Of a stretch of 64,000 nucleotides of DNA, positions 1-64,000 are shown one piece after another. A program made the translations under genes and the position numbers. Within the stretch, counting starts at the first letter, position 1, and each line of letters starts with the position of its first letter. Below the pieces are notes generated by a model. It did not search any database. It worked only from the letters and a program-made list of their open reading frames with translations, and was not told the DNA's origin. Location of the stretch: sequence record KU521356.1; one strand, 5' to 3'.

Positions 1-1
1 A

Positions 2-1240
2 TATATCGGTTCACCAGTATTAACTGATGTTGGGTTCTCTGTACTTAATGATAGTATCTTCATCCCGTTTCGTCGTACTAAGCTAACCTTTAAACAAACT
101 GACCACCATTACATGTGCAATGGTCAGCGTAAAATCATGTATGTGATCTGGTCACAGATTCACAATGAAATGGCTAAGCGTACTAAACGAGATCTGGATA
201 ATCGACCACACATTGAGTCATGTTTAGCTCATTATTTCTTCTGTCAGTTTGGAGTAACTCAAACTTTCAAACAATGGGCTAATGTAGATATTAAGTGTGG
301 ACTACTGTCTGATTTTCCTGAAGAAGAATATCCACGTGAAAAGTGGAATATTTATTCCAGTGCAACGTTAAAAGGCAAACATCCCACCGGTGAAATGGTT
401 CTTGTTATACCTCGTCATCAAGAATCTATTTTTGCTACACGACTTATCGCTGGTTTCTGGTATGTGGTCGATGCATTTCCAATGCGGTTTACTCGACCTG
501 AATATGTAGATAGTACCAACTTATGGCGTGTTATCCTAGGTCACATGGTGTTTGGTGATTTTGAGCACCAAGGTAAAGTAGAGGAAAACATTGATTCACA
601 CCTGCACAGTTTCTGTAATTCACTAGACGAAATGACTATTGAAGAACTTAAAACAGTTGGTGTCAATGTAAGTACTATTTGGGAACTTCTTTACGAGATC
701 ATGACTAGTTTGGCTCATCATCTTTATGCTACTGATATTGATGAAACTAGTATGTATGGTAAAAGGTTAACAGTACTACATTACTTGATGTCAGAGTTTA
801 ACTATGCTGTAAGTATGTTTGGCTATATGTTCCAGTCTAGGCGTGATCGTGAATGGACTGTGCAAGAGCTAAATGAAGGTTTAAAACGTTCCTTTAAACT
901 ACAGACAGCTATTAAACGATTAACAGTGGATCATGGTGAACTCGATACAATGAGTAATCCAAACTCCAGTATGTTGATTAAAGGGACATCTATCCTAGTT
1001 ACACAGGATCGAGCTAAAACAGCTAAGGCGCATAATAAGTCTCTAATCAATGACTCATCTAGGATTATTCACGCATCTATCGCTGAGGTAGGTCAATATA
1101 AAAACCAACCTAAGAATAACCCGGATGGTCGAGGTAGACTTAATATGTATACCAAAGTTGGTCCAACTGGACTAGTTGAACGTCGTGAAGAAGTACGTGA
1201 AATAATTGACAATGCTCAGTTAATGTTCCGTGCAAAATAA
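2..1240 (+). CDS. Non-virion RNA polymerase beta-like subunit (phiKZ gp123 equivalent), 5'-truncated by window edge
   Basis: The frame is open from base 2 (YIGSPVLTDVGF...) through the tracked ATG at 113 to TAA at 1240. Identity comes from its position at the start of the recalled gp123-gp131 order; I see no unmistakable RNAP motif. Confidence 0.7.
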   Translation, partial: YIGSPVLTDVGFSVLNDSIFIPFRRTKLTFKQTDHHYMCNGQRKIMYVIWSQIHNEMAKRTKRDLDNRPHIESCLAHYFFCQFGVTQTFKQWANVDIKCGLLSDFPEEEYPREKWNIYSSATLKGKHPTGEMVLVIPRHQESIFATRLIAGFWYVVDAFPMRFTRPEYVDSTNLWRVILGHMVFGDFEHQGKVEENIDSHLHSFCNSLDEMTIEELKTVGVNVSTIWELLYEIMTSLAHHLYATDIDETSMYGKRLTVLHYLMSEFNYAVSMFGYMFQSRRDREWTVQELNEGLKRSFKLQTAIKRLTVDHGELDTMSNPNSSMLIKGTSILVTQDRAKTAKAHNKSLINDSSRIIHASIAEVGQYKNQPKNNPDGRGRLNMYTKVGPTGLVERREEVREIIDNAQLMFRAK

Positions 1241-1275
1241 ATTAAATCTTTAACTACTTAATAGGTATTATTCAC

Positions 1276-3441
1276 ATGAACTATGCACAGTACAATCTAC
1301 CTGTCGATTTTGAGAGTGTAGATACCAGTACTTTCGATCCTAACCTACCTAATGGGAATTATCTGTTTAGCCTACCGCTACAGTTATCACCACATCAACA
1401 ACATCCTCAACTACAACCATATTTCAATGGTGTAATTGGGTTGTTCCGGCTGAATGCTCAAAATGCTGCTACTACCACCCAGCTTCATGCATTTGCGTAT
1501 AATCTGCTATCTAGTAATGGTTTTCAGAATAACTATTATCAGCAGTGGGCTCAGAAAGTTATTGACTTTCTAGAGTTTCTATTTATTCATCGTCAAATGG
1601 TGAATAACCCACAGCAGGCAATGCAGCAAGCTGCATCTCTAGTATGGTCTGGTTTTGTTGGTAAATGTGCTCAAACCTTCCCGCAGCTACAAAGTCTAGT
1701 TCAACATCTAATGCCGAATATCCAACAGGCACTTGGTGTAATCGGGCAGATTGAATCAGATATCCAAAAGATGCGTATGGGTGGTAACACCATGATGCAG
1801 GGTGGATATCAACAACCTGGTGTACAGCCTGGAAGTTTCCCTGGGATGGGTGCAGCAATGGGTCGTCCTGGCATGAGTTCACAACTACCTCCAATTAACG
1901 CAGGTATCCAACAGACCTATGGTCAACCGGCTACCATGGCTAATCCGCAGCTGAACATTCCAGGGGCATATACACCAACAACTAATCATGACACTGGTCC
2001 ATCAATTGCAAATGCTGCATATGACGTACCTGGTTCTTCTCCTTTCCTGGAAAACAAACCAGTCATGCAACCTAAAGACTCTTGGGGTGCCACTGTTGAA
2101 GTATCTCCAAATAGTAGTTATGATACAATCCCTGGTGGAGGTGATGTAATGATTCTACCTGAACTACAACAAAATGCAAATACTGTAACTAATGATAATA
2201 CGGATCTACCCATCCCTCAAGATGTGAAAGAACTCGTATTCGATCCGAACTATTATGTACCCAATGGATTTGTAATTAATAAAGATCGTCCGATGGATGT
2301 TATCTATAATCCAGGTGGCATTGAAATCCGACCTGCTCATCTAGTTGCAGATAAACCTGATTGGGTACGTACTGCTAGTTCAGCTAATCCATACAGCATC
2401 CTAATGGATCCGGCAGTATATTGTCGCTTCCTTGCTAAATGGCCTGATAACACTGTACATGAAGTATATCGTAAGTGGGAGAATCACATGGAAATGGATT
2501 ATCTAAAGCATGAGCTTCAAGATGATCTCCGTCGTCAAGCACATCGTGGTGGTGGTGCGCGTACTGCAACCAGTTATAAGCTATCTACCATTATGGGTGA
2601 TGCCAAACCGGTTAAAGAAGTAGCCGAAGAGTTTTCACCAAATGATGCTGGGTTAACTGATAATCGTGAACATGATCCAGTTATCCTAGAAGGTTATATT
2701 GCTTGTGCAAATAATCTTGAAGCAGAAGCTGGTGCACTCAATGCAGTTCGTGAAGCACTTGAGCTAAGCGAAGATGATGTAGTTCCAGCACATGAGTATC
2801 GCGCAGCATCATCCCATCCATTTGATGCTTCAACTGAAGTCATGTATGAGATCGAGGATATTCGAAAAGAACCCGATCCGCATCTAATTGCAAAGCGCCT
2901 TAAGCAACTAATGCTAGATGGTAAGCTGGCTCAACGCTACTATCGGTTCCTAGTTGAAAGGCTCACCAGTGCAGTTAATGAGTTCCTGGCTGATTCAATG
3001 AGTCAGAAGGTAACCATTGATGACTTCTGTGAAGATATCGGTGACCTTATCGCATATCTGATCGGTAAGAAGGGTAAGTCAGTAGCTGATAAATTTACCG
3101 CTAGTATTCCGTTTATTGTTGGACGGAGTATGTGTGTTAATATTGATCCAGAAGAAGGTAATTCTATTCTAGATCTATCAGTGCGTTTCCAAACTGGCTG
3201 GCGCCTTGAGGAACTATCCTGCCTAAATATTTATACCGAGAAAGCAGTGCTTATCAGTAAACTTACTGAACCTAAGATTACTCAAGTAATCATGGGAATG
3301 GCAAAGCGTCTAAATAGCTCTAAAGATTCAGATGATGCACGTACCCACAAAATGTACATTATCACTGCTGATGGATCTTATCTACAAGTTATTCGTGGCG
3401 CTCTTGTTGATAATGCTGTTCTACTTAAGCTTATCAAATAA
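1276..3441 (+). CDS. Hypothetical protein with Q/G/P/M-rich low-complexity region (gp124 equivalent)
   Basis: 721-aa ORF, AGGT upstream of the ATG, followed by a hairpin terminator. Function unknown. Confidence 0.85.
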   Translation: MNYAQYNLPVDFESVDTSTFDPNLPNGNYLFSLPLQLSPHQQHPQLQPYFNGVIGLFRLNAQNAATTTQLHAFAYNLLSSNGFQNNYYQQWAQKVIDFLEFLFIHRQMVNNPQQAMQQAASLVWSGFVGKCAQTFPQLQSLVQHLMPNIQQALGVIGQIESDIQKMRMGGNTMMQGGYQQPGVQPGSFPGMGAAMGRPGMSSQLPPINAGIQQTYGQPATMANPQLNIPGAYTPTTNHDTGPSIANAAYDVPGSSPFLENKPVMQPKDSWGATVEVSPNSSYDTIPGGGDVMILPELQQNANTVTNDNTDLPIPQDVKELVFDPNYYVPNGFVINKDRPMDVIYNPGGIEIRPAHLVADKPDWVRTASSANPYSILMDPAVYCRFLAKWPDNTVHEVYRKWENHMEMDYLKHELQDDLRRQAHRGGGARTATSYKLSTIMGDAKPVKEVAEEFSPNDAGLTDNREHDPVILEGYIACANNLEAEAGALNAVREALELSEDDVVPAHEYRAASSHPFDASTEVMYEIEDIRKEPDPHLIAKRLKQLMLDGKLAQRYYRFLVERLTSAVNEFLADSMSQKVTIDDFCEDIGDLIAYLIGKKGKSVADKFTASIPFIVGRSMCVNIDPEEGNSILDLSVRFQTGWRLEELSCLNIYTEKAVLISKLTEPKITQVIMGMAKRLNSSKDSDDARTHKMYIITADGSYLQVIRGALVDNAVLLKLIK

Positions 3442-3447
3442 GCATGA

Positions 3448-3469
3448 AAGCCCCTCTTCGGAGGGGCTT
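3448..3469 (+). terminator. Hairpin terminator after gp124
   Basis: AAGCCCCTC-TTCG-GAGGGGCTT followed by ATTTATG; UUCG tetraloop. Confidence 0.75.
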
Positions 3470-3521
3470 ATTTATGAGTAATGTATAGTTTAATCAAATA
3501 TTGTAAAAAAGGAGTAATACA

Positions 3522-4154
3522 ATGCTAGCTAAAATGAATAAATTCTTTAAAGAATTACTAAACAAAAATACGGTGAATATGGCAGGACTATTCGATGATG
3601 TGGTATTGATGAATAGTTATAGTAACTATAAACCAGATTTTAATGACACTGTAGAAGTAAATACAAAATGTGATCTACCGGCAAATGGTAAAGTTCTAGT
3701 TCTATATGTCGTTCAAGATACAATGGATATGTATATTTGGGATGGCCAACAATATCTTTCTTATAATCCATATTCCACTGAGCAATTAGCACCAATGATT
3801 GATGACCCATCAGCATTTATTCCATCAACCAAAGCTAATACTTCTCTAAAAGTAACTTATGGTATCTGGGCGCTTAAGAAAGATCTAGAAACTATCCAGA
3901 AGTATTCAATTGGAATGCACACTCTTCTTGATAAACATTCACTAGCACGAGTTAATGATAAGAATCCTATTAATAAGGTATTCTTCGAAACATGTCATAA
4001 AGCCCTATATACTGCACTTCGTGAATCATACAAAAACAATATGGTTAAACCACAAATCGCAGATGCAGTTACCAAGGAAGGATGTTGGTTTGGGCGAGAT
4101 CATCGATCTAATAAACTGTCATTTAAATGCGGTGAATTTAAGGTTGAATGGTAA
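3522..4154 (+). CDS. Hypothetical protein (gp125 equivalent)
   Basis: 210-aa ORF with strong RBS AAGGAG. Confidence 0.85.
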   Translation: MLAKMNKFFKELLNKNTVNMAGLFDDVVLMNSYSNYKPDFNDTVEVNTKCDLPANGKVLVLYVVQDTMDMYIWDGQQYLSYNPYSTEQLAPMIDDPSAFIPSTKANTSLKVTYGIWALKKDLETIQKYSIGMHTLLDKHSLARVNDKNPINKVFFETCHKALYTALRESYKNNMVKPQIADAVTKEGCWFGRDHRSNKLSFKCGEFKVEW

Positions 4155-4168
4155 TAATTAAGTAATGG

Positions 4169-4201
4169 CATAAACCCCTCTCCGCATGGAGAGGGGCTAT
4201 G
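4169..4201. terminator. Bidirectional hairpin between convergent genes
   Basis: CATAAA-CCCCTCTCC-GCAT-GGAGAGGGG-CTATG, then a T-rich run. Confidence 0.75.
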
Positions 4202-4218
4202 TCTTTATTTTTTTTTAT

Positions 4219-4662
4219 TTAACTACTTTCAAATTCAAGAGTTACTGGTATTGTTGGTATCCACGACAAGTTATTAAAGTATGGATGTATCGTAACCGTA
4301 TTCCCAGTAATAGGTTGCGGTTGTATCTCATCTATAATAAATGGAATACCGTAAACATCTCTTAATTTTTCAGCTACTTCTAAATTATCAGTATAGTCAG
4401 TTGGTTTACCCGGTACTTTTATACCAAGACAGTACTCTGGTAAAGAGCGTCTATTAAAGTAAATAACTGTCTCACCTTTAAAATAAAGTGAACTGGTCTT
4501 CGCTCTCATTGTTGTTTTGGCATTTGTACCAGTTGCTAAGAATGTATCAGTCCCTATAAATTCAACATCATCAACAGTTAAATCCCTAGGCTTACCATTA
4601 TTATCTTTAGGTTTATTAGCCACATTCCAAGCAGCTACTAATTCAGCTCTTGTATCAGCCAT
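4219..4662 (-). CDS. Putative virion structural protein (gp126 equivalent)
   Basis: 147-aa ORF with RBS GAGG; shares a Y/F-x-R-(R/L)-(D/S)-(F/L) motif with ORFs at 4671, 23086 and 39861. Confidence 0.75.
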   Translation of the reverse strand: MADTRAELVAAWNVANKPKDNNGKPRDLTVDDVEFIGTDTFLATGTNAKTTMRAKTSSLYFKGETVIYFNRRSLPEYCLGIKVPGKPTDYTDNLEVAEKLRDVYGIPFIIDEIQPQPITGNTVTIHPYFNNLSWIPTIPVTLEFESS

Positions 4663-4670
4663 TACACACC

Positions 4671-5546
<876 letters not shown>

Positions 5547-5553
5547 TCGCTCC

Positions 5554-7734
<2,181 letters not shown>

Positions 7735-7754
7735 TTACTCACTTTAAAATTTAG

Positions 7755-10445
<2,691 letters not shown>

Positions 10446-10459
10446 TAATTTCTAAACAA

Positions 10460-10491
10460 CATAATGCCCTCCCATTACGGGAGGGCTTATG
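10460..10491. terminator. CATAA-GCCCTCCC palindrome between convergent genes
   Basis: CATAAT-GCCCTCCC-ATTAC-GGGAGGGC-TTATG; no long U-tract. Confidence 0.7.
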
Positions 10492-10494
10492 ACG

Positions 10495-11778
<1,284 letters not shown>

Positions 11779-11875
11779 CTATTAGTCTCCATGGAATGAT
11801 TGGACAATCCTATGTGAATTTCACATCATTACGCTAACAAATTGCGCAATAGCGTTTTATTAAAGGAGGGCAACC

Positions 11876-14191
11876 ATGGCCCACGGTGAAACTGGGTTAT
11901 ATCCATTCGACCCCAATGGAACAAATCCCCAGAACTTTATTAAAGGTGAGCGCCAAACTCTCCAGGTACCAGATGGTGATGATTATTATTTCATTATACC
12001 ATTTGCTGCACCTTTCTTTGTAGATTCATTACGACTATTTAACCCACTGACCAATCAGACTTATGTAGAAGGTGTTGATTACCTTATTGGGCATTGGTTT
12101 ATTGAAGCTATGGAATCGATAGGTAGACCTATCGCTGGATCTATACGTATCATGAAGCGTTCGATAAACGCTATGATTGGTATGGATTATCGTACAATAG
12201 GTGGGCAATGGGGATTTAGTAATCAGCAGATCCTGGCTGAGCTTGCACGCAAACAGTATAACCCCTTGATTCGGTCATGGGGTGCAATTGGTCCATTACC
12301 TGCTTCTTTCCCACCTTTAGAACACAATCAACCTATTGATTCATTAGTAGGTAGTAAAGAGATTCTTGAAGGTATCGAAGGGATTATAGAAGCTATCCGT
12401 GCTGCGGCTGCCGGTACAACTGACCAACATATTCGTGATTATAATAACCCACACAGGGTAACTAAAGCACAAGTTGACTTGTCACTAGTTCCAAACTACG
12501 CAATGGCAAGTGATCAACAGCATTTAGATGCTAATCGTAATGATCTATTTACGAACCCACGTGGTACATTAGCATTAGTTAATAAGTTTGCCGTAAATCC
12601 GCTTAATGCCCACATAGCGGCTAGGGGTAACGTACACGGTCTAACAGCAGCTGATATTAATTTAGGTAATGTTCCTAACTACCCAGCTGCAACACCAACT
12701 ACTGCGGTAGACGTAACTAATGATTCGGTATTATTAACACCTTATACTGCATCTATTCTCTATAGTCAGATTGGTGATGCTTCTAGAATTAATGAACTAG
12801 AAGAGAAACTTAATCAACATATTAGTAATGAAAATAACCCACACGTTGTAACTGCCGACCAGGTTAATGCATATACTAAAACACAAGTTGATCAACTACT
12901 GGCAGGACTAGGTGGTGGTGATGCTTCTACCTTTGGTGGATTAACACCTGAGCAATGGAAAGATGAATTCCCATCATTCGGTGATATTGAAAGGATGGCA
13001 GCCGGCTATAACGCTAACTGGGATGATGTACAATTAAAGATAGATACATTACCAGTTATTGTGGATGATACTAGTGAATATGACCGAATGGAATTAATTC
13101 AAGGTGTCACGGCAGGTTTCCATGCTTATGCTGGATTTAATAGTTGGTGGGATTGTACAATTGTCAGAGATGACTGTGTAGTTCATCCTAAATCGCCAGC
13201 TAACCCTTATGCTGTTATACCAGAGCGTTTAGGATATGCTCAGGAATCCTGGGTATCTCACCGATATGGTCAGTATTGGGTAGAGAATGGTGTAGCCAAG
13301 TCAGCATGTATCGATGAAACTAAAGTCGATGAGATGATACCAATTCCAGTAGAATGGACTGCACCTATAGATGGAAATATTCCTTCAAGTATCTGGGCGA
13401 ATAAAACATCTCTGTATATGTTAACAGGTAAGTTCATCTTTAGTTCAACAGGTGAATCAGCAATCTTTGAGCACCAAGATCTTTATCGTTGTGTTAAAGG
13501 TGGCACATCTGAACTATTAGTACCTGCTGCTAATAAACCATGGGCTTTATTTACCAATACTGAAGACACCTATCCTGGTGAAATGACAGTTGTTGTAAAC
13601 ATAGGTCCAGCTAGCAGTGCTGACTATGTATATACAGCTTATGGTATCCCAAGCTTCATTAGTGCTTTTAATGATTTTGTTAACAACACAATTAAACCAT
13701 TGAATCATGTTATTGATTCAATGTCAATTGGTTGCACCCACATCATCATGCATTCAATAGATCCATTAGTTGCTCCTGAAGATTATACATCTGAATCTAG
13801 TAAAGTACATGTCATGGAAATCATCCGCAATGGTAATGATACATCCTTTATGGTTATCTCGCCATTATGGTTTGATGGACGTGGTAACGATGTAACTGCT
13901 AATGTAAATAGTAACCCAATTGGTGGTGTATCAGGATTGTACACACATTACACAGTGATGTATGGTGATGGCCAAATCGCTTTCTTCGGAAATAACGATA
14001 ATGGACAATGTGACGTAGATGACCATGCTGGACCATATATTCAATTGGCAGCAGGGCATAATTTCACTGTGACAGTAAATACTTTGAATCAAGTCATGTT
14101 CTGGGGAGATTCACCTGATAACTCCTTATTATGGAATGGCAGGGGTACACGTGTGAAACATATTGAACCAACTCCACCCACTGGTCCATAA
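11876..14191 (+). CDS. Tail fibre/baseplate-periphery protein with C-terminal beta-propeller (gp131 equivalent)
   Basis: 771 aa, matching the recalled gp131 size. N-terminal YPFDPNG domain is shared with gp133-135; three H-x5-N(P/V)H fibre repeats; RCC1-like blades at the C-terminus (FFGNNDNGQ, LAAGHNFTV). Confidence 0.85.
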   Translation: MAHGETGLYPFDPNGTNPQNFIKGERQTLQVPDGDDYYFIIPFAAPFFVDSLRLFNPLTNQTYVEGVDYLIGHWFIEAMESIGRPIAGSIRIMKRSINAMIGMDYRTIGGQWGFSNQQILAELARKQYNPLIRSWGAIGPLPASFPPLEHNQPIDSLVGSKEILEGIEGIIEAIRAAAAGTTDQHIRDYNNPHRVTKAQVDLSLVPNYAMASDQQHLDANRNDLFTNPRGTLALVNKFAVNPLNAHIAARGNVHGLTAADINLGNVPNYPAATPTTAVDVTNDSVLLTPYTASILYSQIGDASRINELEEKLNQHISNENNPHVVTADQVNAYTKTQVDQLLAGLGGGDASTFGGLTPEQWKDEFPSFGDIERMAAGYNANWDDVQLKIDTLPVIVDDTSEYDRMELIQGVTAGFHAYAGFNSWWDCTIVRDDCVVHPKSPANPYAVIPERLGYAQESWVSHRYGQYWVENGVAKSACIDETKVDEMIPIPVEWTAPIDGNIPSSIWANKTSLYMLTGKFIFSSTGESAIFEHQDLYRCVKGGTSELLVPAANKPWALFTNTEDTYPGEMTVVVNIGPASSADYVYTAYGIPSFISAFNDFVNNTIKPLNHVIDSMSIGCTHIIMHSIDPLVAPEDYTSESSKVHVMEIIRNGNDTSFMVISPLWFDGRGNDVTANVNSNPIGGVSGLYTHYTVMYGDGQIAFFGNNDNGQCDVDDHAGPYIQLAAGHNFTVTVNTLNQVMFWGDSPDNSLLWNGRGTRVKHIEPTPPTGP

Positions 14192-14203
14192 GAGGATTTA
14201 AAA

Positions 14204-14536
14204 ATGGCAGAAGTTACACGTCAAGAGATGGATGCTCAAATAAATGCTTCTATTAGTAATCAAGGCTTATTTACTAAGGCAGTCCTTAATAAATTCATAG
14301 CCGTTATTAATAGGATCAATGGGCATATTGCAGCTAGAGGTAACCCACATAATCTGCAACCATCGGATATTGGTCTTGGTAATGTGGCTAACTATCGTCC
14401 AGCTACTAAGAAGCGTGCACAAGAAGGTTTCAATAACACTACGTACATGACTCCTAAACGGACAGATGATTATAATCGAGTGCACATATACGGTCCACTT
14501 GCGAAATTATTTAATGACGCAGCAGACCGTCTATAA
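14204..14536 (+). CDS. Short gp131-family paralogue (gp132 equivalent)
   Basis: 110 aa with RBS GAGGA; one HIAARGNPH...GLGNVANY repeat. Confidence 0.8.
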   Translation: MAEVTRQEMDAQINASISNQGLFTKAVLNKFIAVINRINGHIAARGNPHNLQPSDIGLGNVANYRPATKKRAQEGFNNTTYMTPKRTDDYNRVHIYGPLAKLFNDAADRL

Positions 14537-14549
14537 ACATCTGACCCGG

Positions 14550-14585
14550 CATAAGAGACACAGCCAAAAGCTGTGTCTCTTTTTG
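14550..14585 (+). terminator. Intrinsic terminator after gp132
   Basis: AGAGACACAGC-CAAAA-GCTGTGTCTCT then TTTT; preceded by CATA. Confidence 0.8.
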
Positions 14586-14610
14586 CTGTTTCAGTTAAAA
14601 GGTATTTCTT

Positions 14611-15999
14611 ATGTATAATCCTATTTTACAATTACCATTTGATCCATTAGGTACAAATCCAGATTGTTTCATTGGTAGCGAGCCTCATACTCTAGTTCAG
14701 TATCAGGGATTCGACTATAGAATCATCAAGTTATATCATGGTGGATTCTATACAAAAGGGTTAGAAGTTTATGATGGTAAATATAATCGTTTAGTTAAAG
14801 ATATTGATTATATTGTTACTTATTATCACAAAGATGCTAGTGCGTATGTCGGTCAAGAAATATGTTCAGCAATTGTTTTCTTAAAAACACCTAGTACACC
14901 AATAGTGTATACTTCAGCTCACATGGTAGGCGGTGATCTAGCGTTTAGTTTCACAGTTATCGACGATTATATTAACTGGTGGAAAACAAATGGTAAGCCA
15001 AAGCCAAAAGATCTCGACTACACTGGTAACGAACCATATTGGAAAGACGGTGAGTTAGTTGGCGAACGATGGCATCTTGATACGTATCAGCCTTATAATA
15101 ACGAGATGGAGTGGATAACACAGGCACTCATGGCTGGTGATACAAGCGGTGAAGATGAATACCGTAGTAAAGTTAAAGAGATTTATGATGAGTTCTTAAA
15201 GAAATTTAATGATCGCCTAGAAAAACATATTCAAGATAAAGCTAATCCACACAAGATTACCCCAACTAATGTTGAACTAGGTTTAGTTAATAACTTTCCA
15301 TTGGCTACTCCAGCCATTGCTCAACTAGGTCAATCTAATGCACATTATCTAACACCGCAGTTAGCATATGGCGTATTAGATGAAATAGCTATAAAACCAC
15401 TTAATGCCCACATAGCTCGCCGTGATAATCCACATAAAGTCAAAAATACGCATGTACAGTCGTATTTGAAAAGTGATTTTGATTCACGAATTACTGGTAA
15501 ATATTTAAAGACTGATACAGTAGCTAATACTAATATGGTTTATTATAAACCTAAAGGGCAACCAACTGCTACTTTAATGGGTTATAGCGATCTTATTTGG
15601 TGGATGCGTAAGAACTTTGACACAGACGTGAACTTTACAGCTGGCGATGGCCAGAGTAATGTCATCAATATAAATCGGATTGGTTCCGGGGCAATGGGAC
15701 AATGGAAAGCACCACTCCGTGGGAATGGTATTTTTACACACTTTGATCAATTAGCCACAGAGTATTCATATCCGGTTAAGTTAAAGTTTTATGCACTAGG
15801 ATTACAACCATCCGTGCAAGCAGCATTAGATTTCTGTAGAACTAACTTCACTAATCCAGATGCATGGCCTATTGGATCTACTGTATTCTTCACTATTAAA
15901 GAACAGAAAATCCAGGCAGCTGGTAACGGATTGATTTTCGTTGATTATACTCCTAACTACGTGTGTTTCCGTTCACAAGGTGGCTGGGTAATTCCATAA
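14611..15999 (+). CDS. gp131-family tail fibre protein (gp133 equivalent)
   Basis: 462 aa; LPFDPLG N-terminus, two NPH repeats, C-terminal WPIGS domain shared with gp134/135. Confidence 0.85.
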   Translation: MYNPILQLPFDPLGTNPDCFIGSEPHTLVQYQGFDYRIIKLYHGGFYTKGLEVYDGKYNRLVKDIDYIVTYYHKDASAYVGQEICSAIVFLKTPSTPIVYTSAHMVGGDLAFSFTVIDDYINWWKTNGKPKPKDLDYTGNEPYWKDGELVGERWHLDTYQPYNNEMEWITQALMAGDTSGEDEYRSKVKEIYDEFLKKFNDRLEKHIQDKANPHKITPTNVELGLVNNFPLATPAIAQLGQSNAHYLTPQLAYGVLDEIAIKPLNAHIARRDNPHKVKNTHVQSYLKSDFDSRITGKYLKTDTVANTNMVYYKPKGQPTATLMGYSDLIWWMRKNFDTDVNFTAGDGQSNVININRIGSGAMGQWKAPLRGNGIFTHFDQLATEYSYPVKLKFYALGLQPSVQAALDFCRTNFTNPDAWPIGSTVFFTIKEQKIQAAGNGLIFVDYTPNYVCFRSQGGWVIP

Positions 16000-16010
16000 G
16001 GATAGTTTAG

Positions 16011-17384
16011 ATGAATCCATTACTTTTACCTCTTCCATTTGATGAAACTGGAGAGAGTTATAGTAACCGAACAAAGGGTGAATACCATTCACTAGCAAAA
16101 CAGAAAGGATTCCCCTATCGCATCATCGTGATGGATAAGGGTTACTTTTACACTAAAGGAATGGTTATCAGAGATGGTAGGCAGAATGAGTTAAATCCAG
16201 AAATGGATTATCAGTGTACTGGTATTAATCCAGAAGTAATCGAGAAGACTGGACTTGAAGCGTGTTCAGTAATTGTTATTACAAAACAAGATGTCCACGA
16301 GGATATTTACATTGATGCTCAGATGTGCGGTGGTATATACTGTAACCTTTCCCCTTCCATATCTGAGCATGCTAACGCTCTTTTAAATAATACCCGTAAA
16401 CCACATTGGTCTAATATTTTAGATATTCCTGACCAATTTAAACCTAATGGACATATGCATGCCTATTGGGAACTTTATGGTTTTACGCCTAGAGTTGTTA
16501 AGTTAAAAGAAATAACTGACTTATTAAAGAAAAGCTCATCAGACTCATATGACTCCATTTTAGATGAGTTTAAATATCAGTTAAGTCTAATAGAAGCTGA
16601 TCTTAATACAATTGAAGCACGACTTACTACACACATCAATGATACCACCACTAACCCACACCAGACACGTAAAGGGCAAGTGGCATTAGGTAATGTTTAT
16701 AATGCTGGCATTGCAACTGAAACACAAGCCAAACAGCCAAATGGCGCTATCATGAATGTCTATGCTACGCCATGGTCAATGAAGTTATCAGTTGATACCA
16801 ATTATACAGTTCAATATCTGGCACACGTTAATGATGTCACCACTAACCCACACAGGGTAACGGCTGAACAATTAAATACGTATACTGTTACTCAAGCTAA
16901 TATTTTACTAAATCAAAAATTAGATAAAGGTAAAACAGCCAATACGTCTAAACTTTTATTTGGTCAAGATGTTTATAGCATGGGTGAAACAGTACGTGCT
17001 AAAATGCCTTTAAGTGTATTGACGACTGGTCGACTAGCACCTGGTAGGATTGGTAATTCAGCTACCTGGCCAGGCCGTGATTGGACATTGATGCCTAATG
17101 GTCAATGGACTCATTTCGGTTTTATATTTAATCGCTTCCAAAAAACAGGAACGATGGTCCACTGGAATAACACCAACTTTAAGTCTATTCAAGAAGCAAT
17201 TGCTTTCCATAACACATACTTCTCAGATCCTGAACAATGGTGGCCTGGTTCGTTAGCTATTTGCCATTACGATCAAGAATTCGTTATTGGACATGGCAAT
17301 GGTACAACAGCTACTTCCTATAGGAATACTCTATTCCTACGTAAAGTTGGATCAACGTGGACTAATATAGGGGAACCGGCATAA
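16011..17384 (+). CDS. gp131-family tail fibre protein (gp134 equivalent)
   Basis: 457 aa; LPFDETG N-terminus, two NPH repeats. Confidence 0.85.
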   Translation: MNPLLLPLPFDETGESYSNRTKGEYHSLAKQKGFPYRIIVMDKGYFYTKGMVIRDGRQNELNPEMDYQCTGINPEVIEKTGLEACSVIVITKQDVHEDIYIDAQMCGGIYCNLSPSISEHANALLNNTRKPHWSNILDIPDQFKPNGHMHAYWELYGFTPRVVKLKEITDLLKKSSSDSYDSILDEFKYQLSLIEADLNTIEARLTTHINDTTTNPHQTRKGQVALGNVYNAGIATETQAKQPNGAIMNVYATPWSMKLSVDTNYTVQYLAHVNDVTTNPHRVTAEQLNTYTVTQANILLNQKLDKGKTANTSKLLFGQDVYSMGETVRAKMPLSVLTTGRLAPGRIGNSATWPGRDWTLMPNGQWTHFGFIFNRFQKTGTMVHWNNTNFKSIQEAIAFHNTYFSDPEQWWPGSLAICHYDQEFVIGHGNGTTATSYRNTLFLRKVGSTWTNIGEPA

Positions 17385-18775
17385 TGATTACTTTTTTACC
17401 ATTAGATCTAAAAGCTAAATTAGCATCTAATTACATTGTAGATGAGGATCACACACTTATTCAAGTCAATAATAAAACACATCGCGTACTTATGTGTACA
17501 CATGGTGGTTTTTATACTAAGGACTTTAATCTACGTGATAAGAAGACTGGTTTATCTTTAAACAAAGATCAATATAAAACAACCTATCTTTATTCACAGT
17601 TATCTGAAATGACTGGCTTAGAAGTAATGGGTATTGTTGTAGTAACTGATCCTAATGTTAGTCCTAATGTCCAAGTTACATATAGAGCAGTTGGTGGTTT
17701 CTTTAGTATTTCAGCATTAGAACTTAAAGCTGTTTTTGATAAACTTGAATTAGATGAATTAAGTTTCACTTGGGATGATATTATTGGTAAACCCGATGCA
17801 TATCCGCCTGCACCTCACGGCCATGAATATTGGCAGATTTATGGCACAGATACAATGGTAACTGAATTAAACCGAATAGCACACGCTTATCGGGTCGGTA
17901 GAAGTGCCATGGATAATGCTGCCGATGATTATTATAAAGTTTATCTCACTGATGCAAAAACCGCTGTGGACGATTATAGAGATCGAGTTACAGCACACTT
18001 AACTGATTATAATAATCCGCATGCTGATGATCGATTCAAGTTAATTCCACCGCTTGATAAGATATCCAACTGGGGTTTTGCTACTGAAGCTGAGTCAGTT
18101 AATAGAAACGTAAATAATAAATACATGCCAATTGGTGGTATTTATCGTATTCTTAATATTGATACGTTGGCTAAACTTGCAGCACATATTAAAAACTTTA
18201 ATAACCCACATGCTGTCACAGCTGACCAAGTTGGATCATATACCAAACCAGTGATGGATTCTAAAATAACTCCATTATTAGGTATTAATGAACAAGCTGC
18301 TAATGCGACCACTATTGGTGCTACTACTAATAGTCAGGGTTATCCAGTTACTGGAACAGGTAAGGTATATCAGAATTTCTGGAATGATGTTCGAAAAGAT
18401 ATTCCAGCTGAAGAAGTAACTAGTGGCGTATTTAAATGGAATGCATTAGGTAAAGGTAATGCATCAATATTAAATGACCCTGAGAGATATTATCTAGCGA
18501 GCGATGGTACTTGGCAAGACTGGGTTGAAGCTTTTAAAGAGTGGAGCAAAGATAAGATTAAAGCCATTACCTTAGGTCAGGTAAATAGTGAAGCAGAAGC
18601 ATTAAACACGTTAAATACGATGTTTACAGATAATACCAAATATCCTGAAGGCACTTACGCTGTTGTAGGTGTTAGAACTAATACCCCCTTTGAAGCCTAT
18701 TATTACCAGCAATATGTAGCAGTTAGAAATAATGGTACATGGCGTTGGATGATTCGAGCTGGAGCACTTGTATAA
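17384..18775 (+). CDS. gp131-family tail fibre protein (gp135 equivalent)
   Basis: 463 aa; TAATG stop/start overlap with gp134; FLPLDLK N-terminus, two NPH repeats. Confidence 0.85.
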   Translation: MITFLPLDLKAKLASNYIVDEDHTLIQVNNKTHRVLMCTHGGFYTKDFNLRDKKTGLSLNKDQYKTTYLYSQLSEMTGLEVMGIVVVTDPNVSPNVQVTYRAVGGFFSISALELKAVFDKLELDELSFTWDDIIGKPDAYPPAPHGHEYWQIYGTDTMVTELNRIAHAYRVGRSAMDNAADDYYKVYLTDAKTAVDDYRDRVTAHLTDYNNPHADDRFKLIPPLDKISNWGFATEAESVNRNVNNKYMPIGGIYRILNIDTLAKLAAHIKNFNNPHAVTADQVGSYTKPVMDSKITPLLGINEQAANATTIGATTNSQGYPVTGTGKVYQNFWNDVRKDIPAEEVTSGVFKWNALGKGNASILNDPERYYLASDGTWQDWVEAFKEWSKDKIKAITLGQVNSEAEALNTLNTMFTDNTKYPEGTYAVVGVRTNTPFEAYYYQQYVAVRNNGTWRWMIRAGALV

Positions 18776-19377
18776 TGAATAATCCGTTATCACTCCAAGA
18801 ACTATCTTTAGCTACTGCGCCTACTGAAGATAAAGTAAAAGTACTATTAATGTTTAACCGTACTTCTGAGGTATTCCTACAAAGCGTAGGCTATCTACCT
18901 TTAGATGCATTCGATGCTAAGTCACGTGAGCACACCATTTTTGTTGAAGCCGAAATGGGTACTTATGATGTAGTCGTAAGTAATACACCTGGTAAACAAC
19001 CTACACTTTCCGATTGGAAGATTGTTCCTAAAGAAGAAGCGCCACAAGTGATTACTGAAGATCACTTAAATAGTAAAGTGGCCTACAAAATTACTGAACG
19101 CTATCCAGTGACTGAGCAAATTAATATCCTTGCACGTGCAATTAAACAGCTAGCTGAAAAATATGGTCAAGAGTTAGATGAACTAGAAGAAATGCTTGAT
19201 TATATTGATCTTGTTAAACGAACTAATCGCGCGCATAAGGAGGCCCTAATTGAGAGCCCAGACGTTATCTATAAATCCAGGGAAGATCTCGACGCTGAGA
19301 AAGCACATCGATATGCAGGTGGCCTGCATGAGCTTATCGGCCCACGAAAGATCGACCAGGGACGTGTTTTCAGCTGA
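18775..19377 (+). CDS. Hypothetical protein, possible fibre assembly/chaperone (gp136 equivalent)
   Basis: Start moved from 18739 to the ATG at 18775, which overlaps the gp135 TAA and has GGAG at 18761. Chaperone role is inferred from position only. Confidence 0.7.
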   Translation: MNNPLSLQELSLATAPTEDKVKVLLMFNRTSEVFLQSVGYLPLDAFDAKSREHTIFVEAEMGTYDVVVSNTPGKQPTLSDWKIVPKEEAPQVITEDHLNSKVAYKITERYPVTEQINILARAIKQLAEKYGQELDELEEMLDYIDLVKRTNRAHKEALIESPDVIYKSREDLDAEKAHRYAGGLHELIGPRKIDQGRVFS

Positions 19378-19810
19378 ATTTGCAGCTGACCTTGTATCTT
19401 ATCTGGATACACTGGGTGATTCCTGGTGGTTTAATCGGAAAAAAATTAATAGTATCCCAACCAAAGGTATCACTGAATGTGATTATTGGTTTTTAGGTCA
19501 TAACCAAATGCCAGTGGAATTACGGGAATTACTATTTCATATTGCACCTAAGGTAGAAGGTGCTTGGTTAGGCGAAGTTCTAATCAACCGATATGAAATT
19601 GGTACAGGTATGCCTGAACACATCGACCAAGCTGTTTATCGTTACAACATGGTTATTGCATTAAATGACAATGGCGATGGTATAACGATCAATGGTGAGT
19701 TTTATCAGGATGTACCAGGTAGGGCTACTATTTTTCCAATCCGTTCAGAGCCACATGAAGTCCCTCCAGTTAAAAATAAAAGATACGTCCTTATATATCT
19801 CTACGAGTAG
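19328..19810 (+). CDS. 2OG-Fe(II) dioxygenase-fold protein (gp137 equivalent)
   Basis: NRYEIGTGMPEHID...PHEVPPV...RYVLIY gives the HxD...H iron triad and the 2OG-binding Arg. The start is uncertain (19328 has AGGT upstream; track gives 19250). Confidence 0.75.
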   Translation: MSLSAHERSTRDVFSAEFAADLVSYLDTLGDSWWFNRKKINSIPTKGITECDYWFLGHNQMPVELRELLFHIAPKVEGAWLGEVLINRYEIGTGMPEHIDQAVYRYNMVIALNDNGDGITINGEFYQDVPGRATIFPIRSEPHEVPPVKNKRYVLIYLYE

Positions 19811-19818
19811 GGTACAAC

Positions 19819-20307
19819 ATGGCAATTAAACTTAAGACTCTATCTAAGGCAGAACTAAAAACATTAACAAAGCTTAAAGGCGAAGTTTCATTTAGAGACT
19901 CATATGGCCACCGTATGCGAGTTGGCACTAATGGCCTTAAAGCATGTAGTGTTTATAATACTTCAAAATGGTTTAATTGGACTGCTAAACAGCGTAAAGA
20001 AATTAAGCCAATTTTAGGCGAAGAACTATTTAACAAAGCACTGCAAGTATGGTTTTTAGATTTCCCCAAAATAGATGGATTTCTAGATGAGATGAATTAT
20101 TGGGTAGATAAACCCGAGTCCGGTACTATTCTTGCTTGGAATATTGGACCTGATGCTAAGTTCATTTTAGATGGTGAGGAACTATTAATTGGAAAAGGTG
20201 AAGGATTAGTATTCCATCTATCCCAATTACATGAAGTAAAACGTTCCCATAATGGACAATCATGGATCTGTGTAATGGTACGTGGTGCTCCTGAAAAATT
20301 TGCTTAA
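19819..20307 (+). CDS. Degenerate double-stranded beta-helix/oxygenase-like protein (gp138 equivalent)
   Basis: 162 aa; the C-terminal half parallels gp137 (GEGLVFHLSQLHEVKR...WICVMV) but has no HxD. Confidence 0.6.
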   Translation: MAIKLKTLSKAELKTLTKLKGEVSFRDSYGHRMRVGTNGLKACSVYNTSKWFNWTAKQRKEIKPILGEELFNKALQVWFLDFPKIDGFLDEMNYWVDKPESGTILAWNIGPDAKFILDGEELLIGKGEGLVFHLSQLHEVKRSHNGQSWICVMVRGAPEKFA

Positions 20308-20310
20308 CAG

Positions 20311-20336
20311 CATAAATCCCCTCCATGTGGAGGGGA
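20311..20336 (+). terminator. Hairpin after gp138
   Basis: TAA-CAG-CATAAA-TCCCCTCC-ATGT-GGAGGGGA. Confidence 0.65.
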
Positions 20337-20372
20337 ACTCTTACAAATTTACTCAATAGTACAGTGTACTAA

Positions 20373-21299
<927 letters not shown>

Positions 21300-21301
21300 A
21301 T

Positions 21302-21865
21302 ATGCTTAAGCTTCCAGCGAGTGATGAGCCATTTCGGGTACTAGCATTAGACCCTGGTTCACAAAACCTCGGCATAGCTATTCTGGAAGATAAGTTGGAT
21401 GGAAGTAATAAGGTGGTACGTAATGCATTTACCTGCCACCTTAAAGATACAAATCCGGCATATGCTGCCATCTCCGAGGTTCATGGTAGTAGATTTACTA
21501 GAATGCAGCAAATGAGTGATGTGGTACTAAATATACTACATACTGAAAAACCACATGCAGTTATTGTAGAGTCTAACTATCTTGGTAAGTTTGCCCAAAG
21601 CTTCGCTGTACTTGTAGAATGTGTGACCTATGTACATAGAGCATTATACGAGTATGATAGATTTATACCTTTATACATGATTGATCCTACTACAGTTAAA
21701 ATCAATGCGGGTATGAAAAAAGTAAAGGGTACTACTAAAGATGATGTTAAAGAAGCAATGCGTTCTCGTACTGACATCACATGGAACATCGATATAGATA
21801 GTCTAGATGACCACTCTATGGATGCTTGTGCGATAGCTTACTACTACCTTACTAGGATTGTTTAA
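21302..21865 (+). CDS. ruvC: RuvC-like Holliday junction resolvase (gp140 equivalent)
   Basis: RVLALDPGSQNLG (catalytic D), VIVE (E), K in TTVK, DDHSMDACAIA (D...D). Confidence 0.85.
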   Translation: MLKLPASDEPFRVLALDPGSQNLGIAILEDKLDGSNKVVRNAFTCHLKDTNPAYAAISEVHGSRFTRMQQMSDVVLNILHTEKPHAVIVESNYLGKFAQSFAVLVECVTYVHRALYEYDRFIPLYMIDPTTVKINAGMKKVKGTTKDDVKEAMRSRTDITWNIDIDSLDDHSMDACAIAYYYLTRIV

Positions 21866-21880
21866 CAATTCGAGGTAACA

Positions 21881-22387
21881 ATGTTCCTATTAGCAGGTAT
21901 ACGAAAAATAATTGGTAGCGTGCCATTGCATATATGGTTACTATTAGTTATTCTGATAGGTGCCTTAATTGGTATCATATATTACAAAAATAGTTATGAG
22001 ACGGAACTTGTTCGCTCTACAGATTTAATTGGAAAAATTAAATCTTATGAAGCGGCAGAAAAGGTTAGGATTGAATCAGATCGTATCTCCGATAAAATTC
22101 AAGCTGAACTAATTACTAAAAAGAAAGAGATACAAAAAGAGCAGGCGCAATCACGCACTGAGGTGATTGATGAGTACATTAGTTTATCAGGTCGTGGATA
22201 TACTCCACCTGTATGGCCTGAGGTTAAAGCTAAAACAACTAATGGGGAAAGCACCACTACTGAGATTAAACATGAAACTGACACAAAAAAAGATAACATT
22301 AATAAGTCTATTAATGCTATTGCTAAACGGATGTACGAGCACTACTGTGCCGCCTCCCGTGAAAATACCAGTTGCAATCCCAAGTAG
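21881..22387 (+). CDS. rz: Putative inner-membrane spanin (Rz-like; gp141 equivalent)
   Basis: One N-terminal TM (IWLLLVILIGALIGIIYY), a coiled-coil periplasmic domain, two C-terminal Cys, and a 3' end overlapped by a lipoprotein gene. Confidence 0.65.
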   Translation: MFLLAGIRKIIGSVPLHIWLLLVILIGALIGIIYYKNSYETELVRSTDLIGKIKSYEAAEKVRIESDRISDKIQAELITKKKEIQKEQAQSRTEVIDEYISLSGRGYTPPVWPEVKAKTTNGESTTTEIKHETDTKKDNINKSINAIAKRMYEHYCAASRENTSCNPK

Positions 22388-22634
22388 TTTACTTCTCCCT
22401 TGCGATGTGGAAGCCCCACCTACAGCTAATGAGATCATCAATGCATTAGATAGATATAAAGCTGTTGGGGTTACTGATGAGAATGAAGCACGTTTCTTAC
22501 TTATGACCGAACATTGGCTTTTACAAACTGATGCACTTGGACTATGTAATATCCAAGTAGACAAATTGCGTGAATGGAACGAACGTCAACGTAATTTGGA
22601 GAATAGTCATGACCCTAGAGGACGTTCTGATTGA
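22272..22634 (+). CDS. rz1: Putative outer-membrane spanin lipoprotein (Rz1-like)
   Basis: The in-frame ATG at 22272 gives MKLTQKKITLISLLMLLLNG|C (lipobox), a Pro-rich segment (VPPPVKIP...LLLPCDVEAPP), then an amphipathic helix. Confidence 0.75.
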   Translation: MKLTQKKITLISLLMLLLNGCTSTTVPPPVKIPVAIPSSLLLPCDVEAPPTANEIINALDRYKAVGVTDENEARFLLMTEHWLLQTDALGLCNIQVDKLREWNERQRNLENSHDPRGRSD

Positions 22635-23004
22635 GATCGATGGTAATCCTTTATCTTCTTCTAAAGACTATGGAAAGAAGATACGTACCTATTTGAATAG
22701 TGTATTGGAAAAGGAACAACGTATAAATCTAAGTATAACTGGTGAGGAAGTACTTAGTCTAATTTATGCTATTACCGATTCAGATCTTCAATATAAAATT
22801 CTCAGCCGGGAAATTGCTGAAGTGAAGGCTAAAGATTCTTACCGTAATGCGGTATTGGTATTAGCTGGTGGCGTTACTCTTATTGGGGCATCAGTATCTA
22901 CTATGGTAGTTTTATCTGGTGCACCTATGTCAGAAGAAAGTGCCAATGTGTTAAAGACTATTGTGCAAGGTACCTTTGAATTAATAAAGATGCTTATGCA
23001 ATAA
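22609..23004 (+). CDS. Membrane protein, holin candidate (gp142 equivalent)
   Basis: ATG at 22609 with GGAGA upstream; C-terminal hydrophobic segment AVLVLAGGVTLIGASVSTMVVLSGA. Confidence 0.65.
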   Translation: MTLEDVLIEIDGNPLSSSKDYGKKIRTYLNSVLEKEQRINLSITGEEVLSLIYAITDSDLQYKILSREIAEVKAKDSYRNAVLVLAGGVTLIGASVSTMVVLSGAPMSEESANVLKTIVQGTFELIKMLMQ

Positions 23005-23008
23005 AAAC

Positions 23009-23043
23009 TATAAAGCCTTCCTCTTCAAGAGGAAGGCTTTATA
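23009..23043. terminator. Long perfect hairpin after gp142
   Basis: TATAAAGCCTTCCTCT-TCA-AGAGGAAGGCTTTATA (16-bp stem). Confidence 0.75.
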
Positions 23044-23085
23044 ATGCTATGTGGATTAAACATTTTACCACTATAGAGGTTTGAC

Positions 23086-23619
23086 ATGCAGGATATCTTT
23101 CCGTATGACATGGCATCGAGGAATGCGCTAGTAAAACTTGCGCGGGATGATTTAAAAATAAACTTCAAACCAGAAACAGTTACATTTGAAGATATGTTTT
23201 TTAGTCCAACCACGATTGAGCCTGGACGTACATTTATTGAAATGATCGACATTACTACTGACATTAAGTACATGTTAACTTACCGTCGGTTAGATTTTGC
23301 TGATCCACGAGCTATTGGTGAAGGATCTATCCTTAAGATAGTTGGTACTTTAACACCTAAAGCGATTGCTGAAGAAATTAACCGTTCACGAGGTTGGAAG
23401 CTTGGACCAGATGATATTTCATTCGATACAACACCAATCAATGCAACTACGGATATTGTTCCATACACGATAGTAGCTATGTCGAGTAGTTATGCTTACT
23501 ATGGTGAATGTAATATACTAATTCAACGTATTGATGATACGTCAGATACTATCCGACTATTAGAGAATGGTGCAGCACGTTATCTAGAAAATGGTCAAAT
23601 CCGTTATCTAGAAAGTTAA
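23086..23619 (+). CDS. Putative virion structural protein (gp143 equivalent)
   Basis: 177 aa; motif TYRRLDF; C-terminal RLLENG/RYLENG/RYLES repeats. Confidence 0.75.
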   Translation: MQDIFPYDMASRNALVKLARDDLKINFKPETVTFEDMFFSPTTIEPGRTFIEMIDITTDIKYMLTYRRLDFADPRAIGEGSILKIVGTLTPKAIAEEINRSRGWKLGPDDISFDTTPINATTDIVPYTIVAMSSSYAYYGECNILIQRIDDTSDTIRLLENGAARYLENGQIRYLES

Positions 23620-23641
23620 GTAATACCCTCAATGAACCTAA

Positions 23642-24463
<822 letters not shown>

Positions 24464-24546
24464 GATGTAGCAATAGAATGGAGTCTATGGTATCATGTGA
24501 AACTTCCCCTCATGATAAACCACATCTTGTGTCAATGTAACTTTTT

Positions 24547-24571
24547 GAGAGTCCTTCGGGACTCTCTTATG
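24547..24571 (+). terminator. Hairpin after endolysin
   Basis: GAGAGTCC-TTCG-GGACTCTC-TTATG. Confidence 0.7.
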
Positions 24572-24668
24572 TTGTTAAAATATTACTCATTAGCAATAGT
24601 ACATTACTGTATGAGTCTTCTTCGAAAGACTAACATGTTAGTGTTTCTTATACAGCAAGGAAATAAAA

Positions 24669-27038
24669 ATGGCAAATGCTACAGACAAAGGCAAGATCAG
24701 TCAACTGCCGGATCTAGCTACTCTTAACGATAGCGAGTATATTGAATTAATTCATACCGATGCAGCTGGTCAAGTCGATAACTATAAGTTTCTGCTGTCA
24801 AAACTACAGACTGGAGCACCCGGTCTTAGTGCGTACGAGATTGCCGTTAAAAATGGTTTCCAGGGAACTGAAACCGAATGGCTTGATTCGCTTAAAGGTA
24901 AATCTTCTTATCAAATCGCAGTCGATCTAGGTTTCGTTGGTACTGAAGAAGAGTTTATAGCATCCCTTAAAGGTGATGCTGGTAAGAGTGCATATGAAGT
25001 AGCTGTGGAAAACGGTTTCCAAGGTACTGAACAGGAATGGTTAACATCACTGCATGCAACCATGACTGCTGAACTACTCCAGTCGCTCTTAAATCAACAA
25101 GGTTACACAGTTAAAGATGTACTGCGTGTAACTGGCAAGAATGGTGGATTATCATCCAACGCTGCTTTCCATAACTTTGCTTTCCTGTTTGATAAGCGTC
25201 TAAATCAAGACGACTTAACTGCTGGTGATAAAATACCTCAGCGTATGATGGAACAAGGTCGTATGGAAGCAGAAGGTTATTCTTATCTAAAGAACGCTTC
25301 TGCGCCCACTACGCAAGGTGCATTACCCGAATTACCTGAGTCTGAAATTCGTATTTATGACAATGGTGAATTCCAGATTGGTAGTTTAACTGATTACATT
25401 GCATTCAAGAATGACGGTAATATCCGTATTGTTGAAGGCGTTGATGAAACGACCGTTGATCTTAAGAACCTTCCTAAAAATGAAGGTATTAGTGGCGGTG
25501 TATTCGTCAAAGATGTACAAGCAACTGATCCCAGTCAGAACGTAGGTAGTATTGTGCGTACCCCTGATGGACACAGCGTACAGTCATGCCTATCGACCAC
25601 TAGTAATGTTCGGGTTATCGTTGATGCAATAACTGGACATTCTAGTTATGTACCTAGTGTTAAAATCAATAACGTAGATGCAGTTGTAACTCCTGGCGTT
25701 AATCCACCCATGTGGATTGCTACCGCCGATATTGATCTTGGTGCACCTACTACTGAAGGTTATGCTGATATTGTTGTAGAACACGCCGATGGGGCTAAAT
25801 TCACTACTAAGGTATTAGCCGATACTCCCGCTAATATTACCAGTGCTGTATTTACTGGCGGTTATCCGTTAGGTCAAACAGAACTTAAAGAAGATGACCT
25901 TGTTGCAATTAAAGTTGTTACTGATGAAAATATAGTAGCATACGAAATTGCTGACTTTGGTGCACTGAAAGAAAGTAGTGGCACTGTTGCACCTACTAAA
26001 GAACTAGAGGTTACTGGTCTTTACGTAGCTGATCGTGGTAATACTACTAAGGCATATGGTTTCCGTGTACGTGTTCAGAAATCAACTGGGTCATGGTCAG
26101 AATGGTTTACTTCCAGTGATGCTGGTTCCGAAGATAAAATTAACACCATGCAGTTAAACGATCTTCGCCCAGTTGTTAATATTGGTCAAGTAACTTATCC
26201 GTCTGGTCAAAGTGCTATTAAAGTAGGTGAAACTGCCACTGTAGCCAATACAGTATCTAATGCTGATAGTGTGGTTTATTCCTCACCAAATGATCAGCTC
26301 ACTATAACCAGTGCAAATGAAGCAGAAATTGCTAAGGTAGTTACTTATAAGTCTGGTACTTATAACGACAGCACTAATAACCTATTAATTACTGCTAAAC
26401 GTGCAGCTAATGGTAGTGTAGCTACGGCTACTGCTGTTGTAGCTATTGCAAATGCGGTACCTACTGCGACGGTTACCTACCCTGCTGCTCGCCTTCGTTC
26501 AGGTGGTAACTTTGGAACCCAAGTACAAAGTCATGTCATTACTTTAACCTCTACTCAGAAACTAAGTGCAGCTCCGGCCATGAATGCGCCTGGCGGTAAG
26601 TGGGCTACTGAGGATTGGAAATCTGACGCCACTGGTAAGGTATGGACACGTGCGTTACTAGTACATGACGATGATCCTAAAGGAACCTACGATTTTAACA
26701 GTGTGGTTCTAAAAGGTTTAGCTGGTGTTGAAGCTAATAGTGTAAATGGTGGTACTTACGTACTAGGTGGATTTGTATTCCGCACTCTAAGTGTGGCTGC
26801 TTGGCCGAACCGTGAAACTGATATTGGTACTGAAGTAACCAATACTGGTAAACTACGTTGCAGTAACCTATCTAAAGGTTCTACTGGTAGCTTAAACTTC
26901 ACTTATAAGGCAGATGATGCGAATCAAGTTGACACCTACACCATCAAGGATGGCAATAAGTGGTATAACTGTGACTCAGCAAACGCTGTATCCAATACCA
27001 CTGGACTGATGAAAATCGAACTTGAGGAAGTAGTATAA
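24669..27038 (+). CDS. Tail/fibre structural protein (gp145 equivalent)
   Basis: 789 aa with RBS AAGGA; three G-x-S-(A/S)-Y-x-(I/V)-A-V-x-x-GF-x-GTE-x-E repeats, then T/V/A-rich beta domains. Confidence 0.8.
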   Translation: MANATDKGKISQLPDLATLNDSEYIELIHTDAAGQVDNYKFLLSKLQTGAPGLSAYEIAVKNGFQGTETEWLDSLKGKSSYQIAVDLGFVGTEEEFIASLKGDAGKSAYEVAVENGFQGTEQEWLTSLHATMTAELLQSLLNQQGYTVKDVLRVTGKNGGLSSNAAFHNFAFLFDKRLNQDDLTAGDKIPQRMMEQGRMEAEGYSYLKNASAPTTQGALPELPESEIRIYDNGEFQIGSLTDYIAFKNDGNIRIVEGVDETTVDLKNLPKNEGISGGVFVKDVQATDPSQNVGSIVRTPDGHSVQSCLSTTSNVRVIVDAITGHSSYVPSVKINNVDAVVTPGVNPPMWIATADIDLGAPTTEGYADIVVEHADGAKFTTKVLADTPANITSAVFTGGYPLGQTELKEDDLVAIKVVTDENIVAYEIADFGALKESSGTVAPTKELEVTGLYVADRGNTTKAYGFRVRVQKSTGSWSEWFTSSDAGSEDKINTMQLNDLRPVVNIGQVTYPSGQSAIKVGETATVANTVSNADSVVYSSPNDQLTITSANEAEIAKVVTYKSGTYNDSTNNLLITAKRAANGSVATATAVVAIANAVPTATVTYPAARLRSGGNFGTQVQSHVITLTSTQKLSAAPAMNAPGGKWATEDWKSDATGKVWTRALLVHDDDPKGTYDFNSVVLKGLAGVEANSVNGGTYVLGGFVFRTLSVAAWPNRETDIGTEVTNTGKLRCSNLSKGSTGSLNFTYKADDANQVDTYTIKDGNKWYNCDSANAVSNTTGLMKIELEEVV

Positions 27039-30000
27039 TGGCTTCTGCATTTGAAGATTATGTAAACGGGGAACTCCCCAAACGGGTATCATCAATTGAT
27101 GAACCCACTTCTGTAGTTAATGGACACATCCCGGTTTCTACCGGGGTGGGTCTTAATACCACTTTCGTTGATCCTGTTACTATACCTGGATTAAAGGGTG
27201 AAGATGGTCAGCCGGGTAAAGATGGCGATCAAGGTCCCCCTGGCCCAGTTGGTCCGGCTATTAACATTATCGCTAATGTTGATCTAGCAACATTCGAACA
27301 AGATATTAAACCATTAGATACGCATAATGTCGGTGATGCTTGGTTCGTTGAAGATCGGCTATGGGTATGGGAATCACCGCTAGGTAATGAAGATCCCCCT
27401 GTAAAAGGTCGTTGGGTTGAAACAGGTTCACTTCGTGGTCCAGATGGTACTGGTCTGGTTATCCGTGGTCGTTGGCCTAATAACTTAGAATTACCTAAGA
27501 CTGAAAGTAATAAACCTGGAGATGCTTACTCATGGAATAATCAACTCTGGGCGTGGATGCTTATCTCAGGTAATAATCCGCCAGAGAATCCAACTATTGA
27601 TGACTATGATTGGTTCCCAGTTACACCACAGGGTGAACGTGGACCTGAGGGCCCTGAGGGTCCGCAAGGTAAAGATGGTGAAATTGGTCCTGAAGGTCCT
27701 CAGGGTGAACCAGCAATGCCGTTTACCATTAAGGATTCACTACCATCACCAGCTGATTTACCTGATCCATCTGTAGCTAAAGAATCAGAAGCATACTTAG
27801 TTACTATGGAAGCTGGTAAACCAGAACATCTATTCATCTTTGTAAAAGGGGCATGGTCAGACCTAGGTACTTTCCAAGGCCCTGAGGGCCCACAAGGTAA
27901 ACCAGGTAATACAGGTGATCCGGGTCCCGATGGTAAACAAGGTGAACCTGGTCCACAAGGTCGTAACTTAGAAGTAGTTAAAGCAGTTGAAACTGCTGAT
28001 GATCTATTAACCACCACTGGTGTAGAACAATACCAAGGTGTTTCAGTACGTTCCACCAATACGGTTTATGTACTGACTGGCCAAGATCCGACTGTTGATA
28101 TCTCATGGACAGCCATGGGTTCATTCCGTGGCCCGCAGGGCCCTGAAGGTCCGCAAGGTGAAGATGGCGAACAAGGTCTACCTGGTGAACCAGGGGCACA
28201 AGGTAAATCGGCTTTCCAAGTAGCATTGGACAATGGCTTCACTGGTACTGAGGGTGAATGGTTAATCAGTCTACATGGTAAGAACGTAGTTATTACTGGT
28301 GCTGTTGCCAATGAGGCAGCCCTGCCGGCAGATGCTCCTGATCAGGCAGCGTACTTCACACAAGACACATCTACCTTATTTGTTAAGATAGATGGTAATT
28401 GGGTAAATAGTGGTACACATCGAGGTCCTAAAGGTGAAGATGGCGCACCTGGTAAAGACGGTGATCAGGGACCAGAAGGACCCGAGGGACCAGAAGGCCC
28501 ACAAGGTCCCGCTGGTGAACCTATCCAGATCATCGCAGCGATTGACACTCCTGAAGATACCCCACCAGAAGCACTTGCCGATAACCAATGGAAAGCATAT
28601 ACTGTTAAGTCCACGGGCGAAGTATTTGTTAACATGGACGGTAGTCGCTGGACTAGCATTGGTATTATGGCAGGTCCGCAAGGTAAACCGGGTGAAGGTT
28701 TAAACATTAAAGGTGTTTTAACCGATGCTTCACAACTACCAAAGAAAGACACTGATCCTGACTTAGTAACTGGTGATTCATACTGGGTTGAAACTAACGA
28801 AGGTACAATGCTCTATACTTACCAAGGTCAGGAAATTGATGGCTATATCGGCCCAATTAATCTAAATGGTGAGCAGGGTATCCAGGGTGTCGAAGGCCCA
28901 CAAGGTCCTGAAGGTAAACAAGGTGGTGGTCTATTAATTATCTATGTTGGTGATGATGCTGGTAAACCAGTAGCATCTGCTGATAACGTAGGTAAAGGTA
29001 TTGCCATTCGCACCAATACTGAAGGACAAGTAGAAGTATTTGTAAGTATCGATACTGAAGGTACATTTACTTGGGAAAGCCTAGGTGTCTTAGCCATGGG
29101 TCCGCAGGGTCCTGAAGGTCCTGAGGGCAAACAAGGTGTTCCAGGTATCCCTGGTAAAACCGGTCAGAAAGGTGAACGTGGATCCTCTTGGGTAATTCTA
29201 CCTGAAGGTCAAACTGCACCCACTTCTATCGATGGTAATCGTGGTGACTGGTGTATCGACAAAACTGGTACCGTTTGGTATAAAGATGCTAACTGGGTTG
29301 TATTCTACAAATTAATGTCAGTTCCAGTTAGTGAAGTCGATCCAGAAGATGTCGATAAGAAAATGGTTCGGTACAAACTCGGTTGGACTGAACTACCTGT
29401 TGATGAGGTGGTAGATGCTGAAGTAGGTGTCTTCTATGGTCGCCGTAAAGCAACCGCTGACGGGGCTGTTGAATGGACTGCTATTGAATTACCAACACCT
29501 GCCATTGATGCTGTACCTAGTCCAGTTGTTAATGCACAATACGTTCGTAAAGGTATTGCAGGGGGTGAAACTGAATGGGCTACCATTACATTCCCAGAAA
29601 TTCCTTCAGATGTAGTACGCGATACTGCACAAGCTACTAAGCCTCAAGGTCGTGTAGCTGGTAACTGGGTTGATGTAGCACCTCTGCAAACCGATGATAC
29701 TCTAATGGGTATGCAAAATGGTGAATGGGTAGCTGTACCAGCCGCAGTTATTGGTGAAGTACCTAGTGAAGGTGCTAATGGCACTAACTATGTACGTGAG
29801 AAAACAGCTAGTGGTTCTAAATGGACACCTGTAACTATTATAGTTGATCAAGCTGATGCTACTAGTGGACAACTATTCCTACGTAATGCTGCGGCTAAAT
29901 CATGGACTCTATTCCAAGGTCCGAATAATGATGTAACCGCTGATGGTGATTGGCTACGTAGTCGTACTGGTACTAATATTACTTGGAAGAAGCTAGATAA

Positions 30001-30319
30001 ATCATTCGATGCATATAGACTAAAATCAAGTACATTCACTGGTACAGCTCTGACTATAACACCTGCTAACCAGCAGTGCTATAAAGTTCAAACTGCTGCT
30101 AACCAGACTATCACAATAGAGAATGGTCCAGCTGATCGCATGATCACAGCTGTTCTCGTATTGCTTGGTAAGGTAGCTATGCCAACACTTTCTAGTGCAG
30201 TGTTACAATGGAACAATGGTACTCCAGTAATAGTAGATGACCTAGGTGATACTAAAACAGTTCTTACCCTCTTATGGGATGGTACTAACTGGATAGTTTC
30301 CAAAGGTGCTGTTATTTAA
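27038..30319 (+). CDS. Collagen-like tail fibre protein (gp146 equivalent)
   Basis: 1093 aa; several (Gly-X-Y)n blocks (GPEGPEGPQG) separated by globular knobs; C-terminal Trp-containing repeats; TAATG overlap with gp145. Confidence 0.9.
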   Translation: MASAFEDYVNGELPKRVSSIDEPTSVVNGHIPVSTGVGLNTTFVDPVTIPGLKGEDGQPGKDGDQGPPGPVGPAINIIANVDLATFEQDIKPLDTHNVGDAWFVEDRLWVWESPLGNEDPPVKGRWVETGSLRGPDGTGLVIRGRWPNNLELPKTESNKPGDAYSWNNQLWAWMLISGNNPPENPTIDDYDWFPVTPQGERGPEGPEGPQGKDGEIGPEGPQGEPAMPFTIKDSLPSPADLPDPSVAKESEAYLVTMEAGKPEHLFIFVKGAWSDLGTFQGPEGPQGKPGNTGDPGPDGKQGEPGPQGRNLEVVKAVETADDLLTTTGVEQYQGVSVRSTNTVYVLTGQDPTVDISWTAMGSFRGPQGPEGPQGEDGEQGLPGEPGAQGKSAFQVALDNGFTGTEGEWLISLHGKNVVITGAVANEAALPADAPDQAAYFTQDTSTLFVKIDGNWVNSGTHRGPKGEDGAPGKDGDQGPEGPEGPEGPQGPAGEPIQIIAAIDTPEDTPPEALADNQWKAYTVKSTGEVFVNMDGSRWTSIGIMAGPQGKPGEGLNIKGVLTDASQLPKKDTDPDLVTGDSYWVETNEGTMLYTYQGQEIDGYIGPINLNGEQGIQGVEGPQGPEGKQGGGLLIIYVGDDAGKPVASADNVGKGIAIRTNTEGQVEVFVSIDTEGTFTWESLGVLAMGPQGPEGPEGKQGVPGIPGKTGQKGERGSSWVILPEGQTAPTSIDGNRGDWCIDKTGTVWYKDANWVVFYKLMSVPVSEVDPEDVDKKMVRYKLGWTELPVDEVVDAEVGVFYGRRKATADGAVEWTAIELPTPAIDAVPSPVVNAQYVRKGIAGGETEWATITFPEIPSDVVRDTAQATKPQGRVAGNWVDVAPLQTDDTLMGMQNGEWVAVPAAVIGEVPSEGANGTNYVREKTASGSKWTPVTIIVDQADATSGQLFLRNAAAKSWTLFQGPNNDVTADGDWLRSRTGTNITWKKLDKSFDAYRLKSSTFTGTALTITPANQQCYKVQTAANQTITIENGPADRMITAVLVLLGKVAMPTLSSAVLQWNNGTPVIVDDLGDTKTVLTLLWDGTNWIVSKGAVI

Positions 30320-30324
30320 AACGA

Positions 30325-30358
30325 CATATTGCCCTCCCTTCGGGGAGGGCTTTATTTT
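30325..30358 (+). terminator. Intrinsic terminator after gp146
   Basis: CATATT-GCCCTCCC-TTCG-GGGAGGGC-TTTATTTT. Confidence 0.85.
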
Positions 30359-30409
30359 GTCTTTTAAGGTTGATTCATTGTTAACCATGCCGTCATACCA
30401 GTTATATCT

Positions 30410-30446
30410 AAAAAAAAGCATAGAAAGCCCTATTAGGGCTTTCTAT
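30410..30446 (-). terminator. Intrinsic terminator of the gp147 operon
   Basis: ATAGAAAGCCC/GGGCTTTCTAT stem with an A8 run on the plus strand (U-tract on minus). Confidence 0.8.
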
Positions 30447-30452
30447 TGGGTA

Positions 30453-31169
30453 TCATGGCTTAAACATGGAAAAGTATTCAGCATCGATGAAATCAAAGTC
30501 GATATTAAGTTTATGCTTTAACTGGAAATCCATGATAATAAACTGTTTATCTTCAACAGCTAATTCACTTACATCTTTCTCAAATAGCTTTGGACCAATA
30601 ATAGTAAAGTCAGGCATCAACACTTGTCCTAATTCAAGAACATGGGTTTTACACCATTCTCCAAAATTATACATAATCGCCATTGAATAGATAGAGTTTA
30701 ATCTAGAACAAGTAAGGTCTGTTAATGGAGTATTAATCAGGGTGATCTGAATATGATCACCAATGTACTTATGTAAGCAGTATAGTAATTCATCTTGAGC
30801 ATCTGGTGTCAATTCATATGGCCAGATATTGACTTCAAGACATGTTTCAAAATTAGCATTAACTATACCATCTAATCTATTCAAATCTGATTGGGCTATT
30901 AATTGAATAATAAATGGAATGATACCAGTGAATATAGAACTATTGATAGTGTCAGCAGTATTTTCACCACCACGTTTAGAATAAGCTTCGACAAATTGTT
31001 CATTAGTTACTAAACCATCTGTTAGTTTAGTCCAATCATCCATTTCCCTATGCCAGTAAATTTGACCATTGGTAACAAGCTTATTAGCTGCATCTTTATT
31101 TAGTAACCTAATGGTTCCTAACCGTGTATCTAATAGTGAGTCAAGATCAATTAAGATTTTACGAAACAT
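30453..31169 (-). CDS. Hypothetical protein, HAD-like N-terminal motif (gp147 equivalent)
   Basis: 238 aa; KILIDLDSLLD resembles HAD motif I. Confidence 0.75.
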   Translation of the reverse strand: MFRKILIDLDSLLDTRLGTIRLLNKDAANKLVTNGQIYWHREMDDWTKLTDGLVTNEQFVEAYSKRGGENTADTINSSIFTGIIPFIIQLIAQSDLNRLDGIVNANFETCLEVNIWPYELTPDAQDELLYCLHKYIGDHIQITLINTPLTDLTCSRLNSIYSMAIMYNFGEWCKTHVLELGQVLMPDFTIIGPKLFEKDVSELAVEDKQFIIMDFQLKHKLNIDFDFIDAEYFSMFKP

Positions 31170-31665
31170 TATTATTTACCGCCTTCTTTTTAGATGGCTT
31201 AGCTTGAACTGGGATAGATTCAACCATATTAGTAATATAACGGATATTTAAACATTGGCAAATAATCCAAACTAACCAATCATTTTGGTATAAAATGTCA
31301 GTTAATTCTTTTCGTGGAATTAATCGCGCTAACATTTCTTGGTCAACAATAGTTGAATTAGGCTGATAAGGATAAATAGAATCAGCTAGTAATTTCACCA
31401 CACCATCCCAATCATTAACAGCCATCTTAAATCGACTAACTAAACTTAAGATAGGTTGAAGACGATTACCTTTATTACGGAATAAATTCCAGATATCCCT
31501 AATAACTGTTTTATCAGCAATGTGATACCAATGAGTATTGGTACTCCAGTTATTTAGTAAATCCAAAATATCCGCAATGATTTCAGCACTGTATCCATTT
31601 ACTAACTCAGTATTAGATACAATTAAAGCTTCGCACATATCTTCATAAATCTGGCGATTATTCAT
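31159..31665 (-). CDS. Hypothetical protein (gp148 equivalent)
   Basis: 168-aa ORF coupled between gp149 and gp147. Confidence 0.8.
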   Translation of the reverse strand: MNNRQIYEDMCEALIVSNTELVNGYSAEIIADILDLLNNWSTNTHWYHIADKTVIRDIWNLFRNKGNRLQPILSLVSRFKMAVNDWDGVVKLLADSIYPYQPNSTIVDQEMLARLIPRKELTDILYQNDWLVWIICQCLNIRYITNMVESIPVQAKPSKKKAVNNNVS

Positions 31666-31667
31666 AA

Positions 31668-32342
31668 TTACACCAAGTTATTTTGTAGCATCATGCCTTT
31701 TAGATAACATGCAAATGTTTTATTAGATTGCACAGTAGTATCATAAGTGGACATGATGGAATCAACAGAAGCACTACCAGTTTCGATAATAGAGCGGTTC
31801 ATTGCATTATACGCCTTCTGGTCGCCACCACGCAGTTTCATGAATTCGATCATGGAATAACGGAGACCTTTTGAAGCGTTAACTTGAATCTCTGGTGCAG
31901 ACATACGGGATCCTTTAGAATCACCAGTTACCTGCCCTGACCTCTGGTCAATCACGTGACTAGAACCTGGAATACTTTTCTTTTTCTCAAGCATTTGTAC
32001 TTGACGACGGATTGGTATTAAACCAACTAAATGTTTATTAGCAGTTCGATATACCTGGCCAGTACCTGGATCAGTTAAAATGATGTGTTGGAATAAATTA
32101 TGACCAATCGCTTTAGCAACTTTATAATTTTGCTTAATAGTTAATTTAGGCTTAGTGCATAAGTTAGGAGCATATAATGCCAACATCTCTTCACCAGAAT
32201 CTAACTTATTAATCCACTCCTCAAATTCCTCATCATTCATTCGTGCAAACATTTCTTTATAGATATCAACATTACTACTACCAGGTAGAAACATGTCAAT
32301 AATCCATAGGCATTCTTTTTCTACCAATTCTCGTTTAGTCAT
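31668..32342 (-). CDS. rpoB: Virion RNA polymerase beta subunit, C-terminal fragment (gp149)
   Basis: QMLEKK...DQRSGQVTGDSKGSRMSAPEIQ aligns by eye with the beta C-terminal HLVDDK...GGQRFGEME region; size and position match the recalled gp149. Confidence 0.8.
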   Translation of the reverse strand: MTKRELVEKECLWIIDMFLPGSSNVDIYKEMFARMNDEEFEEWINKLDSGEEMLALYAPNLCTKPKLTIKQNYKVAKAIGHNLFQHIILTDPGTGQVYRTANKHLVGLIPIRRQVQMLEKKKSIPGSSHVIDQRSGQVTGDSKGSRMSAPEIQVNASKGLRYSMIEFMKLRGGDQKAYNAMNRSIIETGSASVDSIMSTYDTTVQSNKTFACYLKGMMLQNNLV

Positions 32343-32374
32343 GGTAATTTCCTTTAAGGTTGTTTAACATACCA

Positions 32375-32695
32375 TTAGCTTGAGCGAGATACCCCTTGAT
32401 AGACAGGTATTGAATTCTGGTCAGTACATGGAGGTAACCTGTGCCTCTTAAGAATTGGTAATATGTTGGCTAGAAAATTAGCATACCATACTTCAAAGGT
32501 GACTGAATCATCAATGGTGGTTCTAGCTGTCAATGTCTGACTAGGGTATTGAGCTAATAGTTGCTGAAAGCAAGCTGATAAAGTGGGTACGTCTGTACAC
32601 ACTGGTAATCGACGTAATAGATCTTCTGATAGTTCAACATCAAACATTCGTAGACGTTGACAAAGTGTTAAACGATAATCTTCTGTAGTTTTCAT
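32375..32695 (-). CDS. Hypothetical protein (gp150 equivalent)
   Basis: 106 aa with RBS AAGGA. Confidence 0.75.
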   Translation of the reverse strand: MKTTEDYRLTLCQRLRMFDVELSEDLLRRLPVCTDVPTLSACFQQLLAQYPSQTLTARTTIDDSVTFEVWYANFLANILPILKRHRLPPCTDQNSIPVYQGVSRSS

Positions 32696-32718
32696 TATAG
32701 TTCCTTAGGGTCTTTATT

Positions 32719-33069
32719 TTACTTTGATATCTCACCACAGTAAATGACCTCTGTTTTTGTTTCAAGCCATTCTACTAATAAATGCCGGTGACAGAAATTA
32801 CCAGCGCGACAATAACAACCTAATGCTACTTCCTCTAATTGGAAGAACCATTTAAAGAATTCTGGATTATCAATCAATGATTGCTCTAACATACTGAGAT
32901 ATGCTTCAGTGTATTCATCACTTGATATAATTCCTTTCTTATGTCCCATAACCATTAACCACGTAGGTGCGAGTTGATATGCACCTGATTTAACAGTTAT
33001 GTCTAGCGGTTTTATTCCTTTCTCTATAACTAACTTATATTTAGCTATCTGATAAGTGTAAACATTCAT
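32719..33069 (-). CDS. DUF488-like small protein (gp151 equivalent)
   Basis: 116 aa; LAPT and LGCYC...FCHRHLLVEWL motifs. Confidence 0.65.
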   Translation of the reverse strand: MNVYTYQIAKYKLVIEKGIKPLDITVKSGAYQLAPTWLMVMGHKKGIISSDEYTEAYLSMLEQSLIDNPEFFKWFFQLEEVALGCYCRAGNFCHRHLLVEWLETKTEVIYCGEISK

Positions 33070-33082
33070 ATACCAAACCTGA

Positions 33083-33114
33083 CATAACTAGGGATCTTAT
33101 TGACCCCTAGTTAT
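33083..33114 (-). promoter_or_regulatory. Hairpin ending in TATG, 14 nt upstream of gp151 (terminator and/or late promoter)
   Basis: ATAACTAGGG/CCCTAGTTAT 10-bp stem; on the minus strand TATG follows, then an AGGT-containing leader. Confidence 0.5.
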
Positions 33115-33145
33115 TTTAAAACTGGCGATAACATCTATACTAACA

Positions 33146-34585
33146 TTAAGCTTTTGCTTTAGCTAGTTCAAGAGGTACAATTTTAGCTTTTTCTTCGTCA
33201 GTCATCCAGTATGGTTTATATTCACTTTTACGCATGCGTAGTAGGTCATACGTGGATAGGAATTTTTTATCACTAAATTGTTCGTCTTCTTCGAACATCC
33301 AATAGCCACGGGTATTATTAAGAATAATATTCCAATCATAACCCATTACTTTAAGATCAGCATATAGTTCGGCTGGAGTTACTACATAATCTCCAAGATT
33401 CCAACGTTGGAATTGAATTAATTGTAGCATTTCAGATTGGATTTCAACAGCTCGTTGTAGAGCAGGGTTATCCATCAATTTCTTACGAACAGTGGTTCGG
33501 CTTAGTTTGATATCAGGACATAGCTCAACGAAGTAGTTAATGTTATTACCACCAATCCCCCAATCATTTTCACGGCAATAATGGAATTCCGATAGTGATG
33601 GAAGAATACCTTCAGTCTGTGAAACAATGAGATGGAATGGTAGACCAGTAATTCCACCTTTACCACGTAAGTTAATAACTTCTAGAATACGTAGATCTGT
33701 ATCGCCTTCAATAGCAGTTGAATTGTCAATTGGATATAAAGGCATTTTTTCTTTATTGACTAACGGTTTATTAGATTCAATAGAAAACACATTATTCGGC
33801 AGAGAGTAGAAACCACCTGATACCCCTTTAAGAACCGTATCCTTCTTCATATGCGATAGATTACGTTTATCAGTAGGGTACATCTCAATTTGAATAATAT
33901 CTCCAACGTGTGCAGTGAGAATCATGTATGTACTGGTTTTAGCACAGATCTGCGGCAGTTGGTTAAATAACTGATTCTTGGCTTTACCATTAGTCATCGC
34001 ATCAGTGTTTACTTTAGAATCACCGATAGCATTTTTAGCATACATTTCAGACACAGCTGAGACAATGAACTTTGAGAAACTATCAATGAATCCACCAGTT
34101 GGGTACAGTGCTTTCTTATTGTTACCATTCACATCAAGAAATGGGGTAGTGCGTAGATAATCTTTTTCAGCTTTCTCTTTTTCAGATAATGCATCTCGGA
34201 AGATTTTGAACCACTCATCCCCAGTATAACGAGATAAGTCAGTAAACATGTATTGCTCATCATTTTCCCAATCGATAGCAGCTAGCTCAGGATAAGCTTG
34301 TGCTAAAGATGTAAATCGAGCACCTGGGTTTAATGTACCTTCTGTATCGTAAGTCATTGCATGTGCACCGGGGAAAGCACGGCGCATCATTGCCATGAGG
34401 TAGATACCTAATGCAGTTTTAAAATTGTTAGGTCGTGAAGCAATACCAGTTAGTGATCCCATACCACCATTTAGAATCATTTCACCATGCTTACCTTGTT
34501 CATACTTACCAGTTGAAATGTCCATAAGGCATCCGATGTTAAGAGCCGGTCGGAAAGCTGGACGTTCGAAATGTTTACCAAACAT
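33146..34585 (-). CDS. uvsX: UvsX/RecA-like recombinase (gp152)
   Basis: 479 aa; divergent P-loop GIASRPNNFKT, YDTEG, Walker B GGFIDSFS, MILTAH strand; recalled gp152 annotation. Confidence 0.8.
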   Translation of the reverse strand: MFGKHFERPAFRPALNIGCLMDISTGKYEQGKHGEMILNGGMGSLTGIASRPNNFKTALGIYLMAMMRRAFPGAHAMTYDTEGTLNPGARFTSLAQAYPELAAIDWENDEQYMFTDLSRYTGDEWFKIFRDALSEKEKAEKDYLRTTPFLDVNGNNKKALYPTGGFIDSFSKFIVSAVSEMYAKNAIGDSKVNTDAMTNGKAKNQLFNQLPQICAKTSTYMILTAHVGDIIQIEMYPTDKRNLSHMKKDTVLKGVSGGFYSLPNNVFSIESNKPLVNKEKMPLYPIDNSTAIEGDTDLRILEVINLRGKGGITGLPFHLIVSQTEGILPSLSEFHYCRENDWGIGGNNINYFVELCPDIKLSRTTVRKKLMDNPALQRAVEIQSEMLQLIQFQRWNLGDYVVTPAELYADLKVMGYDWNIILNNTRGYWMFEEDEQFSDKKFLSTYDLLRMRKSEYKPYWMTDEEKAKIVPLELAKAKA

Positions 34586-34682
34586 GTTGACTCCATTTTT
34601 TAAGTTAAACAGTCAATTAATTGATTTGGAGAGTAATTTTATGTCTACATATTCAACAATCCTTGCGCAAGGAAATTAAGAC

Positions 34683-35597
34683 ATGTTTAACATCCATAAA
34701 TACGCTAAAAGTATTTCACTAGAAAATGATTGTCAGGATCTAATTGAATCTGATAATATTGTTAATGATGATATTAGTTTAGTACAAGTTGATCCAAAAC
34801 AACAGCTTGTAGATATTACTGAGACTATTTCTCAAGAAGCTAATTTCGCAACAAACGCTATTAACATTATCAATAAACGCGGTGCTAATTTTGCTATCGC
34901 TGCTCGTAATGCATTTACGTCGATGACTAACTGGAGTAATCAAATTATTCCTGAGTTCCATCCAGCGCAGATGCGCCATTTAGTTTCACACATTGATTAT
35001 TTAGAAGTAGCAAATACAATCGTGCCACAACCAGTTGGTTTTAATGGTGAGATTCCAGACTATGTTGATTATCTATTAACAGAAGCTAAGGAAATGGCCA
35101 CTATTATTCCAGCGGTATTAGACCCGGTTAAAGCACAACTTGGATATTATCTACAACAGCGTGCTGATCGAATGGATAAGCGTGGCTTTGCTAATTCATT
35201 TGCAATGGCATCGATCAATGATCTTGCTAAAGATGCTTCTTTCTATGACAGTGACAACCGGTCAAGTACAGCTGAGTTTGGTAAGCTTTACCCATCATTA
35301 AATTCATTTGTTGACGCAACAAAGAAAATGAACGATATTCGTAGCATTTTATCACGGGTTCGTCCAAATGATGTAAAACGTGCTTCAGAAGCGCTTAGTC
35401 AATTAATTGATAGCTTTATGGAGGATGTTAAGGATAGTAACTCTGACACCTCTCCAGAGCTATTACAGACATTAATTGAAGGGGTTACATGGGCAGCAGA
35501 CCATGTTGAACGTTATTCAACACTCTTTACCAAGATTGTTGAGACTGCAAACACAATGAAAGCCACTGAAGATATTCTTCGTGAAATCATTGGATAA
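34683..35597 (+). CDS. Virion head protein (gp153 equivalent)
   Basis: 304 aa with RBS AAGGA; N-terminal S-L-E putative protease site. Confidence 0.75.
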   Translation: MFNIHKYAKSISLENDCQDLIESDNIVNDDISLVQVDPKQQLVDITETISQEANFATNAINIINKRGANFAIAARNAFTSMTNWSNQIIPEFHPAQMRHLVSHIDYLEVANTIVPQPVGFNGEIPDYVDYLLTEAKEMATIIPAVLDPVKAQLGYYLQQRADRMDKRGFANSFAMASINDLAKDASFYDSDNRSSTAEFGKLYPSLNSFVDATKKMNDIRSILSRVRPNDVKRASEALSQLIDSFMEDVKDSNSDTSPELLQTLIEGVTWAADHVERYSTLFTKIVETANTMKATEDILREIIG

Positions 35598-35600
35598 CAG

Positions 35601-35633
35601 CATAAGCCCTCTCCCAAAGGAGAGGGCATTATG
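35601..35633. terminator. CATAA palindrome between convergent genes
   Basis: TAA-CAG-CATAA-GCCCTCTCC-CAAA-GGAGAGGGC-ATTATG. Confidence 0.7.
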
Positions 35634-35642
35634 TCGTACCAA

Positions 35643-36062
35643 TCAATTTGGAATACACTTCTCATGTAAACTTAATTTAAAGAGGGTTTTTAAATCCTTT
35701 AAAAAAGTTGCATCATCAGCATATTTCATCCAACACGGAGTCTTACGAATAAGCCTCATGAAAAATTGATCAGTGGTTAGATCTGCTTTATCAATCTTAT
35801 CGATTGCTATCACGCCTTTCCATACGTACGGCCCATAATGAATAGGGAGTCGTAAGGCAGCTTCATCGCGTACTAGTTTCATGTTAGAATTCAAATGAGA
35901 GATCTTTTCACACTCATTTGTCTTACACTGTACTATAACGGAGTACAGTGACGCCATGACGCACATCCGCTTTAGTTCGGGATCAGCATAGTCCCAGAGC
36001 TTAATCCAAATTGCCCTGAAACCATTCTTAACCGACTTTTTGAATCTGCTAATAAGGTTCAT
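35643..36062 (-). CDS. Hypothetical protein (gp154 equivalent)
   Basis: The in-frame ATG at 36062 (MNLISRF) avoids overlap with the RNase H gene; the track start is 36128. Confidence 0.7.
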   Translation of the reverse strand: MNLISRFKKSVKNGFRAIWIKLWDYADPELKRMCVMASLYSVIVQCKTNECEKISHLNSNMKLVRDEAALRLPIHYGPYVWKGVIAIDKIDKADLTTDQFFMRLIRKTPCWMKYADDATFLKDLKTLFKLSLHEKCIPN

Positions 36063-36072
36063 GGAATACCCA

Positions 36073-37521
36073 CTATTTTGGGAGAATAAATTGTGTATAG
36101 GGTGATTGATAAATAGCTGAACCATCATCAGTCACGAACACAATTGAATATGAATAAGAATATGGGCCTTCAGCTACTACAAGAATTTCCATTTTAACTT
36201 TATTAGCTCCAATACGAGCTAATTGGTTTCTACTTGGAATATCGATATTTAATACAAGCTTTAATTTTATCTTACGATCTTTAAATGTGATCGGAACTTC
36301 TACAAAGCCTGTATTAGATGTAATCGTCTTAAGTAGTTGATAGCCAACTTTCTTACCCTTTGCGACTTCCTCGAAGAAGTGCTCGGTAATATCAATAATA
36401 CCAACCGACTCTCCAAGTTTACCAGCCAAGTAATCTTCAAGACGACTGCGCATAACATTAAATGTAGCTACAGCGTCATTTGCCATACGTGGTGGATTAA
36501 GAGTCCGACTAATGAGTTCATCTGTTGGCGTCGACAAAACATTGATATCTTTCCATACGACTAGAGCAGGTAGTCCCATGGATTCAATTTTCTGTCGAAT
36601 GGTTGCGCGATATGCGTTTGCCAAATTGATGATACCCAGTTCTGGATTTTCAGTACCCAGTGCTTCTGTATGCATATTAATTAGTAACTGGAGATACTCA
36701 TCTGGCTCATTTGCCTTATATACACTGAAGGTTGCTTCAGAGATACGACGCCCTAAAATTAAATCAGCTTTAGCTAACTTATCTTTAGCAGTGTCTTTTG
36801 GCTTATGTCCATAGTTATGCATACGACCTAAGTTATAGGTGTAATAGAACCCATCTGGTTCTTCTCCAGAGTTAATGGCGAAGAGTAACCTACTTTCGAG
36901 GATAAGTGGATTAACAACTTGTTTTTTAAGTTTGTTAATTTCTTCGCCTTTAACCGAAACCATCACTGGCTTATCATTATTCTGTCCCGAACCAAGCTTA
37001 GCGTTAGCATCAGCTTTTTCATTACCAATGTCTCCGTTATGACCACGGACCCATTGAATGCTTAATGGTTTATTAGTTTCTTCCCATTTAGCTTTTAGTT
37101 CGACCATCTGTTTCCATAGGTCCTGGTTTGCTACTGGTGTACCGTCTGATTTAATCCAATTGGATTTAATCCATTTGGGTAAATATGCGGTCATACCTTT
37201 TCTAACGTATTCACTATCCATGAGCATCGTTAGTCTAGGTGCATCTGCTTCATGGGCTATTTTGAAAGCCTCAATTGCAGCGGTTAGCTCACCTGTATTA
37301 TTAGTAGGGTTATTAGTTACACTACCAAATGCATCAATATAATTTAAAACAGTGCATGTCTCATCTGCACCTACATCTAAGTATCCCTTAGCTGTTGGTT
37401 GCTGTTTGGTGGCTGCTTTAGATTTCATTGCAACATTTTCATAGGTATAACCATGAATACCCCAACCAGCTTTACCCTGTCGGAATGATCCGTCAGTGTA
37501 TAAAACCATACCGTCTGACAT
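36073..37521 (-). CDS. rnhA: Ribonuclease HI with long C-terminal extension (gp155)
   Basis: LYTDGS, NNTGEL, MDSEYV, NQDLW, WVRGHNG and GNEKADANA cover the full RNase HI catalytic set. Confidence 0.9.
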   Translation of the reverse strand: MSDGMVLYTDGSFRQGKAGWGIHGYTYENVAMKSKAATKQQPTAKGYLDVGADETCTVLNYIDAFGSVTNNPTNNTGELTAAIEAFKIAHEADAPRLTMLMDSEYVRKGMTAYLPKWIKSNWIKSDGTPVANQDLWKQMVELKAKWEETNKPLSIQWVRGHNGDIGNEKADANAKLGSGQNNDKPVMVSVKGEEINKLKKQVVNPLILESRLLFAINSGEEPDGFYYTYNLGRMHNYGHKPKDTAKDKLAKADLILGRRISEATFSVYKANEPDEYLQLLINMHTEALGTENPELGIINLANAYRATIRQKIESMGLPALVVWKDINVLSTPTDELISRTLNPPRMANDAVATFNVMRSRLEDYLAGKLGESVGIIDITEHFFEEVAKGKKVGYQLLKTITSNTGFVEVPITFKDRKIKLKLVLNIDIPSRNQLARIGANKVKMEILVVAEGPYSYSYSIVFVTDDGSAIYQSPYTQFILPK

Positions 37522-37576
37522 TATTGTTTCCTCATGTGATCGATTACTAAACTAGATAATAATTCTAGCAAGTAAA

Positions 37577-37978
37577 TTACTCATCACACTTTGCACGCCA
37601 TTCTTCATATGCTTGCTCAATTTTAGCGCGCTCAGATACAATATGTGACTTTAATTCTTTTATATAGTCAGTCAACAAGATATCGATTTGTTCCGGAGTT
37701 TCTATAAACTCTGTAATAATCGGTGTTGGCGGTACCGGTTTCTTTCTTGGTAGTTCGAAAACCATACACTTCTTACTAGTATCCTTACTATATTTTTTAG
37801 GTGTAGGCAGAACTTTTTGTATTACCTCTTCTTTAGTTGTAACAACAGATGTATGATCATCTGTAGAAGAGGAGTGTTCATATTGGACCACAGTCGTGTT
37901 GTGCGTGTGGTACTCATGTGGCGTATAAACACAGCCACTTATAAGTGGTAGGAGTATTAGAAAGAACTTTCTTGACAT
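37577..37978 (-). CDS. Lipoprotein, possible second o-spanin (gp156 region)
   Basis: MSRKFFLILLPLISG|C lipobox, Pro-rich middle (ELPRKKPVPPTP), C-terminal helix ending KCDE. Confidence 0.75.
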   Translation of the reverse strand: MSRKFFLILLPLISGCVYTPHEYHTHNTTVVQYEHSSSTDDHTSVVTTKEEVIQKVLPTPKKYSKDTSKKCMVFELPRKKPVPPTPIITEFIETPEQIDILLTDYIKELKSHIVSERAKIEQAYEEWRAKCDE

Positions 37979-37998
37979 GTGATCCACCAATTTGGTAC

Positions 37999-38289
37999 TT
38001 ACTTTAGCAAGTCATTTAAACGACGGCGGCGCTCAAGCATTTCAGCCTTCTCAGGCGTCATTTTCTTGAGTCGATCCATTTCGGCTTTAACGGCCCAGTT
38101 GCTTGCTTTAACTGACTTCAACTCACTAGTCACTATGAATAAGGTACCTAGTAATATTACAACTAGGATCAACATCGCCGTGACGTGTTTGTTTTCCAGC
38201 AACACTTCCTTAATAGTTCTATCACCAAAGATAGCCCTCTTAAGGAATGGCCAAACGAAGAGCAAGGCTTTAATAGTCAAACCGAGCAT
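37999..38289 (-). CDS. Small membrane protein with TM plus coiled coil
   Basis: 96 aa with RBS GAGGT; TM VTAMLILVVILLGTLFIV. Confidence 0.75.
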   Translation of the reverse strand: MLGLTIKALLFVWPFLKRAIFGDRTIKEVLLENKHVTAMLILVVILLGTLFIVTSELKSVKASNWAVKAEMDRLKKMTPEKAEMLERRRRLNDLLK

Positions 38290-38452
38290 GATGACCTCTG
38301 TTAGTACTATGCCTACCCATAAAAGCCAGTATTGGCATTTCTATCAATAGACTGTTACAAGGGTATTACGTAAAGCTCATAATACCAGACTTTTTATTTT
38401 AACACAACTAGAACAGACTGATTTTATAGATGGAAACCCATCGCGCTCTAAT

Positions 38453-38456
38453 TATG
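38453..38456 (+). promoter_or_regulatory. Candidate late promoter core TATG for gp157
   Basis: TATG abuts the GAGGA RBS (12-nt leader); small GATGG/CCATC hairpin just upstream. Confidence 0.4.
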
Positions 38457-38464
38457 AGGATTAA

Positions 38465-39805
<1,341 letters not shown>

Positions 39806-39807
39806 TG

Positions 39808-39840
39808 CATAAATGAGAGAGGGCAAAGGCCCTCTCTTAT
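39808..39840 (+). terminator. Hairpin after gp157
   Basis: CATAAAT...AGAGAGGGC-AAAG-GCCCTCTCT-TAT. Confidence 0.65.
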
Positions 39841-39860
39841 ATTAATCTAAAGGTGGCGCA

Positions 39861-40811
39861 ATGCGTAGATTCACTCTTAATCTGGCGGATAACCCGCGTG
39901 GACAAGATCCACGAATAGGTTTCTTCAAAGCAGTTACAACAGCATATCCGGATTTAGGTTTATCTGAAGATAAGTCCATTATCGTAATGGTAATGGATAG
40001 TGCAACTATCGATGAGCCTAATAGGGCATTTGTTCGTATTCAAAAAGATGCAACTAATAGTGCTGTTTATTACGACTTTCTTTATAATCGTTTTAATGTT
40101 AATGATTATATTAAAAATCCATATTGGACAGCATCGGAAGTAACGGTTGTTCAAGGATTAAAAAATAGCGAAGCTTTAGTTGCGTATGTTGCTAATAAAG
40201 CTAAATTAAATTTTACTGCTAGTGACATATGGTTAGAAATATCTAATATAACGTATACCGGTGGTAAGAAACAACCAAACTTTTTATTTAAAGCTATTGA
40301 TTCATCACTATGGTGGAGAGGATGGTTAAATCTATGGTTACATTCAGGTGGTGATGTTGACCCTGATCCGCCGGACCCAGATCCAGATCCTGATCCAGAA
40401 CCAACAGATGGCTATCAGATATTCCCGCAATTGCTTGTACCATTTACAATTACAGTTGATAATGAAACAGGTAAATTTGGTAATTGGATTTGTCCGCCTT
40501 ATGATCAAGCTATAGGTAGGCTATTGGTACTAATGCCTAAACCAGATGGTGCTCAAATAGCAGAGTCACCTAAAGGTGTTATACTACCTTCTGGCAATAG
40601 CGAGAAACTTAAGGCTGGTGCTGAATATCGAATACTGAATTTAACTAATGAAGATGTTGATATAGCTACTGCTTATCAACAGAGTATCATTAGGCCAATG
40701 TATACAAGTACTGGTTTCTTACCTAATAATGGCTATACTCGATTTATCTGTTATAATGAAACAACTAAAGCGATGTATACACTTGGTCTGTCATGGTGGA
40801 TGCAATCATGA
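39861..40811 (+). CDS. Two-domain protein with Pro-Asp linker, probable virion appendage (gp158 equivalent)
   Basis: 316 aa; N-domain has FLYNRF (gp126/127/143-like); DPDPPDPDPDPDPEP linker. Confidence 0.75.
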   Translation: MRRFTLNLADNPRGQDPRIGFFKAVTTAYPDLGLSEDKSIIVMVMDSATIDEPNRAFVRIQKDATNSAVYYDFLYNRFNVNDYIKNPYWTASEVTVVQGLKNSEALVAYVANKAKLNFTASDIWLEISNITYTGGKKQPNFLFKAIDSSLWWRGWLNLWLHSGGDVDPDPPDPDPDPDPEPTDGYQIFPQLLVPFTITVDNETGKFGNWICPPYDQAIGRLLVLMPKPDGAQIAESPKGVILPSGNSEKLKAGAEYRILNLTNEDVDIATAYQQSIIRPMYTSTGFLPNNGYTRFICYNETTKAMYTLGLSWWMQS

Positions 40812-41212
40812 GCGAATTCTGTTATATCTACCCACCTATGAAAGTAATTGACACGTCTAAAGCAACTGGACGTAAGTTTGATATTGACTCAACTTATCTT
40901 AATGCGCACATTATCGTTGAAGATCCTAATTATACTGATAATGATAATTCAGATAGTCCATTTATAGTAAATTTACCAGCTACTGCCTATGATACTAAAA
41001 AAGGTAATTATGTATTTACTATTGCTAATAAGACAAATGGATTATTGGTGATTCGTGCTTATGGTAATCGTTTAGTTGGTAACCGTGTATTCAAAGTTGA
41101 CTGTCAATTAAACAAAGGTGAGGCATGTGAATATAGAACGGTTTATGATTCATTAGAAAATGAATTATACTGGTCTATCGAAGGACGTGTAATGACGGAT
41201 GTACAGGAGTAA
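40808..41212 (+). CDS. Hypothetical beta-rich protein (gp159 equivalent)
   Basis: ATGA overlap with the upstream stop at 40808. Confidence 0.75.
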   Translation: MSEFCYIYPPMKVIDTSKATGRKFDIDSTYLNAHIIVEDPNYTDNDNSDSPFIVNLPATAYDTKKGNYVFTIANKTNGLLVIRAYGNRLVGNRVFKVDCQLNKGEACEYRTVYDSLENELYWSIEGRVMTDVQE

Positions 41213-41215
41213 ATC

Positions 41216-41689
41216 ATGGCAGATACATCAAAATGTGATAATTTCATTCCTGGTGCATTTTACACAACAATAAATAAATATCCATTAAAAATGAAACACC
41301 CTCTTTATGGAGATGATGTTATTTATAATCTGTTAGATGTTAAAGATTATTTTAATACTAACATTATCTTTAAAGAAGAAGATGGATATGTATCATCACC
41401 AACAACACCTACATTTATTGGCACTGTTATTAAATATAATACATCATTGCCAAATGGATTTACTTTCGTATTGAGTTTCTATGAAAAAGATCCTATTAAT
41501 GGCAAAGAGACTAGGGACTCATTAAGTTTTTGGGCACAAGACAAAGATGGTAAATTAGTTATACCTAGAGGTTTTCCATTTGAAGATGCTTCTGTGCGCG
41601 GTACGGTTGGACAACGATTTATATTAGTCAGACCTAATGGCCAAACAACTGGTGATTATATTTGGGTTTGTCCTGGTCAAGCATTTTAA
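41216..41689 (+). CDS. Hypothetical protein (gp160 equivalent)
   Basis: 157 aa with RBS AGGAG. Confidence 0.8.
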   Translation: MADTSKCDNFIPGAFYTTINKYPLKMKHPLYGDDVIYNLLDVKDYFNTNIIFKEEDGYVSSPTTPTFIGTVIKYNTSLPNGFTFVLSFYEKDPINGKETRDSLSFWAQDKDGKLVIPRGFPFEDASVRGTVGQRFILVRPNGQTTGDYIWVCPGQAF

Positions 41690-41694
41690 TTTAA

Positions 41695-41722
41695 AGCGGA
41701 TCTGCTTTAAAGTGGATCCGCT
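41695..41722 (+). terminator. Hairpin after gp160
   Basis: AGCGGATC...GATCCGCT then ATTATTT. Confidence 0.55.
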
Positions 41723-41763
41723 ATTATTTCGTCTTAAAGTAACTATAGTGCTCAATTGAATGA

Positions 41764-42423
<660 letters not shown>

Positions 42424-42458
42424 CAACCTTATGAACTTTAATACTCCGGAGTTTTAAA

Positions 42459-44027
42459 ATGGCTAAGAAAAAAACAGTTCCCGCAATGGATTTCTTTGCA
42501 AGTCTTGAGCGCGTTTCTGATGCTGAAGATAAGAATGTCAATCTTGATGTTGGTAAAGAATTACCAGAACAATTAAAAGATGATGAAGATGGTAAAGTAA
42601 ATCCATGTGATGAAGTTACCAATGTCGTTACCAATACCCCAATTGACGTATGCAAAGGTCCAGATGTTGATGGAACTGCTGATAAGATCAATGATAAGAA
42701 GATTCATGTTAGTCAAGGGCTAAAAGAATTCCAAGTAGCTAAAGGTGATCGTGTTGAAAACGAAATCACTGAAACAGCTGATGAAATGATCACTAAAGTA
42801 AGTGATACTAAAGATCTTAATGTTAGTACCAAAAAACCACACCAAATTGCAGATGTCCCATCGAATGAAGACATTTCTATTATGGAAGCCAATGAGACTG
42901 AGCAGCTAGACCATGGCTATGATGCCACCGCACTACTGGAAACTACTGAAGATATCATCACTGGTGAACTAGATGATCATCTAGAATCATTATCAGTTGA
43001 AATGTTTACAATTGTAAATGAACTGACTAAAGTAGAATCTGTTCAAACTGCATTAGAAAACTATATTGGTTTAGTTAGTAACCGCCATCATCGCGGGCAT
43101 GATGTCGATCATGATCTAGCTAAAGCTATTAGCATCGCGCTAGAGTCATTTGACTATAAATATTTTAATAACACTGTGCCATCAATGGAATCCTTTATAT
43201 CACCGCTAACTCGGCCTAAAGCTTCTATTGAAGTATTAGATAATCTACAAGCTAAAGCAAAAGAAGTATCTACTGTTGCATTAGATTTCATTAAGAAGCT
43301 AATTCGCATTGTTGTAGAAACTTATCAACGTATTCGCCAGAATGTCAGTAATCAAATAGAACGCGTTAATAAGATCATGAAACGCGTTAAAGAGAATGAA
43401 CTACCCGATGAAGTTCGTACTATCGCAATTCCACGCGATCTGATTCTAGGTGACACTGGTGAGAGTTGGGTTGGTGTAGACCCTGTTCAGGGGGTTACTG
43501 TAATCCGTAATCTATTTGACAGCATTGAAAAGAATGGACTGCGTGCTCTTAAAGCAGCCTTAGCTGGAAAAACAACTGATGATAAAGCACTGGCTTTAGC
43601 TAAAGGTATGTTTGGAACAGCTACCAAAATTAATGCTAATGGTGTCCGATATGCTAGCCCGGTTGTGCCCGGTAATCGTGTTTATACCTTTGGTAAAGAC
43701 AAAGCTGCGGTAGACTTCTCCATTCTTGATGCACCGGGTAAACCCAACTATGGAATTACTGTTGAACTATTAGTTGATAAGAATGTTGTTATGGCTCAGC
43801 TAAAAGCAGTTCATAACCTCCTAAATCATCTAAATAATATTCGCGGTATCTCTAAAGAGTCAACTGCTGAAATCATTGCACAGATGACTGATAAAGAAGC
43901 AACCAATGTTGGTAAGGCTTATCTAACTGGCACCACTGAAGCTAGTAATGATCTGTTTAAATGTGTGATGATCTGGATCACCGTACTTGAGAAACTAGTT
44001 GATAGTGAAATCAAGGAAACTGAATAG
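42459..44027 (+). CDS. Head (inner-body family) protein with acidic propeptide (gp162)
   Basis: 522 aa; acidic N-terminal region with S/A-x-E sites (ASLE, SVE, ALE, SME); central region similar to the next gene. Confidence 0.8.
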   Translation: MAKKKTVPAMDFFASLERVSDAEDKNVNLDVGKELPEQLKDDEDGKVNPCDEVTNVVTNTPIDVCKGPDVDGTADKINDKKIHVSQGLKEFQVAKGDRVENEITETADEMITKVSDTKDLNVSTKKPHQIADVPSNEDISIMEANETEQLDHGYDATALLETTEDIITGELDDHLESLSVEMFTIVNELTKVESVQTALENYIGLVSNRHHRGHDVDHDLAKAISIALESFDYKYFNNTVPSMESFISPLTRPKASIEVLDNLQAKAKEVSTVALDFIKKLIRIVVETYQRIRQNVSNQIERVNKIMKRVKENELPDEVRTIAIPRDLILGDTGESWVGVDPVQGVTVIRNLFDSIEKNGLRALKAALAGKTTDDKALALAKGMFGTATKINANGVRYASPVVPGNRVYTFGKDKAAVDFSILDAPGKPNYGITVELLVDKNVVMAQLKAVHNLLNHLNNIRGISKESTAEIIAQMTDKEATNVGKAYLTGTTEASNDLFKCVMIWITVLEKLVDSEIKETE

Positions 44028-44036
44028 GTAAACATA

Positions 44037-45224
44037 ATGTCCACATATGCAGAACTATTAATTACCAATAATGAACTCAAAGAGGCTATTGTTTCTGTTG
44101 AAGCATATCGCCATCGATTAGCTCGTTATCAAGATCTGCTAGATGGACGTGACGTAGCATCTGAAGACTTATCTAAAGCAATGTCATTTGCTTTAGAAAG
44201 TATCGATCCCGCCTTCTCCATAAAAGAAGGCGGTATAATTACACTACGTGCTTTAAAAGATGCATTAGTTCGAGCTGCTAAGGCTGCACGTGATATTGTG
44301 CGGATGGTAATCGAAACACTTACGGCATTCTACGTCAAGTTTACTGGCAGTATTTCACATGTGCGTAAAACACAGCAAAAGTTATCTAGGCGACTTGCAA
44401 AACTAGGTAATCGTACGACTAATACCCGATTGACTGTTTCTGGTTTACAGCGGCTATCTATTAATGGTGAATTCATTGGCGATCGACCAGATAATCTTTT
44501 AGATATCAAAGAAGTCACTAATTATATTTTAATGACTTACCCTAAAATGACTTCTAATATTGCTCGAAATATTAGTAGACAAGCATTGAATATCTTAGAT
44601 AATCAAGGCGAAGATACCACTACAGAAATCATTGATGAGTTATTACAATCTTTTGCCGATATAGTGCGTCGTGATTTTAAAGCGCCGCCAGGGGATGAGC
44701 CATTAAAGAAAGGTGAGACTACTTCTACTGGTACCCATAGAAGTTATATTTTACCAGCTAATCGTGCATTTGTTTATACTGATGCTGACCATATAGCTAC
44801 ATCAGTTACTAATAAACAATCTGCACTAGAAATGGTTCGCAATACATTTACAATGGAATTTACAGAGTTACAAATCAATGCAATTGATAGCACTGAACGA
44901 GATATAGAAGTACCTTCTGTAACTACGCTAAGTGATATTGTAACTGGTATTGCTAATATTTTAACGATCGCTGAACGTGCTAAACAAGGCGAAGTAGAAT
45001 ATAAAACAGTTAAGGTAGTTGTAGATGATTCAATTCGACAGCTAGCTGAACGTAGTGAGTTATTGGGAAGGGCAAATGGCGAGGCAATTAATATGCTCGC
45101 TGAGATATCCCGAAAATTAGCAGAACCTGTTGGTAACTACACCCATTGGTTAGCAGTAACTCTTAAAGTCTGGTTAACATTTGTTAGTCACTGCATTACT
45201 CATTATGAGAATGAAGGTATTTAA
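44037..45224 (+). CDS. Head (inner-body family) protein (gp163)
   Basis: 395 aa; LSKAMSFALES parallels LAKAISIALES of gp162. Confidence 0.8.
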   Translation: MSTYAELLITNNELKEAIVSVEAYRHRLARYQDLLDGRDVASEDLSKAMSFALESIDPAFSIKEGGIITLRALKDALVRAAKAARDIVRMVIETLTAFYVKFTGSISHVRKTQQKLSRRLAKLGNRTTNTRLTVSGLQRLSINGEFIGDRPDNLLDIKEVTNYILMTYPKMTSNIARNISRQALNILDNQGEDTTTEIIDELLQSFADIVRRDFKAPPGDEPLKKGETTSTGTHRSYILPANRAFVYTDADHIATSVTNKQSALEMVRNTFTMEFTELQINAIDSTERDIEVPSVTTLSDIVTGIANILTIAERAKQGEVEYKTVKVVVDDSIRQLAERSELLGRANGEAINMLAEISRKLAEPVGNYTHWLAVTLKVWLTFVSHCITHYENEGI

Positions 45225-45227
45225 CAG

Positions 45228-45259
45228 CATAAGCCCTCCCATAGTGGGAGGGCATTATG
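45228..45259. terminator. CATAA palindrome between convergent genes
   Basis: TAA-CAG-CATAA-GCCCTCCC-ATAGT-GGGAGGGC-ATTATG. Confidence 0.7.
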
Positions 45260-45263
45260 TTCT

Positions 45264-46436
<1,173 letters not shown>

Positions 46437-46485
46437 TTACTAGGGTTATTAACTCTATAGAGTAAGACATTATTAAGGGTTAATC

Positions 46486-48978
46486 ATGCAGATCAAGCTA
46501 CTTAAGCTAATTGGCTATACTAGGTTGATGGCCAATAATACACATTATTTTGAATGGACTCCAAGCAAACAGATGATGGTTATACTTGGTAGTAATGGTT
46601 CTGGCAAATCATCTATTATTAGTGAACTGACACCTGTTGTATCTAGCAGTTCAAACTTCAAGCAAGGTGGCGAGAAACATTTCCATTGTCATGCAAATGG
46701 TAAAGACTATAAATTAATTTCTAAATATAACCGTGGCACTGGACATCATTCCTTTTTATGTAATGATGAAGAATTAAATAGTGGTCATACCTTTAAAGAA
46801 CAAGAAGAACTTGTAATGGCGCATTTCGGGTTAAACCGAGAACTGCATGAAATGTTGACAGGTAAGATGCGTTTTACAAAGTTAAAACCTAATGAACGTA
46901 AAGCATGGTTAACTAGAATGTCTGTAGTTAACCTTGATTATGCATTTAATGTTTATAACAAAGTACGTAAAGAATTATCTAACCAGCAAGGTACTGTTAA
47001 AACAATTAATAAGCGATTGGTCACAGAACACCATGGGGTATTGAATGATTCAGAAATGACACAGTTGAAAGAAGTGAAACAACGGTTAGTTAGTCGTATT
47101 GATTTACTTTATAAAACACGTGATAAGAAAGGTGTCCTTCATTTTAGAGATGAAACCACTGCACGTAAAGAATTAGATTCTATCTTAGATGAAGCTCGTT
47201 CATTGTTAATGTCATTTCCAATGTTACCTATTCAAGTTAAAGTAGATGGGTATGAATCTTTCTTAGAACTAAATAATAAGAAGATTGAAGAATATAAATC
47301 TATACAAGCAGTTATTGCACGTTTAGTTGAAGAATTAGAAGAATTAAAAAGCTCTAATCCGAATACAGCTGAACGTATGTCTCCAGAAGAAATACAAGAA
47401 CTTAAGGACAGACATGAACATCATACACGCATTACTGAAGAAGCTATTAGTAAATATAAGAAGTATACCGGTAGATTTCCTTTGGTTGACATTTCTGTTA
47501 ACGGTGATCCATCTGGTAAACTTACTGATCTCTCAGATCGTTGGATCAAACTTCTCACTACATTTCCTAATAATGAGAATGGTTACTTAAGTAAAGAAAC
47601 TGCTATTAAAAATGCAGAAAGGCTAAAAGAATTAAAAAGTAAATACTCAACCATGGAAGGCATGTATTTACAAATTAATCAACGCCTAAATTCATTTAAG
47701 GAATGCGCATCTATTACTTGCCCATCATGCACTCATTCATTTAAACCTGGTGTTAGTGAACAAGATATCACAATAGCAGAAGAGCGCAAAGCTAAGTTAG
47801 ATGAAGCGATGGATAGCTGTTCAAATGAGATCAAGGTTCTTGAACAGTACATGACTGACTTCAATGAATATGTAAGTTATGTACATGGCTACGTTCAATT
47901 AACGAAAGAGTATAACGAATTTGATACATTATGGAACTATGTAGCTGAACATGTCGTAATGTATCGCACACCAGCAAAATATATAAATGATGCATTAGAC
48001 TGGCGAGATGCAATGCAGCAACTCATTGTCTCTAAGCAAGCTCATGCGGAAGCTACTTTATTAGCTCAACGACTACGTGTTATTGCTGAGATGGATCAAG
48101 ATGCATTAGGGTTCATTAAGGCACGTACAACTGCACTAGAAACTGAAATTAATAATAAAACACATGTAGCAGCTGACTTACAAAGAAAAGCATCTCATTT
48201 CAATAAAGCTGGTAATGCTATTCGTGAATGGGAAGATAAGTATCATTCTTTTATTGAACGATGGGATCAGTTTATTAAAAAGATAGTGGATACAGCTGAT
48301 AACTTTGTAGATAAGGCATACCAAGCAGAGATTGATGCTGTTAACTTAGAACTATCTAGTGTGCATAGTCGTTTAAGTGAAATGGAACGTCATGAAGAAC
48401 GTATTAAAGTTTTAGAATCAGAAGTTAACCATGCACAACAAATGGCTACTGATTTAGCTATTCTTGAAAAAGCATTATCACCAAAAAGTGGTATTCTTGG
48501 TCGCTATTTATTAGGTTTCTTACAAGGAGTAGTTAAACTAGTAAATGCATACATCAATGAGATTTGGACTTATAGGTTAGAAGTATTACCTTCTAATGTT
48601 GACAAAGATGGCATGGATTATAAGTTCCCAATGCATATTGCAGGTGGTGACGTTCAGCCACCGGACATTGAATACGGGTCTGACTCACAATTAGAGATTG
48701 TTGATTTTGCTTTTAGAATGGCTATCTTGAAATTTTTACATCTAGATGACATGCCCCTTTTCTTAGATGAATTTAGCAGGACTTTTGATGAACAACATCG
48801 AGCCAATGCTATTCCATTCATTAACAGGTTAATTGAAAATGGCATTGTTAATCAAGTGTTCTTCATCAGCCACTTTGAATCAACACACGGTGCATTTAAC
48901 CAAGCTGAATTTATTGTACTTGATCCAGCTAATATTAGTACTCCAGAAGTATTTAATAAAAATCTAGTATTAAAATAA
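46486..48978 (+). CDS. sbcC: SbcC/Rad50-like SMC ATPase (gp165)
   Basis: Walker A GSNGSGKSS, long coiled coils with a central CPSC zinc hook, Walker B LFLDE, H-loop ISH. Confidence 0.9.
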   Translation: MQIKLLKLIGYTRLMANNTHYFEWTPSKQMMVILGSNGSGKSSIISELTPVVSSSSNFKQGGEKHFHCHANGKDYKLISKYNRGTGHHSFLCNDEELNSGHTFKEQEELVMAHFGLNRELHEMLTGKMRFTKLKPNERKAWLTRMSVVNLDYAFNVYNKVRKELSNQQGTVKTINKRLVTEHHGVLNDSEMTQLKEVKQRLVSRIDLLYKTRDKKGVLHFRDETTARKELDSILDEARSLLMSFPMLPIQVKVDGYESFLELNNKKIEEYKSIQAVIARLVEELEELKSSNPNTAERMSPEEIQELKDRHEHHTRITEEAISKYKKYTGRFPLVDISVNGDPSGKLTDLSDRWIKLLTTFPNNENGYLSKETAIKNAERLKELKSKYSTMEGMYLQINQRLNSFKECASITCPSCTHSFKPGVSEQDITIAEERKAKLDEAMDSCSNEIKVLEQYMTDFNEYVSYVHGYVQLTKEYNEFDTLWNYVAEHVVMYRTPAKYINDALDWRDAMQQLIVSKQAHAEATLLAQRLRVIAEMDQDALGFIKARTTALETEINNKTHVAADLQRKASHFNKAGNAIREWEDKYHSFIERWDQFIKKIVDTADNFVDKAYQAEIDAVNLELSSVHSRLSEMERHEERIKVLESEVNHAQQMATDLAILEKALSPKSGILGRYLLGFLQGVVKLVNAYINEIWTYRLEVLPSNVDKDGMDYKFPMHIAGGDVQPPDIEYGSDSQLEIVDFAFRMAILKFLHLDDMPLFLDEFSRTFDEQHRANAIPFINRLIENGIVNQVFFISHFESTHGAFNQAEFIVLDPANISTPEVFNKNLVLK

Positions 48979-48988
48979 TTATAAGCAA

Positions 48989-49020
48989 CATAAGCCCTCC
49001 CGCAATGGGAGGGCATTATA
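48989..49020. terminator. CATAA palindrome between sbcC and a small convergent ORF
   Basis: CATAA-GCCCTCCC-GCAAT-GGGAGGGC-ATTATA. Confidence 0.7.
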
Positions 49021-49197
49021 TTAGTAACTATCTTTATAAGTGCTATTAAGTGAAACACTTTCAAAACTCTTTTTATTTTTATCAGCCTCAACAAAGTCTT
49101 TACCAACTGATTGTGGTACACCAACTTTCTTAGCAAACTTCTTATCATTGGCTACAGCAGCCATGAAGTTATGTTGTTTTTTACTTTTACTAGGCAT
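49021..49197 (-). CDS. 58-aa basic protein missed by the ORF track
   Basis: Manual translation: MPSKSKKQHNFMAAVANDKKFAKKVGVPQSVGKDFVEADKNKKSFESVSLNSTYKDSY*; RBS GAGGA; ends at the palindrome. Confidence 0.8.
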   Translation of the reverse strand: MPSKSKKQHNFMAAVANDKKFAKKVGVPQSVGKDFVEADKNKKSFESVSLNSTYKDSY

Positions 49198-49224
49198 CGT
49201 ATATTCCTCTAAGTTTTCACAACT

Positions 49225-49254
49225 ACACTAAAAAATAATTAAGATATATATTAC
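49225..49254 (+). promoter_or_regulatory. phiKZ-type early promoter
   Basis: ACACTAAAAAA-TAA-TTAAGAT-A-TATATTAC; TATATTAC is the recalled phiKZ early motif; second copy at 49741 with identical spacing. Confidence 0.8.
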
Positions 49255-49288
49255 TACTATGCATACAATATCTTAAGAGGTTAATGAC

Positions 49289-49684
49289 ATGTTTAATCAA
49301 CAATATAATCCAAATAGTTCAGCTAAGGTAATGGAGACATTACATGCCTGTGCTAAACTTATTAAGGAAATGTTTTATTATAATGATCAATATGTTCAAG
49401 TAGAATCGGCTTATACAGATGATCCAATCCAAGCATCCATTGAAACAGTAAATGATGGGTATTACAGATTAGTTATTCAAGACACCACACCAGATAGTAC
49501 GTGGCCAGTGTGGGCAGTTGTTTTTATCAGACAACGTGGTGGAGATATTAAGTGTCTCCATATTATCAATCGTATTACTGGAGTATCTGCAAATATAGAT
49601 ACGCAATTCAACTGTGATTCTTTTTACTCTGTTATTGATTTACTATTAGATCATTATCGAGTATTAACTTCGATGGAATACTGA
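49289..49684 (+). CDS. Early hypothetical protein
   Basis: 131 aa with RBS GAGGT; has its own promoter and terminator. Confidence 0.8.
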   Translation: MFNQQYNPNSSAKVMETLHACAKLIKEMFYYNDQYVQVESAYTDDPIQASIETVNDGYYRLVIQDTTPDSTWPVWAVVFIRQRGGDIKCLHIINRITGVSANIDTQFNCDSFYSVIDLLLDHYRVLTSMEY

Positions 49685-49694
49685 TATACATATT

Positions 49695-49720
49695 ACCCTC
49701 TCCTTCGGGAGGGGGTTTAT
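49695..49720 (+). terminator. Hairpin terminator
   Basis: ACCCTCTCC-TTCG-GGAGGGGGT-TTAT. Confidence 0.75.
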
Positions 49721-49740
49721 ATCGCATTAATTTTTTTATT

Positions 49741-49770
49741 ACACTAAAAAAAGTTTAAGATCTATATTAC
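49741..49770 (+). promoter_or_regulatory. phiKZ-type early promoter
   Basis: ACACTAAAAAA-AGT-TTAAGAT-C-TATATTAC. Confidence 0.8.
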
Positions 49771-49825
49771 ATACATGTATCTATATTGGATACTTATTAA
49801 AACTTAATGATTAGGAAAATAGAAA

Positions 49826-50032
49826 ATGAAAGTACTAAAGATCGCAGCTGCAATTATCTCAACTGGTGCCCTCGCTGTTGCCGCTATTAATCTATATAAG
49901 GCCGTTTCTAAATCAACCGTTATTGATGACACCGTAGCTGATGATGATACGGTACTAGACAGTGAAGTAGATATTCTAACTGATGAGCTAGATAAAATCG
50001 ATATTGATGATAGTGCTCAACAAGTCGATTAA
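49826..50032 (+). CDS. Early small membrane-anchored acidic protein
   Basis: 68 aa; N-terminal hydrophobic helix (IAAAIISTGALAVAAINLY) and Asp-rich tail. Confidence 0.75.
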   Translation: MKVLKIAAAIISTGALAVAAINLYKAVSKSTVIDDTVADDDTVLDSEVDILTDELDKIDIDDSAQQVD

Positions 50033-50050
50033 ATAATAGGGTTATCGCTA

Positions 50051-50479
50051 ATGGCGGCATTCACTTTAGCAAACTTAATGGGTGAGCTAAAGAAGAGTTC
50101 CGTCATTGACTTATTCAACGATGGAAAGGTCAAGGCAGAACTCTATCCAGCTCATATGACATATATGGGTAGTGTGGTTGACTTACATCGTGTAGGCGAT
50201 ACATTCAGCTTCTATGTTGCAGATGGACATGGAGGCGTCACACGCTATCCATGTAGTAATCAGATTCTTGAATCGATAACATTAGAACCAGATGTTTATT
50301 ATAAATTAACTGGTAAAAAAGTTATTGAGAAAAGAATTGAATTACCAGCTGTTACAGTACCAATTGAAGAACCCGCTAAGCGCATGCCGCTGGAAACAAT
50401 CACATCAGTTGCTGTTATTGGCGGGTTTATTTTGTACGTTGGTACACGGTTTTATAAAGCATGTAAAAAATTAAAATAA
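50051..50479 (+). CDS. Early protein with C-terminal membrane anchor
   Basis: 142 aa; ITSVAVIGGFILYVG followed by a basic tail. Confidence 0.8.
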   Translation: MAAFTLANLMGELKKSSVIDLFNDGKVKAELYPAHMTYMGSVVDLHRVGDTFSFYVADGHGGVTRYPCSNQILESITLEPDVYYKLTGKKVIEKRIELPAVTVPIEEPAKRMPLETITSVAVIGGFILYVGTRFYKACKKLK

Positions 50480-50486
50480 TACGGTC

Positions 50487-51185
50487 ATGCAGTATACTTT
50501 AGGTACAATAACCCTAGAGGAAACTGCAATGGCCGTATTAGACCGTCAATTTAATATTCGTTTAAATGGTGCTGATTTAGATAAACAAAAGCGAATTATT
50601 AAAGAAATTTATACCAGGATTGCAAATGTGAATAACACAGTAATCAATGGTACTACTGTAAGACTGATTTTATTTGTTAAAGCTAATGGCCAAGTGGCTA
50701 CTGGAAGCGATGCTATTAAACTAATCAACGATGCAGAAACTAATCTACAGGCGTGGGTTCTTTCTAATCGCTTTATCTTTAAATGGATGTTTAGCCATGC
50801 TAGTGATTTTGGTGCAATCTCTTCCAATTTTGAAGAAGTTTCACCAGGTGTTTATGATTGGAGTAAACGCCGTAGCTTTAATAAAGAATTTGATGATGAG
50901 CTAGCTAAAGCAAAAGAACGAAAACTAATTCGTCAAAATAAACCTACTCTATTTAAAACTATTAAGAAAGTAGGTAAAGCTGCATATGAAACTATTTCAG
51001 ATAACTCAACTGCAATCGTAAGTTTAACTGCTATTGGACTATTAGCTCTTAAAGTAACATCTGATCATAATCAAGTTATTAACCAAATGAATGTTATTAA
51101 GAAATCAATTGGTAATATTGAGCTACCACCTGTTGAAGTAATCGTAAATACAGTTGGTGATGTATTAGATATAGATTTGTATTAA
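50487..51185 (+). CDS. Early protein with probable membrane segment
   Basis: 232 aa; TAIVSLTAIGLLAL near the C-terminus. Confidence 0.8.
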   Translation: MQYTLGTITLEETAMAVLDRQFNIRLNGADLDKQKRIIKEIYTRIANVNNTVINGTTVRLILFVKANGQVATGSDAIKLINDAETNLQAWVLSNRFIFKWMFSHASDFGAISSNFEEVSPGVYDWSKRRSFNKEFDDELAKAKERKLIRQNKPTLFKTIKKVGKAAYETISDNSTAIVSLTAIGLLALKVTSDHNQVINQMNVIKKSIGNIELPPVEVIVNTVGDVLDIDLY

Positions 51186-51188
51186 GTG

Positions 51189-51221
51189 CATAACGCCCTC
51201 CCATTACGGGAGGGCTATATG
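51189..51221. terminator. CATAA palindrome between convergent genes
   Basis: CATAAC-GCCCTCCC-ATTAC-GGGAGGGC-TATATG. Confidence 0.7.
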
Positions 51222-51230
51222 TCGTTAATA

Positions 51231-51746
51231 TCAATCGTTTTCTAATTCTTTTTCTCGTGCAGCATCCATCCGCTCCATAAATGCATTGGATTCCTCCATG
51301 ATGATACCGATTTCAGTTTCACCTTCTTCAATAGTGTAATTCTCAAATTCCTCATCAGGAATATCTGGAATCTCACGTGGTGTTGCAGGGACATCATTCG
51401 GATCACGTATTAATGGATTACGGTTCATTTGCATCTTAACGAATTCAGCAAAGCCTTCAGCAAGTTCACGGTTAGAGCGTGCACCCTCAGAATCAACTTG
51501 AATACGACGGTTAGCAATTGTTGTCTTATCCATTGAATCTGTTAATTTAAGAATCATATCAACTGATTCTTTATCAGTAGGTACTTTACCAGTTGTATTT
51601 TCTAATACAGCTTTTAGTACTTTCTCTTTAACTGATTGTGTATACCGTATCTGCTGCTCATATTCTAGATCAGCATATACCTTTTCTTCTGTAGTTGATG
51701 ATTTCTTTTCTAAAGGCTCATCAGATAAATCTGCACCATGGAACAT
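51231..51746 (-). CDS. Acidic hypothetical protein
   Basis: 171 aa with RBS GAGGA. Confidence 0.8.
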   Translation of the reverse strand: MFHGADLSDEPLEKKSSTTEEKVYADLEYEQQIRYTQSVKEKVLKAVLENTTGKVPTDKESVDMILKLTDSMDKTTIANRRIQVDSEGARSNRELAEGFAEFVKMQMNRNPLIRDPNDVPATPREIPDIPDEEFENYTIEEGETEIGIIMEESNAFMERMDAAREKELEND

Positions 51747-51825
51747 TTTATTATCCTCTAATTAGTAATAGTAATACCTAACATACTTACCATATGCTAA
51801 GTATCTGAAAAATAGGTCCTATATC

Positions 51826-52350
51826 ATGTTTAAGAAACTTATTCAATATTTCCGGGGCTTCCAAAAGGAAGTTGGTAAAGAACAACTTCTAACTGAATTA
51901 GAACGGATAGATAAAGATATTATTTCAGGTGAAGAACGATTAAAAGCTATTAATAATTTCTGGCAATTAATTAATCTGGATGAATTAAAAACTCTGACCA
52001 TCAGGAAGATGATAGGTGTTCCTGTCTATCTAAGACATTACAGTATTGGTTATTTATTAGATGCTCTAACTAGGTTAAATGATCATATTGCAAATGAAGA
52101 TGATCTAAAGATTAGTGAAATGTGTCGTACTGAGTTTATCGACAGGAAATCAATTGACCTTGATGAATATTTTATAAACAGTAATGATAGTTTTATTGAT
52201 GTATGTAAATCTATTGAAACTATGCGTGACTTAATTTGGCAACAAACTGAATATCTTGAACAGATTAACCATCAAGCATATCAGCGCCAGATGGATAGAA
52301 TGTACTATGATATTATTGAACTATCAAGAGCAATTATTAAGTTACTATGA
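51826..52350 (+). CDS. Hypothetical helical protein
   Basis: 174 aa with RBS AGGT. Confidence 0.8.
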   Translation: MFKKLIQYFRGFQKEVGKEQLLTELERIDKDIISGEERLKAINNFWQLINLDELKTLTIRKMIGVPVYLRHYSIGYLLDALTRLNDHIANEDDLKISEMCRTEFIDRKSIDLDEYFINSNDSFIDVCKSIETMRDLIWQQTEYLEQINHQAYQRQMDRMYYDIIELSRAIIKLL

Positions 52351-52420
52351 GGTGCAGACTATACAAGTATAAATTAATATAAAGTGTGTTTATTATCAAT
52401 TCACCGTAGGTGTAAAAAAG

Positions 52421-53182
52421 ATGGAATCTGTAAAAGACTTATTAAGCGATCCTCAAAAAGGATTAAGGCAGGCAGAAGGGGTTTTGTGTTATGTTTTCCG
52501 GGAAGTACTACTGTGGCGTAATATGACACAGTTTGCTTGGGATAAACGTTTGAATGCATACTTTCAAAAACCACATAACAAGAATAACCCAGATAAAGGT
52601 AATCTTAATAAAGCACTTAAAGCTGATACAATGAGTTGGGATGGCTTTAAGAAAGCTATTGATTTCTTATCACCTGTTAAAGCAACATTAGAGGTACGTC
52701 TGATTTGGGGTACATCAAAACCTGATTCAGTTTATACGATCAATATCGATCCAACTGAAGATGAGGTAACTTGCTCTGCAAATGATTTCCCCTATGAAGA
52801 ATGTGAAATTTTTAAGAATCAAAAACCAGCTACAACTACAATGGCCCATCTGTATAGGCATATTCTCTGGAAAGAAGGAATTAACCAGGAGAAGTGGGAT
52901 AAGCTATGGGAAGAGTTTTTAAATAATCCAGTCAACCTTGTAGGATTGGATAAAAAGAAACTTACCTCATTGGCTAATACACAAAGGCGTGGTTTACTAT
53001 CGCCCAATATGTCTTGGAATACATTAAGACGTGGATTCCTACTACTACGGCCTAAAGAGGAGAGATACACTCTTTCTCTACAATGGACTGATGATCCTAA
53101 TCTTCGAGATAAACTAGAGGACAGTGTGCATATTGTTCCTGTACCTGATCCTCATTGGGTGGAGCCTAATTCAAATGAATAA
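52421..53182 (+). CDS. Hypothetical protein with internal duplication
   Basis: 253 aa; two similar halves (see findings). Confidence 0.8.
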   Translation: MESVKDLLSDPQKGLRQAEGVLCYVFREVLLWRNMTQFAWDKRLNAYFQKPHNKNNPDKGNLNKALKADTMSWDGFKKAIDFLSPVKATLEVRLIWGTSKPDSVYTINIDPTEDEVTCSANDFPYEECEIFKNQKPATTTMAHLYRHILWKEGINQEKWDKLWEEFLNNPVNLVGLDKKKLTSLANTQRRGLLSPNMSWNTLRRGFLLLRPKEERYTLSLQWTDDPNLRDKLEDSVHIVPVPDPHWVEPNSNE

Positions 53183-53615
53183 TCCAGAAACCCCATGGGT
53201 ACAAAATAATTATCCTGTAGATAGCATCATTGTAGATCAGAGCGGTAATACACCGCTCCCTGATCTATTTCAGTTTAATGGAAAAGAGAAGAAGACCACA
53301 CTTGATAATGAGAATTTCTTTTCATTCAAAGGTCTTCGGATGTATCTCATCACTGGTAAAAAAGAAAAGGCTTTTCTTCAACCAGAGGTTAATTCCCATT
53401 ATAAATTAGACTATGGTTTAAAGTATCAATACGTAGATGGACTTACCAATATCCTTCGTGATACCCTATTATTAAATCTTAATAGTCGACCATTCGTTTT
53501 ATTTAAAGCAAAAAGTTTTGGTCCATTAGTTTTATCAGGAGCAAACCTAACCATTCAAGAAAAAGAATGGTTTGAAATTGTTTGTGATGTTATTAAATCA
53601 ATCAAACAGAGATAA
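53175..53615 (+). CDS. Hypothetical protein
   Basis: The in-frame ATG at 53175 has GGAG upstream and overlaps the upstream stop. Confidence 0.75.
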   Translation: MNNPETPWVQNNYPVDSIIVDQSGNTPLPDLFQFNGKEKKTTLDNENFFSFKGLRMYLITGKKEKAFLQPEVNSHYKLDYGLKYQYVDGLTNILRDTLLLNLNSRPFVLFKAKSFGPLVLSGANLTIQEKEWFEIVCDVIKSIKQR

Positions 53616-53619
53616 CTTA

Positions 53620-54546
53620 ATGCATACTGAACATAGCCTTAAAATCAGTAAAAAGATTAACTTCCTTGTGCAAGTAGAAGCACGTATTAATGAACTATAT
53701 CAGCAAAGACAAAATATGTCAATTGATCAATTCTCAAAAGAATTTTTCAATGAATCACCTGATGTAGTTAAACAAGCTATCACTGAGCTATATACAACAT
53801 ATCCATTCCAAGATGAAACTAATCCAAAACGGCAAAACCTTCGTTTAGCTATATTTATCCACGATAATGATGTTAGTTGGATTAGTTCAATTCTAGGCGT
53901 AGATGAATTTAATAATGTTTTAAGGCACGCAGATATTTTTTATAATTATGTTAGTAGTTGCGAGACTGTTGTTCAGCGTAATTATTATGCGTCTTTACCA
54001 GATTACCGTGGCTACATGTATGCTATCTATGAAGAGGCATTCAACCGCGTTGCCCCACTAGTCAATAAGTATTTAGATATTGATGCACATGACAGTGTTT
54101 CATTTTTAGAAACACCCCATGTTCTACCAAAAAAGAGTGTATCTATTAAAGATATTATTGATCCATTTGGTCCATATAAACCTAATTACTGTATTAGTGA
54201 TATTTATAGTGCACAAGCTACACAAGTAACAGAAAATACATATATCGCAGTTAATACATTTATCCGTACTGAGGTATATGAAAGACTATGTGCTGAAGGC
54301 GATACTGTAGATAAGATTGTTATTTCAGATAAACAAAGTATTATTAATGATGAGGATTATATTAAACTAGTCCAAGATAAGATTAATGCATTCCATAAAG
54401 AAATGGTAGATAATGATTTTATACTTTATGCGCCGTTTAATATGTCCAGGTTAATTTATGTAATGAAGGCTAAATATCCGATTAAAGTTACTATTAGTTG
54501 TAAGGGATTCAAGCATATTGGAAAATTTATTGCTTATAAAAAATAG
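53620..54546 (+). CDS. Hypothetical protein
   Basis: In-frame ATG at 53620, just after the previous stop (track start 53572). Confidence 0.75.
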   Translation: MHTEHSLKISKKINFLVQVEARINELYQQRQNMSIDQFSKEFFNESPDVVKQAITELYTTYPFQDETNPKRQNLRLAIFIHDNDVSWISSILGVDEFNNVLRHADIFYNYVSSCETVVQRNYYASLPDYRGYMYAIYEEAFNRVAPLVNKYLDIDAHDSVSFLETPHVLPKKSVSIKDIIDPFGPYKPNYCISDIYSAQATQVTENTYIAVNTFIRTEVYERLCAEGDTVDKIVISDKQSIINDEDYIKLVQDKINAFHKEMVDNDFILYAPFNMSRLIYVMKAKYPIKVTISCKGFKHIGKFIAYKK

Positions 54547-54557
54547 TAGTTTTTAAT

Positions 54558-55694
<1,137 letters not shown>

Positions 55695-55697
55695 CAG

Positions 55698-55729
55698 CAT
55701 AAGCCCTCCCATTACGGGAGGGCATTATG
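55698..55729. terminator. CATAA palindrome between convergent genes
   Basis: TGA-CAG-CATAA-GCCCTCCC-ATTAC-GGGAGGGC-ATTATG, then a T-run. Confidence 0.75.
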
Positions 55730-55742
55730 TCTTTTTTTATTT

Positions 55743-56555
55743 TTAACGCATAAAGCCAGGGCGCCTATGTTTAACTGGTGAAATATCCCAGCCAAGACTT
55801 TTCGCTAGATCTGTCACATTGGTGATATCAGAACATTCAAAACCCATGTTAATTTGACGTTCACGTTCACGCTGTACCTGATATAGAGTATCAGGCGTGA
55901 TAACCATTAATTGATCTTCATAGTTCTCTAATGCAGGGGAATTCCATTTATTAGCACCGTAAATACCACCTTCCCCAACCATATCCCAAGTTGAAATCTC
56001 ACGGGTATATTTGATACCGCGCATAGGATCATCTTGAGTTATTGACCTTACCGAGCAATAAGTATTCTGAGAAGGATTGGTAATAGATGCTTCGAAGTAC
56101 TTACCAAAAGGACCGTATGGTTTGCATTTGCCAAGTACTAGTTTAATAGGAAGACCTTTCTCATCTGTAGAATCAACCAGAATAAGTTCCTTAATATGCG
56201 CACACACACGATCATCATCGATTTGACGAATTCGCATTAGGTACTCATGTTCATTCATCCGTGTGCCATCTTTACGATAGGGTTCAGGGTGTTTGTATTC
56301 CATGAATAGAACACCCTTTTTAACACGGCGCATTAAAGGTGAGTCTGGATTAAACATAGATACGCCGGATGCCATTTCATAGAACATACCAGCTGAATTT
56401 CGGGTACCATAAGCTCCTAGTGGAGTTAGATAGTAACCATCCGCATCAGGTACTAATACACCTTTTTTATTAGTACCGGCTAACATATCACTGCCGATAA
56501 CTACTTGGTTATTAGTACGCTGTTGCAAACCAGAAAAATTAGAATATGGTTGCAT
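55743..56555 (-). CDS. Prohead (head maturation) serine protease (gp175)
   Basis: 270 aa; EYKHP (His89) and CSVRS (Ser168) match T4 gp21-type protease motifs; recalled gp175 size. Confidence 0.85.
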   Translation of the reverse strand: MQPYSNFSGLQQRTNNQVVIGSDMLAGTNKKGVLVPDADGYYLTPLGAYGTRNSAGMFYEMASGVSMFNPDSPLMRRVKKGVLFMEYKHPEPYRKDGTRMNEHEYLMRIRQIDDDRVCAHIKELILVDSTDEKGLPIKLVLGKCKPYGPFGKYFEASITNPSQNTYCSVRSITQDDPMRGIKYTREISTWDMVGEGGIYGANKWNSPALENYEDQLMVITPDTLYQVQRERERQINMGFECSDITNVTDLAKSLGWDISPVKHRRPGFMR

Positions 56556-56566
56556 AACGCAACTCC

Positions 56567-57295
56567 TTAGGTCCTGAGGAGTTCTTCAATAAGCTCTACT
56601 GACTCAGATGGGTTAACAAGTGCTGATGTGATACCTTGATCAAAATAAGCCCCATTGAGTTTTGATGTTGTGTCTGAAGTATTCCAGATAACTGAACGGA
56701 ATGGTACGTCGACTGGTGGATTATCCACGATATCACTGTGTCTAGTTAACACATGTCGATATAGTTGTGATATATCATCCGAGGCACGCTGAGTGGTTGA
56801 AATAATAAGTTGTAATGTAGGCCATCCACCAAGGTTAACACCAGCGTGTAAATTAGCTGTCTCAAATAATTTGGCTTTGTCATAATAGTTAATATACCAA
56901 GGGAAGTTTCCTTTGTTAATTAACTCATCATAGACATAGTAAGTTAATGTATCATTAACAACTAAGTAAGTATTCTGGAAAATCTTACTACCTTTATCAA
57001 AATGAAATTCTAGATAAACTTCACCATTGATGTGGACGCGTTCAGTAGAGATTGGATTTATCCGCATCATTGCAATGGTATTATTTACTGCGTAATATTC
57101 ATCATTAAAAATAATAGGAAATATACCAATAGTGAATACTTCACTACCAATAACAGCTAGATGTCTTCCTGTAAATCTTTCTGGAATCTGTATTTTACAT
57201 GGGGCATTAGTTACTACTGAATTATCTTCTAAATCAGTTAGATGACTGTGGACCCGTTCTGGATCCCGTCGAAGAGAACGTACGTCCATTATCAT
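56567..57295 (-). CDS. Virion protein, probable accessory subunit of virion RNAP (gp176 equivalent)
   Basis: 242 aa; the RNAP association is recalled from homologues and is not visible in the sequence. Confidence 0.6.
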   Translation of the reverse strand: MIMDVRSLRRDPERVHSHLTDLEDNSVVTNAPCKIQIPERFTGRHLAVIGSEVFTIGIFPIIFNDEYYAVNNTIAMMRINPISTERVHINGEVYLEFHFDKGSKIFQNTYLVVNDTLTYYVYDELINKGNFPWYINYYDKAKLFETANLHAGVNLGGWPTLQLIISTTQRASDDISQLYRHVLTRHSDIVDNPPVDVPFRSVIWNTSDTTSKLNGAYFDQGITSALVNPSESVELIEELLRT

Positions 57296-57368
57296 GTCCT
57301 AATTGTTCATTTATGTAAAGATTAAAATACTTAATCAAAATCATGCACCTTTAAATATTCGCTGTATT

Positions 57369-57396
57369 ACTCCGGTATCCTTCCAAATACCGGAGT
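57369..57396. terminator. Hairpin between gp177 and gp176
   Basis: ACTCCGGTAT-CCTTCCAA-ATACCGGAGT. Confidence 0.55.
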
Positions 57397-57442
57397 TTAT
57401 CATCGATTGCATGTTTTAATGATTATTAACCATTAAGATAAT

Positions 57443-59002
57443 TTAATTAGAAACTTCTTCTTCGATTTCAACATCATCTAAAGTTTCAGTGCTATCATCT
57501 TCTACAGTTTCAATAACTTCTTTTACTGGTAGTTTTGCATAAGGATCAACAACACCAGTGAACCGCTCAACTTTAATCTGTTGAGACAGCCATGCTGCCA
57601 TTAGTGAAATTAGTGATTGTGTATTGAGTTCACGTAGAGTGGCCTCAGGATACATTTGACTAAATTCATCAACTGCTAGCAGATATTGCCAGTAAACATT
57701 TTCTGTAAAGAATGTTTTACAGATAAGTTTACCAAAGGTGATATAAGGATTCTTAAGATCTTCAGTCGTCATCGTACTCATTGCTTCTTTAATACGATAT
57801 TCGAGTTCATTAACATGGCGATCTTTAAGTTCAGTATTAATGACACCATCCATAAATGATTCATGAATGTCATTGCGTAGTTTACGTAAACCTTTATCCA
57901 TAGCCGATTGTTTAATCAGCGGATATACTGATAGCCAACGTTGAATAAACTGTTCTGAGTTATTAAGAATCTGTTCTAGGTAAATGTTATTACTACCTGC
58001 TACAGCTGCACCAAGGATAGCTTGGATGTCACCACCGGCTAATTCAAATTGAGGTGCAACATCACCATTAATGATTACTTTGCAACGAGAATTAGCAACT
58101 ACATTATTAGCTTCTGAGGCTAGGATGAGTAGACCTGCATCACGATCAGCTTGACGACGTTCATAAGCACGCTTGAGATAGAATCCAAACATCTCATGTA
58201 GTTTACGAATAGTTAGTGACCATGTTTCTAGGTCAACATCACTCTCGCCAATAACTTCAACCGGGTTATCGATGTAGTGACCGCAAATCATGTAAGCCAG
58301 AGCTAGTGAATCAACAGTGAATGGGAAGGACCTACCCACAACATATTCAAGTTCACCTGGAATGAGAAGACGACCATCATTGAAGATAGAATTCCACACA
58401 CCTTCAATAACAGCGGCACTATTAGGAATAGATAGTAGCCATTCTTCAACTTCAGTTTGATCTAGATGCGGATTACCCATTGACACTAACCGAATAATTT
58501 CATTAGCATCAATTGATTCTAGAATAAAGGTACGATACTCAGGTAGCGGCTGTAAATTATTGTATCGTGTACTAACGTGTGCAGTTAAGCGGGGATCACT
58601 ATGAACTGCATTATAGTGGTAGAATGTAGCGCTTACATCTGGTTGACAACTAATGCTTTGACGCTCATTAAAAACACGTACCATATATTCAATTGCAGGG
58701 CAAATAACATTCTGCGTATTGAATTGGATCTTTTGTAATGATGAGCAGACATGTGCAATCAGAGCTTCTTGCTCTTCTTCTACACTAACAGGTTGCTCTT
58801 GGTTAGCTTCCTCGAAGAACTCTTCTACAGATGCTTCCAGCTCTTCAGAGAGGGCAACTTTATTAGAGTTGCCATCTACACTGAAACCATCTGCAAAGAC
58901 CGCAAGGGGATATGTTTCATTAGGGATAACTAGAACAAGGTTATCCTCAGTTAGACTACGTGCTGAGCCAACAATCGCAGCTTGGGTTTCTTTACAGAAC
59001 AT
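57443..59002 (-). CDS. Virion head protein (gp177 equivalent)
   Basis: 519 aa with RBS AAGGAG; acidic termini with S-x-E sites. Confidence 0.75.
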   Translation of the reverse strand: MFCKETQAAIVGSARSLTEDNLVLVIPNETYPLAVFADGFSVDGNSNKVALSEELEASVEEFFEEANQEQPVSVEEEQEALIAHVCSSLQKIQFNTQNVICPAIEYMVRVFNERQSISCQPDVSATFYHYNAVHSDPRLTAHVSTRYNNLQPLPEYRTFILESIDANEIIRLVSMGNPHLDQTEVEEWLLSIPNSAAVIEGVWNSIFNDGRLLIPGELEYVVGRSFPFTVDSLALAYMICGHYIDNPVEVIGESDVDLETWSLTIRKLHEMFGFYLKRAYERRQADRDAGLLILASEANNVVANSRCKVIINGDVAPQFELAGGDIQAILGAAVAGSNNIYLEQILNNSEQFIQRWLSVYPLIKQSAMDKGLRKLRNDIHESFMDGVINTELKDRHVNELEYRIKEAMSTMTTEDLKNPYITFGKLICKTFFTENVYWQYLLAVDEFSQMYPEATLRELNTQSLISLMAAWLSQQIKVERFTGVVDPYAKLPVKEVIETVEDDSTETLDDVEIEEEVSN

Positions 59003-59013
59003 TTTAACACTCC

Positions 59014-59211
59014 TTAGATATTGAGGTTCTTCATTAAGCGAGCGTTTAAAGCTGCTGCAATATCAGCCTCAGTTAAAAACTCCCCATTCAGAGATGGGGA
59101 GCTGGTGGTGCCACCAAGCGATTGTAGAATTGCTTGAGTACCTAGTTTAACAGCAGCATGAAGAACAGCAATGTTCTGACCATGTGCTACATTATTACTT
59201 AGCTTTTGCAT
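59014..59211 (-). CDS. 65-aa hypothetical protein
   Basis: RBS GAGGA inside the gp178 3' end; fills the gap to gp177. Confidence 0.65.
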   Translation of the reverse strand: MQKLSNNVAHGQNIAVLHAAVKLGTQAILQSLGGTTSSPSLNGEFLTEADIAAALNARLMKNLNI

Positions 59212-62200
59212 TAGTGTTTCCTCTATATACAGCTACAAGATGTTTTCCAGCTGCCCACAAGATACCAGTTGTTGTAGCAATGATTTTAGGAGATAGAACC
59301 ATTCGTTCTTCTACCGATGTATTACCGAATAGTAGATCAATATTACGGCCATCTTCAGTTTCATTACGTCCAGTCATTACACGGGAGAATACCGTTTTCA
59401 TCTGGTTAGCTACTACGCCTTTATCTCCAACACCACATGGGATATCATGATCGATATACACTCGAATAATCATGTGGTCATATTCTAAGGCTCGTCCTTT
59501 CACTCGATAGTTAGCATCTACTTGTCCAGTGAAAGTAGGTTCTTTCAATGATTTAGCTCGTTCAGCGCGTTGTTTATCTGACGTATTAGCTAATGCTTGT
59601 AAACTTGGTGTCATATCGTCTATTTCACCATGATAGAAGCATTCAATCTTTGATACTGTACCTACGAGCTTAGCACGTGGCGAATATGCTGATAGTTTGC
59701 GTAATGTCTCAATAGATGCCTCGTCATATAGTGAGTGAGCAGCTGTTTCAGGATCTTCAATTATACATAGAATTGAATTTAAGTCGACATGATCCCCAAC
59801 TTTCACCATATCTCGAATAGTCTGATCAAACCTAACATCGATATTCTTGATTGCAGTTGTTTGAGTATTTAACCTTTTAGCTAGGTCTTCAGAAATAACT
59901 GAACCGTCTTCTAAAGTGTCAAGGTTATCATCAAATGCTACAACAGCCATACAACCGGCTTTCCATAATACTTGCCCAGGCGTATACCTATCTTCAGAGA
60001 AATAACGTTTGTTATATGTGATAGTATCTCCACGTTTAAACTTATCACCTTTCTTTAATGAGGTATCAAGAATGTGTGGGTAGTTAACACCAGCTGCTGT
60101 GCCATGAACTGTACCTAATTGATATCCAAATACATTACCATCAGCATATTTAACTTGGATACCATATTCATCAATAGCTACAACTTCACCATCTTGTTCT
60201 GCTGCTACAGCAAAGATAGAACTAGTCCTTTGGGCTATGATTTGTTCATAGCCTGTACGAACTGGTGTAACTGTATACCCATCAGCATAAATACCTTGCT
60301 GCTGCTGAATTGAGATAAAGTTAATTCGCTTAGGGTCATCATGTTCGGTTGCAACACCAAGCAGTGCACTAGTTGAGAGTAGTCTAGCTGGCCCATCTGT
60401 CTTTGGATCAAACATACGCGTAACACCACGCATGTTTACAAAGTTAGCATCAGGTACTAAGTAAGCAATAACACCAACGTCACCTGAGTCCACAGTTGAT
60501 TCACTGACCACACCAACATCCGCTTCACCGTAAATACGTGTACGTGCAACCATTGAAGTTGGACCGCGTCCACCATCTCCACGATAAGTCATCGCTTCTT
60601 GTTCACGGATATTTGCAATGGGGTTAGAATCTTCAATAGTGGCTACTGTCGGATCTTGTACAATCTTGCGCCAGATCACGTGTGGATCTAACTCGACAGT
60701 TTGCACTGACCCACCATTACGCATATTAAATACACGTACCGCTCTATTGAGTTCATTAAAAATAGCCCCTGCCATGCGCTCATAACCACGATAGCGCATA
60801 TATGCACCATCTACTTCTGCTGGACTCCAGTCGTTCGTTAATAACTCGACAGACCGATAAAGCAATCCTTCAAAAGTAGTTGGTTCACCCATCTCCTTGA
60901 GTAGACCCTCAGTGATTGGATCGACCCATGCTGAGAAGAGTGTATCAATATCACGTGTAAATCTATTACTTAATCCAGCTTCTTCAAGAACCCTGAAGTA
61001 AACATCTCGTTTATTGAAATCATAAACAGAATAACGCCGCAGTGATTTATGATAACGTTTGAGTCCACTTAATACAAGCATTGCTTTATAATCAGCTCGA
61101 TCAAATACTAGGATCTCATCAGCGAACGCTAATGTATAATCCGTACTATTGACAACAATCCTGGTACCACGCTGATGACGCTGATAATTAACATTCAACT
61201 TCTTAAGTAGATTGTTTAAGCCATGGTGATATGCTAAAATGAAACCTAATGGTAGCTCTTTACCACCAATTGACATTAGAATAGCTTCTAACGGCGCTTT
61301 GGTTAGATCTAAGCCAAGTATATCTGTAATGGTACCAATAGGTTCTAGCTCATTACCTGTTTTCATGTAAAAGATGGAATTCTTATCTAACAAGATAGCA
61401 TCAGTGCCATTGAACCCCACCATTATCAAATCATCAGTTTCATAATCTTCGATATGTAATCCTTGTTTTGCAAAGAATTCATTACGATCTTTGAAATTAA
61501 AATAGAACACATTACGGTGATTATGGAAGCCTTTAAAAGCTGTTCCTAAAGTAGTGTACACCCTTGGTAGAACATAGTTGGATTGATCTAATTCAGCATA
61601 GGTAACTGAATGTACAGACATATCACTTCCATCTAATGCACGGTTGGTAATCGCTCTGATTAACCAATTATCAAAGTTGTTTTCAGCACGTTCAGATCTG
61701 GTCACAAAGGTCTTATTATAATAAGAGGTCAATGCAACTTTACGTGGATTAACTTTACGAATTGGAATATCAGCACGTTGTAAACGTTGGCGATATGTTA
61801 CCCCATTAGACATGAACCTACCGTCATTATCAATGACAGGGATACGGAACATTACTTGTGAACTTCTACCACGAATAGGCTTTAATGTAACTTTGTGGAT
61901 TTGGTAATGGTTACCAGAATCGCGTACAGTTTCAATTTTGTAATTAGTTACTGATACGCCTTGTTTCTGAACAGATAACACACTGTTTAAAATATCTTTC
62001 TTTAATAAGACCTTGTTGTATTTGCGTTGGATGGCTTTTAACTTACTACCCAACATTGATTTATCAACAATGGTTGGCTTATCTTCAAAAGTGGTGTCTT
62101 CTGGAATCTTAAGATCATCTGGATGATATTCCATCGCCTCAGCGATCGTCATAGGTTCTACTGATTCATCATTAGGATCGGTAAATGGATCAGGTAGACG

Positions 62201-63550
62201 ACGATACATAATCGAATCTTCTTGAGCTTGCTCGAATGTATTCGCAGAAATCATATTCACGCGATACATGCCGTATGCTTTAGCTCTAATGGCATCGATT
62301 AGTTTATCTTCTTCATCAACTTCAGTATTGATGAATAACTCATCTTCTGGTACATCTGTTACAATGAGTTCCTTCTCTTCTTTAATTTGGCGAGAAGGTG
62401 AAGATTCCAGTGGATCTTTTTCAATGATAAGCTTTGTTACCTCAAGATCACTTTCTGGTGGTGGGGTATATGTTACCTCAATTGCGCCAATATCAATTAA
62501 GTTAGTTAAGTTGGTTGGGTCAAATTGAACATCATCAATAACATCAACTTCAGTTACTTCTTCTTCAACGTTATTAGACTCAACATCCTCAACCTCTTCT
62601 GCTTCACCTTCTTCATAACTAACCGGAGTTTCTTCATCAACAATAATATCTTCATTAAAGATAGGCGTATCTTCTTTAATTAATGAAGTATTACCTTGGT
62701 TATATTCAACCATCGCTGATACTAGTGAAATAAGGCGCCTAGCTATTTGCTGGGTATCATAACCTTTATCATCTTTAATTTCTGGATCACGACGCCATTG
62801 ATCAAGCATCCCTAAGTTAATAACAAAGAATGAACTTTGTACACGGAATAAAAGATTAATGTTACCGTAATACTTAGCATCGATGACATTCATGAAAGAA
62901 CTTTCACGATCATCAGAAACCCAGCGAACTAAATCAAATATATTTAGAATATCAGGTGTATTGAATTGATTAGCTAGATCTTGAGTTAAACCCCCTCGTA
63001 GTTTATTAAAAGAAGAAGGAGGTGGAACTAACTCAGGTAAGTGTATATCAATGAACTGGTTCCAACCAGGAAAACGTTCACATGCAGCCGCTACGCCACT
63101 CCAGAATGTACGCATGTCATTTGACCAACGGAACCATGTAGCTTTATAAGAAGCCATATAATTCCATTGAGGGTTAATTAAATTATAATTCATTACCAGA
63201 ATGTTCTGGTTTGATAATTTAAAACCGGTATCACTGCGTAAAGGTTTAAAGAAACGGTTCTGGCGGCGAAACTCTTGAATCATTGTTGCTGGGATATTTG
63301 AAGTCCTACGTGGATTACCTTCAAATGTAAGCATATCAGTAACATGCTCAATATATACTTTACCTTGATGTTTGGAGAATAATGGGTCTGTTTGACTAGG
63401 ACCCATTACTGCATTATTACCATCGAAGAACTGATAAATGGATTCGAAAGGTAGATCAAGTTTATTTAGAGCATGCAACTTAGGTGACTGAAGTTTAGCA
63501 TATTCGCGTACACTATAATTTTTCAGAAACTGTGTAATATTTAAGCGCAT
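59195..63550 (-). CDS. rpoB: Virion RNA polymerase beta subunit, main part (gp178)
   Basis: 1451 aa; EHDDPKR, GDKGVVANQMKTV and IDLLFGNTSVEERM resemble beta motifs EHDDANR, GDK...GNKGV and DIVLNPLGVPSRM. Confidence 0.9.
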   Translation of the reverse strand: MRLNITQFLKNYSVREYAKLQSPKLHALNKLDLPFESIYQFFDGNNAVMGPSQTDPLFSKHQGKVYIEHVTDMLTFEGNPRRTSNIPATMIQEFRRQNRFFKPLRSDTGFKLSNQNILVMNYNLINPQWNYMASYKATWFRWSNDMRTFWSGVAAACERFPGWNQFIDIHLPELVPPPSSFNKLRGGLTQDLANQFNTPDILNIFDLVRWVSDDRESSFMNVIDAKYYGNINLLFRVQSSFFVINLGMLDQWRRDPEIKDDKGYDTQQIARRLISLVSAMVEYNQGNTSLIKEDTPIFNEDIIVDEETPVSYEEGEAEEVEDVESNNVEEEVTEVDVIDDVQFDPTNLTNLIDIGAIEVTYTPPPESDLEVTKLIIEKDPLESSPSRQIKEEKELIVTDVPEDELFINTEVDEEDKLIDAIRAKAYGMYRVNMISANTFEQAQEDSIMYRRLPDPFTDPNDESVEPMTIAEAMEYHPDDLKIPEDTTFEDKPTIVDKSMLGSKLKAIQRKYNKVLLKKDILNSVLSVQKQGVSVTNYKIETVRDSGNHYQIHKVTLKPIRGRSSQVMFRIPVIDNDGRFMSNGVTYRQRLQRADIPIRKVNPRKVALTSYYNKTFVTRSERAENNFDNWLIRAITNRALDGSDMSVHSVTYAELDQSNYVLPRVYTTLGTAFKGFHNHRNVFYFNFKDRNEFFAKQGLHIEDYETDDLIMVGFNGTDAILLDKNSIFYMKTGNELEPIGTITDILGLDLTKAPLEAILMSIGGKELPLGFILAYHHGLNNLLKKLNVNYQRHQRGTRIVVNSTDYTLAFADEILVFDRADYKAMLVLSGLKRYHKSLRRYSVYDFNKRDVYFRVLEEAGLSNRFTRDIDTLFSAWVDPITEGLLKEMGEPTTFEGLLYRSVELLTNDWSPAEVDGAYMRYRGYERMAGAIFNELNRAVRVFNMRNGGSVQTVELDPHVIWRKIVQDPTVATIEDSNPIANIREQEAMTYRGDGGRGPTSMVARTRIYGEADVGVVSESTVDSGDVGVIAYLVPDANFVNMRGVTRMFDPKTDGPARLLSTSALLGVATEHDDPKRINFISIQQQQGIYADGYTVTPVRTGYEQIIAQRTSSIFAVAAEQDGEVVAIDEYGIQVKYADGNVFGYQLGTVHGTAAGVNYPHILDTSLKKGDKFKRGDTITYNKRYFSEDRYTPGQVLWKAGCMAVVAFDDNLDTLEDGSVISEDLAKRLNTQTTAIKNIDVRFDQTIRDMVKVGDHVDLNSILCIIEDPETAAHSLYDEASIETLRKLSAYSPRAKLVGTVSKIECFYHGEIDDMTPSLQALANTSDKQRAERAKSLKEPTFTGQVDANYRVKGRALEYDHMIIRVYIDHDIPCGVGDKGVVANQMKTVFSRVMTGRNETEDGRNIDLLFGNTSVEERMVLSPKIIATTTGILWAAGKHLVAVYRGNTNAKAK

Positions 63551-63552
63551 GA

Positions 63553-63999
63553 TTAATCCCTTTGTTTGGGTTCCCCAGTCATGTACCGAAGAGTTAAATT
63601 GAGTGTATGGACACCAACACTAAATGCCAGTCGACCATCGGCATGTATATATGCAATACGTTTCTTAAAGAAAGCATCTGTTTCAGCGATAGCTTCCTCT
63701 GAATAAACTGCGTTAAATGATACAGTGTCCCCGTCGAAATCCGCCCCCAATGGCGCGAGAATAGAAGGAGAGATGGATACTGAGTCATGCCACTGGGCTG
63801 GTTTATTTAATTCAAACACAGGGAATTCTAAGGCTGGTTCCAACGTATCATCACGTTCCCATTGATCATTTAACGGATAACGTAATTCACCCACTACGGT
63901 TGTTTTAACATACATCTTACAGGGGATAGAGCTATTGTAGTTTTCTACAGGATATCGTGTAACAAACGCTGAGTTTGTTCGCCACATACTTAATCCACT
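63553..63999 (-). CDS. rpoC: Virion RNA polymerase beta-prime catalytic subunit (gp180), 5' part outside window
   Basis: Catalytic ADFDGD motif plus TRYP (the R-x-P motif); the frame is open to the window edge. Confidence 0.9.
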   Translation of the reverse strand, partial: SGLSMWRTNSAFVTRYPVENYNSSIPCKMYVKTTVVGELRYPLNDQWERDDTLEPALEFPVFELNKPAQWHDSVSISPSILAPLGADFDGDTVSFNAVYSEEAIAETDAFFKKRIAYIHADGRLAFSVGVHTLNLTLRYMTGEPKQRD

Positions 64000-64000
64000 A

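Follow-up and report, generated by a model that had tools for sequence, protein, structure and literature searches.

We have analysed a stretch of 64,000 nucleotides (the window) from Pseudomonas phage KTN4 (species phiKZ), accession KU521356.1; the window is 100% identical to this record, and record coordinates are obtained by adding 124000 to those of the window. The genes of interest are gp136, gp137 and gp138, which come directly after the fibre genes gp133, gp134 and gp135 (Table 1). As had been read from the DNA alone, their starts overlap or nearly abut what precedes them. The gp136 ATG overlaps the gp135 stop by 1 nt, and there are 8 nt between the gp137 stop and the gp138 start. For gp137 there are two starts to consider: the GTG at 19364 that is used in the KTN4 record, which gives a 14-nt overlap with gp136 and a product of 148 aa, and the ATG at 19328 that is used in the phiKZ record and most relatives, which gives a 50-nt overlap and 160 aa. 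Residues of gp137 are numbered here from the GTG.

A hairpin at 20311 had been proposed as the common end of the genes. There is indeed a strong hairpin (-18.7 kcal/mol, z = -3.95, with 0 of 200 shuffles as stable), but it lies a few bases off from that position and begins 10 nt past the gp138 stop. It is terminator-like, with a weak U tract on the + strand. A comparable hairpin follows the gp138 homologue in Noxifer and Astolliot, and none was found at that place in phiPA3, 201phi2-1, Psa21 or the prophage discussed below. The next gene, gp139, is separated from the block by a 95-nt spacer, and according to the phiKZ TnSeq paper a transcription start has been mapped upstream of orf139.

Table 1. 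Features of the gp133-gp146 region in window coordinates
Feature	Position	Strand	Description
gp133	14611-15999	+	fibre protein; tip domain is the last ~100 aa, 15697-15996 (annotation, C-terminal alignment and profile)
gp134	16011-17384	+	fibre paralogue; tip domain 17082-17381
gp135	17384-18775	+	fibre paralogue adjoining the cassette on its upstream side; tip domain 18473-18772
gp136	18775-19377	+	200 aa; first gene of the cassette
gp137	19328-19810	+	predicted minimal Fe(II)/2OG oxygenase
gp138	19819-20307	+	162 aa; predicted pseudo-oxygenase paralogue of gp137
GC-rich hairpin	20317-20336	+	closes the gp133-138 gene block
gp146	27038-30319	+	collagen-like fibre

The predicted oxygenase gp137, its paralogue gp138 and the helical gp136

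On its sequence and predicted structure gp137 is a minimal 2OG/Fe(II) oxygenase. It matches the Pfam family 2OG-FeII_Oxy_3 (PF13640) with E = 1.7e-5, its score of 26.1 bits (25.9 if the 160-aa form is used) being just short of the gathering cut-off of 27. The AlphaFold model (pLDDT 94.9) has the double-stranded beta-helix core, and in Foldseek it has many matches to solved 2OG oxygenases (probability 1.0, TM 0.55-0.71). The alignments include the His-x-Asp...His iron triad and the basic residue that binds 2OG: H86, D88, H131 and R140 are invariant in the 21 close relatives, and among 63 wider relatives the four positions are kept in 59, 61, 60 and 63 respectively. The HxD...H...R set is thus intact, as originally predicted, and judged from these alignments the full Fe(II)/2OG catalytic set is kept under selection. 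Literature searches found no biochemical data on gp137.

The best fold matches for gp137 in the PDB are PHD2/EGLN1, PPHD and PiuC-like oxygenases (4bqy, 4iw3 and 3dkq; E about 1e-5, TM 0.58-0.69), which share with it the His-x-Asp, the His and the Arg, with the Arg nine residues past the distal His. However there is no subfamily-level sequence similarity to any of them, and the matched chains are of 180-230 residues, so that gp137 appears as a stripped core. PDB searches with the single sequences of gp137 and gp138 gave only noise.

gp138 has no match in Pfam. A word-indexed homologue search with gp138 alone gave only near-identical copies, and its relatives were gathered with an alignment seeded from phage records. 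The gp138 model (pLDDT 89.4) has the double-stranded beta-helix core, and its top PDB matches in Foldseek are ALKBH7, the PBCV-1 prolyl hydroxylase, Pseudomonas PPHD and AlkB. The gp138 homologue of phiPA3 superimposes on the gp137 model with TM 0.72, and in a profile-profile comparison by hhalign the gp138 and gp137 families align over 138 columns with 80% probability (E = 1.4e-5). Model and profile comparison thus agree on the similar fold that had been suspected, and the suggestion that gp138 keeps only the distal His holds across the 28 relatives and five foreign lineages in which motif loss was scored. The distal His (H138) is the sole invariant member of the set, and the proximal His and the Arg are never present: the proximal-His column is occupied by a hydrophobic residue or by the invariant Trp, depending on which alignment is used, and no Arg follows the distal His. 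With neither a complete iron triad nor an Arg or Lys for binding 2OG, gp138 is a pseudo-enzyme and not an oxygenase; by sequence and model it is a distant, catalytically dead paralogue of gp137.

An AlkB-like role had been put forward as the alternative to action on fibres. In that case gp137 would be a dioxygenase that repairs or modifies the DNA or RNA of the phage, with its place in the fibre operon incidental. Six of the 21 gp137 relatives do match the AlkB-type PF13532 at E<0.01 (six match the P4H-type model), ABH2 and ALKBH6 are among the structural matches of gp137, ALKBH7, AlkB and ALKBH5 head the gp138 list, and PHROG 2297 carries the label 'DNA endonuclease'. However gp137 of KTN4 scores 13.4 bits on PF13532 against a cut-off of 31.2, it is short in comparison with the AlkB chains of about 200 aa that it matches, and the 'DNA endonuclease' label has no support in any search that we ran; our analysis corrects this label, which has been propagated in databases. 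In all six lineages the gene also keeps its position in the fibre module and its partners, and none of its neighbours is a gene of DNA metabolism; this conserved context argues against the alternative, which we consider very unlikely.

gp136 is a helical protein that belongs to PHROG 13209, a family without functional annotation. We found no relative of it in Pfam or the PDB, and its C-terminal half has only weak matches of coiled-coil type. There is a weak match (E = 0.033) to a PHROG for 'tail assembly chaperone'; the Caudo_TAP-like Pfam family is absent from all 11 members of the gp136 family that were examined.

Distribution of the trio and its association with one fibre tip

The gp136-137-138 trio is present in six phage lineages, in the same order, with overlapping or abutting starts and in every case within the fibre/baseplate module. 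These lineages comprise the Pseudomonas chimalliviruses, where it is found in phiPA3, 201phi2-1, Noxifer, Psa21 and 19 IMG/VR contigs, the T4-like Otagovirus, where it sits between gp11 and gp13, a P2/Mu-like prophage, where it fills the entire interval from the tail-fibre gene to the sheath gene, and three metagenomic phages. All three proteins are recognised in the five foreign lineages at profile E values of 5e-74 to 2e-15, and a gp136 homologue precedes the oxygenase gene in all six (profile E 5e-45 to 9e-22). The context is conserved across temperate and lytic phages of different architecture. Among isolated phages, those carrying the trio are all Pseudomonas phages. A scan of viral contigs with the chimallivirus alignment gave chimalliviruses only, and a scan of a genome collection with a single protein gave nothing. 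A further genome-collection scan gave one match, which runs antisense to a long ORF, looks spurious and was rejected.

The trio has a constant neighbour in the C-terminal domain of the fibre gene before it. A profile for this tip domain (the C-terminal ~100 aa), trained on 15 chimallivirus fibre C-termini only, was searched against 772 ORFs from 15 other loci; 13 ORFs matched at E<0.01, with the next best at E = 1.2, and every one of the 13 is the ORF that ends just upstream of the gp136-like gene. The P2-type fibre gives a weak match to this chimallivirus-only profile (E = 1.8), and a 209-aa neighbour in the locus L010 a weak match to a broader tip profile (E = 0.01). The N-terminal parts of the upstream proteins come from different fibre families and vary with the type of phage. 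The conserved columns of the tip domain are a Pro (19 of 25), a Gly (24 of 25), an Asn (22 of 25) and a Trp (24 of 25), the Asn being near-invariant in a Gly-Asn-Gly turn. In four chimalliviruses without the cassette, which served as a negative control, the fibre loci have neither the tip domain nor the trio. The N-terminal ~60% of gp135 is found in 254 phage records and the trio in 71-72, and matches that span at least 80% of gp135 are found in 58 phage records only. A tblastn search with one tip domain found only phages of the phiKZ species, so the tip is too divergent for BLAST, and the tip-domain profile found no relative in the PDB. The published cryo-EM atlas of phiKZ places the N-termini of gp131, gp133, gp134 and gp135 in 12 hetero-hexameric fibres at the baseplate, and the C-termini are therefore distal.

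The coupling of two genes with the 2OG-oxygenase fold to fibre genes, which had been proposed from a single locus, is thus found in six lineages together with the same tip domain, and on sequence comparison it is much stronger than a single sequence could show. It had also been suggested that His or Asn in 'NPH' repeats of the fibres might be the target of the enzyme, but the foreign upstream fibres do not share these repeats. We rejected His-x-His or 'NPH' repeats as the common denominator of the upstream fibres, their distribution being patchy: two 'NPH' motifs are confined to the phiKZ paralogues, and a Pro-Pro...His-x-His repeat is common to gp135 and the P2-type fibre only.

Proposed role of the cassette

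The original prediction put forward gp146 as a possible substrate, with gp137, aided by gp138, acting as a collagen-type prolyl 4-hydroxylase on its X-Pro-Gly sites. The description of gp146 was accurate, as it has seven Gly-X-Y runs of 6-11 triplets each and 13 X-Pro-Gly sites. The best Pfam model for gp137 is of P4H type, gp137 and gp138 both have the PBCV-1 collagen prolyl hydroxylase in their lists of structural matches, and collagen-like homologues are present downstream in many of the trio-bearing chimallivirus loci. The expected co-occurrence with collagen fibres thus exists within chimalliviruses, but it does not extend to the flanks of the other lineages: in Otagovirus, the P2-like prophage and the three metagenomic lineages there is no collagen-like ORF within 7-9 kb of the trio, a result that applies to these flanks. 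What the trio adjoins throughout is a tip of the gp133-135 type and not gp146. Furthermore collagen P4H uses Pro in the Y position, and in the repeats of gp146 Pro is mostly found at X. The viral P4H (PDB 5c5t) ranks 12th for gp137 (E = 3.8e-5) and is no better a match than PHD2, AspH, LH3 and ABH2, which are in the same range. We consider it quite unlikely that gp146 is the substrate.

Unrelated phages have exchanged the cassette along with one tip domain, and it therefore probably matures or modifies the fibre tip and not the collagen-like fibre 7 kb away. We see about an even chance that gp136-138 constitute a three-gene accessory cassette for one kind of fibre tip, the C-terminal ~60-100 aa of gp133, gp134 and gp135. 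Hydroxylation of the tip by the cassette is plausible.

Published data on KTN4 and phiKZ bear on this proposal. Mass spectrometry of KTN4 virions detected gp136 (6 peptides, 42% coverage) and gp138 (3 peptides, 22% coverage), and gp137 is absent from the list. In the phiKZ TnSeq data gp136 and gp138 are without confident insertions and insertions in gp137 are tolerated (577 reads at 2 filtered sites, 8 raw sites). Both gp136 and gp138 are short, and polarity could explain part of the lack of insertions. Two observations count against the proposal: none of gp136, gp137 and gp138 is mentioned in the phiKZ cryo-EM atlas, in which 40 virion proteins are named, and in the 201phi2-1 record the flanking neighbours are marked as detected by mass spectrometry and the three trio homologues are not. 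Literature searches found no paper on the function of phiKZ gp136, gp137 or gp138, and none that ties a dioxygenase or prolyl hydroxylase to phage fibres.

The presence of gp136 and gp138 in purified particles, and the restriction of the trio to Pseudomonas phages among isolates, would also fit action at the host cell surface, with gp136 and gp138 as tip adhesins, or with gp137 oxidising a receptor or envelope component in the infected cell and so changing how progeny or competing phages adsorb. There is a weak match (E = 0.047) of gp137 to the Asp/Asn beta-hydroxylase family, to which lipid A hydroxylases belong. Tip-linked cassettes often encode adhesins, for example gp38 of the T2 type. However gp137 is missing from the virion list, when the three sequences were read we noticed neither a membrane segment nor a signal peptide, and a client-chaperone relation is a simpler explanation for co-transfer with a specific tip, so we regard a role at the host surface as unlikely. 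Least probable of all is that gp137 serves host takeover by hydroxylating a host protein, for example a translation factor, in the way that EF-Tu is hydroxylated by Pseudomonas PPHD. The best structural matches of gp137 include PPHD and PHD2, but the gene is within a structural-gene block closed by its own hairpin, in a context that is retained in very different phages, and its partners gp136 and gp138 are virion-associated.

Cassettes of a fibre tip and an assembly chaperone are known in P2 (H-G), Mu (S-U), lambda (stf-tfa) and T4 (gp37-gp38/gp57A). In these the chaperone gene is directly 3' of the fibre gene and is exchanged with the C-terminal domain of the fibre, while the N-terminal attachment domain is lineage-specific. 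The trio shares these properties; in the P2-like prophage it occupies the fibre-to-sheath interval, and part of the accessory set, gp136 and gp138, is on particles. The trio differs from these cassettes in having three proteins and not one, none of them Caudo_TAP-like in Pfam, and in that two of the three have an oxygenase fold, one with its catalytic site intact.

Returning to the fibre tip as the client, we suggest that the cassette behaves like these tip/chaperone pairs and is swapped as a unit. gp136 and the pseudo-oxygenase gp138 would bind the folding tip as chaperone or adaptor, a fraction of both would remain with the particle, and both would matter for fitness. gp137 would bind the tip in the same way and oxidise one of its residues, most likely by hydroxylation; the near-invariant Asn of the Gly-Asn-Gly turn and the conserved Pro are candidates. 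This step would be dispensable on the laboratory host, and the chemistry would therefore not be required for assembly as such. This offers a reading of the phiKZ transposon data, in which gp136 and gp138 behave as needed and gp137 between them does not. It is a tentative proposal, which we consider less likely than not, that a conserved tip residue is hydroxylated by a gp137-type enzyme, that this enzyme and its client are brought together by the helical partner and the dead paralogue, and that tip, partner, enzyme and pseudo-enzyme form one mobile module of jumbo, T4-like and P2-like phages.

Tail-fibre tips determine the bacteria to which a phage can attach, and to our knowledge helpers for folding of the tip are known for only a few model phages. 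The conserved order of the trio and its travel with one tip across six lineages are new here, and they suggest an unrecognised helper set, with a live oxidising enzyme and its dead twin, that is common to very different Pseudomonas and environmental phages. If gp137 marks the fibre, phage particles would carry a hitherto unreported chemical modification, and the four-part module would represent both a new system for post-translational modification of phage virions and a new class of fibre chaperone.

There are parallels in other viruses. The PBCV-1 prolyl 4-hydroxylase (5c5t) and the mimivirus L230 lysyl hydroxylase (6ax7, 9nev) are Fe(II)/2OG oxygenases encoded by viruses, with fibrous proteins of the virus itself as their presumed targets, and both are structural matches (TM 0.54-0.62). 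However identity is 11-17%, gp137 is smaller, and in the flanks examined collagen-like genes accompany the cassette in chimalliviruses only. The nearest viral structural neighbours outside gp137's own family are '2OG-Fe(II) oxygenase' genes of cyanophages and other phages, and a 2026 paper describes many phage proteins as structurally similar to the human prolyl hydroxylase EGLN3. In contrast to those genes gp137 belongs to a small family, with 73 clusters in a set of 1.84 billion representatives, and this family has a fixed partner pair and a fixed fibre context. If our proposal is correct, a role would be assigned to one branch of these unexplained phage genes. A distant gp137 relative, L035, is solitary in a bacterial context with the partner genes absent, and was set aside.

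Gene layout of the gp136-gp137-gp138 trio

The window comes from Pseudomonas phage KTN4 (KU521356.1, species phiKZ), to which the 3 kb surrounding the trio are 100% identical, with record coordinates obtained by adding 124000 to window coordinates, and genes are named here by phiKZ numbering. By the record annotation the gp136-138 region is inside the baseplate and fibre block. All three genes are real ORFs, annotated in published records, and as originally predicted they follow directly behind gp133-135 with overlapping or near-abutting starts. The gp135 stop and gp136 start have a single base in common (18775), the gp136/gp137 overlap is 14 nt with the GTG start at 19364 or 50 nt with the ATG at 19328, and 8 nt separate the gp137 stop from the gp138 start. 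On sequence grounds we prefer the ATG for gp137, because its 160-aa product matches the phiKZ record (483 bp) and most relatives; the GTG of the KTN4 record gives 148 aa.

A single hairpin had been proposed to close the trio at 20311. The hairpin is present and its fold is strong (8 bp with six G-C pairs, -18.7 kcal/mol, z = -3.95, equalled by 0 of 200 shuffles), but it begins 10 bases 3' of the gp138 stop and not at that position. Its U tract on the + strand is weak. Noxifer and Astolliot have similar hairpins behind their gp138 homologues, and four other relatives do not. The spacer ahead of gp139 is 95 nt, and the phiKZ TnSeq paper refers to a transcription start that has been mapped upstream of orf139.

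Features of the window and of three other loci
Locus	Feature	Position	Description
Window	gp131-135	11876-18775 (gp131, gp133, gp134, gp135)	paralogous fibre proteins (annotation)
Window	gp136	18775-19377 (+)	
Window	gp137	19328 or 19364-19810 (+)	AGGTGG-like ribosome-binding site precedes ATG 19328
Window	gp138	19819-20307 (+)	
Window	hairpin	20317-20336	
Window	gp139		outer baseplate protein (annotation)
Window	gp140	21302-21865	
Window	gp144		endolysin (annotation)
Window	gp145		further tail protein (annotation)
Window	gp146	27038-30319	further tail protein (annotation)
L012 (P2/Mu-like prophage)	P2-type fibre	6393-7370	upstream of prophage trio
L035 (bacterial locus)	distant gp137 relative	1481-1978	
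L049 (Enterobacteria phage SEGD1)	two radical SAM genes	10325-12440	

Recurrence of the trio with a fibre-tip domain

Among isolated phages, 71 records have a gp136 homologue, and 72 records each have gp137 and gp138 homologues; all are Pseudomonas phages. Among the chimalliviruses (phiPA3, 201phi2-1, Noxifer, Psa21 and 19 IMG/VR contigs) the gp133-135 paralogues invariably precede the trio. Five other settings have the same gene order with overlapping or abutting starts, and the gp136- and gp137-like genes overlap at every locus. In Otagovirus, which is T4-like, the trio is flanked by baseplate gene gp11 and neck gene gp13; in a P2/Mu-like prophage of a bacterial chromosome it occupies the whole interval between the tail-fibre and sheath genes; and in three metagenomic phages it adjoins tail-collar fibre, sheath or baseplate-wedge genes. 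Profiles built from chimalliviruses found all three partners in all five of these foreign lineages (E 5e-74 to 2e-15), at pairwise identities of about 21% to 35% to the window proteins. Judged from these loci, gp136-gp137-gp138 is a mobile cassette.

The proteins encoded by gp133, gp134, gp135 and their chimallivirus homologues have in common a C-terminal domain that is about 100 residues long. A profile of this tip domain, trained on 15 C-termini from five chimalliviruses, was run against 772 ORFs of at least 70 aa from 15 loci outside the training set. It gave 13 matches with E<0.01, every one to the ORF ending directly upstream of a gp136-like gene, and the best score beyond these was E = 1.2. 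The matches are a protein of about 177 aa at ten Otagovirus-type loci (9e-8 to 3e-3), a 394-aa fibre (9e-6), a 369-aa fibre (9e-4) and a 469-aa chimallivirus-type fibre (3e-18). When 25 tip C-termini are aligned, a Pro is present in 19, a Gly two residues after it in 24, a Gly-flanked Asn in 22 and a near-terminal Trp in 24. The 209-aa neighbour of the trio at foreign locus L010 gave E = 0.01 with a broader tip profile built without it, and the P2-type fibre of the prophage fits the pattern by eye and is not significant with the chimallivirus profile.

In their N-terminal parts the upstream proteins fall into separate fibre families (P2 gpH-type, tail-collar fibre and phiKZ gp131-type). The N-terminal domain of gp135 occurs in 254 phage records with a wide range of hosts, and the match nearly always stops after the first ~60% of gp135. 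Neither tip domain nor trio was found at the fibre loci of four trio-less chimalliviruses (RP12, an Elvirus, PCH45 and an SPN3US relative). In the genomes compared, obligatory adjacency of the trio to one fibre-tip domain is shown across phage architectures, and the pattern is that of a fibre-tip and chaperone cassette, in which the attachment domain varies and the shared distal domain and its helpers would be swapped together.

Two repeat motifs were also seen in these fibres. The prophage P2-type fibre carries four tandem Pro-Pro...His-x-His repeats, of which gp135 has one copy (aa 127-154) and gp131 (aa 122-159) and gp134 have degenerate copies (blastp E = 5e-5); we rejected this as a trio-linked feature, since the motif is common among fibres and the other lineages do not share it. 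In each of the window fibres gp131, gp133, gp134 and gp135 a His...Asp...Asn-Pro-His motif with invariant residues occurs twice; it was not found in the foreign fibres adjoining the trio.

The oxygenase-fold proteins and the collagen-like fibre

gp137 is a predicted 2OG/Fe(II) oxygenase. Its Pfam match to 2OG-FeII_Oxy_3 (E = 1.7e-5) is 0.9 bit below the curated cut-off, and its AlphaFold model (pLDDT 94.9, alignment with 21 relatives) matches solved 2OG oxygenases with Foldseek probability 1.0. At the top of the list are a PiuC-like protein, PHD2, Pseudomonas PPHD, PolD, lysyl hydroxylase LH3, the PBCV-1 collagen prolyl hydroxylase and AspH, with AlkB homologues somewhat below, but the E-values all fall inside one order of magnitude and therefore pick out no single subfamily. 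Among 21 diverse relatives Pfam gave a P4H-type model for six and an AlkB-type model for six. The intact HxD...H...R set that had been read from the sequence is borne out across the family: with active-site geometry judged from alignments, His86 is kept in 59 of 63 members, Asp88 in 61, His131 in 60 and Arg140 in all 63, and the set is under selection. The family is small: 1.84 billion representatives include 73 clusters of it, and their lengths are all about 150-190 residues.

PHROG 2297 and many RefSeq phage records label this family "DNA endonuclease". None of our searches backs the label, every one leading to 2OG/Fe(II) oxygenases, and it looks like a propagated misannotation. A deep search also found a distant gp137 relative (E = 4e-6) at L035. 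Its neighbours there are bacterial DUF1120 and PEGA genes, no gp136- or gp138-like partner accompanies it, and it may represent a cellular outgroup of the family.

gp138, suspected from the outset to be a pseudo-enzyme or partner subunit, has no Pfam match. Its model (28 relatives, pLDDT 89.4) has the oxygenase fold, matching ALKBH7, the PBCV-1 hydroxylase, PPHD, Ofd2 and AlkB, and profile-profile comparison aligns it with the gp137 family over 138 columns, nearly full length (80% probability, E = 1.4e-5). The phiPA3 gp138 homologue is among the viral structures closest to the gp137 model (TM 0.72, rmsd 3.3 A), and the gp137 profile also matches one foreign gp138-like protein. In the alignment every member examined lacks both the proximal His and the Arg, and the distal His is invariant. 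By fold and alignment gp138 is a catalytically dead twin of gp137, which bears out the earlier suspicion.

Collagen prolyl 4-hydroxylases prefer a position other than the first after Gly. The original prediction named gp146 as a possible hydroxylation target, and gp146 is indeed collagen-like, with seven Gly-X-Y runs of 6-11 triplets and 13 X-Pro-Gly sites, but most Pro of its repeats are in that first position. In many chimallivirus loci collagen-like homologues lie downstream of the trio; in the five foreign lineages the 7-9 kb trio flanks contain no collagen-like ORF. The constant neighbour of the trio is the gp133-135-type tip, and a link between trio and gp146 is unsupported by the loci compared.

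Published phage data and the proposed role of the trio

In the 2026 phiKZ cryo-EM atlas there are twelve hetero-hexameric fibres, with the N-termini of gp131/133/134/135 at the baseplate and distal parts whose flexibility prevented their resolution; the atlas does not mention gp136, gp137 or gp138. Sensitive virion ESI-MS/MS in the KTN4 paper identified 111 proteins, and its supplement includes gp171 (gp136; 6 peptides, 42% coverage) and gp173 (gp138; 3 peptides, 22%); gp172 (gp137) is not in the list. The 201phi2-1 record has no MS-detected mark on the three homologues, and their neighbours are marked. In the phiKZ transposon study filtering leaves PHIKZ137 with 577 reads at 2 sites and PHIKZ133-136, 138 and 139 with zero; the raw data have 8 sites and 604 reads in 137, 3 sites and 4 reads in 136, and 1 site and 1 read in 138. 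Given the mean density of one insertion per 42 bp and gene lengths of 603 bp (136) and 489 bp (138), absence by chance is unlikely. The authors warn that polar effects exist; since insertions in 137 are viable, simple polarity of 136 onto 138 does not account for what is seen. Taken together, the KTN4 virion and phiKZ transposon data indicate that the non-catalytic gp136 and gp138 are needed and partly particle-associated, and that gp137 is neither.

We think it probable that the three genes form an accessory module specific to the tip. gp136 and gp138 would bind to the nascent tip and serve as its chaperone or adaptor, with some of each staying on particles. gp137 may be a stripped oxygenase core, its own substrate-binding inserts missing, that borrows the same tip recognition to oxidise a tip residue; the modification would tune stability or binding and assembly would proceed without it, which would explain why gp137 is dispensable on the laboratory host. 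Hydroxylation of the tip by gp137 is a tentative suggestion that we incline somewhat against, and for the combined statement, a tip-specific module in which gp137 oxidises or hydroxylates the tip, our judgement is evenly balanced.

Tail-fibre genes paired with assembly proteins are known in P2, Mu, lambda and T4. These pairs are the nearest known systems in function, although we found no sequence relation between the trio and their assembly proteins. In chemistry the nearest to gp137 and gp138 are the PHD/P4H-type protein hydroxylases and the collagen-modifying oxygenases of giant viruses. We found no paper linking a 2OG oxygenase to phage fibres, and none on the function of phiKZ gp136, gp137 or gp138; many phage 2OG oxygenase genes are known and unexplained.

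The Noxifer and Psa21 homologues of gp140, inside the baseplate operon, are annotated as RuvC Holliday-junction resolvase, and the window protein has a weak match to RuvC, below cut-off (E = 0.0063). SEGD1, a trio-less chimallivirus related to SPN3US, carries a gp131-type fibre gene and, about 3 kb downstream of it, two genes for radical SAM proteins (Pfam E = 2.6e-9 and 9.6e-15), which may be another enzyme pair near fibre genes.
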